Below are positions 1 through 64,000 of a stretch of 64,000 nucleotides of DNA, in pieces. Where the stretch lies: contig JBNZDD010013683.1 of the NCBI GenBank assembly GCA_050575255.1, positions 2,397,867 through 2,461,866 of the forward strand. The letters are read 5' to 3'. The stretch comes from Harriotta raleighana. Taxonomy: Eukaryota. A program made the translations under genes and the position numbers. The first letter of the stretch is position 1; every line of letters begins with the position of its first letter. A model generated the notes under the pieces. That model was not told where the DNA came from. It worked only from the letters and a program-made list of their open reading frames with translations, and made no database searches.

Positions 1-2629
1 AATGACTGAAGCATGGCTACACACCAATAAAGTAGCTCTAGGTGTGGAAAACACAAGCTACTCCCACAAGACACACAAAAGAAATAAAGTAGTCTAACCC
101 TTAAGCCAGCAAAACATCTTGCAGTAGCATATATCCCCAGGAACAGCAAGTTATCTGTGTAAAAATCCACGCGCCTCAACCTGCAGCACTCTTTTTATCT
201 ATTTTTCAAGTCTAGATGATTCTCAAGCTACAGTCAGTAGCAGTGTTTGTCATTCTAGCGACAGGATTTTGTTGGATTCTGACTAAAATGACATTCGCCT
301 TCTGAAGCATAAGTTCTCTAATGATATTTCAGATGACAAAGATCCACACAAAATGGAGACTAGACAGAAGAAGGTGAAAGATGGAATCTGTGAGCGGGAT
401 GAAAGATGGAGCCAAATTGAGAGAATATCAGAAATATTTACTCATGTAAGATGAAAAGCTTCAGAGTTTCTCTCCCCCTATTTGCGAGATTACCCATGAA
501 GTTCCACTGATGCTAACGAAAGAACCAAACGTGAGGCAGGGTCGGACAGCAGGTTAAGCACAAGTTCACCTCTAGGCTTTGAAACAACCCAAGCAAGAAA
601 ATCTGTGCTTTGGACTTTGCACAGTTTCACCTGTATCTAGAGAATGGAAGACCGCAACACAGAACCACCTCCTGTCTAGCAGAAATAGGACTTGATTTGG
701 AGAGTCCTTAAAGATTTTTGGTATAGGGATTGGGGGAAAAAAGTCACACTAGTGACCCAGCAGGTATCCCTGTAGAAATTGAGGAACAAGCCACATCATT
801 AAAATCACTAACGGGAGATTTACCCTCAATTTGACTGTGTTATTATTTTTCGCCTGGGTGGACTTCATACTCTCACTGTTTCCAGTCTCAGGCAGTAACG
901 TTCTTCACCTTGATGAGCTGAGAGTACATGCGAACGATGGTGAACATCATTTAAATCACACTCTTTTTATATAACATAAAACTAGGAACAGGATATGGAA
1001 AGCACTGAGTCCTGTGGCAGGCCTTATCAGCTAGATGGAAAATTCTTAACATTCACTATTTAAGAATTATTATTATTAATTAAGAAACACCCGAGAAGGA
1101 AAACAATTAAACACTTTTATCAAACATACTTATTCACCGGTAGAAGCCTAATTATATACAGTATAAAATCTTAGCACGTGTTCGAGTATAAGGGGAATTA
1201 CACTAAACCAACTTACAACTTCACTTTGTAAAATTACCAAGCTCCAAATTTTTAATACTGTACTGAAGTTACACTTTACGGTGGGTGGTAAATTATTGCA
1301 ATTTGCTTTGAAATGTAGAGTATTAATCAGCATTAAGTTTGTGGAAATCCAATTGGAATTCTTATCCTGCCATCACCTGAAAGAGGTGGTTTTAAGCAGC
1401 AGTGATTTTCAGACTATGTCCTCCCCTCAAGCTATAATTTAAATTTACGTTAAACATAAGCATTCTGAGTCGCAACCCTTCACTAGATAAGTGCAAGTTG
1501 TTGTTGTGAACTATTAGCTCTTTTTAACCCACTCCCAGCGATACAAATACAGTATTAGAATTTGATTTGGGTCTGCTAAGCAAATGCATTCAACTATGAT
1601 TTTATGTAATACACTCAGACCACTCGAGGAAGTTTGTTGCTGATTAGAGTTTCATCTGTCAGTGCCCTAAAGGCGTCTTATAAAAATTGCCTTCTTCACC
1701 TGGCACGACATTCAGTCTGGGAGACAAGCAGAGAATCTTCCCTCAGATTCAGACAAGTTATTAGAAGGAGGTTTGTGTAGGCCTCGCCTCTCTTCTGGAG
1801 GGATAAGTGACTGTGCACTTTAGGAAGGTTTTCAATACCAACACAATGAAGTGGGCTCACTCCGCCATGATGAGAATATGTCTTTTTCTTTTTGAAAAAA
1901 AACTAAAAACCGGTTTGAAATTGTAATGTTGTGTAAGGATCATCATGTCTAACATCATGTTGCTTAGAACGCATCATGTGTTTTGTGGAAATAAGCTATT
2001 TGATTGTTTAAATTGCATCACATATTCCATCCAAACCTCATGAAAAGGATTATGTTTAACATTCAATCTTACCTACTTTAAGAACCCCTATATCATATAA
2101 AACCATACAAAAAATGATAGCCCTGGGTTCAGTTACACATTAAATATGGTTCTGCTTAAAATTCCAGACTTAAGTAAGATTCAGAATACTCTATTTAGAA
2201 TTAAGAAGAAACAAAAACACTCAGTATTTGAAACCTGATGCTCCCATAGGAAATCAGAGGGCCTTAAGTTTGCCAACCGCGTATTGTACCACTTGTATAC
2301 ATTGGAAGACCAGCTACCCACGCACTTCATCCTGAAGTGAATTTCTTCTCAGATGATAAATGTATCTGTTCCCAGCCCAATTATTATCATCAACTCTGGC
2401 AGTTCATTGAGGATGTATTTTCTAGGATATGAAGAAACTCACAAAGGATGGCCTGAACTTCAGATGGAATAAATTGCCACTTAAGAAAAAAAATTGATGC
2501 ACCATACAGTTCACAGAAATCTATTGGTTCGTCTAATTCACAAGAGACTGATTAAAATGCCTGGTCAAATAAGAGATGACATGGAGAGTGCTCTGGTGGA
2601 TGTCAAAGGAAAGTAGGATCGAGCTCAGC

Positions 2630-3040
2630 TGTAATAGGAACATCAGAGCAAGAGAAGGTCATTTAGCCCTTCAAACCTTTCCTACCATTTTCCAGTGGCT
2701 GAATTGCAACTCAATTCCACATCCCGCTGCTCTCTCTCCACATTCCTTGACAACCCTGTCCATCAAGTATTTGCCTTTCAATTCTATTTAAAATAAACTC
2801 AAAAGGCAAATAGCATTTGCCTTTTAAATTTTTCAATTGACTCTGCCTCCACTGTCCTCTGTGGGGGTGAATTCCACACTCATACCACCCCATGTGTGGA
2901 GAAAAAGATGTCCTAATTTTACTTTTGAATGGTTCAGCCTCAAGTTTAAAAGTATGGCCTTTCGTTCCTCGATTCTCTTGCTAACGTGTTTTCCACGTGG
3001 AATATTCTCTAGACACCAGCTGTCTAGACTCGAACATCAA
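2630..3040 (-). mobile_element. CR1-type LINE 3' fragment, degenerate
   Basis: Reverse-strand CR1-like 3'UTR/ORF2 end motifs (agagcaagagaaggtcatttagcccttc...gaattccacactcataccaccc...atggcctttcgttcc). Recognised by eye; boundaries approximate. Confidence 0.6.
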
Positions 3041-4024
3041 CAGCTGCTGGAGAAAGGTAGTTAAAAAAACCTATCATGGAACAGTGATAGAATTCAACAT
3101 CAATTTTAGATGATTTAAAAACATCTGAAATGCTGGGGGACACTATCCTGCATGAGGAGTGCTATATAAATGCAAGTTGTTGTTGATAAAGACCAGTTTT
3201 AACATTGAATTCTTCATGGTAATCTCCCTACACCACTGCAAGATCATGTACATAAATTTAGAAGCAAAGAAAAATATATAGGTTTCAGGTAGATTAATTG
3301 ATTAGCTAAATCACGCACTGCCTTCTACTATATGTTACATTCATCTGTATTCGACTGAAGAATGGATTCTCTGTTAAAGATTGTGCTAAATTAGCTTGCA
3401 TTCGGTTCTCAAGAGGCCAAAAAAACATAAGCCCCCTGGACCTAATTAATCACAATCTCAAACAGAGTGATTCTATCACCATGTGAACTTATGAACTTGT
3501 TTGACTCTCCTCCAACCCCAATACACACATTAACTCTTTACAAGCCTGAACTGTAGTCGCTCTCCTCCGCACGGAGACAGAAGGATTTTTTTTTCGCAAC
3601 TTGTGCTGTATGGATTTCTACGTCTATTGAATATGTATACAAGTAGTTCAAATCCACAAATCCAAAAGGTTTTTCCACATAATGGCACATTCCTTTTATC
3701 TATAGAAAGCACGAAAGTCCTCTTGTTCTTATCCTCCTAATAATTTAGGTATTTGTGGATTATTGATATAGTGTAAGGGTAATCCAATCCTCTTCTATTG
3801 GTAAGTAAAGCTCCCTCTAACAGACAAAAGCAGTACTGCAGCTTTATAACAGCTAGGTGTATTGACTCCAGTAAAGATGATAATCTTTGCATTTCGGTGA
3901 CACAAATGTGAAAGTACTTTACAACATAAATTGTAATCGTCTATGGAAGTCAGTAGAAGCAGTTCATTTAATGAAACTACTCAGAAGCATGCCCTTATAA
4001 CAATGTTACCTTTTACACATGAAC

Positions 4025-4026
<2 letters not shown>

Positions 4027-4060
<34 letters not shown>
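4027..4060. repeat. (TA)n microsatellite
   Basis: Perfect TA dinucleotide run. Confidence 0.95.
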
Positions 4061-4063
<3 letters not shown>

Positions 4064-7000
4064 CACACAGTAGATATTCCCAAACCGTGAAACCTAAAAC
4101 ATGTACATTGACCTGGAAGCCAATACAATTAAATTGATTAAAATTTAGTGCCCTCCTAGTGTCCAACATAGACATTTTTTTTCCAGTATTAAAAGTGTTT
4201 GATATCTGTTTCTATTGAAGTAGGAATACCTTACTAAGTACAGTAGATTCATTTTGATGAGATGTACAAGATCTGGGATCAGTCTCAGAAATATTCAATG
4301 AAGCATTATTTATCCTAAAGTGCTCTATACAGTTAAGAAATAATAAATATGTAGAAAGGCATTAAGAGCAAAGAACTTTACCTAACCACATAATATGAAG
4401 ATTTAGAATATTAAGCTTTGAAATATCTGTTCAATTCCAACTCAGACCGATGAAACGTAAATCTCATCTCTCCAACAGTATAGTATTGAAAGAGAATAAT
4501 CATTTAAATTCTTAACATTAAAAATGGACAGACCAGTAATAAAAATTCCATCATTGATTAAAAATTACTTAATGTTCCCGACTCATCTAAAATTTTCAGA
4601 TTGAGCTCACCAAGAAGGCTACCCATAAACAAGAAGGAATGTAAGAAATACAGTTTTGCAGACTTTACTGGGTAATCTTACGAGCAATTTCTATGCAATA
4701 AAAAAACAGTAATTGGGAGCGAGGGGGATAGCTGAAGTTAAAGAAAGCAGGCACCATGTAAATGGCTATTAGGAGTTTTTTTTAAATTGGAAAACAATAA
4801 GTCTGGAGATCCACAAGGCCCCATAATCTGATAGTGATACCAGTAACAGAGGCAAGTTATTTCAGCTGCTGCAAACATTCGTAAATGGGCGAAAATCTGG
4901 GCCAATATCTGTTTACAGCAGATACTGAGGAAAAATTGCTGCCACCACTTCTCCGTTGGCCCAGGCAGTAATATACCAAAATTGTTGGGAGTCTGTAAAG
5001 CAATACTCGTCTGATTGAATTAATGAGGAGTTTTGTGTCCTTGGTGATCATACACTAAACCAATTAGTGGGGATTTCATGACTATTGTTTCTAGGTTAGA
5101 AAACACTATTTGGCAGAGACATGAATACAATACACAAGGGTGGACTGTAGCAAAATAGTTTTATTTAAACTGGAATGCTGTGGCTAAACGTACTATGAAT
5201 AAGCATGCTACTGAAAGTTAAATACAAGTCCTCCGATAGCCTTGAGGGAAAATAAAATGACTAGTATAGCAGCATGCCATAGAGACTAGTTATTAGATAG
5301 TGGCTCTTCCAGAGACAGAGACAAAGAGAGATAAAGCAAAATGTGGAGTGGTAAAAGAAAATGCAACATCCTATTAATGCCATTTAATATTGTGCAATAA
5401 CAAAGATTATTCGGGGTCAGGGTTTTGCCTAGCTGCTTCTACATTAGTAAATGTAAAACAATATCTAAACAAAATTGTCCTTTCAAAGACAGCAAAAACA
5501 GAAAAAGCTATGAGCATAAAACACAAAATGAAGCACAATTCAGCAACAACTGGCTGTTACTGAACAACTATTCAGAGGCCACCTGCGGATAATAAAGCTG
5601 ATTGTTTCTAAGGTTTAAATCTGCACCTCTCTACCTCCTCCCAGATAACACTCAACTCAATAAAATAGTATCTGACCTTAAAACTATTGATCCTACTCTG
5701 TGAATCAGTACGCAAGTTGCAGTCTTTAAACTTTTAAATAAATGTTGAAACTTGTTAAAAAACTTGATTCACACCTTGACTTATTCTGATTTTTTTTAAA
5801 AAAATCATTCTAACAAATATTCTATCAATAATATTGCAGGGAAGCAATATGAAAGCAGCTTGAACACAAATAAACCTAAGTGCATTAAACAGTAACTCAT
5901 GCCAACGAGAACCCTTACGTACCAATACATACTGTTAATATTTATAACAAAATTGGGAGGAATGAGATGGTGTTGAAAGCAATAGGAGTTACCAACAGAT
6001 AGGTTGGTAAATATTATTTTGCTGAATTGTATTGGCACCAGATTAAATTACAAGAAAAAAAATTAATCCACTATTCAATTAAAATATGCTTCAGGCAACG
6101 AATGACAGAATGGACAAATGATGCCAATTGCATTTATTTATAATGATTGTTTGTAAAGTAATGGAAAATTTCCAAAAGCTTAGCTGTTGCAACAGGTAAA
6201 TTGATGTCTGCTGTCTTGATATATTTCTCCATCACCCTTAAACAATGAGATTTCCAAAATATTGAATTACTAGTGAAATACAACAACCAGTATGGTTCAC
6301 AAATTGATCAAATGCTGAAAGCGACAATTGCCAATCACTGAAATCCCCAGCAACTATTAGTGCTATTTTGATAACAAAAGCAAAAATTACAGCTCTATGC
6401 TGTGCTGTGGATTCAGGCAAATAGAACATTATAAACCAAATCCATTATAAACCAAATCCAAATACCTGGTGATAAGGTATGGACACAATCCAAGGAAATT
6501 CCTTTGGCATCAAACCCCCAATATGCAATCAACAGGCAATATATCAGAAGTCTATAACTTTCTTTTTGAATATGTATTTGCTTAAAACCACTTACCACTT
6601 AATAACACAGTAAAATTACATTTGTAGAGCGCCATCCACATCGGGAGGATGTCCCAAAGCACTGAAGCCTTGTTAATGGATCTTACTGCTTCAGAAGCCA
6701 TGTTCATCGTTTTCTTTGTTTGAACCCAGTGGAGAGAGTTGCAGACTGAAGCACCAGATTGTGAGAGGTCACAAAAACAGCAATTTAGTGTCATGTTTTT
6801 GGACTCCCTAGAGTAAAGGCGTATTTAACAACAACAACAAAAAAATATTTCATTTGTATAGTGTCTTTCACATCGGGAGGGGTCAAATAGCCAAGTGAAT
6901 TATGTTATTGCCTCGCTCAACTGTTGACAAGACCCACTCACCCAACTGCTACTTTCCAAACTGCTGCTTGAGATCACACCAACTCTAGTTAATTAAGTAA

Positions 7001-7133
7001 TTCATTAATTTGAAATCAGAATCAAGCTGCTTAAACTGTCCAAATGAGCCCAGAGTGCAACATTGTAGAATTTAGTCAGCAATTAGCCCAGGCCTGAAGA
7101 ATCAGAATTAAAGCTTCCAAACAATCTAAAAGA

Positions 7134-7154
7134 CACACACACACACACACACAC
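7134..7154. repeat. (CA)n microsatellite
   Basis: Perfect CA run. Confidence 0.9.
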
Positions 7155-8814
7155 AGAGAGTTCAATTATTTTCAGAGCGTTTCTCAGCTTCGGCTTTAAA
7201 GATTTAAAAAAATGGCAAGGCATGATTTTCGTGCTTATTTCACACTTCTACTACTGTACCACAATTTCAGTTGATGAAATGTCTGTTTTGACTAATACAG
7301 GTCATTTCTGCAATTGCAGCGATTGATGGCTGCTGTCCAGAATTAAACACTGTACTAAACTGCTGTTTATTTCAACCGTTCATATCTAATTTATTCCAGC
7401 CGAATGTCTGAAGACCCATGTGGTCGATGAGTTATGTTGTAAATACAGATCTAACTGCAAAACTATCATCAACTCAAATTATTTACATTACAGCACATTA
7501 CTCTTGTGCAGCCAAATCCAACTATTTGGAGAAAAGCTGAGCCAGGCCTAAGGTTATCCTATTTGAATGTGGTTGAACTAAATACATTTAACTGGGAGGG
7601 TGGGGTGGGTGGGGGAAGTAGGGAAAGAGGCAGTTATCAAGAATGAATGCACAAAAAGGACTATTAAAGTGGCCATTGGAATCAATAAGGAAACACAGTC
7701 TGTGATATCTGAGGTCTGGCTAGATTAAGCGCAAACTCAAACAAGCTGAGATCACTTTGCGTCCCATTGATTATGTCAACGAGCTCACTTGACCACTGAG
7801 GAAGGGTAAGTTTTTTTTAAGGAAAAGATTAGCAATTGATTTGTTGAACATCAAAATATAGAATCTATATTGATGGTATAACACAGCAACAAGTATGAAA
7901 GAAAGAAATATTAATAACTAATATTAACAAAGTTCTATTTTTAAATAGTACAACTCTTGAAATGCATTTTGCTCATGCCTTTTCCTAGCAATAAATATTA
8001 CAATTAGTAAAAACAAATCTTTGCAATGCAGTGCATGCATTTAAGTGAACAATCAACCCTGGCTCAGTTGATAAGATCTCAACACAATGATTTTCAAAGG
8101 AATTAGTTTTCGTTTGGGTCTGCTGTGTTTTTTTTTAAAAAAATCTTTGAAATGTTATCAGTTATCAGAAGCTCTATTTCAAGATGTTTTTGCTTAGTAA
8201 AAATGGCAGTGTCTCTTACCAGACCCTGTTAAATGGTAACCAGTAGTTCTATTAACAAAGAAGGGTATGACCCCAGTGAAAAAAAAGTACAGGTCCCTTT
8301 TGAGCAAGATGTAAAGTTACTGACAGCTGGAGCTCCTGCTTGTCAACACTTTAGGACAGTCCCACGCTCTCTCAGGGAAGCATCAGAGAGGATGAAGTTT
8401 CAAACTATTCTTTTGAAAACAAAGCCAAGCACTGACCAAAAGGCTGAAGACCCTTTTGCATTGCATGAGGCTTTGTTAAATGTGCACAATCACAGGAGAT
8501 TTTGATTACTACTTTAGGCTATTTGGGTTCTCTTCACGGATTTCACCTAGATGCGTACCGCCATTCTCTGTGGCAAAGGTCTGAAGTTTCTGCTAAAGTT
8601 ACATATCAAAAACATTTCAAAATCTTTCAATTTACTTTAACTGGTTTGAAGGTATGATTTCCCCATCCTTTATCAGTAAGCTCCATGTCTTGAAATTGAA
8701 ATGTAATTCTTAGTCAGCCAAGTATCTGACTCAGGTGACATTTTACTTATCAGAGTTTCTTATCTCCTAATCCACCCTTCCCTCCGTCCTCAGTTTGGGA
8801 CTGAAACAGTGACT

Positions 8815-8878
8815 GTCCAGCGCCTTGGGACGTGCTCCTGATGTGAAAGGCGCTATACAAGTGTAATTTTGTTGTTGA
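8815..8878 (+). mobile_element. L2-type LINE 3' tail fragment
   Basis: cagcgccttgggacgtgctcctgatgtgaaaggcgctatacaagtgtaattttgttgttg. The same tail recurs at about 20415, 21600, 29091, 30520, 35690, 40730 and 56190. Confidence 0.75.
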
Positions 8879-9453
8879 AAGTGAACTTCAAATAAATTTG
8901 ATAGGTATAATTTCAAAAAAATTACTTTGCAACCGATTGTATCATTCCGTTGTTCTAAATAAAGATGCATTTTAGATAAGTCACAGGCAATAAAATCAAA
9001 TTTAGCAGTTAAGATTACAAGGTCAAACTGGCTGTTAAGTAAATAACAAAATCCAATACAACTCCCAACAATAGATCCCTCTCCACCAACACACACTTTT
9101 ATATTTAATTTACTTTTGGTAAGAATCCTCAGTGCTAACTAGGTAGAAATAAACTTACAGCTGTCTTCACTGTGATTTGGTTACACATTCCTATGTTGAA
9201 ACAAAAATGTGGCCGCGTAAACTCATCACAGTATTTACCTTCAGGGGCTTAATGGTCAAGAGCTGTAGACAATTTTAGTTGTGGGAATTGAGTACATCTG
9301 ATGTAAATGTAGCTTATGTTTACCATCCCAAGACATTATGTGAAAATGATCGAAATCTAGATTCCTGATGGAGCCAGTTGTTACAGGACAAAGCAGAATG
9401 CTATGGCTCATTTATTATCTCCCTTATTTCATTCAATGAGGTTTTCCAATATA

Positions 9454-9722
9454 CAGTAAAATCTTCATTATCCAGCATCCTCAGGAGATGCCGGTTAATT
9501 AAATATGCCGGATATTCGAGCGGCAATTTGCCCAAAATCCTACACAAAAAAGTACTTATTTTAAAACATACCATATTAATAATAGACTAAATAATAACAG
9601 AATATTGTATGGATACCTGCCACGCATGCGCAAAGTGAGCATGTCGCGATACAATTGGATCTCTCAATACAATTGGTGGAGTATGCCGGTTGGTTGGGTA
9701 CCGGATAAACAATGTATGACTG
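9454..9722. mobile_element. Non-autonomous Tc1/mariner (Tigger/pogo-like) MITE
   Basis: TA|cagtaaaatcttcattatccag ... ccggataaacaatgtatgactg|TA. Internal segment shared with the elements at 13354 and 15586. Confidence 0.75.
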
Positions 9723-11407
9723 TAAAGACTTAGCATTAGATAACGCTCTTTAAGTGCAGCACTCATCATTCATCACCATTCGTCAACTTTCAATGGCATC
9801 CTTTTTGTTCGAAACTGTGAACGGAATCAAATAACAGGTGACATAAAATAGAAATAAGTTGGAAGCAAGAAAGGAAGTCAGGGGCACTTTTTCACCCATT
9901 GGATACAGTACTATGGAATAGTAATTGGTGGACTGTTAAGGTATATAGTACAACTAGGCTCAGAAGAGATTTGGTTGCATTCCAGGTGTCAAGTTGAAAA
10001 AATAAACAGGGATTGATCTTCCAAAATATCAAACTAATGTACTAGTTGTACCTAAAATATTTTCCAGACCATTCACTTGCAGTGTAACCCGATTAAGGAA
10101 ATTGAAAGCTATGCATGTAAACCAGGATTTTCAGATACCTCAGATTAAAAATAAAATCGATGTTAAAAATTAAAAAGTTTTTTGGGTGGTGGGGTAAATA
10201 ATCTTTAGATCCTAAAACTATTTACTAAAGCACTGTATCTGCTGGCAAAGTGTTCAGATGGTTCAAAGGTTTGAGTGAAAATGAATCAAGGGTCGAGTGC
10301 AAGTCGTAAATGTAGGTTTTTGCTTTGAGTAAATTAAATGAAGAAAAGGATAATTGCTGTTGAAGGGCATGCAGGAAATGATATGCCAAGAATGGTTAAA
10401 CGAGATTTGTTAGTGGGGAGTTAGGCTCCAGGCCAAATACAGGAATAGGACAATTGTGATTGTCAGAGAATCTATTTATGTTATGATTATTAATGGTGTT
10501 TGAAATCCCACAATGCCTCAGTGGGTAAATGAGCTACAGTGTGAAGTCAAAAAGAACGGGAAAATCTCAAACTTAACATCTTTGTCTTGAAATAGTTGAT
10601 TTCAACCAGAGCGACCACGTGCTCCATTTCTACTCATAGCTACTCCATTTCATTCCCTGTACTCTCGCTAAAGTTCCTCCCTCCGGTTTCCCTCCTGCCC
10701 ACATCACTGAGACAACTCGTGTCAAAGTCACCAATTATGAACTTTCACTCTGCAACCTGTGTCAATTCCTCCTGCTGCCTTTGACACAGGGAACTATTCG
10801 ATCCTTTCATGAATGTTCAAGGATTACAGCGTGGTTCTGTTGGTAATATTCTCACTCTGAGGCAGAAGATTGTGGGCTCAAGCCTTGTGTTGGGACTTGG
10901 ACTATTGTCCAAGCTGACACTCCAACCTTACTTTACAGCTATATATAATAGCTAAAGCTATAGGCTGCCATTTAACTGAGGGCTACCTTTTAACATCCAA
11001 AACTAGATTTCAAGACAGCTTGAAATATTCAAGCAAATGTTATCACCTGCATTAGAGTTTCAAGATTTCACAGATTTTTAAAATTTAAACCAGATATTAT
11101 TGTATTTCAAATTTCTTTCAATACAATGATTAGTGTCACTGTAAATCTCAGGGCAAGTCATTAATTCGTTATACATCCTCGTGCCACTTCATTTGTGATA
11201 TTTAAACATTGGTAAACAAATACTTTCCTAAATGTCATTGACAAGAATTATAGTTAAGATTTTCAAAAATTAATTAATAGGAGCTACCATAAGGTGTATA
11301 TTGAGAAAAATCGACTAAATAAGTAGTCTTTTGACACGCTGAAAAAGGTTAATAAAAAATTGTTTTCATTTCATGTTGATGGCTGTCAGCAGTAAAACAT
11401 TTCAATG

Positions 11408-11520
11408 AATAATAATCCTTGCGTTAGATATTGTGCTTTTCACATCTTCTAGACATCTCAAAGCTCTTCACAAAATATACTGTAAAGTGAATTGACTGTA
11501 TATTTATGAAAGCAAATCTG
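11408..11520 (-). mobile_element. tRNA/Deu-SINE 3' fragment
   Basis: Reverse complement of the SINE tail seen full length at 19409 and 28138. Confidence 0.8.
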
Positions 11521-11645
11521 CAAGAGTCACTTTGAATACTATTTTTTTAAAAAGGCTTCAATAAAATATAATCTTGATCTAAAGATAGCACAATCTTTAC
11601 ATTAAAAACAAATAAATACATGGAAACGTAATGAAAATCCTAATC

Positions 11646-11875
11646 CTAACTATACTTTTTTAATCTTGCTCTAGTCCAAGATGTTCCAACAGTAAGATTA
11701 TCCCTTGGTTTGATGACCACAGATGGCTGTGGCTTATACAGCCGAACTGATATCGATCTGTCCTTCTTAGAAGTTACTTTTCTGTTGACATCTTCTGAGC
11801 GTGGCACAGGAATGGGCTTCCATGGAATTGGATTGCAATAGCTTGGAGTTGGATAAGAACTCCCATCATAATACC
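11646..11875 (-). CDS. CCDC34: CCDC34 last coding exon (coding exon 7)
   Basis: tctag|GG TAT..., encodes (G)YYDGSSYPTPSYCNPIPWKPIPVPRSEDV...TRARLKKYS*. Matches the recalled CCDC34 C-terminal motif SYPxPxxxNPIPWKPI; phase 1 fits the upstream exon. Confidence 0.93.
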
Positions 11876-12854
11876 CTAGAATGCAAGAATCAGAGAATCA
11901 CTACAATGACTATACGATACATTAAAAGAAAAATCAAATACATTCATGACACTAAAGGGAATTTATAGAGAGGTAAGCACCACTCAATTGTATAATCGCT
12001 TATTTTTAGAAATTAAATGCTGGGCAACAAGTTATTGTTTCAATATACAGTACTCTGTCATGGAGCAATTGGATTAATATCTTCGCCCATGAGTGGTTCA
12101 GATTTAAGGATGCTGTCAGGCGAACAATTGTGAAGACTATGTGCTTTCCCAAATTGTTAAATAAATCTCAAATGAATATGGAGCTGAGCAGAAATAGAGG
12201 AAGCGTTGCTTTCATACATCTTAAAATGTGAAGGAAAACCAAATTTTTCCAAAAAACAAAATGGTCAATTTTGTCCCTTCTATGTGCGAGAAATGTAAAT
12301 ACACATTGTGATGCTGTAATGTAAAAACTTCAACCATCAAGCAAGTCATGACCTTTTGAACATCTTCACAAAACTATGATAAACACTGAGATACATTCAT
12401 CAAACTTTGAAGCATGTTAAACAGCAGGCTGGACTGGTTGTTATCAACTAAATAAGGGATGACAGCAGTTAACAGGGGGAAAGCATTGTCACGGGGCAGA
12501 CACTTCGATGAAGCACAACAGCAAAGTGCAGCCAGCAAGCAAAAACAACTGTGATAAACAAATTGAACTAAAGATTGTTGATATGAAACCCAAAATAAAT
12601 ACCAAATACTGAGGCTCAAATAAAAGACAAAACTCTGAAGATTCTATAATATTTGTACAAAAAGTATTTGCAAATACTTGATTGAAATTGATATGTACTT
12701 CAAGAACCAAGTTACCACAAGCCAAAGGGATTGAAGATGATGTCTGATGTGCTGTTTGGATAGATGTGGGAATTAACAGATGCATTCCCAAAGTAAAGTA
12801 AAATTTTACAATTTAATATAACCAGATCATATTAACAATTTTGCCCTTACCCAA

Positions 12855-13000
12855 GCTGTTTGTGGGATGGTGCTGCGCGCAATTGGCTGCTGCATTTCGC
12901 CCACAAATCAACTCACCTTACAATAAATTCTGTGAAGCGCTTTGAGACGTCTAGAAGATGTGAAAAGCTATACACCAAATGTGAAGATTATTATTATTAT
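12855..13000 (+). mobile_element. tRNA/Deu-SINE 3' half
   Basis: gctgtttgtggga..gctgcgcgcaattggctgctgcatttcgcccac...tgtgaagcgctttgagacg...(tta)n. Confidence 0.85.
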
Positions 13001-13036
13001 ATTATTTGCTTTTTTGTGTGTGTGAATAGCACAAAC

Positions 13037-13178
13037 CTGTGAGTTTTCCATTTGCATAACCAAAACTGCTTGGGGCTGTCCGAGGTCTGGTTTGGGCTTT
13101 TTCTAACCACACTTTGAAAACTTGGTTGGCTTTTTCCTTTCTTTCTTGTATTTTAGCTGTTCTTTTTTCTTCATCCTC
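13037..13178 (-). CDS. CCDC34: CCDC34 coding exon 6
   Basis: gtttag|GAG...ACA G|gtttgt. EDEEKRTAKIQERKEKANQVFKVWLEKAQTRPRTAPSSFGYANGKLT(G); GYANGKLTG is as recalled for human CCDC34. Confidence 0.93.
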
Positions 13179-13353
13179 CTAAACACACAAGATAATGAGA
13201 ATACTCTTTGTATGTATAGTTACCATTGTGGATCAGATTCAGAAGGTTCAGAAAAGATTTCCCTCTCCCTTGAATACAAAACAAATTTATAAGGAAGGCA
13301 CTTTTCAACGTAAGAAGGATGTCCCAATGCAAATGTAATGTAAAGTGCAAATA

Positions 13354-14212
13354 CAGTAAAACCTTGTTTATCCATGACTCGAATAATCGGAAAACCCGTT
13401 CAACTGTCACCTCAAAAAAAAGTCCAGATTCGATTAACCGGAAGTTATCCAGTGACGCGTTTAATGTCGGGTCTAAACTCGTTCTGGGTCCCTTTAAAGT
13501 CGCGTTTTTTTTATACCTCATTCGCATGAATTGGAGCATGGGCTCCAAAGGGCGTGTCTCTCTATCTCTTCCCCAATCACAGTCTCTCTCTCTCTCTCAC
13601 ACTCCCCCAATCACAGTCTCTCTCTCTCACACTCTCTCTTCCCCAATCATAATCTCTCTCTCTGTGTTTCTCTCTCCCCGAATCAGTCTCTCTCTCTCAG
13701 TCTCTTTCTGACACTCTCTCTCTCCCAATCACAGTCTCTCTCTCTCAGTCTCTCTCTCTGAGGCTGAGATAGGGGAAAGCATAATGGAGCGAGAGAGAGA
13801 GAAAATGGCAGGCAAGTTGATGCAGAGAGAGAGGGAGGGAGAGAAAGGAAAGGGAGTGGGGGGGTGAGGATTATGGATAAAATTTATATGATGGATTCAG
13901 ACTGAATATCTTTGAGGGTCTGTGTGTGTATCTGTGTGTGTGTGTGCTGGCCATTAGGTCTAAACTCGTTGCTTTTTAAACTCGTTGTTTTACCTCCCGT
14001 CAAATCAGTGCTGCAATTGCGAAGTTAAGTATAAATAATAATGTACTAATAGAATATTCTGTTATTATTTAGTCTATTATTAATATGGTATGTGTTAAAA
14101 TAATTTTTAATTTTTAAAAAATATATATATTTTTAAAATCCGTTCAACCGGAAAAACTTTTTAACTGCCACTGTCCAGGTCCCATGGGTGCTGGATAAAC
14201 GAGGTTTTACTG
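13354..14212. mobile_element. Tigger/pogo-like MITE (859 bp) with 21-bp TIRs and TA target duplication
   Basis: Left TIR cagtaaaaccttgtttatcca and right TIR tggataaacgaggttttactg pair at 20/21; TA on both flanks; internal CT/GA/TG simple repeats. Confidence 0.85.
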
Positions 14213-14243
14213 TAAATAGTTCCCATAAAAAACATAGTTCTAC

Positions 14244-14402
14244 CTTTTCTTTTCTTTTCTGCTCTCTTTCTTGCAGCTTTTTTTTGTTAATCCATTCTTG
14301 AAATTTTTCATTTGCTTTTTCATGTGCTTGTCTCCTTTGTTCGTCCTCAGCCTCTTTAATCTTCCTCTCCTTGCAAAGCTTCAATTTATTTTCCAACTTT
14401 TC
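14244..14402 (-). CDS. CCDC34: CCDC34 coding exon 5
   Basis: ctacag|GAA...AAG|gtagaa, 159 nt, phase 0-0. EKLENKLK...KANEKFQEWINKKKLQEREQKRKEK coiled coil. Confidence 0.92.
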
Positions 14403-15585
14403 CTGTAGACAATCCACAAACTGTTAAAATGTGGGCACCAAAATGCAGCTCAAATTTATTTCTTAATGCATATAAGCTTCCTCCTTAGTGTGTCGAAAAC
14501 TACAGCAATCACAAACAATCCTTGGTATCAACATTTTATTTTCATTGCAGTGAAACCTTGAATAAAGGTAAAAGTGCCATCACACCAGCTACAAAGATTG
14601 TTTCATCGCAAGGATAGTACCTGTATTATAATTTGGTAGCAGATTCAGTTTTATAGTTTTCAAAGAGATTATCTAAAAACTTATTGTATAATTGATTGTC
14701 CTTTCTGAAGAGAAACACTCCCACAATTTCAAAGCATTTAGTCTTACAAGAGATAAAACTCATTCTTAACTGTGGAAGATAGATTTAAGTGACAGGCAGA
14801 TATTGGACCTCAACCAATATCAATTAGTTTGAAGATTGGCAAGTGTTGTCTAAATATTTTCAAATTCTGCTAGTTTCAGTTGATCACAGTACAATACTTA
14901 CAGGAAAAGTTTAAATTATATTATGATGTCAACTACATTTTCTGTTGAATAAAAACACTTTGGAAGTTTGATCAATTTCCTGTCCAATCGGATTGACATT
15001 TTGGAAAGCTCTGAGGAAGGATTTACTGAAACTGCAAGTCAGATGATACTAAATCTACCCTTCAATGATCTGAGTGCAGAATAAAAAAAACAAAATGAAA
15101 AGTGCTCGACACTAATGTGAATATATTGCATAAATACAGATGGTAGTTAATAGCAACTGTTTATCTTGCAGCCTGCACACTGCAGGCAAGAATTCAAAGT
15201 TTATTTTAAAATGAATAAGTTTTACTTGTTAATCACAAGCTTGAGTCTTCATTCCATTGATCATTGACAGTGCTGACTCTGGAAGATGTCAGTTACCAAC
15301 AAACAGTGAAGTTTCTTTTCCTACAACGCTGCTTTGGCAAATGTGTGTAGCATTTAATGACAGCAAATCTTGTCAATCTTCATGCAGCTATCTTTAATTT
15401 AAGGAATTTTTGATTTTGAAAACAGATTAATATTTCAATTCATATTTATAAATGTAATTTTCCAAATCGAGATTATAGACCCGTTACACTAGTTTGCAAT
15501 AATTAAATGCAATTTTCAAATTAAGTTGACAATCTAGTTTTAGGAGCTCCATACCTGATCCAGCCAAGCAATCCGCGACTGCATT

Positions 15586-15978
15586 CAATAAAAGCTGGTT
15601 TATACGACACCCAACCAACCAGAACGCCTAACCAACCGGTATCTCCCAATACAATTTACCATTCCAGCAAACTAATTTCATACCGGAGCCACCTGGGATA
15701 TTCACGAGTACACTTTGCGAATGCGCACTTATTAAATTTAAAGAACTCTGGAATTTTTATTTTACTGATCATTTTACCGAGTGTGCTAGAATGCTTTATT
15801 CGTAAGTATCCATACAATACCCTGGTATTATTTAGTCTATTATTAATATGGTATGTTTTAAAATAAGTTAATTTTTGTGTAGGATTTTCGGCAACTTGCC
15901 ACTTGAATATCCGACATATTTAATTATAATATGGCACCAATCAGATCCCGAGGGTGCCAGATAAATGAACTTTTACTG
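15586..15978. mobile_element. Tigger-like MITE, same family as 9454-9722, inverted relative to it
   Basis: Ends in gataaatgaacttttactg|ta. Internal ttatttagtctattattaatatggtatgttttaaaataagt is the reverse complement of about 9552-9595. Left end degenerate. Confidence 0.7.
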
Positions 15979-16254
15979 TATATTCAAATTGATCCACTTT
16001 GCAACAATTGTGGTACAACTTGTAGTACAACTGCTCCCAATGCAAAGCAATCCTTTTCATTTAAGATTTCCTGGGCAAATTCTCTAAAGCATTAATGTGT
16101 TTTCAATATGGGCTTCTATGAGTGAAAGCAACATTTCAAGCATTACAAAAACTATTATGAAGAAAAATAACAACAAGTTTGATTTATATAGTGCCTCCAT
16201 GCTAGACAGCATCTCAGAGTGCTTAATAGATATAAGATACAAGACATTTTTTAC

Positions 16255-16362
16255 CTTCTCATTCTTTTCCTGAACCCATTTTTTGTGCATTTCATGTGCA
16301 CGAATTGTCTTCTCTTCACATTTTTCTTGCACTTTCAAGTTTGCTTCCTTTAACATTACTTC
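16255..16362 (-). CDS. CCDC34: CCDC34 coding exon 4
   Basis: ttgcag|GAA...AAG|gtaaaa, 108 nt, phase 0-0. EVMLKEANLKVQEKCEEKTIRAHEMHKKWVQEKNEK (human recalled as HKEWVQKKNEQ). Confidence 0.92.
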
Positions 16363-17518
16363 CTGCAAAGTAAACAAGATATTTTCTCAGTAACTAGCTA
16401 AGTAACTGGGGGTTTAATCTAAGCGAATCTCCCTTGTGACAAAATTCAAAACTTTCCTGCTTGTTTGTTGTATATTTTGATCGGCTCAATCAATGTGACT
16501 GATAAAAGATGAAGAACTGCTTGATTTTTCATCCATACTTAAGCAGTACTTCATAAAGAATTTCTCTCAATTTGCATTCATAGCCAACCTCTCTACAGTT
16601 CTTTTACTCCCACTGACAAGAATGATTTGTGATCCCAATTCTATTTGGAAGTCGGTTCACGCATTTTGAGAGTCATAATTAATTCATCCCAAGTGGGCAA
16701 TTCCCATTGTATTTTAACCTTTTTGACTAGGACTAAACATAGTACAGATGAGCAGTCCCATTGTATTGTTAGGAGGGTTATTGTTTCAAGTTTCAAGTAA
16801 GCATGTGAACTGCGATAACTGTTTGGAAAGTCTCTTCGAAAAAGTTATTACTGCTACCAAAATCTCTGCAGTTAATTAAAGAATTGTGCGTTGTAACAGA
16901 ACTGATGTTGCTTTCAATAAAAAGACAAATAGACAAAAAGCAGGAAATGCCATCACAATAGAATGGAAAAGATTGTGAACTAGTTTGCAATACAAGGCCT
17001 ACAAAGTAAGGAAATTACTGTTGATATACTGCAACTGCTGTTATAATTTTATGGAACTTTATGTTGTGCACTTAGTTGAAACTATAAATAAATTTTTGAC
17101 TGGCTAAACTGGATGAGATTTACCAAGACTTTGTATATTAACTGGTTACAAAAAAACTAAATTTATCAAAAAATATAAACATTACTGTCCCATAAAGTTT
17201 GTTTGCACTACACATAAACTATGGTGTTTGATTTTTAAATAGTTCTCACAAACTTTGAAAAATGAAGATATACTTGGCTATACTAAATATGAGTACCAAC
17301 ATTCAGAAAACAGATTAACTAACGTTGTGTAAAGTTGGCAAAAGATGCCTAAGTTAGGCTGACAATATTAAGATAGAAAACTCCCAAATGAAAGTAGTGA
17401 CAATGGAGTGACATAGAGACATTCATTATTTTCTGAAAAACAGGTTACAGACTGGCTTTACATTCTATACCTGGATTTTATGTCTTCGCAAATTCATGAA
17501 AACAATTAAAGCACTTGC

Positions 17519-17648
17519 CTGATGAGATTTGTTTTGCATTTCACTACGTTCTTCCTTTGTTTTCTTTATTAGCCATTCCTCCCAAGCAGTCAGAGATATA
17601 TCTTTAAGAAGCTCGCTTCCAATTTTCTTTCTTGTGGAAGTTGTAAGT
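17519..17648 (-). CDS. CCDC34: CCDC34 coding exon 3 (GC donor)
   Basis: ccgaag|A CTT...CAT CAG|gcaagt. LTTSTRKK...LTAWEEWLIKKTKEERSEMQNKSHQ (human recalled as LTPWEVWFIGKEKEER). An alternative in-frame GT donor lies at 17470. Confidence 0.85.
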
Positions 17649-17940
17649 CTTCGGAGCAAATGCAATACAAGTATTTTATTAGAGCAACACGTGTATATAT
17701 ATACTACGTAAAACTCTTGTTGCTGACATTAAGTCAAAGAACGTAAGAATCCTTATCAATTACCTATAATAATAATCCCTGCATTTGATATAATGTCTTA
17801 TTGTGTCTTTGAACCACCTCAAAGTACAGTATATACTGTAAAGTGAATTGACTGTGAACATTAAGTGAACATAGTTTTCTCACAACCAAACAAAGAGCTA
17901 GTATATTGTATTAGCCTGTGCTAGTTGACAATAGTTGTAC

Positions 17941-18171
17941 CTGGATGTACATACTGTCCGCCTCTTTGAAGCAGTATCTGTCAGTCTGTTTCCTGCGCAT
18001 TTTGCTTTTCTGCTTAAAGCTCTAATTGGAGATTTGTTTGTAGCCTCATCCCTTTCTTCGGATTCATAGCTGTCGTGGTAAATCAGAGAAAGCAGAGAAG
18101 AGGTGGAATCTCCTGAAGAGCCAAAATTACAATTCCTGTGCTCGTCTTCTTTTCTTGACCAATTGTTTTGC
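17941..18171 (-). CDS. CCDC34: CCDC34 coding exon 2 (paralogous to coding exon 1)
   Basis: ttgtag|G CAA...TCC AG|gtacaa, 231 nt, phase 2-2, open. Contains DSTSSLLSLIYHDSYESEE. Confidence 0.75.
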
Positions 18172-18415
18172 CTACAAAGGATTGAATAATGGTTTAGAAT
18201 TTTCAATAAATTGACATGGAAAATTATATTTGATGGGGCAGCATATTATAAGCACCTGTTCAGCTATGCAAAGTGTTGCTATCCATACAACCAATGGTCA
18301 CGGTATACCATTGTCTCTTCAGGGAGCCACTTACAGGCCAAGGAGAGATGGAGAAAATCAGATGGACAAGAGTACAATCCTTTTATCTATCATGTGAAAA
18401 TATGAAGTGACCTAC

Positions 18416-18732
18416 CTGGATTCTCTTTGTATCTTTGGTGTAGAAACAGTTGGTTTATTTAAATCAGCATCTGTCCCTATACTTGAAGTAGACTCTTGCA
18501 CTCGGTCTGCAATTCTACATGTTTGCTTATTTGGAGCCTCATTTTCTTCATCTTCACTCTCGTAGCTTTCGTGGTAAATGGGAGAGATTAGGGAAGAGGT
18601 GGAATCTGCTGGAGAAGACAAATCACGACTCTTGGGCTGGATCTCTGGTTCTAACGTACAACTATGGTCATGTGAACCTGAATGGCAGGTTGTGTTTTTT
18701 GAAGTTTCCTGGTAACTTGATTCAGAAGACAT
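18416..18732 (-). CDS. CCDC34: CCDC34 coding exon 1 (start ATG at 18732; exon begins about 18758 with 5'UTR)
   Basis: Acceptor ttttaccag|; in-frame TGA two codons before the ATG; donor TCC AG|gtaggt. DSTSSLISPIYHESYESEDEE resembles the recalled human NSTRSLLSPLGHQSFQFDEDD. Confidence 0.85.
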
Positions 18733-19408
18733 TCTTCAGTTATTCCACAGAAAGTGCCCTGGTAAAAGAAGCGCAATGAATGTCAAGATAAGGCATTTGA
18801 GAGATTACACCAATTGTAACCATCTACTTTGCTTTCAAACTTTAATCAATAGTTTACCATCCTGATCCCAACCCGGGTCCAAATCTCCAACTGGCCAGCT
18901 CCTTGGGACGTCCTCCCGATGTGGAAGTTGCTATACCATTGTTATTGTTAAAGGAGTAGATAGTGTTTAGAATTTAATAATCTCAATGTGTTACAGAAAT
19001 GCCGTCAAGTGCGGCGTCTGAATCTATAGAGCCATGGTAAGGGTTGATTCTTGATTCGCACATGTAGAAACAGTAGTTTAAGAGTTGCGGGGTACAACAA
19101 CAAAATTATACTTATAAAGCACCTTTCACTTCAGGAGTAAAATGAAGATTGATTTAATTAATTTTAATAAATATTCCAGGCAGCCGTATGTCGATAAAAT
19201 GTGAAAATAGTTATATAAAATGCAAGGATTATTATTATTATTATTATTATCTTTCTGTGGCTCTCCCAGTCCCTGTTCAACAAGATATCCAGATTCAAGA
19301 AAATAACAAATCCTTTAATAATAATCCTTGCATTTGATATAGCATCTTATTACGTCTTCAAGACGTCTCAAAGCACTTCACAGAATCTGCAATGCTGCAG
19401 CGGAATTT

Positions 19409-19733
19409 GGAGCTCGTGTGGCTTAGTGGTGAGAGCACTCGCCTTACAAGCATGAGACCTGTGTTCGAATCCAGGCAGATCAGGGCAAAACCTTGGGCAA
19501 GTTTCCTTACTCCACACACCTAATAATAATCCCTCCAAAAAATCTGCAGTAGTAAAATTGGTCATTTTCAACCTATGACTGTTTGTGGGATGCTGCTGTG
19601 CGCAATTGGCTGCCGCGTTATGCCCACAAATATACAGTCAATTCACTTTACAGTATTTTCTGTGAAGCACTTTGAGACGTCGATAAGATGTGAAAAGCGC
19701 TATATCAAATGCAAGGATTATTATTATTATTAT
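19409..19733 (+). mobile_element. Full-length tRNA-derived SINE with Deu-like core and L2-type tail
   Basis: A box tggcttagtgg, B box gttcgaatcc, core gctgtgcgcaattggctgccgcg, tail gtgaaaagcgctatatcaaatgcaagg(att)n. Partial copies flank it at about 19190-19249 (+), 19317-19387 (-) and 19733-19863 (+). Confidence 0.9.
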
Positions 19734-19867
19734 AATTGGCTGCCTTGCGTTTCGCCGACAAAGTACAGGGGCGAATCATTTCACAGTGTATCCTGTGAAG
19801 GGCTTTGAGACATCTGGAAGACGTGAAAATATGCTACATCAAATGCAAGGATTATTATTATTAGAGG

Positions 19868-20797
19868 CTGAGTGAGAGTGTACGAATGAATGAGTGTATG
19901 TATGAATGAGTGACAGTAAGTGTGTGTATTGAGTGAGCGAATGAATGTGTGTGTGCAGTAAATGAGGGTCTGAGTAAGTGAGCGTGTATGTGAGTGAGTG
20001 TATGATTGAGAATAACTGAGTGAGTGACCTGCTGAGTTAATGAGTGTATGTATGAATGACTGTGTGACTGAGTGAATGACTGAGTGACTGTTTGAGTGTG
20101 TGACTGACTGAGATCTGTGTGTGACTGAGTGCATGACTGACTGTGAGTGTGTGACTGACTGAGTGACTGTGTGAGTGTGGACCTAGTAAATGACTGACTA
20201 GAGTGACTGTGTGAGTGTGTGACTGACGAGTGACTGTGTGAGTGTGTGACCTAGTGAATGACTGACTGAGTGACTGTGTGAGTGTGTGACTGACTTGAGT
20301 GACTGTGTGACCTAGTGAATGACTGACTGAGTGACTGTGTGACTGACTTGAGTGACTGTGTGAGTGTGTGACCTAGTGAATGACTGACTGAGTGACTGTG
20401 AGTGTGTGACTGAGTGCGCCTTGGGACGTCTTCCTGACATGAAACCGCTCTATAAATGCAATTTTGTTGTTGTTGTTGTTGTTGAGTGAATGACTGACTG
20501 AGTGTGTGACTGACTGTGAGTGTGTGACTGAGTGAATGACTGACTGTGAGTGTGTGACTGACTGTGAGTGTGTGACTGAGTGAATGACTGACTGAGTGTG
20601 TGACTGAGTGAATGACTGACTGTGAGTGTGTGACTGAGTGTGTGTGTGTGACTGACTGTGAGTGTGTGACTGAGTGTGTGTGTGACTGACTGAGTGTGTG
20701 ACTGAGTGTGTGAGTGTGTGACTGACTGTGAGTGTGTGACTGAGTGTGTGAGTGTGTGACTGACTGTGAGTGTGTGACTGACTGTGTGAATGTGTGA
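19868..20797. repeat. Complex TGAG/TGAC/TGTG low-complexity tandem array with embedded L2 tail (20415-20483)
   Basis: About 930 bp of shuffled tgac/tgag/tgtg/tgaa units; higher-order unit cctagtgaatgactgactgagtgactgtg repeated several times. Confidence 0.95.
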
Positions 20798-21058
20798 CCG
20801 CTGATTTCAATTCACAAAATCCTCACCTTTCCCCACCGGCGGCTTCCTGACGGGACGAGCGGCGCTTTTTACTTTATTATTATTTATTATTATTATATAT
20901 TCTCCTCATTGCTCCCCATCCCCCCCACAGCCAGGAGCTGCGGTCGGTCCCCTCATTCCTCACTCACAACCGAGGTCCCGCTCCCAAAATGGCGGCCCGC
21001 GTTAACCGTTACCCATGAGGCCACTCGGGAGATGGAGCGGTTGATGTTGTGGGTGTTT

Positions 21059-21105
<47 letters not shown>

Positions 21106-21250
21106 NGGGGCGGGGGGGTGGGGTCACGCTTCTCTCTCAGCCAATCACAGAGCGACCGTGGTTCGAGAGCGCCGACGTCGTCACCGTGGCAACGCGTCGT
21201 CACCGTGGCAACGCGTCGTCACCATAGTAACGCGTCGAGCCGCCAGGCAT
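20797..21250 (-). promoter_or_regulatory. CCDC34: CpG-rich CCDC34 promoter and probable non-coding first exon
   Basis: The most CpG-dense patch in the window. YY1 motif CAAAATGGCGGC (20985-20996), CCAAT box (21141-21145), three RFX X-boxes (21180-21231), and minus-strand donors aaag|gtgagg (20826) and gtt|gtgagt (20967), 2.1-2.2 kb upstream of the 18758 acceptor. Confidence 0.75.
21056..21123. repeat. (TG)n followed by a poly-G run containing an N (21106)
   Basis: Seen directly; run length unreliable because of the N. Confidence 0.85.
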
Positions 21251-21599
21251 CAGTGTTGGGAGCCACCCCAGTTTCTTCCCTTACCCCCTCTCTCCCCCCT
21301 CCCCCACCACCATCTTTTCAGCCCCTACTGTCCCCATTCTCCTCCCTCACTCTCCCTCCCCACCCTGGGGGCAGCCCATCCTCTCTGCTGGTCACGGTCA
21401 CCCCCGAACCTTCTTGCCGCCATTGTCTCAACTATAATAAAACAATCATCATCATAGTAATAATAATAATAATTATTATTGTTATCATTATAATCCTTGC
21501 GTTTCTTGCTGAGTGCTGTCTCATCAGCTACGGGGTGGGGGTCTCACACCGTACTGCGTGCCAGTCTGGGGAGGGTGGTGGTACCCTCGGCTCCCGAGG

Positions 21600-21670
21600 T
21601 ACAACAACAACAACAACAAAATTACATTTATAGAGCGCGTTTCACGTCAGGAGGACGTCCCAAGGCGCTG
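21600..21670 (-). mobile_element. L2-type 3' tail fragment
   Basis: (caa)n aattacatttatagagcgcgtttcacgtcaggaggacgtcccaaggcgctg. Confidence 0.8.
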
Positions 21671-21735
21671 GCAGAAGAGGTAGAAGGTTATTGGGGTTCA
21701 TTCAAGCCTCAGACAGGGATTCGGAAATACCCAGA

Positions 21736-21999
21736 TAATAATAATAATAATAATCCTTGCATTTGATGCAGCGCACTTCATTTCTTCTAGACGCCTCAAA
21801 GCGCTTCACAGAATACAGTGTCAAGTGAATTGACTTGTCTATTTGTGGGCGAAACGCAACAGTCAATTTGCGCACAGCGGTGTCCTGTAAACAGCCGTGG
21901 AGTGAAGCAATCAAATTATCATTGCATTTTTTTTTTCGGCAGGGATTATCATCAGGAGTGTGCAGTAATGAAACTTGCTCGGACCACTGAGCTGCAAGA
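21736..21999 (-). mobile_element. tRNA/Deu-SINE with internal deletion
   Basis: Tail (aat)n ccttgcatttg..., core caatttgcgcacagc, head accactgagctgcaag. Confidence 0.85.
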
Positions 22000-22399
22000 C
22001 TCCACACTGCAGTGCTTTGATCTCCCGCTTGAGCATCTACTGCACCCAGATCCCAACTCCACCAATCCATTCATTGCCCCGGGGAGCCATCTACTCCACT
22101 AATCCAACTGCCACTCCAGCTATGCACTATAATTCTACTCCATCTCTCGTGGTAAGTCTCAATTCACGCCCAGTTACTCATTCACTGATCTGTAGAAATC
22201 ACTTTTCTATTAATCTATCAAAACCATTCAAAAGGAACCCTGGCAGAAGAGAAGAGGCAAAACTTATATCCCATCATTCAGCAAATCTGTCAAACCTCAC
22301 TCGTGATAGTTTAGAAATGCAGCCCATTTTTTGCATCTCACTCAAAAATAAACACAGCTGGGTCATCTATAAACGCATTTGCAATCCGTCTGGTAAACA

Positions 22400-22600
22400 T
22401 GTCTGGACAATGAGGGTGGGTGTCCAAGACCGAGAGGTGGAGGCAGGAAAGGATTTGGGTGTGATTATCGGATCATTTACTGAAACTTTCCAGGCAAAGC
22501 GAAGCTGCTGTCAGCAAATACTAATCTTGAGGATATATCACTGCAAGTCCAAATAACTTGAAGAATTTAGATAAGTGTTGAACAGTGGGAGAAATATATG
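22400..22600 (+). mobile_element. CR1 LINE ORF2 fragment, degenerate
   Basis: Translates KDLGVII followed by frameshifted AAVSK..LILRI, typical of the CR1 ORF2 region downstream of the RT core. Confidence 0.55.
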
Positions 22601-22760
22601 GCTGACGTGTTCATCAAAATAAGCTGTTTCAATGTTGAAGAATGGAACACTTTTATTTAAAGCTTCCAGCAAATAACAATGTTGTCCAAACAGCAAAATC
22701 CTAACATTGGCCAGACAAATTGTGAGATCTGCTCCTTGGAAGGAAGGAAATATATACAGT

Positions 22761-23056
22761 ATAATAATCTTTACATTTTGATATAGTGCTTTTCACTTCT
22801 TCTAGACGTCTCAAAGTGCTTCACAGAATGTCCTGTAAAATGAATTGATTGTATATTTATGGGCCAAACGTGGCAGTCAATTGTGCATAGCAGTGTCCTA
22901 CCAATAGTTGTGGATTGAATTTTATTATTGGGGGGGGGGGGGGGATTATTATTAGGCATGTGGAGTAAGAAAACTTGCCCAAAATTTCGCCATGGATTTG
23001 AACACAGGTCTCACACTTGTAAGGCGAATGCTCTAACCACTGAGCTACAGGACTCC
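22761..23056 (-). mobile_element. Full-length tRNA/Deu-SINE
   Basis: Reverse complement of the 19409/28138 element, including A and B boxes. Confidence 0.9.
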
Positions 23057-23124
23057 CAAATCTTCCTGGGTTGATGTCATTCATGCCCTTGCACTTGACA
23101 ACACCAGGAATAAAAATCAAGGTC

Positions 23125-23350
23125 AAAAACAGAAATCGCTGGCCCATCGTCAGAACCCTGACAAAGTGATTTCTGACAAAGGGTTGTGGTCCTAAAACAC
23201 TGACTCACTTTTCCTTTCTCCATAGATGCTGCCTGACCTGCTGAGTGTTCCCAGCGATTTCTGTTTTAGTTTCAGATTTCCCGCATCTGCAGTATTTTGC
23301 GTTTTATTAATATAAAAAATTTCCAGCATCTGCAGTATTTTGTGTTTTTT
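23125..23350 (+). mobile_element. Penelope-type palindromic non-autonomous repeat
   Basis: Perfect 17-bp arms aaaacagaaatcgctgg / ccagcgatttctgtttt; internal atgctgcctgacctgctgag; inner inverted pair cccatcgtcagaa / ttctgacaaaggg. Family assignment is from recall of shark repeats. Confidence 0.6.
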
Positions 23351-26300
23351 TAATATAAAAATTCTGGCAGTCTGCTTCCCTGTAAAGGGTCATACCACAG
23401 GCAATTTTAGAAAGCTATGGACTTAAAAATGGAAAGCTCAGAAAATAAACTTCCACAGGTCGACATAAGTTGCTATTTCTTTACACTCAACAAATTGGAA
23501 TATCTTTCCACAGGAAAATGACTCAATGCCAAACAATGTAAACTCTGTATATTTCTGCATGTACGTTCTTGAGAATACCAGGCAATCTACACTGGATCTT
23601 GACCATAGAATTATCGTATGTATCCATTAAGGGAATAAAACTCAATCAAAATGAGTCGATGTGAAGGCAATCCTCCCATTTATATGTGAAACCATATGTT
23701 GTGCATTTGTATCCATAGAAACGCATTTCTCAGCTAATTTTGAAAATGTAAGGGAGTGGCATTTGCTTTCCCAGTTAAGAGGATTACACACGTACATATT
23801 CAGGATGAAGTATTCCATTTGGTTAAAAAAAAGGGTGAAGAAATAAACATTGTTAATTAACTTTGCTCTCAATACGAAAACATGTCTGCCATCACTGAAT
23901 GGAGCCTTGGTGCAAAAATTGTATATACTGTACCTGGGCATGAATGGAACTTGTGTTTAAATAAAACAAATTATATCCTTAATAAATGGACCAGTTAGGC
24001 TGAGTACAGCAACTCGTGTCAAAGGCAGGAAGCGACATTACAAAAATGGCAATGATATGGCCCAGAAGATAGTTTGTAAATACTTTAGCTTTTAAAAGAA
24101 GTACTTCAAAATCTTTTCCAGAAATACTACAAATAAATAAATACCCCCAAATAGAAAGAAATGGTCAAAAGACCTATTAAACGTAATCATTCTTCACAGT
24201 GAAACAAAATAAGCTAGGCTGTCACGAGGAGCAATGCTGGAGAATCCGCACATCTGTTGCTTTGGAATTATTCAAGCCAGACTCCAGGATTAACTTTTGA
24301 ATGTACATTTGAAGCATGTTATCTGAAGACTTTGGGTGTTTTTCAGATGTTTTCACAGCAATTTCCAGAATACTTCATTTGAAAGAGAAGAAATTGAACA
24401 AACCACATCTTGAAACCAATGAGATACAAATGCAATTTTTATGTACCTTTAAATATCTTTTATGGGCAGTATTAAAATAAATTCTTGTTTTTAGCCTGAC
24501 TACTATATGACTAGTTCTACTCGTAACATGTAGCAAATGATGTATTTTTGTGTATGTGCAAATCGTATGGTAAACCTACATTCCCTGCAGCATGGTACAA
24601 TTTAACTAAGCAAATGTACAGATCATAAGAAACATACAATTCATTCACTGATAGTTTCAAAAGTCAGATCCAATACCTGACCTAGCAGGTATATAATAAT
24701 AACCCATAATAATCAGATACTTTACCTGGAAATTTAGTATTATCATAAAAAAGTAGTATTGTGGTAAAATAAAACTATTTGAAACATAAAATTCACCAGC
24801 GAAGCAAATCAGATCACTTATCTGTATGAACAGGCTTTAAAATTTGTATCCCAGGCTTGAAACACAATCTGAAACCTTTTGTACAACAGCACATGGGAAG
24901 TGAATGAATGCATCACCGGGGTTGTGTTTGTCTCCAATCAATTAAACAAAACGGGCCTTTTCAGGAGCAATAAGAGGGAACTCCAAGGCCTCTTTTCTCA
25001 GTGGAAATCTCAAGACCAAACATGACCAAAAGCATTGCTGCTGCCATCCCAGCCCATAAAAAAAACAAGAAAACTGGAACTGTGGTGGCTTTAAACTTAA
25101 ATTTCCTGGAAAACACATTCTCTATTTCTGGAAAAAGCTTTTGGGTAGAATGCAACTGGGATGTTAAACCCTGTGCATGAGCATCAGAGTTTATTTTTTC
25201 AAAGTAGAAAACGTCTGAGATCGTCACTTTTTGAGTAACCCAAACCACATCTCCACCAGTACAGTGGTGAGTATTAAGGATAGGGTTGGCTGTTTATATT
25301 TTTACCACTACTTTCACCATTCTGCTGATAAAAGACCCATGCACTATAAATGTGGCAGTTTTTAATAAGCAGGAGAGTAAAAACCCCAGAAGCCACTTTT
25401 TAAAGATTGACTGCGTTGACATTTTGAAGCACTTTTGCAATTGGAAGCAGAATTTAAACTCCCAATCATTGCAAATCATACCTTTTAGACAATTCTTTTC
25501 AACTTCACATCATTGACCCATTTGTGCTGTTCGGAGAATGTGTTGTTTTTAAGCAAAACAGTGTCTTACCAGTTTCTGTACACCTACCATATTCAGATTC
25601 AACAATCTGAAGTGAAATTTCAGTGTGGATTTTTCATATATTGTACTGACAAACGGACACGCGTATAACATCATGGAAATTGAAAACATTTTTAATATTT
25701 ACTTGTGAATATTTGGGCTTCAAAAAATTACATTAATCCCTTCCACATTGCGAAAAAAAACTACAAAAATTTGTTACATTTTAATATTGATTTACAAAGA
25801 TTCCATTTTATCTTTTTATAACACGGTGATAATGTACATCCAAACCTATTTACAGAATAAGAATGGTTTAAAAACATGAAGACCACAATTTAAAAACGGC
25901 CAACTTTATTTAAGAGGTAGTTACCATTATTTAAACTGAGTTTAAAAAGCATAACCCCCTTTATATATTTAATCCAATAATTTACAATATGAATTTGAAA
26001 ACGTGTCTTATGCACAGTATCTACAATCCATTCCTGAAAGTTCAGTTTTGGAAGTAATTTTTTTTTGGCATTTCCTAACCTCCTGAGAAACTACCAGTAA
26101 TTAACTCACAAAACGGTATTCATATTTACTTATGCTCTCCATATAGAGTTTCTGTTTATTCTGCAGCGCAGGCAAGTGTTAAGTTACTCAGTAGGGAATG
26201 TGCTGGTGAAGGAACAGTAATACAATCCGGCAGTGAATTTTCCACAAAATGGCAATTTAACTGTAACTGTGAGCAAACAGCTATGAAAAGGACTGTCGTA

Positions 26301-26687
26301 TTTTTTGTATGACTAAGACAGGAAGAATGCACCATAAAAATACTAACAATTTTAAAAAATAAAGTTTTACTCATCCATGTTTACAAACACTGCTGCAAGC
26401 AGAGTCTGCAGTCATACATGCATAATCATGCGCATATAAAAACTCAGACCCACACAAGCACATACACACATACAGACATGCACACGCACACACACACACA
26501 CACAATCTGTTTGGGTAATTCTCCTTTTGCAAGAATACGTGGCTCAATAAACTTACTGAACATTTTTCCCTTTTCTTTGACGACTGACAGATTGAAGAAA
26601 AAGTGCTTCCCAGAAATAAAAGTCCACAAAAGAGTCAATTTGTGTGAAGTGTTCAAACGTGTACCTTTGTGGTATTCTCTCCTGCAG

Positions 26688-27964
26688 TTAGTCTTTGCTC
26701 CGTGGAATATTATACGCATAGTGAACCAAAGGAAATCCCCGACTCTGATAGAAGCAGGCCCTCCCACAGGCCTGGACTTGATCGGAACTGTCCGAAACAA
26801 AGGAGTCTCCCTCGTCAGCATACTCTGAATGAGCAGATTGAGTCCCACAGTCTGACCAGTAGCCACTGGGTCTCTGACAAGGAACTACAGCCAGAGCTGG
26901 GCAGCTGTGTGACTTCACCAAATGTTTACATGTTGAGGGTTTTGTCACGAGCAGTGATTCACAACAGTCACATACGGTGATATTGCCCTGCAAGTGGGAA
27001 TACATCCCACAGTCATAGTAAAACTCCTGGGGCACACAGTCACCTTGAGTATTCACTGAAACGGCTAGCGATTTGTCTTTCTGCTTTGGGCGCCATTTCA
27101 GCATGCTCCAGTCTTCTTTGAAGCGGGGATTGAAGAAAACGTACAGGACAGGATTCAGACAAGCGGGTAGCGGGAAGAAGATTAGAGTGACAGACTTCAT
27201 TATCTCAGGGCTGATGGAGATTGCACTGATAAGTGGCGCGAACGAGAAAAAAGCAACAGGACAGAAGAAAATGCAGTTGGTGAAAATTAACCAGGCCACG
27301 TGCTTAATCATACTGGACTGGGAGCTTTCTGCAAGATCCTCTTTCTCCAAGTTGCAGTACAGCTTTGTGTACACAACTACCATGAGCAGGAAGGCTATCG
27401 AGTTGAGCAAGACCAGAGTTACTGTGTAGCCCAAGGAAGGAGATTCTCCAGTGGGGAAGGGCAGACAAAGAGGAGATGCTGAAAATTCTCCAATGTGAAA
27501 CCATGGCAGGCAAGCTATCACTGCAGCAACCACGACAGCAAGGGAAGCAACTATTCGGAAATGCACCTGTCGATGACTTTTCCCTTTTTTAATTAGGTCA
27601 CGCGTGGTAATGCTCCGTTCAAAAGCCGCTAAAATAAGGAGGAAAATGGACGCTTCGGAAGAGAACATAGCGAGGAATCCAGCCATTTTGCAGCCACTTC
27701 CCATCTCCCACCACGCGCCAAACTGAGCAAATTTCCCCCAAGACATTGCGTCTAGAATCGTCAAGCTACCGGTATAGACTCCCATTAAGAGGTTTGATGT
27801 CGAAATCAGGCCCACAAACAGCTTCGCAGAAGACAGCGGCGCACGTGATGCAAATGTTGTTATGACAACAAGGATGTTGAAAATTAAGGCCACCAGAAAA
27901 ATGAACCACACAGTGAGACGTATCATCCAACTTCCCAGCAAATGTCGGCAAGGCTTGAATGCAC
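26688..27964 (-). CDS. LGR4: LGR4 exon 18: 7TM domain and C-terminal tail
   Basis: caccag|GT GCA TTC AAG CCT TGC...; GAFKPCRHLLGSWMIRLTVW...KHVAWLIFTNCIFFCPVAFFSF...LPACLNPVLYVFFNP...QSRGFPLVHYAYNIPRSKD*. The tail is diagnostic of LGR4 rather than LGR5/6; synteny with CCDC34 agrees. Confidence 0.97.
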
Positions 27965-28137
27965 CTGGTGGAGATAAGATACAAAATTACTAAGAACACT
28001 GTTACCTGAGCATCACTTCTTTACTTAAGGAGTATTTCGTAGTCACATACGCTTCAGAAAATATGACCAAAATAACGTATTCCTTTGCCCTCAAAGTTTC
28101 ATGACATAATTCTTAATCTCTCTCTCTCTCTCCCTCC

Positions 28138-28460
28138 AGAGTCCTGTAGCTCAGTGGTTAGACCACTTGGCGAACAGGCATTAGACCTGTGTTTCGAATC
28201 CAGGCAGGTCAGGGCGAAACTTTGGGCCAGTTTTCTTACTCCACATATCTAATAATAATCTGTCCAAAAAAAACTATCATAAATTGGTCCATTTCAATCC
28301 ACGACTGTTTGTGGGACACTGCATTACCTATCGGTGATTGGCTGCCACGTTTCGCCCACAAAATATACAGAATTCACTTTACAGTATATTCTGTGAAGCG
28401 CTTTGAGACGTCTGGAAGACATGAAAAGTGCTGTATCAAATTAACGATTATATATTATTA
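28138..28460 (+). mobile_element. Full-length tRNA/Deu-SINE
   Basis: gtagctcagtggttagacc...gtttcgaatcc...gattggctgccacgtttcgcccac...gtgaagcgctttgagacgtc tail. Confidence 0.9.
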
Positions 28461-29090
28461 TAGAGAGAGAGAGGGAAAACTGAATAAGGATTAATGGCTC
28501 AAATCTGTAATACTTTAGAACATCAATCAAAATAGGTTCCAGTGACCAAACTCACCATTCTATCTCATCTATGTGGGACATGCGTTCAAACAGGTTATAA
28601 GGACAGAAACATTGCCCGTCCATGCTCTCTTTGGTTAAAATGTGCTACGCTTAAACAGGAGTCGCCAGAAACTAATGCTGCTGGTAAATGTATGTGAAAC
28701 CGACACAAGATTTTCTCTTCTAGAAGAAGTGTATTTAGAGGTTAACAGTTTACACTGAGTGTTTGGTGGTGAAATGGCACCATTCAGATCTAGAAATGAA
28801 GGATTTTAAAAAATACATTCTTCAACAAAATCTATTGTTACAAATAGGGAACTTTAATTGGAGCTCAGTTGAAGATTATGGTTAGAACCTGTTTTTAAAA
28901 TAGCAGTTGTTTTTCTAGCTCAACAACCCAGGGACCAATAACTCATGTGTATTGTGGTTGGCCCACATTGGCCCTGCAAACCTAACTCATTCAAGATGAG
29001 GAACTGTGGTCAAAGATTGATGTGGAGGAGTTTACCTTCTTTCTTATAGACTGACGCTTGGTTACATTACAAAATTCATTTTCACTTAAC

Positions 29091-29308
29091 AACACCAACA
29101 TTACATTTGTAGAGCGCCTTTCACGTCAGGAGTGGGTCCCAAGGTACTGAACAGTGGGGGTGGGGGGTGGTGGTTAAGACCCGAACAAGGGGTGGGGGCA
29201 GGTTTGGGATGAGGGAGGTTCAAAGAGATAGGAGGGCAGCTGAAGAGTCTGGTCGAAAAGAAGAGTCTTGAGTCGGACATTGAAGGCGGCAAGGGAGGCC
29301 GCAGGGGA
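29091..29308 (-). mobile_element. L2-type LINE 3' end
   Basis: Tail plus degenerate ORF2 end; paralogous to 35690-35933. Confidence 0.75.
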
Positions 29309-29727
29309 CTTAAATACTCGATTCAGATTTTACACTGGACTTATTATAAAACAGGTGATGAAAAGTAAGTTAAAATGGTTATTTGCAAGTAATGATCACC
29401 GTGTTGTGTTGCACAGAGCACAAAGCTCTTTTTAGTTGCACTAAAATAATTGCTCCAGTGGTTCCCTAGAGACGTGCGGCAGTTACAAAATAGCATCAAG
29501 TTACTTCTCAGGCATGTCCCTTTGTTTCACGGCCATTTCCTTCTGGGAGAGTTTCTGGAGCTTCACAGAGAAAAGTGGACCATTTCACTTCACCCACAGT
29601 TTCTGTGGTGGAACTCTTTAACGACTGGCACGACCTCCTTCAGAAATAAGCCAGGAGCAACTCTCAGGAATAGTGAGCCCACACAATGCCACAAGCGCAA
29701 ACAAATTTACATTTGGTGTGAAAGTAC

Positions 29728-29799
29728 CTGGAGATGGAGTGCAATGCACTGGAGACTGAATCCTTTCATCTTCTTCGTTTTTAATCTCAGCGCTTTGGC
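29728..29799 (-). CDS. LGR4: LGR4 exon 17
   Basis: cttcag|GC CAA...CCA G|gtactt, 72 nt, phase 1-1. QSAEIKNEEDERIQSPVHCTPSP(G), human recalled as HCTPSTG. Confidence 0.9.
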
Positions 29800-29947
29800 C
29801 TGAAGGTCAAACAAGGGGGGAAGTTAGAGAACTAGTAATTTCAACATCTCAGTTTGTGTGCTATATTCGCAATTCAAAACCATTGGTACTGCTACTGCGT
29901 TTACCCCACATGTTTGGTGGTGAAGTGTTGTCCTATTGTACAGTGTG

Positions 29948-30273
29948 AATAATAAAAATAATCCTTATATCTGAGATAGTGCTTTTCACATTTTATTGAC
30001 GTCTCAAAGTGCTTCACAGAATATTCCTTAACGTGAATTGACAGTATAATTGTGGGCGAAATGCGGCAGCCAATTGCGCACATCAGTGACCCACAAACAG
30101 TCGTGGATTGACCACATTTTTTCTTATTGTGGGATTTTTTTTGGATGGATTATTATTAGGCATGTGTGTGGAGTAAGGAAACTTGCCCAAGGTTTCGCCC
30201 TGATGTGCCTGGATTTGAACACAAGTCTTGCTCTTGTAAAACGAGTGCTCTAACCACTGAACTATAGGAGCTC
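29948..30273 (-). mobile_element. Full-length tRNA/Deu-SINE
   Basis: Reverse complement of the family consensus including the head (ctctaaccactgaactatagg). Confidence 0.9.
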
Positions 30274-30402
30274 GACTGTATATTTTCGGGCGAAATTTGG
30301 CAGCCATGCTGGTTACCTCCCTCCTGAATACATCTGGAATAGGTTTCAGGAGCAGGAAGATTCAGATCCACCAATGTTAAAACATTGTTTTGTGTTCTTT
30401 GT

Positions 30403-30579
30403 ATGTGCCTTCGGCTCCCCCTCTAACTCTTCCCTCTCTCCCAAACTCCTTCCTCTTCCCCTACCCCCGACACCTTGCCCCCCACCCCCTGCTCGAGTCC
30501 CGACCTGACTGTTCAGCACTTTGGGACGTCCTTCCGACGTGAAAGGCGCTATACAAGTGTAATTTTGTTGTTGTTGTTG
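30403..30579 (+). mobile_element. L2-type LINE 3' UTR/tail
   Basis: gccttcggctccccctctaactc...gggacgtccttccgacgtgaaaggcgctatacaagtgtaattt(tgt)n. Confidence 0.8.
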
Positions 30580-31186
30580 TGCCAAGGCAGACATGTCTCA
30601 GCCTCGATTCAAAGAAACGTGAAGTGGGAAGTATAAGGTGGAAACATTCAGCAGATCAATAAATTAGCCAGTAGATTGAAGATAAAACCATCTATCGTCA
30701 TCGAATGGTCATTGCAAATGGCAGTTTCACTCATTTTTATCCAGGCCACAAGATGGAGCACTTCATACTGGTGGTCTCAACATGAGAGAGTGCGAGAACT
30801 GAAACTAGCAGAAAAGAGCCTAAATCGACGGTGGCAGCGGACACACAATGTTCCACACTTTTGCTGGTTGTGGTCGCAATGTGCTTTCACCAAAGCCAGT
30901 TGTTCTCCCACAAATGTTAAAAGCTTGATAGGGGTTGAGTATCCAAAGGGTTAAAATTCCCACAAAATGAATGTGCTCAAAGTTTCTCCCCTCCCAGAAA
31001 TGACTTCTCAAATCTGTTCTTACTCAAGCTGAAAATCAGATCTCTTACAGTAGTTCATATGCCTGCTTCTCTTAGCATCTGCTATGCCCGATGACCTGGC
31101 TGAAACTGGCATCTTGCCATTTTTTAAGCTGGACCTAGACAGTTTCTAAAGCTTTAGGAATAGTTCATGAGCATGCCTGGGCTTAC

Positions 31187-31311
31187 CAGTGTTCTTCTCT
31201 AATAAAGGATTCTTGTTTTCCTGTTTTCTGACATCTTCGGAGTTTGAGGGCAGGCATGAATCACAGCCATTAAATGCACAGCACTGGTATGCGTAAGGAA
31301 CCATTAAAGTT
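31187..31311 (-). CDS. LGR4: LGR4 exon 16 (LRRCT/hinge)
   Basis: tttcag|A ACT...ACT G|gtaagc. TLMVPYAYQCCAFNGCDS... carries the PYAYQCCAF motif. Confidence 0.95.
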
Positions 31312-31948
31312 CTGAAAATACAGTAATTTTTATTTCATTTTTAAAAAGCACATTTTAATTCATATTACAAAGGCTGGGCGATAAAATTGGCCATTAATGA
31401 AACTACACTGCAAAAGAGAGGACGTTGTCCTGTTTATCTCAATTACTGTGTGCTCATTACTCTATGGTAGCTTGGGTTGCTATGAGATATTTCCTTCTAA
31501 GAATGATAAATTTCCCCAGACCTGAGACTGATCAGGCAAGGAGGAATGTTATGGGTCAGTGATACTCACCTGCAGAGTTATGTTTGTCTTGAAACAGTGA
31601 AGGGATTGTCATGGGTATGATTTAAGTTTTGACAGGAGGACAATCTGACAATACTGCAGCACTAACTCAAACCCAAACATTATTTCATCAAGAATGTCTA
31701 ATAAGATATCACACTGATGAAGTCTTATACATAGGCGTTGGATTTGGTATTGCAAGCTATGTTTCGACAAGCAGCTCAACACTCAAAACATTTTCTCCGT
31801 TTCCCCTGTGCGAGCGTTTGCAATGAAAATACCACGCAAAGGGCTTCAGGTCAGATGTGTTTAATTATGATGTGTTTTGTTACTTCATGCAAGGCTCAAG
31901 GCAGTGAAATACAAACGCTGAAGTCAACAGAGAAGAGTAAATTGGTAC

Positions 31949-32074
31949 CTAAGCTTTCGCAGATCCTCTGCTACGAGTAGCTCCTTCAATTCGGGGTTCC
32001 CAGTGAGTTTGAGTTGGTTGAGTCCTTCCAGCCCGGATGTTGGGAAATAACTCAACTGATTGGAACTTACGTCT
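31949..32074 (-). CDS. LGR4: LGR4 exon 15
   Basis: 126 nt, AG/GT flanks. DVSSNQLSYFPTSGLEGLNQLKLTGNPELKELLVAEDLRKL. Confidence 0.95.
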   Translation of the reverse strand, partial: RRKFQSVELFPNIRAGRTQPTQTHWEPRIEGATRSRGSAKA

Positions 32075-32495
32075 CTGAACAAAGAATAAATGAACTTGAA
32101 CCAATGCACAAGTGGATTGGTACACTGGGTACAATATTTTCCTCGTTCATAATTATAATTTTGACTCTAAAGTAGTACAGTATAACTGTAATTACTATAT
32201 TACACAAGCTTCAATAAAGCCTTTAGACTAGTCGACCACTGTCAAATTGCATATGTTAAGCAAAAACATTTTGTCGCTAATTAATCGGCATCCAATTTTG
32301 TTTGAAAAAATAGCTATAATTACACTTTTCCTCTATCTATCTAACCTAGATTTAAGGCGAAGAGCTCAAAATCAAACATATACTAAGTTAAATAATTAAT
32401 TTGTTCCAATATTGGACATTACTTTAAATTTAAAATAATCAATGAAATAAAAGTTACAAGAGATCCAACAGCTTGAAACAACTAAGGTTACTTAC

Positions 32496-32567
32496 AAGTT
32501 GATCAGTTCAGACAAAGAGATGAATGCATTCTTGTGTATTGTGGAGATTTGGTTTTTACTTAGGTCA
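32496..32567 (-). CDS. LGR4: LGR4 exon 14 (LRR)
   Basis: 72 nt, phase 2-2, ttacag|...|gtaagt. DLSKNQISTIHKNAFISLSELINL. Confidence 0.93.
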
Positions 32568-32689
32568 CTGTAAAAGAAAGAGAAAATAAAATACCAATAA
32601 TATATGACTTTAAACAGGAAGAAATGGATTTCATTCAGACTTTATTAAACCTATCATTAAACCTAACTCACTGAATTACAAAATAAAAT

Positions 32690-33000
32690 GCATTATATAC
32701 GTCTCCTTATACCTCAAAAGTGCTTCAGTGTGAGTTTAGTTGAGTGTATTCACTGTGACATGAGCAAACACTACTAATCTGTGCAAGCAACAGCAACTTC
32801 CAATTGATCCGGTTTTTCGTGACTTTGCATGAGAGAAGGACGTTGTCCATGGAAAACTCCATGCTCTTTTTTGAAATAGTGCCAGAGGAGTTTTAACAGA
32901 TCCTAAACCATTCGAATGCGGAGTCTGGATCTCAAGTTTACAGTTTCATTCAACAACATAACTCTTCACAGTGCTGTGCTGCAGAGTCAGTCTAGATTAC
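32690..33000 (-). mobile_element. Old, diverged Deu-domain SINE
   Basis: aactccatgctcttttttgaaatagtgccagagg...tcaagtttacagtttcattc resembles the reverse Deu core. Similar old copies at about 58330-58630 (-), 62420-62720 (-), and a head at about 10830-10925 (+). Confidence 0.55.
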
Positions 33001-33448
33001 TAAATTTACAGGTGAATGACAGGCACGACACTTTACTCCAACAACTGAGCAAGTGTAATTTAAGTCTACTTTCAGTATTACTGTCATAAGGAATGCCAGA
33101 AATGGAACTTTAGAAGGAGATTCCAGTGTCGGATCCATTTCCTATACACAAACAAACATCACACCAGTTTCTTAATAGCTTTAAGACACAACATTCACGT
33201 CTAGTATTTCAAACAAGCCTCCCGTACCTGCACAAATCAAAAGTTCAAGCAAGCACTAGCACATGATCAGGGTATAAAAATGTCAGGAGTAGGTCTACAG
33301 CAATGCTTTCTCTTTGACTGGTCATACCTCAGCTTATGAGATAAAGCGTTTCATCTGTCACGCATGATTAACAGAAGTCTAGGTTATGGTTTTGTAAAGA
33401 AAAAAAATGAACAGAATGATTGGAAGAGAAAAAAACGCACACACTCAC

Positions 33449-33520
33449 AGCAAGTGGAGAGAAGCCAGGCCGTGGAAAGTATCTAACTTGATCTCTTTGA
33501 TTTCATTGTGCTTCAAGGAA
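33449..33520 (-). CDS. LGR4: LGR4 exon 13 (LRR)
   Basis: 72 nt, phase 2-2, tcgcag|...|gtgagt. SLKHNEIKEIKLDTFHGLASLHLL. Confidence 0.93.
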
Positions 33521-35503
33521 CTGCGAAGACAGAATATTTTGAAACATTTTTAACCAAAGCACAACTATAAACAGGGAAAAAAAAATCATACTTCAAAAAA
33601 TTTTTAGTTAAGAAATATATAGAGAAAAGTGAATGCTTGATCTCAGTCTTCACAGCAACTCAGGAATAAGCTTCTTAATTCGAACTAAAGTCATTTCAGG
33701 CAGCAGAATCTTGCTGAAGCATTTGTCAATCGTTATGTTGTATATACATACCCTACTGTTAAATATTGCTGCACTGAAGGTAATAAAAGCGATAACTTAC
33801 CTCTGGTCTAATGAAACAATACTTCAATTCCTTTATTACCAGCACAGTCGCTGCACTTAAAGCAAATCTACTCTTGTGCTTTATTGCAGTTATGTGAGGA
33901 ATGACCCCATTGCCCTTGGACTCTGCGTCCATGTCATAACTGGTAGTGACTGAAAGCAGTTCTGCCTTCCTGATCCATTCACTCGAAAACCTCTCACTAA
34001 ATCCAGTTTAACTTCAACTCAATAGCACACTGCAATTTAATCAATAATTTGTATTTATATCAAAAGTTTAATACCTTAACCCCCATACTATTCTGTTGCC
34101 ATTTCCCTCCACTGGTAGTTTGTTACAGTCCTTGCATCAATGCAACAATTGAGCAATAATCCGATAAATTTCTGTGATGTAAATTTCTAATGTAATCCAC
34201 AACCTTTCACGATCAAGTTACACAAATGTTCAACCCAGACATTGTCAAAATTGGAACATCATGTCATTCTCCAAATCAGCACTGTGAACAATGTGAGCAA
34301 CAAATCTGAATGGTTTCTCTTCACAGTTCTGCAGGTTATTCATTGAGGTTTGGCCTACGGATATTGTAACCAGAGTTTGGTTCACACAAACCTTGCACAC
34401 ACCAGCCCATCGCTGTGAACCATACTGAAAGCAGAAACCCTTCCCTGTAGGCAATGCAACTCTAAACTAACTTCTCAACTGCAGCGTACGAGAACAGTTC
34501 AGTCACTGCAGGAACCGTATTTAACAACAGGCCATGTTTACAAACCATGCCAGCCTTCCTCGATGAAAGTGTAACAGCAACTTGGTGGTACTGGCCCACT
34601 CAAAAATAGTGTTGCAGTGTTAACACAGAAGGAAAGAGACTGAAAACCTCTTCTTTTTTTAACTTAAGTATGGATTTTACTTTTTGTGGAGTTGCAAGCC
34701 TGTAAGCTTCTGCCCGATTGTATTCCTGGCTAAAGTTCTCGTAGACCATGAGTAATCTACTCTTGGTTCAGAGAATCAAGAGGGAGAGGACAATGCAGTC
34801 TGTCTGTCAACCTGGTTGAAGGCCTCACAGTATAGTAGGTGACTATTTTCTCTCTGTTATCCTTTTCCAAGAAAAAAAATACTGTATAAATACATAACCC
34901 ATATACAAACAAAAAGGATCGCTGACACCCAGCTGAAACTGGAGACAAAGAGTATTCTTTGCAGTTCTGTGGGAACCAACCACAACGTATAAGTAGTCTA
35001 AATAATGTGTAATGATTTAAGTCCTTTGATAAGACAATATCCATTACATCTCCACATTAACCTCATTGTTATATTAATATAAACACAACAGAAGCAAGCC
35101 AGCCCACCTCTGGGGCATGTGGTACAGTTAAAAACAAACATTCAACAATTCCGCTGGCATTTATCCACTGAGTGTTCACTCATACACCTGCTTACAATTG
35201 AAAATGGAATGAAAGCTGAAACCAACACATCTTCGTGAGCCAATAACATTTATTCATCTCATCAAAACATCAACTCAGTACTGTGGGTACCAGAAATTCT
35301 ACTAAAAGTATAAAGAAAGTATATATCACACATCGGTTTACTCATCCGAATGCAAAAATCCTTTCTGTAGTCCAGGTACACAGAAAGATGATTGAGTATA
35401 TCATCCCACTGTAATAGATTACACATTGTACAACAAGGCAAGAAAGGATTGTGTATGAGCTTCCTATCATTGTGGTGTGTTATAATCATATATTTAATAT
35501 TCT

Positions 35504-35966
35504 CTGGAATTCTCTCCACCAAAAGGTCATAGATGTTGGATCCATCCACACCTTCAAGAGTGAGGTTGCTAGATTTTTGGTAGGTTAGTGTATTAAGGGA
35601 TATGGGGAGAAAGTGGGAAATTAGAATCGAAAAGTTTAGTTGAGGTACAGATTAGCCATGATCTAATTAAATGGCAGAACAGGCTGGAACAATAACAACA
35701 ACAAAAAATTACACTTGTATAGCGTCTTTCACATCGAGAAGACGTCCCAAAGCACTGAACCAATCAGGTCGGGACCCGAGCAGGGGTCGTGACCCGAGCA
35801 GGGGTCGGGGAGGGGGAAGGAAAGTGGGAGAGGGGGAAGAGTTAGAGGGGGAGCTGAAGGCGCAGTCGTAGAAGAAAGTCTTGAGACCGGCCTTGAAGGA
35901 GGAAAGGGAGGAAGCAAGGCGGAGGGACCGCGGGATGGAAGGGCTGAATGGCCTACTCCTGTTCCT
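35504..35966 (+). mobile_element. CR1 LINE 3' end interrupted by an antisense L2 fragment
   Basis: CR1 ORF2 end/3'UTR (tggaattctct...ttaagggatatgggg...agccatgatctaattaaatggcagaacaggctggaa) resumes after 35934 as gggctgaatggcctactcctgttcct. Confidence 0.75.
35690..35933 (-). mobile_element. L2 LINE 3' end (ORF2 C-terminus and 3'UTR)
   Basis: Minus-strand translation SIPRSLRLASSLSSFKAGLKTFFYDCAFS matches the L2 ORF2 C-terminal pattern, followed by the (ttg)n tail. Confidence 0.85.
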
Positions 35967-37296
35967 ACGACAGGGCTCCTTATCAGGTCTGAAAGCAAAG
36001 TGCAGAATTATTGTTTCCAATGATTTGGAATCATCTTTTCTATTCAATCACATAATTGGTTTAAAAATAACCTTCGGTTGGAAATACTAGACCAGAGTCT
36101 ATTTTGGTGGCTCGCAAGAGCTGTGGAAGCAGCTGGTCATGTAAAGTTCTATGTCAGTGACCAGTTACAAGAGCCAGTAAATTTTTGGCACTCTGCACTA
36201 CAATAAAAGAGGACTTCACTGCAGGCATGTAGGCTGGCCCGAGTCCAGCTCTTTTTCATTTGGATACATTGTACAACTCCGCAGCAAAGCAATGCTGAAA
36301 ATGCACAGTACAGTAAACATGTGCGCCTTCTCAGGGTGTGTGTAGGTGCGCACAGGGATGCAGTAAACACAGGGGCCAATTCCGACTATTTTAAAGGGAG
36401 CTTCCCAAAACTACATGTGCACAACCTGTGTGTGTGCGGTGAAGAGATGTACCATAAACAACAGAATTTTTTTTAGTATCGGGAGAAAAGAAAAATGGAA
36501 AAGATTTCTGTTGTACCCAATATATTTGTAAATATATATTTTCAACAAAAAAAAACTTAGCCTAGTCTTTCTCCAGACTGAACTTGACTTATGTTCATGA
36601 CTCAGGTGGAAGATGTAAATTTTTTGTTCCAATTAATCACAAACGGAGGTGTTGCCCACACTGTGGTTTCAGCATGTTGCTTGGTGAAGAACAGCAGTTC
36701 TCAAATCACAGCCAAGCTGGAGAAGGGAGATGATGGGGGAGACTATTCACTTGCTGAAATTTAGAGGAAATCAGAGGGCAAACAATCCCAGGACAGGACA
36801 CAGCACACAATCTTCTTCAGAGTGGAATCTGTGGGAATCTCTAGCCAATTGTTGGCGGCTTTATCCTGGCCAATTGCTTCAGCCAACTTTAGATTAGAAG
36901 GTTGCATTGGAGGTGATGGCATCAATCTAATGGGACAAATGGCCTCAGTCTATTCTGAAAGTTTAGACCGCCAGGTTTGTCAGCTTGCAGTTACCATCGA
37001 GCTGTATCATACTCTCCAGGTGCGGTTAAACTCCTACCTCCTTTAGCAACAACAAAAAAATGTGGGGGCAAGGAGACTGCTGGAATTAAAGAGTAAAGAC
37101 AATAAATAAACTGATGGGATACTCAGATTGGGCAGGCAGGGGGTTGGAGGGGGAGGGTGGGAGGAATATTAAATCACCAGCAATAAGCAAAAACAGCAAA
37201 TCAAATGCGAAAATGACATTCAAGTTGGAAACAATGCACGGGAAACAAAAAAAAAAGGGTTTAAATAAAAAAGTTGGCTTTACTTCACAGCACTGG

Positions 37297-40200
37297 GGTT
37301 TGGCCACCCAGGCAGCTGCATCCACTATTGCACTTCATTGAAATCCAACTGACAACCCTGCAGCCCGTATACAGATAACATCGTTTGAAAAGAAACTCCG
37401 CTCCTACTTTGGCTGGGATTTTTTTTTCCCCCTTTACCTGCTCGTGCTACCCATGTTTTGCCAAAGTTTAGACTGGAGGCTTTTTCTTTCTCTCGCTCTT
37501 AAACCCCTCCACCCACCCAGCAAATAATTTTTTACCCCATAGCGAACAACAACTTCCATTAGCACCCTTCGCAAAGGAGCATAAATCAACAAATCAAACA
37601 AATAATAGTAATCCTTGCATTTGATAGAGCGATATAGACGTCTCAAAGCACTTCACAGAATATACTGGAAAGTGAAAGTGAAAAGGAAATTCAGGTAGAA
37701 ATAATATGGATAGAAAACTAAAGTTAAAAAAAGTAGGAAAACTAGAACTGTACATTATAAATGCCTCTCAAGGACTTATAAAAAGGCACAGTGCTAAGCA
37801 CGGGGCAATGGGAAGAGTATCAATCAGTCTGCACCTCTCCTACCTGCAATCTTTCAGCTAGGGCAGATATGGTTTGTAATAAACGCAGCCTATTAAAGAT
37901 ACCGGAAGACAGAGACAGCGGGGAAAACAAAAAGATCTATGCATGTTGTAGACAATGATATTTTATCCTATCTCTCCAATACTTTGTATCTCGAATCCAA
38001 AATACTTCATGTTCCACAGTGGTTCCATTTTGCTGGCGAATACACCAGGAAAACTTATTCCATGGCTGCTGTTCCCCCCAGGCCCCACCCCCACTCACAC
38101 AAACTCCCTTTGATAATTTTGAGGTCCTTACTTGCTCATTATTATTATTATTATGGCTATGCTATGCTCATTCGACATTAATTCTATTTCCTCCTCCCCT
38201 CTTTCTCCCCCATTATCTTTCACCGCTTTCGGATGCTATAGCTTGCTTGATGCTACACATAAAGCTTTCATCAGGAAATAAGGAGCTCCAGTCCACATAC
38301 GTGTATTGCACTCAAGCCTTCATTGTGGATACTGATAGGATTCAAGTCAGTTCATGCAATTCAAAGCTTTAACCTGCTCCATTCTGTGAATTTAGTTTTT
38401 TCGGGGGCTTTGTAAGACACAACATCCTGCTTTAAGAAATTCAAATCTGAATGTTTTAAGGCAAAACATATTTCATTTCATTTCAACTATGCAGCTAATG
38501 TGAGCAGCTTTTATTTTACCAGACCAACTGACGACAAGCACAGGCCTGTGGCTCCTGAATTGACAGCTTGATTCCTAAAATTAGTTCACGCTGGCTGGGC
38601 GTGGCATGGGCAGCAAGAAGCAAACACGTCAAAAGATTTTCTGAGCTATCAGTTTTACCAGTCCAATATTCCAAAGCCCTCAGATTGTACAAAATATTTA
38701 AGTTTCCCGCCTGAACATTTGTTTTAAAGCATATAACACTCAGAGCTTCCATAATAAAAATCAGTCCATTTTAAAAAAATCATTGGCAAAATAAATATCA
38801 TTTTGTTATTCTCACAAAGAATTAACTTTTGCTGTTAAGCTTATTTCAGCAATTATGTGTTCATCTNGGTTTGGCCACCCAGGCAGCTGCATCCACTATT
38901 GCACTTCATTGAAATCCAACTGACAACCCTGCAGCCCGTATACAGATAACATCGTTTGAAAAGAAACTCCGCTCCTACTTTGGCTGGGATTTTTTTTTCC
39001 CCCTTTACCTGCTCGTGCTACCCATGTTTTGCCAAAGTTTAGACTGGAGGCTTTTTCTTTCTCTCGCTCTTAAACCCCTCCACCCACCCAGCAAATAATT
39101 TTTTACCCCATAGCGAACAACAACTTCCATTAGCACCCTTCGCAAAGGAGCATAAATCAACAAATCAAACAAATAATAGTAATCCTTGCATTTGATAGAG
39201 CGATATAGACGTCTCAAAGCACTTCACAGAATATACTGGAAAGTGAAAGTGAAAAGGAAATTCAGGTAGAAATAATATGGATAGAAAACTAAAGTTAAAA
39301 AAAGTAGGAAAACTAGAACTGTACATTATAAATGCCTCTCAAGGACTTATAAAAAGGCACAGTGCTAAGCACGGGGCAATGGGAAGAGTATCAATCAGTC
39401 TGCACCTCTCCTACCTGCAATCTTTCAGCTAGGGCAGATATGGTTTGTAATAAACGCAGCCTATTAAAGATACCGGAAGACAGAGACAGCGGGGAAAACA
39501 AAAAGATCTATGCATGTTGTAGACAATGATATTTTATCCTATCTCTCCAATACTTTGTATCTCGAATCCAAAATACTTCATGTTCCACAGTGGTTCCATT
39601 TTGCTGGCGAATACACCAGGAAAACTTATTCCATGGCTGCTGTTCCCCCCAGGCCCCACCCCCACTCACACAAACTCCCTTTGATAATTTTGAGGTCCTT
39701 ACTTGCTCATTATTATTATTATTATGGCTATGCTATGCTCATTCGACATTAATTCTATTTCCTCCTCCCCTCTTTCTCCCCCATTATCTTTCACCGCTTT
39801 CGGATGCTATAGCTTGCTTGATGCTACACATAAAGCTTTCATCAGGAAATAAGGAGCTCCAGTCCACATACGTGTATTGCACTCAAGCCTTCATTGTGGA
39901 TACTGATAGGATTCAAGTCAGTTCATGCAATTCAAAGCTTTAACCTGCTCCATTCTGTGAATTTAGTTTTTTCGGGGGCTTTGTAAGACACAACATCCTG
40001 CTTTAAGAAATTCAAATCTGAATGTTTTAAGGCAAAACATATTTCATTTCATTTCAACTATGCAGCTAATGTGAGCAGCTTTTATTTTACCAGACCAACT
40101 GACGACAAGCACAGGCCTGTGGCTCCTGAATTGACAGCTTGATTCCTAAAATTAGTTCACGCTGGCTGGGCGTGGCATGGGCAGCAAGAAGCAAACACGT

Positions 40201-40437
40201 CAAAAGATTTTCTGAGCTATCAGTTTTACCAGTCCAATATTCCAAAGCCCTCAGATTGTACAAAATATTTAAGTTTCCCGCCTGAACATTTGTTTTAAAG
40301 CATATAACACTCAGAGCTTCCATAATAAAAATCAGTCCATTTTAAAAAAATCATTGGCAAAATAAATATCATTTTGTTATTCTCACAAAGAATTAACTTT
40401 TGCTGTTAAGCTTATTTCAGCAATTATGTGTTCATCT
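37297..40437. repeat. Apparently identical 1570-bp direct duplication joined by a single N (probable unmerged contig overlap)
   Basis: 37297-38866 equals 38868-40437 (offset 1571; ORF-track translations identical); N at 38867. Confidence 0.95.
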
Positions 40438-40785
40438 GCGACCTCCAACCAACCTGCCCCCATCCGACTCAGCTCAGCAGATTCCGACTCAGCTCAGCAG
40501 ATTGCGTCCTGCTCCATGTCCCCCGACTCACCCACCCCACCATTGACGGGCATGCCTTCAGCCACTCTGCTCCCAACCTGTGGAACTCCATCCTGCAGGC
40601 CCTCCGCCCTAGCCTCCTTCAAATACTGCCTCAAGACCCTCCTCATCAACAGTCCCATCGGTCACCCCAAATCCCCCCTTTCCCTCCATGCCCCCACCAC
40701 CCCCTGACCTCAGCACGGGTCTGAAACAATGCCTTGGGGCATCCTCTTGACGTGAAATGCGCTCTAGTGTAATTTTGTTGTTGTT
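40438..40785 (+). mobile_element. L2 LINE 3' end
   Basis: GHAFSHSAPNLWNSI and SALASFKYCLKTLL in two frames (L2 ORF2 C-terminus), then gccttggggcatcctcttgacgtgaaatgcgct...(ttg)n. Confidence 0.85.
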
Positions 40786-41446
40786 AATCCGATGCATGGT
40801 TATAACTCTTGTGAGTGGAGCTGTGTTCTTGATCTGATATAATGAAGGCAGGAGGACACAAATATTGACTTGCTGGCTTGCCCACAAAAATATACAACCA
40901 CTGTGCTTTACAGTACATCCCGTGAAGCACATCGAGAACTTTCTGCTAATGTGAAAGGCCCTAAAACAAATGTGCTGCCTCATATTATTATTAATAATAT
41001 TGCAAATCCACCACCGACCTGCCAATGCCAATATATGGAATGGGATATGGGTGTTTTTAAATGATAAACCTAGTAACACTTCTGCTAACATGCAGCATTC
41101 CCAATGTGAACACCAGCTGTATTCAATGTCCCAGAGGAGAGAACAGTTACAAAAATTCAATAATTTGTTTATTTTTTCCCCAAAAAACACTAGTTCATTA
41201 GCAAAGTACCCTGAGGAGTGATAAGAATGTAATATTTAAAAAAAAAGAAATTCAAACCAGCTGTGTTAACACCTCTGTAAGTATATCCATGTTAAGCAAA
41301 CTTTCAAAATAAAATGTTTCATCCACATTCCTTGCAATATTTCGGGCGCTGTAGGCACAGGTTCGCAGATGAAAGGATTGGAGCATAAAGCTTGCTTTAT
41401 AATTGCCAGCTGAGTTAGCAGGTCAAAGAGAAACCCAACAACTCAC

Positions 41447-41512
41447 ATTTCTTCCAGTGCTGCACAGCCTTCAAAACTTGGTAGCTCCTTTATCTGATTG
41501 TACGACAAGTCC
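41447..41512 (-). CDS. LGR4: LGR4 exon 12 (LRR)
   Basis: 66 nt, phase 2-2. DLSYNQIKELPSFEGCAALEEI. Confidence 0.94.
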
Positions 41513-42300
41513 CTGAGAAGGATAACAAGTTTTTCTTTTTTAAAAAATACACATTAAAAAAAAGTGTCCACGCACACACACAAATCTTTAAGGCTTGCGG
41601 TTTGAATTATTGAGTACTAAATGGGATTTCAAAGCAAAATAGACGAGAGCATTCTCGCCAGTGCGATGCTGCAAAGTTTGGGAGTTCTTGGGCAAATCAG
41701 ATCAGGTTCACAGGATTTGTAAATGCTGGTATTACCCTCCTAATCCTCAGAAAGACCTGCGAAATATTCAACGCATCTTATATTGTGAAATCAAGTCCCC
41801 TCCAGCATAGATTTAAAAGAAATGCAAATTTCAGGAAAATGTTTCCAAACCAAACCTACTGAAAGGTTTACATGCTGATCGGAAACAGTACATATTTAGT
41901 CTGTGGATAAGGAAGGTTCCTGTGTACCAGGTGGTGATTCTTGCTGTCTCTCCCCCTACTTCGTCCCCAATAAACAAAAAAATAGTTTACGAATAGGGCA
42001 TTACATTCTCTGCTATCATAATGAACTGCCTCAGTGGCTCAGCTCTTCTTCAGCCTGAATTCAACTGAAACCTCACCACTTCTCTTTCTAACCTCAGGCA
42101 ATAAACTTGGCTCTCACAGATGGAACCGTCACCTTAAAACACTTTAATTCAACCCTTTGCGTACTTTTATCCCGCACTCTCACAATATTCACGAACTTTT
42201 GCAGCTCATTGTGCACTTTACACTTTGCAATAATTGCACTCTGCAAGCAATTTTCCAACCTGAGCTGTTTTTTTTTGGACGCTACAAAGCGTAAACTTAC

Positions 42301-42372
42301 AAAAATCGTAGCATCTTCAGTTGTTGGCACAGGTCAGGTGGGATTCTGCTGATTCTGGTTCCGGTTAAAGTG
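42301..42372 (-). CDS. LGR4: LGR4 exon 11 (atypical LRR)
   Basis: 72 nt, atgcag|...|gtaagt. TLTGTRISRIPPDLCQQLKMLRFL. Confidence 0.94.
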
Positions 42373-42524
42373 CTGCATCAAAAAAAAAACACACACACAC
42401 CAAAATAAAGAGGTTACATCAACATTTCCGAATTACTATCTGGGCCATGTCATGTGCAATGCTGCTCCATACAAAGAACAAAAAGCACTGGGTCAATTGT
42501 TGAATTTCAAGGGTATTCAATAAG

Positions 42525-42645
42525 TTACAGGACATTGTGGATCGAGTTGGGGAGTGGGACTAATTGGATAGCTCTTTCAAAGAGCTGGCACGCGCACTGT
42601 GGGCCAAATGGCCTTCTTCTGTGCCTGTAGGATTCTATGATTCTA
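42525..42645 (+). mobile_element. CR1 LINE extreme 3' end
   Basis: gggagtgggactaattggatagctctttcaaagagctggcac...gggccaaatggccttcttctgtg...attctatgattcta (CR1 octamer tail). Confidence 0.8.
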
Positions 42646-42869
42646 CGTCCTTCTAATTAATGCTTGATCATCGGATTAACTCACTGTTCCCACTTCAGCA
42701 GATTCCTCAAAGACCAATTATGCAGAAACAAATCGGTTTCCAATAATAGCAAAGAGTTGAAAATGGATCGCTTGGAAACCAATTTTTGTTGCACAGTTGA
42801 AGTGGATTTAAATTGTAGTTGTGCTGCCAAAAAACAGAAATCCCTCATTATCGTGATCCAGGCACTTAC

Positions 42870-42944
42870 AGGTCTTTCGAGATTTACTGTTCCTGCAAAG
42901 CCATTATATCATGCTAGCTTCAACATTCTTTGTTACGTATCACT
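42870..42944 (-). pseudogene. LGR4: Decayed remnant of LGR4 exon 10 (pseudo-exon)
   Basis: Fragments VIR / EASMI*W / AGTVNLE, broken by indels, followed by donor |gtaagt, at the expected place between exons 9 and 11. No open phase 2-2 frame reaches this donor. Confidence 0.6.
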
Positions 42945-43790
42945 AAACTTTGGCCAGTGACACTGGGCAAGAGAGGAATAAGTCTGCACCATACTGAACC
43001 TGAAACTAATCTCTATTCACATGTATGAAGCCAAATCACTTTGTTCGGTGAGGAAGTGTACACATTTATTTCAAAGAAATAGATATAGTTCAAAGTACTG
43101 TACTATCTATTTTTTTCCTCAATATGAAAGCAAGAATCCTAACACAGTATAATCTGTGTCATTGTTTAGAAGAAGGTAGAAATCTATAACATAGCCCATT
43201 GGGCTATGCTTCATTAAGTGTAAAGCAGCACAGAACCTCTGCCCATCAAGTCTGAACTGATGTTATCTATGTGAGCCACTTGATCTAATCCCACTCTCCT
43301 GCTAGTTTCCCCATATCCTTAACATTCCTCTGGTTTCAAACATCCAAGACAACATTCTTTCAATCCATTACCCTGCCTCCATATTCTTACGTACCATTTA
43401 TTCATCCATCCTTCTTTTGAATGCCTTAGTCATCCGCAACCTTCCAAATCTGCAGTATTTCCACCTACTGTGAACGTTTGTTTTGGATATTCAAAGTATT
43501 CCCTGAAGTTTTGAATTGACTAAACCGTAATGATAAATACAGCAATAGGAACTAAGATTTGTACTAACCATTACAAATGTGGTCCAATCGTTTTACAGGT
43601 TAACGCAGGAACAGTCATATAATGTGAGGGGCAAATGCACATTAAACATTACAATAGTTTCTGTTGGCCTATAGTATAGACCAATAGAACATTCAAACCA
43701 TTTCATAACAGGTTGACTTTTCATAAATAATGTCAAAGTGTCACAATTAGAATGGAACCAGAACAAATGGAAACCAAACCAAGGACTTAC

Positions 43791-43862
43791 AGAGATTGTA
43801 GTTCTGACAGATTTTGGAAAGCAGAAATCCCCACAGAAGAGATCGGGTTATCATACAAGTGT
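43791..43862 (-). CDS. LGR4: LGR4 exon 9 (LRR)
   Basis: 72 nt, phase 2-2. HLYDNPISSVGISAFQNLSELQSL. Confidence 0.95.
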
Positions 43863-43963
43863 CTGAAAGGCAAAGGGACTGGTCATAAATAATGAACAAG
43901 CAAACAACAAGCTAAGAGGTTCAACAGGCGAGAGGAGGGGAAAACAACATGTGTTTTACTTAC

Positions 43964-44035
43964 ACGGTCCGAAGTAAAGGGTTCCCACTGAAGGCCTTAT
44001 CTGGAATTACAGCAATGCTGTTACTATGAAATCCC
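43964..44035 (-). CDS. LGR4: LGR4 exon 8 (LRR)
   Basis: 72 nt. GFHSNSIAVIPDKAFSGNPLLRTV. Confidence 0.95.
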
Positions 44036-45829
44036 CTGCAACAAGAAACAAAACACTGATCAGTTTCAAACTCCCTGAACTGCAAGCAAGCAGTTTTTAT
44101 TGCAAACTTTAGACATATAGATTTCTCCAACTTTTATGTTGGAGGAAACTTGCACACTAAAATGACAATTTTATTTATGTCCGTGCTTGGATCGGTTTTG
44201 AACTCCACAACCTCTCAATGATTACAGCAAACCCATACACCAGTAGGTAGATAATGTATTCTTCTACATTTACTGATTTACATAAAGTGATACGGAACAG
44301 TAATAGGCCGTTGGGTGAATTAGTCCATGCCAGTGTTTATGCTATTACATGAACCCACACCCCTTTCCAATACATCTCTGTTCCCCTCCTACTATTTAAC
44401 TCAACTGTTTGTTTTTCCGTCCAAAGTCCTGTGCAGCCAGCTGTTATCTATTACAATCGGACTCCTATCCCCACCCTAAAGTTTCATGCATGGTTTGCTT
44501 TCTGCCATGACTCGTCAGTTACAAGTTGCTCATGTTCTGGCTCAGTAATGTTTTACTTAATCGCTGGATCCTGCTATATTTCATTACCACTGGTTTCTTG
44601 TGTACCTAAAGCATTTGTGGAGTTGATAAATTAAACATCTGAATTCTTTGGCATGTGAAGGGATGAGGCACACAATGTTCCCATCAAGCATTAAGCAATT
44701 TTGCCGAGTGTGCGGATTCTCCCACTCAACCGACGGTTCAAAATTTTCTACATCGTACAACAGTCTCAAAGGGATTACAATACATATGTGATGGGCAGCA
44801 CAGCAGGAAAAGGTCCAGGAGACAAATTCTAAGAGAAAATGATCCAAACAAGGACTAATGAGAGATCACAATTCAGCTTGGTACACTTCAAATCAACAAG
44901 GCAAAGTCATTTCATTTCAAGAATGGAGTTATAAGGCGGTCTCTTATAAAGCGAGTGGCCTGCATACTCGTGTTTCGTTGTGTCATGCAGACCTGTCGGC
45001 TGCAGGCAGCGGTATCACAGCGGTGGTTTTGGCTTCAGGCCCAGTTATAATGCAAGGTTGGGGTTTATGGACCTGAAATGGTGTGTTATATCTTCTGAAA
45101 TACTTTACCTTTAACAGAACTGCCTGAAAACTGTTTTGACCTGGGTCTAAGGTACACATTTCTGCAACTGGCAAATGAAAAGTAAAATTGCTTGGAAGCG
45201 GCCTCTCACAATCAAAGCATTCAGCAGTGACTCGCACATCTCGTCCAGAAAACCAAAGGGAATTCACTTTCCTTCAAAGGTTAATGAAACTTCCGAATCA
45301 TAGTGCTCTTAATATTACTGTCTAAATAAACCCATAAACTACAATGCTACTGGCATCAAATTAACTGTCTGTTGTTGAAGAGGGTGGGTGGGGATGGTGG
45401 GGGGAGGTAATCACCAAAAGCTTTCAATGTCGGAAATCGGTTTGCAAACCCGCTGTGCAAAAAGTAATTAAACTCATAAAGTGGAGGACAGATCCAATTA
45501 AACTAACGCATGTTACCATTTCCGATGCTTATATATCCTCCACATGTCACCTATAAATCCTGTTCAGAAGTGGTACTAATGGAACAACATCTCAATTTTC
45601 TACACATATACTGTACATAGATATATCTAGATAAAAGGCAACAGGACAGAAATACAGCCTTTTGCTCTTAAAGTAGCTGTCATCAACTAATCATTTGAGG
45701 AGACCAAGTAAAGAAAGGGTTGTGCTCAGGAAGATAAGGACAGGGTCTGGAAGGTCAGAGTGTCTTACACAGGACCAACAAAGAAGCAGTATGTCAGGAA
45801 GTTGGGGCTCTGTACCCAATTTATGGCAT

Positions 45830-46300
45830 GAGAGCTTCATCCACAATGAGTTACTGTGTGTGCGCGCAAGACTCAACTGTTCAAAATTGTTTTGCCCCAA
45901 GCCCAATCCAATATCTCATTGGTGATTTACTGGACATCACTGGCAGTGTTTACAATATTCATCAGTTCACCTGCATTCAAGACGTCCCAAGTCCGGAATT
46001 CCAGAGAGGATATAATCTCCCTCAATGCCAGAAGAGACCAGAACAATTGCAGCCAAGTTACAGGTTTCCCAACTGCCCGTGGCTATCATTGATTGCATGT
46101 CACGGCAGTTGAGATTGGAGCGCCAACAGTCGATCACATGGCCGACCTCCACAGCAAAGGACTTCCATGCCATCGGTGTTCAGATTGTATGTAATGCACA
46201 ACGAAGGATCTTGTGGATTCCATATCCTTCATGTTTAGACAGCAGTTCACAGCACTCCCAACATCAAGCAGGACTTCAGGGTGAATTGCCTTGGCTCGGC
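45830..46300 (+). mobile_element. Fossil PIF/Harbinger (HARBI1-like) transposase fragment
   Basis: Frameshifted GFPTARG / AIIDCM / KDFHAIGVQIVCNAQRRILW match the family pattern GFP.v.GAIDCTH...NRKGFHS.NVQ.VCD...RI. Confidence 0.7.
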
Positions 46301-47012
46301 CTATGATTTATAATTCGCTGCCAGAATTAGTCAATCATCACCATATGTGCAGCTTCAATGAAAATTAAAAGTGAAGTGGTTTTTTAACCACGGGCTGAGA
46401 AATGTTCTGTCCACAGGATGGGATATTAGAAGCTCTTTTGGTTACACTAACACACAAGAACAACTCCCTTCATGTAATGTTTCAAAGCTTCATACAGGAG
46501 ACAGTGCTTGGATATTGAGCAGGGCATGTAGGGGAGGTGACCGAAGGCGAGGTCAAAGAGTTAAGTTCAGGGCGGCTTTGGAAGACAGACAGAGATGAAG
46601 GCATTTCAGTTGGCGGAAAGCAAGTTAAAAGAAATCAACTGAACAGGGTGTTAAAACCAGGTCAGACACCATCAGATCTTTGTCTTTCAGCATTCCATGT
46701 CGAGAAAACATGGAGCACACTTCACCCTTTTAAGATCTATAGTCTCTCTGTGTCAAAGCGATCTCCAGGCAATGGCACAATGATTGAATGGCTGGACGAA
46801 ACAAACACGCTTGCCTCTGTACCTTACACCCATTTCATCAGTTTCTGACTTACCAGGACTCCGGAAACCATTCTTATCTTATCCTCATCAATGCACTTCC
46901 CAGGCACCGGAACAAGAGCCAGCAATGACCATTGAAGCATTACGAATATTTTCCACAGTCTGTTTTGATTAGCTCTAAGTACTAGAAATAAATAACACAT
47001 ATTTGCACTCAC

Positions 47013-47081
47013 AGCTCTTTCAGATTCGGAAGGAACTTGATGGCTTCAGGAAATTCCATCAAATTATTGTAGTTCAGATCC
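47013..47081 (-). CDS. LGR4: LGR4 exon 7 (LRR)
   Basis: 69 nt. DLNYNNLMEFPEAIKFLPNLKEL. Confidence 0.95.
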
Positions 47082-48807
47082 CTAGCGAGGAAATAACAGA
47101 CACAGAAGCATCAGGTAACAATCCTGGCATTTCATGTACTGTAAAACAAACTAATACAAGAGCAAACTAAACAGCCAATATTGGATTGTGCACAATGGAA
47201 CAGAGAAGGATAGGTTATTTAGAAATGTGATGTAAAAAATTAAAAAAAACGCTCTTACACAGCCACAGTCAACCCTTTCGCTGTAACATAAGGGGCCACC
47301 CAGGCCCTCGAGCAATGCAAAGAGGAATGAGATTGATTTTCAGGGCTGAGTTATGTGGAACGGCTGCATGAAACAAGGTCCCTGTCAAAAGTTTTCAAGT
47401 CAGCATTGTCTTTGATCCGTATGTTACTCAACATGAGCGACAAGAAGCCCCAGGAGTCTCTTTTTTAAAAAAAATATATAGAAGCAATATTAGGATCATA
47501 ATTATTACACGGCTAAATAATTTGCTAATTGTAATTTACAAAAAGTCCAGATTTGACAGAACAAATTGCAAAAAAAAACTCAAAAAGAGATCATCCCAGC
47601 TTCTGATGACAAGTCCTTTGCCACGCTCTGTTAAAAGGTAATCAAGTAAATACTCGGCTAATATCCATGCTCAAGAATATCTATGGGCAGAGAATAGCTT
47701 CCGATAAAGAGAATGTCCAGTCTTACCAGAGAAATGTGAGGTGAAAAATCAGATTTCATGAAGCTCGGGTTACCGAGTGGGGTATGTAACTAGTGTTTCA
47801 GTGCAAAAAGTTCACAGACAAAACTGACAGTTTCTGACATGCCCATACGATGAAAAGAACCCAAATACCAACAAATCACTTGTCAAATCTAGTGATAACA
47901 CAGGCATGAGCTGACCGTACTGAGGCAACAGCAAATTTTACAGAAAGATTGGCGACATTTTCCGAATGTGGCGCAGATTGTTTAAAAAATAGTTTTTGTT
48001 TTAAAAATGTGAAATTGTAAATCGCTTTTGAATGTAATATCTAGTACCTCCAGCTTCCAGATCAGAAAATGATGGAACCTTTTTGATAATCCAATCACAC
48101 TAATAATGGGGGGTGGAGAAAGGTGATAAGAAATCTCCCTCTCGGGGCTGATGAAAGTATTGGCAGGAATGCATGGTTCTGCTTACAAATGGCGCAGATA
48201 TCAGGAGCTCAGAGAGAAGGGGGGATTAAAAAAAGAAAATGAAGTATAGCAAACCTTGAGAATAAAGCTCACGAGAAACAAGTAAGCTCACAGCTAAAAC
48301 ACACAAACACACACAAATCACACAACAGGGAAAAGACTGCCAAAACCCTTAAATGGTGTGTGGGAAAAGAAACACAAGAGAAAAGCCAAATAAATGGAAA
48401 GGAAATATCTGCTGGAAATGTGCTTCTTTGAAAACAATAGCGATTCTTTTTTTCCGCAAATGTTACAGTTTGAGAGGAAGTCATTCCTGCCCATTTCCTA
48501 CACACTTACTGTGAGATTAAAGGTCATTCAAAACCAATAAAGCCTGACATTGACAAGCATCAGACACCACTGAGCAAAAGGAAAGTTTCATTTCAGCACA
48601 TATTCAAAATCTACTTGGAATTCAGTGAACGATAACCTGATAAGCATGGTTACTCAATGGACTGTCGTGGATTTGATATATTGACTCGTGACATGTTTCC
48701 ATCATCAAAGTCGCTACATTTCGCAAAATACAACTTTTCTTTTGCTCAAGGTTTTTCTGTCACTGTACTTCGCAAGGGAACGTTAACCACCGTTAGTTAG
48801 TACGTAC

Positions 48808-48879
48808 AGTGTCTCCAGGTTGGCAAGCCCATCAAAGCAATGGATGTCTATCGTATCGATTTTGTTATTGTGAAGATGC
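48808..48879 (-). CDS. LGR4: LGR4 exon 6 (LRR)
   Basis: 72 nt, gtttag|...|gtacgt. HLHNNKIDTIDIHCFDGLANLETL. Confidence 0.95.
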
Positions 48880-49716
48880 CTAAACAAATTGGAGGGGAAC
48901 AAAGTACAAAGTCAGCATCCGTGTCAAAAATAGCAAACAGTAACCTCTTTCCAGGTTAAAGCAAGTGCATCCAATCTATTATTTCAGCACTGTTCATAAC
49001 AAGAGTCTCAATTAGGGGTACGGGAAACTGCACTTCAACACGACTTTCTTCTGAGGAAGTTTCGGAGTAATATCAACCTGATAAGACATATAGTTTATTA
49101 GCGGGAATCCTCTTCAATGGTTCACCCCAATACAGGTTACTCAAATAAGTGAGTAAATAAGTTAAAGAAAAGAGACATCTGAAAATATATCTGAACACTA
49201 TTGTGTAGGATCTGTGGAATACCTTATATAAAAATTGCTTGGCAGTTTGGGGAGTTATCTGAACAGCCTTTTAACAAACTCACCAAACATGTCTTGTACT
49301 TAACTGCAGAAACAATTTACATCAACCATCCAAATTCCCTGGAGGTGTAATCCAGCATTGAGCACTGAAACTCACTTTATTAAAAAAAAATTCAATTGTA
49401 TAGAAATTTTGTGAATATCTTTTACTTTATTGAAAATGAAAGGGGAAAGAGAAGCTTAGAACCCCAAATTATACTGCAATGAGTATCAAACATTGTCATT
49501 TATCAGCCAAAAAACACAGTTTAGCACAATAGTTGGTGTAGCACATTTTGTTTTACTAAGGAGTAAATTTGTTTTGCTTATGACAGGTTTGAGTACTTTG
49601 AAATGAACTACCAATTTTGGTTAAATTGGGTTCATCATTTATACCAAGTCTTTGTTTTATACACAAAAAAAGCTGTAAATATTTCTACAATTACTGGATT
49701 CCTGTAGATCACTTAC

Positions 49717-49932
49717 AGAACAACTAGACTGGTGAGATTTGCAAAGGCAAAGTTGGGTATGTGCGTTATTTTGTTCAAGGCTAGGGTGAGGGCTTGCAGA
49801 GATGGTAATTTGCTAAGTGGATAGACGGGAACTTCGGTGAGGCTGTTATCGTCAAGCCAAAGGTGTCGCAATTGCACCAGGCCCTCAAAGCTGTCCTCGG
49901 GCACCGATGTGATGTGATTTGCATCCAAACGC
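49717..49932 (-). CDS. LGR4: LGR4 exon 5 (3 LRRs, R-spondin-binding region)
   Basis: 216 nt. [72 protein letters not shown]. Confidence 0.97.
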
Positions 49933-52900
49933 CTATGGATTAAAAACACAAAAATTATTAGCATTATCAAAACAAACGTGTCGAGCCTTGTTTTAAAAAG
50001 ACTGCATATAACGATCATCACCCAGCTTTGGAAAAAACACAAAGAGTAGTAATTATGGTTGGTTATGAAATAGATGCAGGACGTGCGATCTTAAAGAGGC
50101 AGCGTCTTCCAAAGAGATTGGCAAATCGTTCTCAAGGGCAGGGGAGATCAGTTAAGGCCTTGAAAAGCCTGGTACACAATAATTCAGGAATGAAAATGGC
50201 AAAGTGTACACTGATGCGGTTCCACAAGATGCTACAAAATTACTTGAGCGTCCTTAACTACTTCCAAGACTTTGTAGTAGAATATGTCCTTTAATTGTCC
50301 ATGTAACATTGCAAAAGCTCGGATGAGTGGGGCCAATAAACCCAAAATGATGAATTTCAGCCCAAATTGGAACCTGAGCACTTGAATTAATGAAACGCTC
50401 CATAAATTTGTTGTCGTTATTCAGATACCATATTATAGGTGCTTTTTCCTCAACCTCATCGGGCTAAAAAATTAAAATCGGTGCTGTGATTAATTCAGTG
50501 TCAGAAACTTCCAAACAGGGAAGTCCAGTGGATACTGAACCCCAACCAACATTAGTTTAAAGGAGAAAGTTTTGAGTCCCACACACGAACCAGTTTTTGA
50601 AACTGGCCAAATTCTGTAATTGTTGTAACTCACAAAATAGATCTATGGAATTAGATACAGAACAGCAAGTACATCAATTACCATCAACATAAACAACAAT
50701 AGTGTTATCAAACTTTGCTTTCAATTATCTCAGTGGCATTCACGCAAATGTGTGCTTTTGGTTACTTTAGATAAACATTCTTGAGGTTTAGCAAACTTCA
50801 AAAGCTTACAATGATGTATTCTGCCAGAGCACAGTATACATTCGTCTGATCGCATACTGCACAGCGACACTACGTATGAAATAACTAGATCAGCACCAAT
50901 AATGAGTTACAAAACCCTAAAAAGGCTAAAAATGAGAAGCCCAAGCCTTAAAAGACTACCACATGAATCAAGGTACACAAATAATTAAAAAATAAGTGCA
51001 ATTCAGTAAATAAGACACCTTGGAACAACAAACTAGCTGTAAAGCTGTAACACTCTGAAACTGCTGTTTAATAATCTTAATGTTTTACAACTCCACAGTG
51101 CAAAGATTTTTACACTGCCGTACCTTGGCAAGATCAGTAGGTTTACCTGAACCCTCATTGTCGCAAAAGCATTGCACGTCACATACATCAAGTCTGAACA
51201 ATATATACAACAGAAATCAAAGGAACTAATTGATAGTAGGACCCGGCAGCTCTGCTGAGCGTTGGCTAGAAGTTACCTGTTTAGCTTGTTGACTGAATTC
51301 TTTCCCCCCCTCCCTGAACATCAAAGGCATTGTTTCCATTGCCTGGAATGAATCTGGCAGGGACAAAATGCTCATCCCTTCCCTTTGCACTCGATTCTGT
51401 ACAGCCACACACGCACGCAACATTGCTAAACTGAAAACTCATCTGTCGGTAACTATATTAGGACCATTAAATCAATTCTAGAATTCTGCTTCAAGTAAAG
51501 TTGGGTGTGAAGCTTCACAGTAAAAGTAGGCGTAATTTTGGTACATGATGGCACCAAGTTAGAAATGTTAAGAGGCCAAGGACAGCTATCGCAACTAACA
51601 TCACAACAACAATGATTTACATTTATATAGCGTCCATCATCAGGGTAGAATCCCAAAGGGTCCCAATATGCCATATTACTACAGATGCCCTTCCAAGGTT
51701 GCGCTTTGTATGGGCACAGGGTGTGTTGCTTCGATATTAGGTGGAAAATTGTTCCACGCAAATGATATCCCCTAAGATTGAACAGAAACACATCACCATT
51801 TTTTTTAGAAAAGCAATGTGCACAAAGGCCTTAAAGCAAAACTGATGCTGAACGCAATGTTGAACTGAACTTCTGCAAGTAACATTTCAGTTAAAATGGA
51901 TGACTTATTGTCAGAACTATAAACAAAATAAGACACTTCTTGTTCTGGATCACTTGCAATCACATATATTTCTCCTGTCCTCAAAAGCCAGCAACAATAT
52001 CAAAGCAACATGAATAGGACACAGAATCCATTCTGCTGCCTTCCAGACCGATGCCAATCATGCAGATCAAACTTACCACTAATCCTTTCTAAAAACGGAA
52101 TAGATTGCTTAAGTTCCTTCACCACCCCCCCCCCACCCCACCACTTGCCTGAAGCAAAAACTGGACAGATGGGATCAATTAAAATCCTCGCTATTGACAA
52201 TTTCCTGTAAAACAATACAGCTGTTTGCTAGTGCAAGATTTAAGAGTGGAGAGCTTATTAGTCTGGAGTTTTGTCCTAATATCTTTTGCGATGTGACAAC
52301 TTTAGCGATTTGATTCATTTGCAGTCCACAGAATTTTGCTTCAAACCATGGCGATCATTTGTACTGGATGCGTCCAGTTGCCTGTTGTAGGCACGTGCTC
52401 TATGGGTTTGTCATCTAAATGATACAGAGGACCCAGTTCAATAACAATCGCGCGTTTCCTCTCAGGAAGCAGCTGTCTCTCCTTTTTTTTAAAATACTTT
52501 TGGCTAAGGCCTCCTGTTCAAAAGGAAAGGGTAAACTTCTCAACTTGTTACCTGCTCAAAGTTACATTATAAGTCAGAACTTTTGACGGGAAAGGGCTCC
52601 TTCTGCAAGAAGAAATGGATGTTGCAGATAATGTAATTACAGTATGCGCTATTCGGGGATTGAAAGTTGAACTCTCCCGAGATAGTTCAAAAAAGAATCG
52701 TCCAAATTCTAGACTGTACTTACCAAAAAAAAAAGAGTTTGCAACATGAACTCCTTACTGTGACGTGGTTTAATTTACAGTTCTAAGAGAGTTCCATGTG
52801 ATTGGGGGTGGACAGGATAAGAAGCATCATGAAGGGCAGTACTTTTTATTATCCAAGCTCTTTTCAAGACTTGTGGTGATGATGTGACCCAGATGGAAAT

Positions 52901-54959
52901 GTGACCGAAATCGCAGGATCTCACTGCCAGGAATCTCGAAACTGCTCACGTAACCCACGACTGTGCACAAAAGACACAAGTATTCCCCATTCCAACATCC
53001 GCAAGCGCGGAGATTGCAGTAGTTTGGCGCACAGCTTGCCAGCTTCCAGCAAAAGCCACACAATGTACATCTACCACAACCATCCTCCCCGCCAGTTAAG
53101 GTCAGACATGCCAGGGCGACCACATTTCCAAACACACCCAAAAACAAACCAGCTTCTCGTGAAGTCAGGCACAGTTGAAAGCAATTGCTTGATACCCTCT
53201 TGGGGATTATGTGCAACATGTAGGATCAGAAAATGACTGATCTGTTCCACGGGCTCTTGACTGTTCCAATTTTCATCAACATTTTCTGCAGGCATTAGAA
53301 TGTTTGGCAAAACACAGATGTGACGCGGCATTGCTGCAGCAAGCCTGTTACAACTTAGACGACAAGCCATCGCCACCAACCAGGTTTCGCAATTGAAGAT
53401 ACGTGCCGTGCTTTGCAACTTGTGATAAGATTTGATAACAGAGCAAGCAGCTGGTAGTGCTAGCAGAGACAAAACTGGACTGCGAGTTGCTCAGTCCCTT
53501 TCTCCGTCAACTCCCTTGCACCCGATTCGCAGGAAAATGTCACAAGTGTGAATTTGGGTACAAAAACTTTATATAGATTCAGGGATTGAAATACACACAC
53601 ACACACTCTAGACTGAGTCAGCCAGCAGTACAGAGGTCGCTTACACACTCACACAAATCGTACACAAATATATACAGCAAGATACATTCAAAGGAGAGCA
53701 GCAGAAGTGAATCTAAGCAGCTAAAGGAAAAGGGTTGGGCGAATAAGTAAATTGTAGACAGCAAACAAGGGAGTTGCCTCGAAAAGCAAAGGAACATTGA
53801 GCAAAAAAGCCGGGAGAAGAAATGGACAAATGGCAACTAAACCGTAAGATCCGAAGAAAATCCAAACTAGTTGAAAATCCAAACTCAAACTAACCAACCG
53901 ACCTGATTACTGGGAAGAATGGAGCTGGGCACACTTAACATTCGTGCGTGCCATTTGGAAGTCACAATTCACTTTGCAAATCAATAGTGTTTGCTTGGTG
54001 ACTCAGTTTGAATAATGTAAAGTAACTTGGCTGGCAGTGCCTCGCTGAATGATTTGCAGTCCCCAAATAGTACCTTGGAATGAAGAGAGTGCCCGACTTC
54101 ATGAGCGCCAGCAGTGAGCAGAACGCACTAGTTCAAAATGCACTTCTGGCATCAGCAGCTTTTCAACTCTGGGCTCCACATTAATGGGTGGCTGAATGCC
54201 TGAACACCTGACATTCAGACATCTGGAGCACTCTAAGCACTTGGGCAATGGACGGGTTGTTTGAAGCGGTCATCAAAGTAGCCCTTTGCGTTGAGCAGGA
54301 ATCCAAATTCCACCCTCCATTTGCCCCAACCACTCTTCCATTCTGCTTCTGAGTCATACTCTACTCTGCCTCCCTGAAACTGATCCATCTTCTATAGGGA
54401 GACGTGCTTGCTTCAAAGCCTAAGAGAGCTTTGGAGAGCTCAACCTTTCAGCAACATTCTCCAATCTCATTACACGTTCAAGTGTAGCATAGAATAGCAG
54501 ATCCCAATTGTGCAGAGGAAGGCAAAGAATACTTAAAAGTACTTTAAGCCAGGTTGTAGATCAGAGACATAGAGAGCGACAATGTGGAGTGGGAGGGAGG
54601 GGGAGAGAGGGGGAGAGGGAGTGCTGCAAAGTGACCAAATATTGTATTAGCTCACTCTCCCTGAAATTTCAAACTCCTGCCTCTTGGTACTCAGCCACCA
54701 AGTAGTTATGTACATTGCATTCATTGAAAGATTGTTGTTCTAGAACAGAATGTCACTGGCCGGTTAAACAACAAATTCCTGTAGAAAAACTACAGCCAAA
54801 TTAGACTGTGCGTTGGAAGATGAAATTGGAAACATTTTATAGATCCCAATGAAACATCTTCTTACACACACTTCGTTCCCCCACGCTCTTCCATTTTTAC
54901 CCTCACTGTTTACTATCGGACAATGCATAATATCTGCTAAAAGCACAAATAAGTAATAA

Positions 54960-55125
54960 TTGAGGCTAAATGGAGAAATGTGGAGCTGTAATGAAACCAA
55001 GAGTCCAGGAAAGTTCCATGGGCTTGATCTTTGCTCTGTGCATAGTTGCCCTATCTCGCCTGAGCTTTGGGAAGAGGTGGGTGGCAGGCAGAGCTTGTTC
55101 CTGATCACTATCCAGCAACCCTGAT
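54960..55125 (+). mobile_element. Ancient tRNA-SINE-like fragment (different family)
   Basis: ccaggaaagttccatgggcttgatctttgctctgtgcatagttg...gttcctgatcactatccagcaaccc. A related reverse copy lies at about 63745-63885. Confidence 0.4.
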
Positions 55126-56617
55126 CCTTTCGAAAAGTGCAATTGGATTGTAGGTAAGAAGGGAGGAGTTGCCCTGAACCCATCAACACTAAAATAGTGA
55201 ATAGTTAGCCAATACTCATGGTCTGTGATCAAAATTGAAGACAAATGAATAAGGTCCTAAATGACTGAAAGCACCCACAAAACTCTAGTCCAGCACAAAC
55301 CATTCTTTAGAAGGGGAAGGGAAAAGATTTTGCATGTGCTCAGAGTTGCAGAAAAATAAACGCATTTAAACACAGTTGTCGCCCCTCCCTTATTACATTT
55401 GTCAATGGTGGAGTGGAAGATGGAAGATGAGTGGAAACTGGTAATTCACGAAAAGGCGCTGTAATAATCCAAACGTCTTGATGATCAGCACATTCTACTG
55501 GACTTGTAAATTCATCGCACAATCCGCTGCCAGAATCGAGACTCAACAGTCAAACCTTTGTGGTCGGACAGGCTGGAGATGCTGCCTTTACGTTGCTGGC
55601 CTTCGACTTACTGTCCAAACAGCAAACACACTTTACACACAATGCTATTTACATCAACCGGCATATTTACATACAACCACAAGTTATGTGGATGACTCAG
55701 TGGAATCCAAACCAATGTACTGGGTTATCAGCACTGCAGTTCAAGATAACTTTCTTGACTAGCAACATTCATTTCTTTGAATAGCACACTGTGTGCTGAA
55801 TGTGGAACCCATTCATCAACCTCCAACACGGGGGCGGGTGGGGGGGAAAAACAAATAAATTCAAATTCTTGTATCCAAAGCAAAGAGCCAAATCTAAACA
55901 GAAATTAAATACCTATCAAATTTTGGATATTTAAACAAGGTAACCAAAGCATATCGGACCATTCCCTCCCAAATTGAAAGAGGTAAATGAGTTTGGAGGA
56001 TATTGAAGTCGTGTAGCCTACCTTGTTGTTGCGGAATATTTGATCATGTTATGAGGTACAGCCCAACCGGGTGTTATGCAGGTAGATTGCGGATCCAAAA
56101 TAGACTGGAATTACCTGAAGTGCTGCCCTTTCAACAATAATAATTTATAGAGGGCTCTTTATATAGGATTGCATCTCAGAATTTTTCAGCACCTCGGGAC
56201 GTCCCCCCGATATGAAGAGTGCTCTACAAATGTAATTTTGTTGTTGCTGTTGTTGAGTACGTGACATAAAATGGCCGCTAGGCCTGCTTCAGGGTTGCCA
56301 CTGACATCCATGTCCGGTGCTGATCGGCAAAGCTTCCTGCACTCGTGCAGCACAAGCACTGAGTTCGTCAGGGCTGGAAGTCAGAAGTGATAGCAACAGA
56401 GACACAAAAGCAAGTTTGACAGCCTAGTTTTATTTCAATGGATCCATTATAATGTAGGGAATCTAGCTTTATGGACCAAAACACCAAGTGATTAAGAAAA
56501 AATGGAGTCAGGCTGCATCTGGAGGACAATTGCCGCAGTAAACCATCAATTGACTTGCTGCAACTGGCGAGTTCAGAGAAGGACACAACTTTAATGGAAT
56601 TGTAAAATGATACTTAC

Positions 56618-56689
56618 AGCGACTGCAGGGCAGAGAGTCCCTTCAGAGCTTCACTTGGGACAGTTTTTAATTGGTTGTTCTGAAGCATT
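56618..56689 (-). CDS. LGR4: LGR4 exon 4 (LRR)
   Basis: 72 nt. MLQNNQLKTVPSEALKGLSALQSL. Confidence 0.95.
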
Positions 56690-59575
56690 CTGAAAATGGT
56701 CAAAGGCAAAGAGTTCAGAATCTTCTCACGTGGATTCCAAGGTTCCCACACAACTATACCCAAAGGCCTGTCTCAACACACCATACATAGCACTGCTGCC
56801 ATTACACAGTAAACTCTCATTTTCCATATTGCACCATAAAAATTGTTGAGCTCAAAACATTGCCTAGTTATGAAAATTACAAGAGGAAAAACATCAGACC
56901 AATGTAAACCCTCAATGTGTAGTGCGTTGGCGCCTTTATCCCCTCCACTTGGAAAGCTTAATCTGGCTCACAGAGTTGGCTGCACGATAGCCTAACCACT
57001 AATCCTTTTGAGTACTGAGGTAGGATATCCAAGACTCAAAATGAAATTACATGACAGCAATGAATTCATTCCTTGGAATTAGCAGTGTTTTTCCAGTTTA
57101 GTATCTGATCTTTACAAAACAAATACATAGGAGTCTTCACTGTTGGAACGATGCAAAATTACAACAAACATCAGGGTTCAAACACTAGATCTTAAAATCC
57201 TGGGACAAAAGCCACAACAAAATAAAGATGTTGAAATGCTTGCTTGATTCAGTGTTGAAATGTATATTTTTGGGGAACGAAAGAACAAGATTCTGTTCAC
57301 ATTATGATTGCAAGACCACTGATTCATCAAATTTTGTGAACTACAAAAATGGTTCAACTGCACACAATATTGTGCACTTTCCTAGGTCATTCAATCCACT
57401 ACTCAGTCTATATGTATGTTTGCCATATACATTGGAGTTTACCCGTTTGTTCTATTAATGTGTTCCTATTGATATGCATAACAGCTGTGCTATAAAGGCA
57501 CACAAGAGTGACACAGATTGTGACTACTGTACCATTCACTGTAAAGTATAGCATTTTATATTGCTAACTTTTATCTTTGCTTAACCTACCCAGGTTCCAA
57601 TTCAAAACGCAACACACAAATACCGTCCGGCCTGTGATCTATTAAACAATGTTGAGATCTGTACATTTTATGCGTGCAGTCTGCATTGAAACAGACTAAT
57701 AACCAGGAGGAGTACAGTCAGAACAAGATGGAAGAAAAATTCACAGGAAGAACACACAGCACAGCAAAGTTTTAAGAGCGCTCGTAAAATTTGATTTCAG
57801 CATAAGAAAAGTCACAATATCCCGTTTCCCTTGACCTACATAGCCAGCAGTTGCCTTGGAGTGAAGCCTAGAAAGCAAACATAAATTTATTCATGCTACA
57901 GAACTCCTTAAAGTGTCCTAGGAAGGGAAAGCACAAACAGAAGCCTGGCTCTTCTGAAACAGCCATCCTCAACGTCCCTTTCCCTATGGGGAAGAAACTC
58001 GCCCATGATGGGCAATTCATCAAAGCTGCTAGTCTCTGCTACAGCTGCTTCTCAGTCTCTCCATCCAAAGCAGATCCACCTCCACCATATCAGATAGAAG
58101 GATTATAACTTCATTTGAAAGAAATCCATGTTAAGATTATCTTTGGTTGCATCTACATCTACTGCAGATTTAAATACTAATAGTGAATAATAATCTTTCT
58201 ATTTGATATAGCGCCTTACCACATCTTTGAGATGTCACAAAGCTCTCCACAGAGTATACTGTGAAGTGAATAGACTACATATTTTGTGGGTGAAAAATAG
58301 GAGTCAGCACTTTATTGTGATCTCTTACTCAAGTCACAATGCCTCTAAACAGTTCAAATTTTTTTTTTGTAAAGTGCAGTAACTACTTGTAGAAGAACAT
58401 GGCTACTAAGACATTTTTGATTTAAAAATAAATAAATCCGGAGGTTTGTTGACCAGGATACCGGGAAAACCTTCCTTAGTTTTTTCGAACAGCGTCATGC
58501 AATCTTCAACATCTACCTGAAGAGCAGACAGGACCTCAGTTTAACATTTCTTCTACAGGACAGTATCTCTGAAACTACACATTCCTCTCAGGAGTGTATT
58601 GAAGTGTCTGCCTGGACTACAAGTCCCAATGACATGGGGAATAATAATAATAATCATTTTTATTATTAAAATTTATAGGAAGAGCACACAGCACAGCTAC
58701 ATTTTAAGTGTGCTCATAACATTTGCTTTCAGCATAAGACAAATATGATTATTATTGACTTCTGACTCAAAGGGACAGTTTCTGCAGACAAGTGGCCATC
58801 ACATTGTGCTTTGAATAAATTCATGCAGTGAAAGAGATACTTTTGTTAACCAATTTTTTTTGTACCAAGCGATGGACTTTGTTTCAAATCGTCAGTAAAT
58901 CAGCCATGCTTAATGGATTGTTAATAGTAAATAGCATCATTAATCATTTGTGTACAAAACAAAGACACTGCTTGAAATTTCCTGATGTTTCAAGATTTAT
59001 GTTTTTTTTTAATTCCTTTCTATGGCTGGCTGGTAATAAATATTTGTGCATCAACACGCTGGGCAGTGGAGCAGCAAGATTCAGATCCAGCTCCATGACA
59101 GAGTTTCCTATCTCAGGCAGGCCGTCCTGGGAAAATGAAGTGACCAAAAATCAAGATGCAAAGCTTTTCGCGTACGTCACTGTGCAGGGTGCAGTATAAA
59201 GAAGTGGAAGCATGAAAACAGGATCAGAATGCAGAGGGTGGAATATTCAGCGAGCATTCAGTTGAAGAAGGATATTTATATTAATATGAATTATTAGCAT
59301 TTGTTGGGGGGCTTTTAAGAGCAACTTGAACTTGTATATTGCTGATATACAAGATAAAATTGTATAAAGTGCTTTCGAGTCTCTACTCCCACTCTATTAA
59401 AGACCATCGCTATCATGATGGATTCAACATTTCGAAAAACACATGGCACAAGTTATCATCCTTGGCGCAAGACGATGCCTTCACAAGTTTCTGGGTTGCT
59501 GCCCATCTTGGCGAGCTATCATAAACACAGAAGGAATTGCTGAATATGCAGTTGGGAGAACGCACTGATACTTAC

Positions 59576-59647
59576 AAAACTTTCAGTTGGTGGAGCCCAG
59601 AGAAAGCCTCGGGATGAATGTAAGACAGATCATTGCCAGCCAATCGC
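59576..59647 (-). CDS. LGR4: LGR4 exon 3 (LRR), the most 5' exon found in the window
   Basis: 72 nt, ttacag|...|gtaagt. [24 protein letters not shown]. Confidence 0.95.
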
Positions 59648-59837
59648 CTGTAAAACAGAAATGCCACACATCGGTCAGAAACAAAACAGCACAGCAAGCA
59701 AACAGCCACCAACCCTGAAATTACCAGACAAGCCTTTAAAACATACTGGTTTACGTGATTTGGTTTGCAAGTCATCTAGCATCATACAGTTCTGGTTTGA
59801 TTTTGAGACGGGCATATCACAGTCACCTTGCACCAAC

Positions 59838-59950
59838 ATAATAATAACCCTTAAATTTTGATATAGCACTTTTCACGTCTTCTATACGTCTCAAAGCGCT
59901 TCACAGAATACACTGTGATGTGAATTGACTGTATATTTGTGGGCAAAACA
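59838..59950 (-). mobile_element. tRNA/Deu-SINE 3' fragment
   Basis: Family tail in reverse. Similar fragments at about 17767-17855 (-), 37601-37675 (-), 40855-40995 (+) and 58187-58295 (-). Confidence 0.8.
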
Positions 59951-60544
59951 TCACAATATGTATCCTGAGACACAAAGAAAACCAACCACAAGCGGACTGA
60001 AGCAGCAATGGACAATTTGTAATCCTCTGCAATCGTATCTACTTTGGCTGGGAAAACTTAAGTTTATATTACTGTTTTGGCAGCAGATTGTAAACAAACA
60101 AATTCAACTATCGGTCTTGTAAAGAAAAAAAGCAAGCAGCCAATATTCTTGAACAAATCTCTACACTACCCCAAGCCACAGGAACATTCTACCCAGTCAA
60201 GATTCTGCTGGAGTCTGTTTGTAAGCTGTTGGGCTGCCAATCTTGAATAGAGCTCGCTTGTTGAGTCAAGCCTGTGTGAAGGGGTTTTGTGTCGATCATG
60301 GTAATTTTGATCAGCTTGCGTATTTTTTTCTCTCTCGTGATCAACTGGTCTGCACCGACTACATGTCTGGCAAGAAGAGAGGGCGGTTTCCGTGTCGTCT
60401 GCCGAACGTAGCTGAAATGAGGAGCAACCAGTGTGTGGTACCCGTGTGGAAAGCTCAGCACCACACTACTTCACTTACTACACAGTGCATTTACTCCACT
60501 AAAGCATCAGGAGTATCATTTCTTGCTATTTACTTGGAACACAT

Positions 60545-60547
60545 GCG

Positions 60548-60590
<43 letters not shown>
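60545..60590. repeat. (GC)n(AC)n compound microsatellite
   Basis: Uninterrupted alternating purine-pyrimidine tract. Confidence 0.95.
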
Positions 60591-60595
<5 letters not shown>

Positions 60596-60851
60596 ATTGG
60601 TTGCTCGCAAGAACTAAACCATGGAACCTGGGGAGCAACTAGTATTTCCACAACTTTAAAAGTGTGAACTGCTTTTCTGCGAGGATGCTTTTCAAAGGGG
60701 GTTTAATTGGGGGATTGACCGCAATCCAACTGATCCAAGTGCTACATTTGGCGACAGATTTGTGGTGTCTGATGTACCGACTATAATTTCAGACAACCTC
60801 CAAATAAAGGTTACGTTTAATAACTACACCTTATCCACCATGGTACTGCAG

Positions 60852-61155
60852 AGATCTGTAGCTCAGTGGTTGGAGCACTCATCTTGAGAGTGAGAAACCT
60901 GGGTTCGATTCCCGGGCAAGGAGAGACCTTGGGAAACTTTCCTTACTCCACGTGATTGATAATCATCTCTCAAGGGACAAAAAACAGTAATAATAATCAG
61001 GACATTCAATCCACGACTGTTTGTGGAACATTTCTTTGCGCACTTGGCTACCCACAAATAAACAAGTCAATTCACTCTACAGTATATATTCTGTGAAATG
61101 TTTTGAGACATCTGGAAGAAGTGAAAAGCGCTATAACAAATGCAAGGATTATTAC
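60852..61155 (+). mobile_element. Full-length tRNA/Deu-SINE
   Basis: gtagctcagtggttggagcac...gggttcgattccc (intact A and B boxes) through tail gtgaaaagcgctataacaaatgcaaggattatta. Confidence 0.9.
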
Positions 61156-61605
61156 TCGCCATTTTGTTTTGCAATAGGAACAATATTGAGGTTGGGACAA
61201 AGATAATAGGTTTAACCATCTCTCACCAAAGCCAATCCCCATGTACCAAACCATTACATCTTTTGGGTAAAGCGACAGCAGATTTTACATCAAGCTGGGG
61301 CTGTGAGGCTACTCCTAACCTAGTCTGAGTGGCCTGGGCCAAATTAAGTCTGGACATTTGGACAGGAGAATGGGAATACCAGTCCAAAGCCGCCACTTCC
61401 TGCTTGAGAACAATCCAATTGGCCTGGTTATTCAGCCAAAATTTACGCCTGCGATTCCTTTCAAAGTATCGCAAATGGTCACTAAGTAGTGGCCAGACTT
61501 GCCAATAGCTGCTTTGTTGAATGCTTTCAGGCGATCCAAGATCTTCGGGCAATGCAAAATCTATGCAGACACTGTGCCGAACTGGAGAGAGAAATCAGCT
61601 GGCTG

Positions 61606-61770
61606 ATAATAATAATCCTTGCACTTGATATGGCGCCTTATCACGTCTGCGAGGCGTCTCAAAGCGCCTCACAGAATATACTGTAAAGTGAATTCACTGT
61701 ATATTTATGGGCGAAATGGGTCAGCCAATTGCGCACAGCAGTGTCCCACAAACAGTGGTGGATTGAGTGA
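61606..61770 (-). mobile_element. tRNA/Deu-SINE 3' half
   Basis: (aat)n ccttgcacttgatatggcgcc...cagccaattgcgcacagcagtgtcccacaaacag. Confidence 0.85.
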
Positions 61771-63217
61771 CCAAATCGTTAACCTCTATAAAAAAGGGCA
61801 TGACAAAGTCAGAGTGAGTTTGGGATTCTCTGATTCCTTTTAAATCGCAAGACAACAACTGTACGATAAAATCAATGTTGGAACTGACAAGGCGGTGATC
61901 TAATTCTACTGGCCTATGACAGGTCGTCAAAAATAGAGTAGTTTAGCAGTAAAGCTTCAGAAGGTTACTGGTGATTGGCAACCCACGGAAGCAATCAAAA
62001 GCAATTTCTGCACTTTTTTCTAATCCATAATCCTACCAATTGAGACGATGGTTTGTTTCGCCACCAGGTCCATTAAGAGCAATAGTCTGAGATCCACTAG
62101 GCCTGGATTGTCAAAAGCTGCAACCACAAGCGAGAAATGACAGGCTGGCTCAAAGGTCACAAATGTTTGTGAAATGTAAACTTATGATCCATGTGCATAA
62201 ACAACAGCCAGAGCCACCCACGTCTAAAGCTGGCTGCACAGTGCACAGGGTTCAGGGACATTCTTTTCTCTACTTTGGAGGCGGAATCTGAAACCTTAGG
62301 GCACAGCTCCCAGTTGGCAAAAAGCAGTCAGTTCCTGGACCACAAAGACATTCTGCATTACTCTCCTTTCTCGTTGTTTTTTCTTCTTCAAATTCACAAC
62401 TCGCGTCACTCGTAACGAACAGGAATCCTCTGGCATTTGATAAATGAACCTTATCGTGATGTTGCAATGGCTGAAAGCCCTTCACGGGGTTTTAACTGCA
62501 AAGCGTAGTGTCTGTGTTATTTGTAGGCCAACAGGAATGTCCCACAAACAACCATGAAATGAATGGCTGATTTTATGCGGAAGATTGTTGCTCACGACAC
62601 TGTGAGAAACTCCTTTCGCTTCTGGAAGAAGCATGTTTTAGGATCCTTAACGTCTACTTGAACACAGCGGGTGGAATTTGATGGAAACGATGGGGAGCCC
62701 AGATTGACGTGACCTTGTGCATACTGAATAAAGATGGGTGGAGAAGCCCACCCTTCAAGGCAGTAAACTGCTCCATTTTTATTTCCCTCAGAGTGCCTCT
62801 GCTTGACTGCAGAGCAGCTGCCAGAGGAGTGCTGCAAGATAAAGAAAGCACGAGTCCTGTTGAAAACACTCAAGAGATAAGAAAGGCAGTCGGCTGGTCA
62901 CTGACATCACCATGTATTCAAGCTGAGAGTCTACACCTGCCAGGACTTCCAGAATTCAAAGCCGAAGACACCTTAAAGCCTTGCCATCCTTGCCTTCGCC
63001 CCAAAACCTGATTGCTCACCGTGGCAAACGGGCATCAAATCAGTCAGTTCCTTTATTGATCCCGCTCTGATTTGTCACAGGAAACTGATGGCACACCATG
63101 ATGGCTGCAGCACATATAGAGGGAACGCTGCACAGCTCAGATCTTGTCTATCGTTGGCAAAGATGGTTTGGGCAGAGGGAAGCCCTATGCATCTGTTTGT
63201 GATGGGGAGGAGAGAAT

Positions 63218-63243
63218 GAGAGAGAGAGAGAGAGAGAGAGAGG
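63218..63243. repeat. (GA)n microsatellite
   Basis: Perfect GA run. Confidence 0.9.
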
Positions 63244-64000
63244 GAACGAAAAACTGATCAAGAGCTAAGCAATGGGTCTACCCAGTCATGTTTCAAGAAT
63301 GGGATGTTTGTAGTCAGCATGCGTCTGTGGGTTTCTGCCTGACCGTGGTTAGATGGCTATTTAGATACGCACATGCTTCTAATCAGTTCATCAGTCTCTG
63401 CAGTCGCTTTCAAACCAAGAAGCTACAGACAGTTCCTGGGTGTGGCATAAAAATAATACTATACACAGTTATAGACATGACAGTTAACTTATCAGCACAT
63501 TCCATCTTCATCTTAAAGAGCTATAAACAGTTCCAGAGAAACGGCCAATGACTTAATTCAGGTTAACGAACAAACCCCACAGGATTACAAAGGAGGGGAC
63601 TTCCTGTGGTGTTTTACCAATTGAAGCTTCAGATTCTTAATGGACTGCAACAAGGCGAGCCTTTTGACTCGTGTATTCTTTTGGATTACTAGTTAACATA
63701 TTTCACAACCTTCCTGTCTTCACGGTGGGCACATGCTCTTCCTACAGTGGGGGTCACTGGTTAGTAATTAGGAGCAGGAAATTTTCCTTACTTCTTCTCA
63801 GCCAGATAGTGTTATGAACCGAGATCAACCAACTAACTCAGCAAAGACTTTGGACTCAAACTTGGGAGCTTTCTGATGTGTATGAAACCACAACAGTGTC
63901 TTCTCCTGTTGGTAAATCGAGGGCCGCAAATCAAATGGAATACACATTATTCTCTTTGAATTTGCTATGTCCTCCTGATGTGATAGGCGCTATATAAATA

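Follow-up and report, generated by a model that had tools for sequence, protein, structure and literature searches.

The Wnt-boosting receptor LGR4 appears to lack, in the chimaera Harriotta raleighana, the repeat located where its outer arm bends, and this raises the question of whether the exon for that repeat has been lost from a working gene or is simply misrepresented in the assembly. The stretch that we analyzed, called the window here, comprises 64,000 nucleotides (GenBank assembly GCA_050575255.1, contig JBNZDD010013683.1, positions 2,397,867 to 2,461,866), and coordinates below refer to it unless a contig is named. An initial annotation, made from the letters alone, had suggested that exon 10 of LGR4 has naturally decayed into a pseudo-exon.

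An LGR4 gene lacking an intact exon 10

LGR4 occupies the window with exons 3 to 18 on the minus strand, and CCDC34-like exons come next. The last LGR4 exon is 98% identical to LGR4 of Callorhinchus milii and ∼90% identical to shark LGR4. Its identity to coelacanth LGR4 is 79%, compared to 55% and 42% at the paralogue loci, identifying the gene as the orthologue of LGR4, a type B LGR. Genome-wide, we found this single LGR4 locus and two paralogue loci, which we read as LGR5 (C13732) and LGR6 (C13688); the latter name is our assumption, based on its motifs.

Exons 3 (59647-59576), 4 (56689-56618), 5 (49932-49717), 6 (48879-48808), 7 (47081-47013), 8 (44035-43964) and 9 (43862-43791), as well as exons 11 (42372-42301), 12 (41512-41447), 13 (33520-33449), 14 (32567-32496), 15 (32074-31949), 16 (31311-31187), 17 (29799-29728) and 18 (27964 to the stop at 26688), are open and have AG/GT ends, so that the 15 exons described as intact by the initial annotation are indeed intact. 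The seven-transmembrane domain and tail are also undamaged, with the frame open up to the stop. Exons 9 and 11 are each 72 nt long and of phase 2-2, and we likewise found no intact exon 10 between them, that is, between 43791 and 42372.

Exon 10 persists as a decayed remnant

The dead exon lies at 42944-42870 (minus strand) and measures 75 nt, compared to 69 nt for an intact exon 10. Its acceptor is lost, there being no AG immediately before 42944. Further lesions follow in the layout originally proposed: codons for VIR (42943-42935) are followed by a 13-nt insertion (42934-42922), by EASMI-stop-W (42921-42901), in which a TAA (42906-42904) replaces a conserved Gln codon, and by a deletion of 8 nt, where 4 nt (42900-42897) stand in place of the expected 12. 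The 3' block AGTVNLER (42896-42873) is followed by one surplus base and by the former 5' splice site GTAAGT (42869-42864), which is itself intact.

Across the three alignable blocks, 13 of 18 remnant codons encode the consensus residue of bony vertebrates, derived from 48 distinct exon-10 peptides, and the remaining five are one base off. The human exon-10 peptide given in the initial annotation proved to be residues 302-324 of a primate LGR4 (P0048) from our protein search. When intron 9 was searched with a nucleotide profile from the same peptide set, a method suited to neutral decay, the best match scored 23-32 bits across six settings and ended every time at the donor of the remnant. This score was reached by 0/300 shuffles and 0/88 other chunks of the window (Gumbel p 8e-4 to 7e-6). 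A frameshift-tolerant protein profile also had its best match at the remnant, but a weaker one (p ∼0.02), its score being reached by 3/150 shuffles. Pairing the old donor with each AG acceptor up to 230 nt upstream introduced a stop in 17/17 combinations. On sequence grounds, we regard the presence of a decayed exon 10 at 42944-42870, within an otherwise working LGR4, as confirmed, and its natural pseudo-exonisation as supported: at the nucleotide level the remnant outscores all 300 shuffles, and its lesions recur in reads and in related organisms.

The lesions recur in reads and in related organisms

A contig of organism A, which carries the same species label, spans 42605-43135 with four differing letters and no gaps. 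Raw reads, named as a check by the initial annotation, gave the same picture: seven reads from a 2026 run with this species label had no listed difference over 42760-43060, at a depth of 1-4, with 6 of the 18 listed sequencing runs covered. Contigs of the related organisms B, C and E span the whole remnant without an indel, including the 13-nt insertion, whereas that of organism D covers its 3' half only, without a gap and at a depth of 2.2; identities of these four to the window range from 89 to 97%. The listing for organism B gives 27 of its 29 differences, and none of the 13 gap letters falls within the remnant. Neither the TAA stop nor the GTAAGT donor has a listed change in organisms C, D and E. 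Sequencing error as the cause of the lesions is thus refuted.

Exon 10 is absent from LGR4 across cartilaginous fishes

We retrieved 47 chondrichthyan LGR4 proteins and set aside four fragments that do not span exon 9. Among the remaining 43, which come from 20 species of holocephalans, sharks and batoids, exon 10 was present in none. Exon 9 is joined directly to exon 11 in 38 of these proteins, bearing out the expectation that such splicing stays in frame, and the other five are models that skip further exons. These counts refer to the matches listed, with 10 members of a 25-member skate cluster falling outside them. In this skate cluster, eight Logan proteins of 862-941 aa show the 9-to-11 junction; the contigs encoding them are 3.6-4.0 kb long, and because of this length we take them to be spliced. 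For chimaeras, the junction is documented by C. milii gene models; a short-protein search across it returned nine matches, none above 62% identity, and no chimaera transcript fragment. Judging from these proteins, the loss extends beyond this genome and is common to all 20 chondrichthyan species with LGR4 examined.

Annotated chondrichthyan records, such as those of C. milii (XP_007885856.2), Heterodontus (XP_067902576.1), Leucoraja (XP_055505113.1) and others, have the same junction as the gene described here. They give the short protein without remark, whereas in the window the fossil exon can be seen, and this fossil marks the 23 residues absent from shark LGR4 records as truly lost and not as an overlooked exon. 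In two stingray X2 isoforms (P0010 and P0138) exon 11 is skipped as well, so that both non-canonical repeats are gone.

Exon 10 is kept in 98 of 108 bony-vertebrate LGR4 matches. Among the ten without it, a clean skip is seen in the X3 isoforms of two tortoises and in one cobra model, four further models carry alien sequence at this position, and three others make up the rest. The tortoise isoforms, from Gopherus (P0026 and P0046), represent exon-10 skipping as an alternative, beside an isoform that keeps the exon. Both LGR5 and LGR6 of the present genome have an intact 69-nt exon 10, and the exon is kept in 10/10 chondrichthyan LGR5 proteins. The exon is therefore ancestral and its loss specific to LGR4, and cartilaginous fishes likely make an LGR4 receptor that is one repeat shorter.

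Neither an assembly error nor a replacement exon explains the locus

Could these observations stem from a faulty assembly, or from an intact exon 10 or a further LGR4 copy located elsewhere in the genome? The assembly is imperfect nearby, with an exact 1570-bp duplication around an N. Across the remnant, however, raw reads and independent contigs agree with it, the remnant stretch is single copy in the genome, no LGR4 locus besides the present one was found apart from LGR5 and LGR6, and a degenerate exon-10 pattern allowing up to three mismatches had no match in the genome. We consider this explanation practically excluded. A new exon in place of the old one, which the initial annotation had offered as a possibility, is hardly more credible. 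The proposed 63-nt stretch (42999-42937, minus strand) exists as described, being open, of phase 2-2 and preceded by an AG, with SMVQ-like residues inside. Intron 9, however, contains 122 stretches of this kind, open, phase-compatible and bounded by AG/GT or AG/GC. Its donor is weak here, and the donor GT is altered in organisms B, C and E by a change of base 42936 (G); organism E additionally lacks one base at 43000, in the acceptor. Chondrichthyan LGR4 proteins have no peptide inserted between exons 9 and 11, and we rejected this candidate as very improbable.

Origin and age of the loss

Our preferred explanation, whose probability we put at about 0.7, is a single loss of exon 10 in the common ancestor of chimaeras, sharks and rays, leaving a decayed exon, a 9-to-11 join and a 16-repeat receptor without LRR11. 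Being of phase 2-2, exon 10 is symmetric, and the single repeat that it encodes sits between the surface for R-spondin/Norrin (LRR3-10) and that for ZNRF3 (LRR15-17); we propose that skipping the exon would have been tolerated for these reasons. Loss of the acceptor would have fixed the skipping, after which the exon would have decayed neutrally, and neighboring residues expected to have faced LRR11 (F286 and N289) would have been replaced. The loss likely dates to 450-420 Myr ago, followed by slow decay of the fossil, which may still be readable because holocephalan DNA changes very slowly. According to PMC3964593, chondrichthyans and osteichthyans split ∼450 Myr ago and holocephalans and elasmobranchs ∼420 Myr ago, and the neutral rate of C. 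milii is the lowest among vertebrates; a low mutation rate is also described for sharks in PMC10587355. A single loss in stem chondrichthyans fits these splits and the slow rate.

Organisms A, C and E have in common five substitutions on ∼42 nonsynonymous sites (12%, with a Poisson range of ∼4-29%) and three indels, a dating basis of five changes only, and part of these may date from the time when the exon was still functional. In the intron-9 region, these organisms differ by 5% (15/298) and 9% (24/270). Set against this divergence, the shared lesions imply that most of the decay is older than the split of A, C and E.

Parallel losses would be an alternative: ancestral chondrichthyans would have used exon 10 optionally, and chimaeras and elasmobranchs would each have lost it independently. 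A remnant readable after ∼420 Myr is unusual, its dating range is wide, and the X3 isoforms of two tortoises show that the skip can recur. On the other hand, exon 10 is missing in all 20 species, all of which also have F286S and N289I in the adjoining exon, and most of the decay predates the split of the sampled chimaera-like organisms; we therefore find separate losses unlikely. A different question is whether the remnant might be retained as a regulatory element, for example as a 23-nt poison exon (42892-42870) spliced at the former donor, or as a decoy splice site tuning the LGR4 mRNA level. The old donor is perfect, and any use of it would lead to a premature stop. Positions 42862-42906, 45 bases forming the 3' half, have no listed change in organisms C, D and E, and in organism E 0/43 bases are changed compared to 24/227 (p 0.019, for a stretch picked after seeing the data). 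This unchanged 3' half is a hint against pure neutrality. Nevertheless, the remnant as a whole shows no significantly higher conservation than its flanks (2/81 versus 13/217, p 0.37; 6/81 versus 18/189, p 0.65), the pooled and longest-run tests gave p values of 0.10 and 0.055, and the acceptor of the putative poison exon has a poor pyrimidine tract. A retained role thus seems doubtful, and we keep to a single ancestral loss followed by decay.

Lineage-specific exon loss via skipping is a known process, as described in PMC2231371. Both the cases treated there and the LGR5-delta5 variant of PMC11678308 likewise involve a frame-preserving exon that was skipped and then lost. Compared to those cases, the present one concerns a seemingly constitutive repeat of a single-copy developmental receptor and a remnant that is probably hundreds of Myr old.

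The lost repeat and the ligand-binding surfaces

Exon 10 encodes residues 302-324, including the eleventh solenoid strand in the coelacanth model, and thus corresponds to LRR11. Judged by sequence, this repeat is non-canonical, with Ala occupying the position of the ladder Asn. The ectodomain of human LGR4 comprises 17 LRRs, and its beta-sheet is broken at the LRR10-LRR11 junction (PMC12488874, PMC3937510). R-spondin is described as sitting on LRR3-9, with ZNRF3 also touching LRR15-17 (PMC12488874), and Norrin as contacting LGR4 from the N-cap to LRR10 (PMC12234955). With LRR3-10 on one side and LRR15-17 on the other, the lost repeat therefore lies between the binding surfaces. The chondrichthyan ectodomain has 16 repeats instead of 17, since exon 10 is missing. 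The initial annotation was correct in placing a non-canonical repeat C-terminal to the R-spondin site, LRR11 lying beyond LRR3-9, and in expecting a receptor one repeat shorter.

At the ligand-contact positions given in PMC12234955 and PMC12488874, residues H157, W159, A181, T183, H207, H209, Y234, S257 and R460 are invariant in 20/20 chondrichthyans, while R40 and R392 differ. R392 (human numbering, exon 13), which faces ZNRF3 according to PMC12488874, is His in 20/20 chondrichthyans. Chondrichthyan LGR4 is predicted to still bind R-spondin and to clear ZNRF3/RNF43.

Human and other bony-vertebrate LGR4 (GPR48; PDB 4KT1, 9KB6 and 8XFP) is the orthologue of the chondrichthyan receptor, with 75-80% identity, the same exon phases, an adjoining CCDC34 gene and mostly conserved contacts, but it has the 17 repeats that include residues 302-324, whereas the chondrichthyan protein lacks these residues. 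A related event is the skipping of human LGR4 exon 6 through c.618-1G>C, which is likewise an in-frame loss of an LRR-sized exon after loss of the acceptor (PMC9927937). In contrast to exon 10, which lies outside the R-spondin site and whose loss became fixed in a whole class, human exon 6 belongs to that site (LRR7/8), and its loss causes disease according to that report.

In the AlphaFold model of C. milii LGR4, the 9-to-11 junction has a pLDDT of 81-93 and regular strands at 301, 325 and 349, which predicts that the protein folds through the junction. This model superimposes on human 4KT1 with an rmsd of 5.8 Å (418 aligned residues), and the coelacanth control, which has exon 10, with 6.5 Å (459 aligned). 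Because the control fits the human ectodomain no better, the models say nothing on curvature. Compared to the regular bacterial LRR protein 4u08, the deletion model gave a somewhat better match (Z score 38.3 against 33.9), a difference too weak to draw on.

Changes in the neighboring exons

Exon 9 of the present gene has Ser at human F286 and Ile at N289. Position 286 is F in 99/99 bony-vertebrate LGR4 rows with a residue there and S in 20/20 chondrichthyan LGR4, while the corresponding position of LGR5 is hydrophobic (L, F or Y) in 99/99 rows with the motif. Similarly, N289 is replaced by I in 20/20 chondrichthyan LGR4. At conserved sites, exons 9 and 11 carry proportionally more fixed differences (5/33) than the rest of the protein (20/530; Fisher p 0.012), in a comparison that omits exon 10 and two alignment artefacts. 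For L284I and T347F, the chondrichthyan residue agrees with that of the paralogues and may be the ancestral state. With LGR5 and LGR6 as outgroup, only F286S and perhaps N289I look derived among the five differences in these exons. We infer that F286 packs on LRR11, and F286S and other changes flanking the lost repeat may have compensated for its absence.

Significance of a shortened LGR4

The variant is real and class-wide, affects a known receptor and arose by an ordinary known process, exon loss by skipping. The short protein itself is already in RefSeq. A search of the openly accessible literature on LGR4, chondrichthyans and exon loss returned no report of this loss.

To our knowledge, every LGR4/5 ectodomain solved so far consists of 17 repeats and is broken at LRR10/11. 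Cryo-EM shows that both R-spondin, held on LRR3-9, and LRR15-17 grip ZNRF3, so that the length and bend of the arm between them should matter. A whole vertebrate class in which the intervening repeat is deleted thus offers a natural test of arm length and bend, with candidate compensating residues already named. One speculative scenario, which we hold tentatively, is that cartilaginous fishes have spent more than 400 Myr with an LGR4 that has no kink-forming repeat and a re-surfaced neighbor (F286S, N289I). Its arm might then be straighter and shorter and might place R-spondin differently against ZNRF3, setting Wnt gain differently from LGR5 and LGR6, and the donor half of the exon may have been kept as a regulatory element. 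Independently of function, the loss provides a clean shared character for Chondrichthyes, and the remnant illustrates for how long a defunct exon can remain recognizable in chimaera DNA.

Other features of the locus and its paralogues

Downstream of LGR4, the CCDC34-like exons extend over ∼11650-21250 (minus strand), with four pieces matching PF13904 below the cutoff and a long CA-rich low-complexity tandem tract within the gene (∼19800-20820); CCDC34 is the neighbor of LGR4 in human, too. The 1570-bp tandem duplication, in which 37297-38866 is exactly repeated as 38868-40437 on either side of the single N at 38867, lies in LGR4 intron 12 and is a scaffolding artefact. The exon-6 region of LGR5 occurs twice on C13732 (loci L003 and L004, ∼18317860-18320030 of that contig), ∼1.4 kb apart and with identical translations, probably an assembly duplication like that in LGR4 intron 12. 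In exon 10 of LGR5 (L003), a conserved Phe-Pro reads Phe-Leu, the Pro being present in 10/10 other chondrichthyan LGR5 proteins; this is either a variant or a sequencing error. Intron 9 of LGR4 contained no tandem repeats and no Rfam matches above threshold. It does carry ∼128 bases of a high-copy SINE-like repeat (42496-42625) that are missing there in organisms B and C, and this piece is a lineage-specific insertion usable as a phylogenetic marker.
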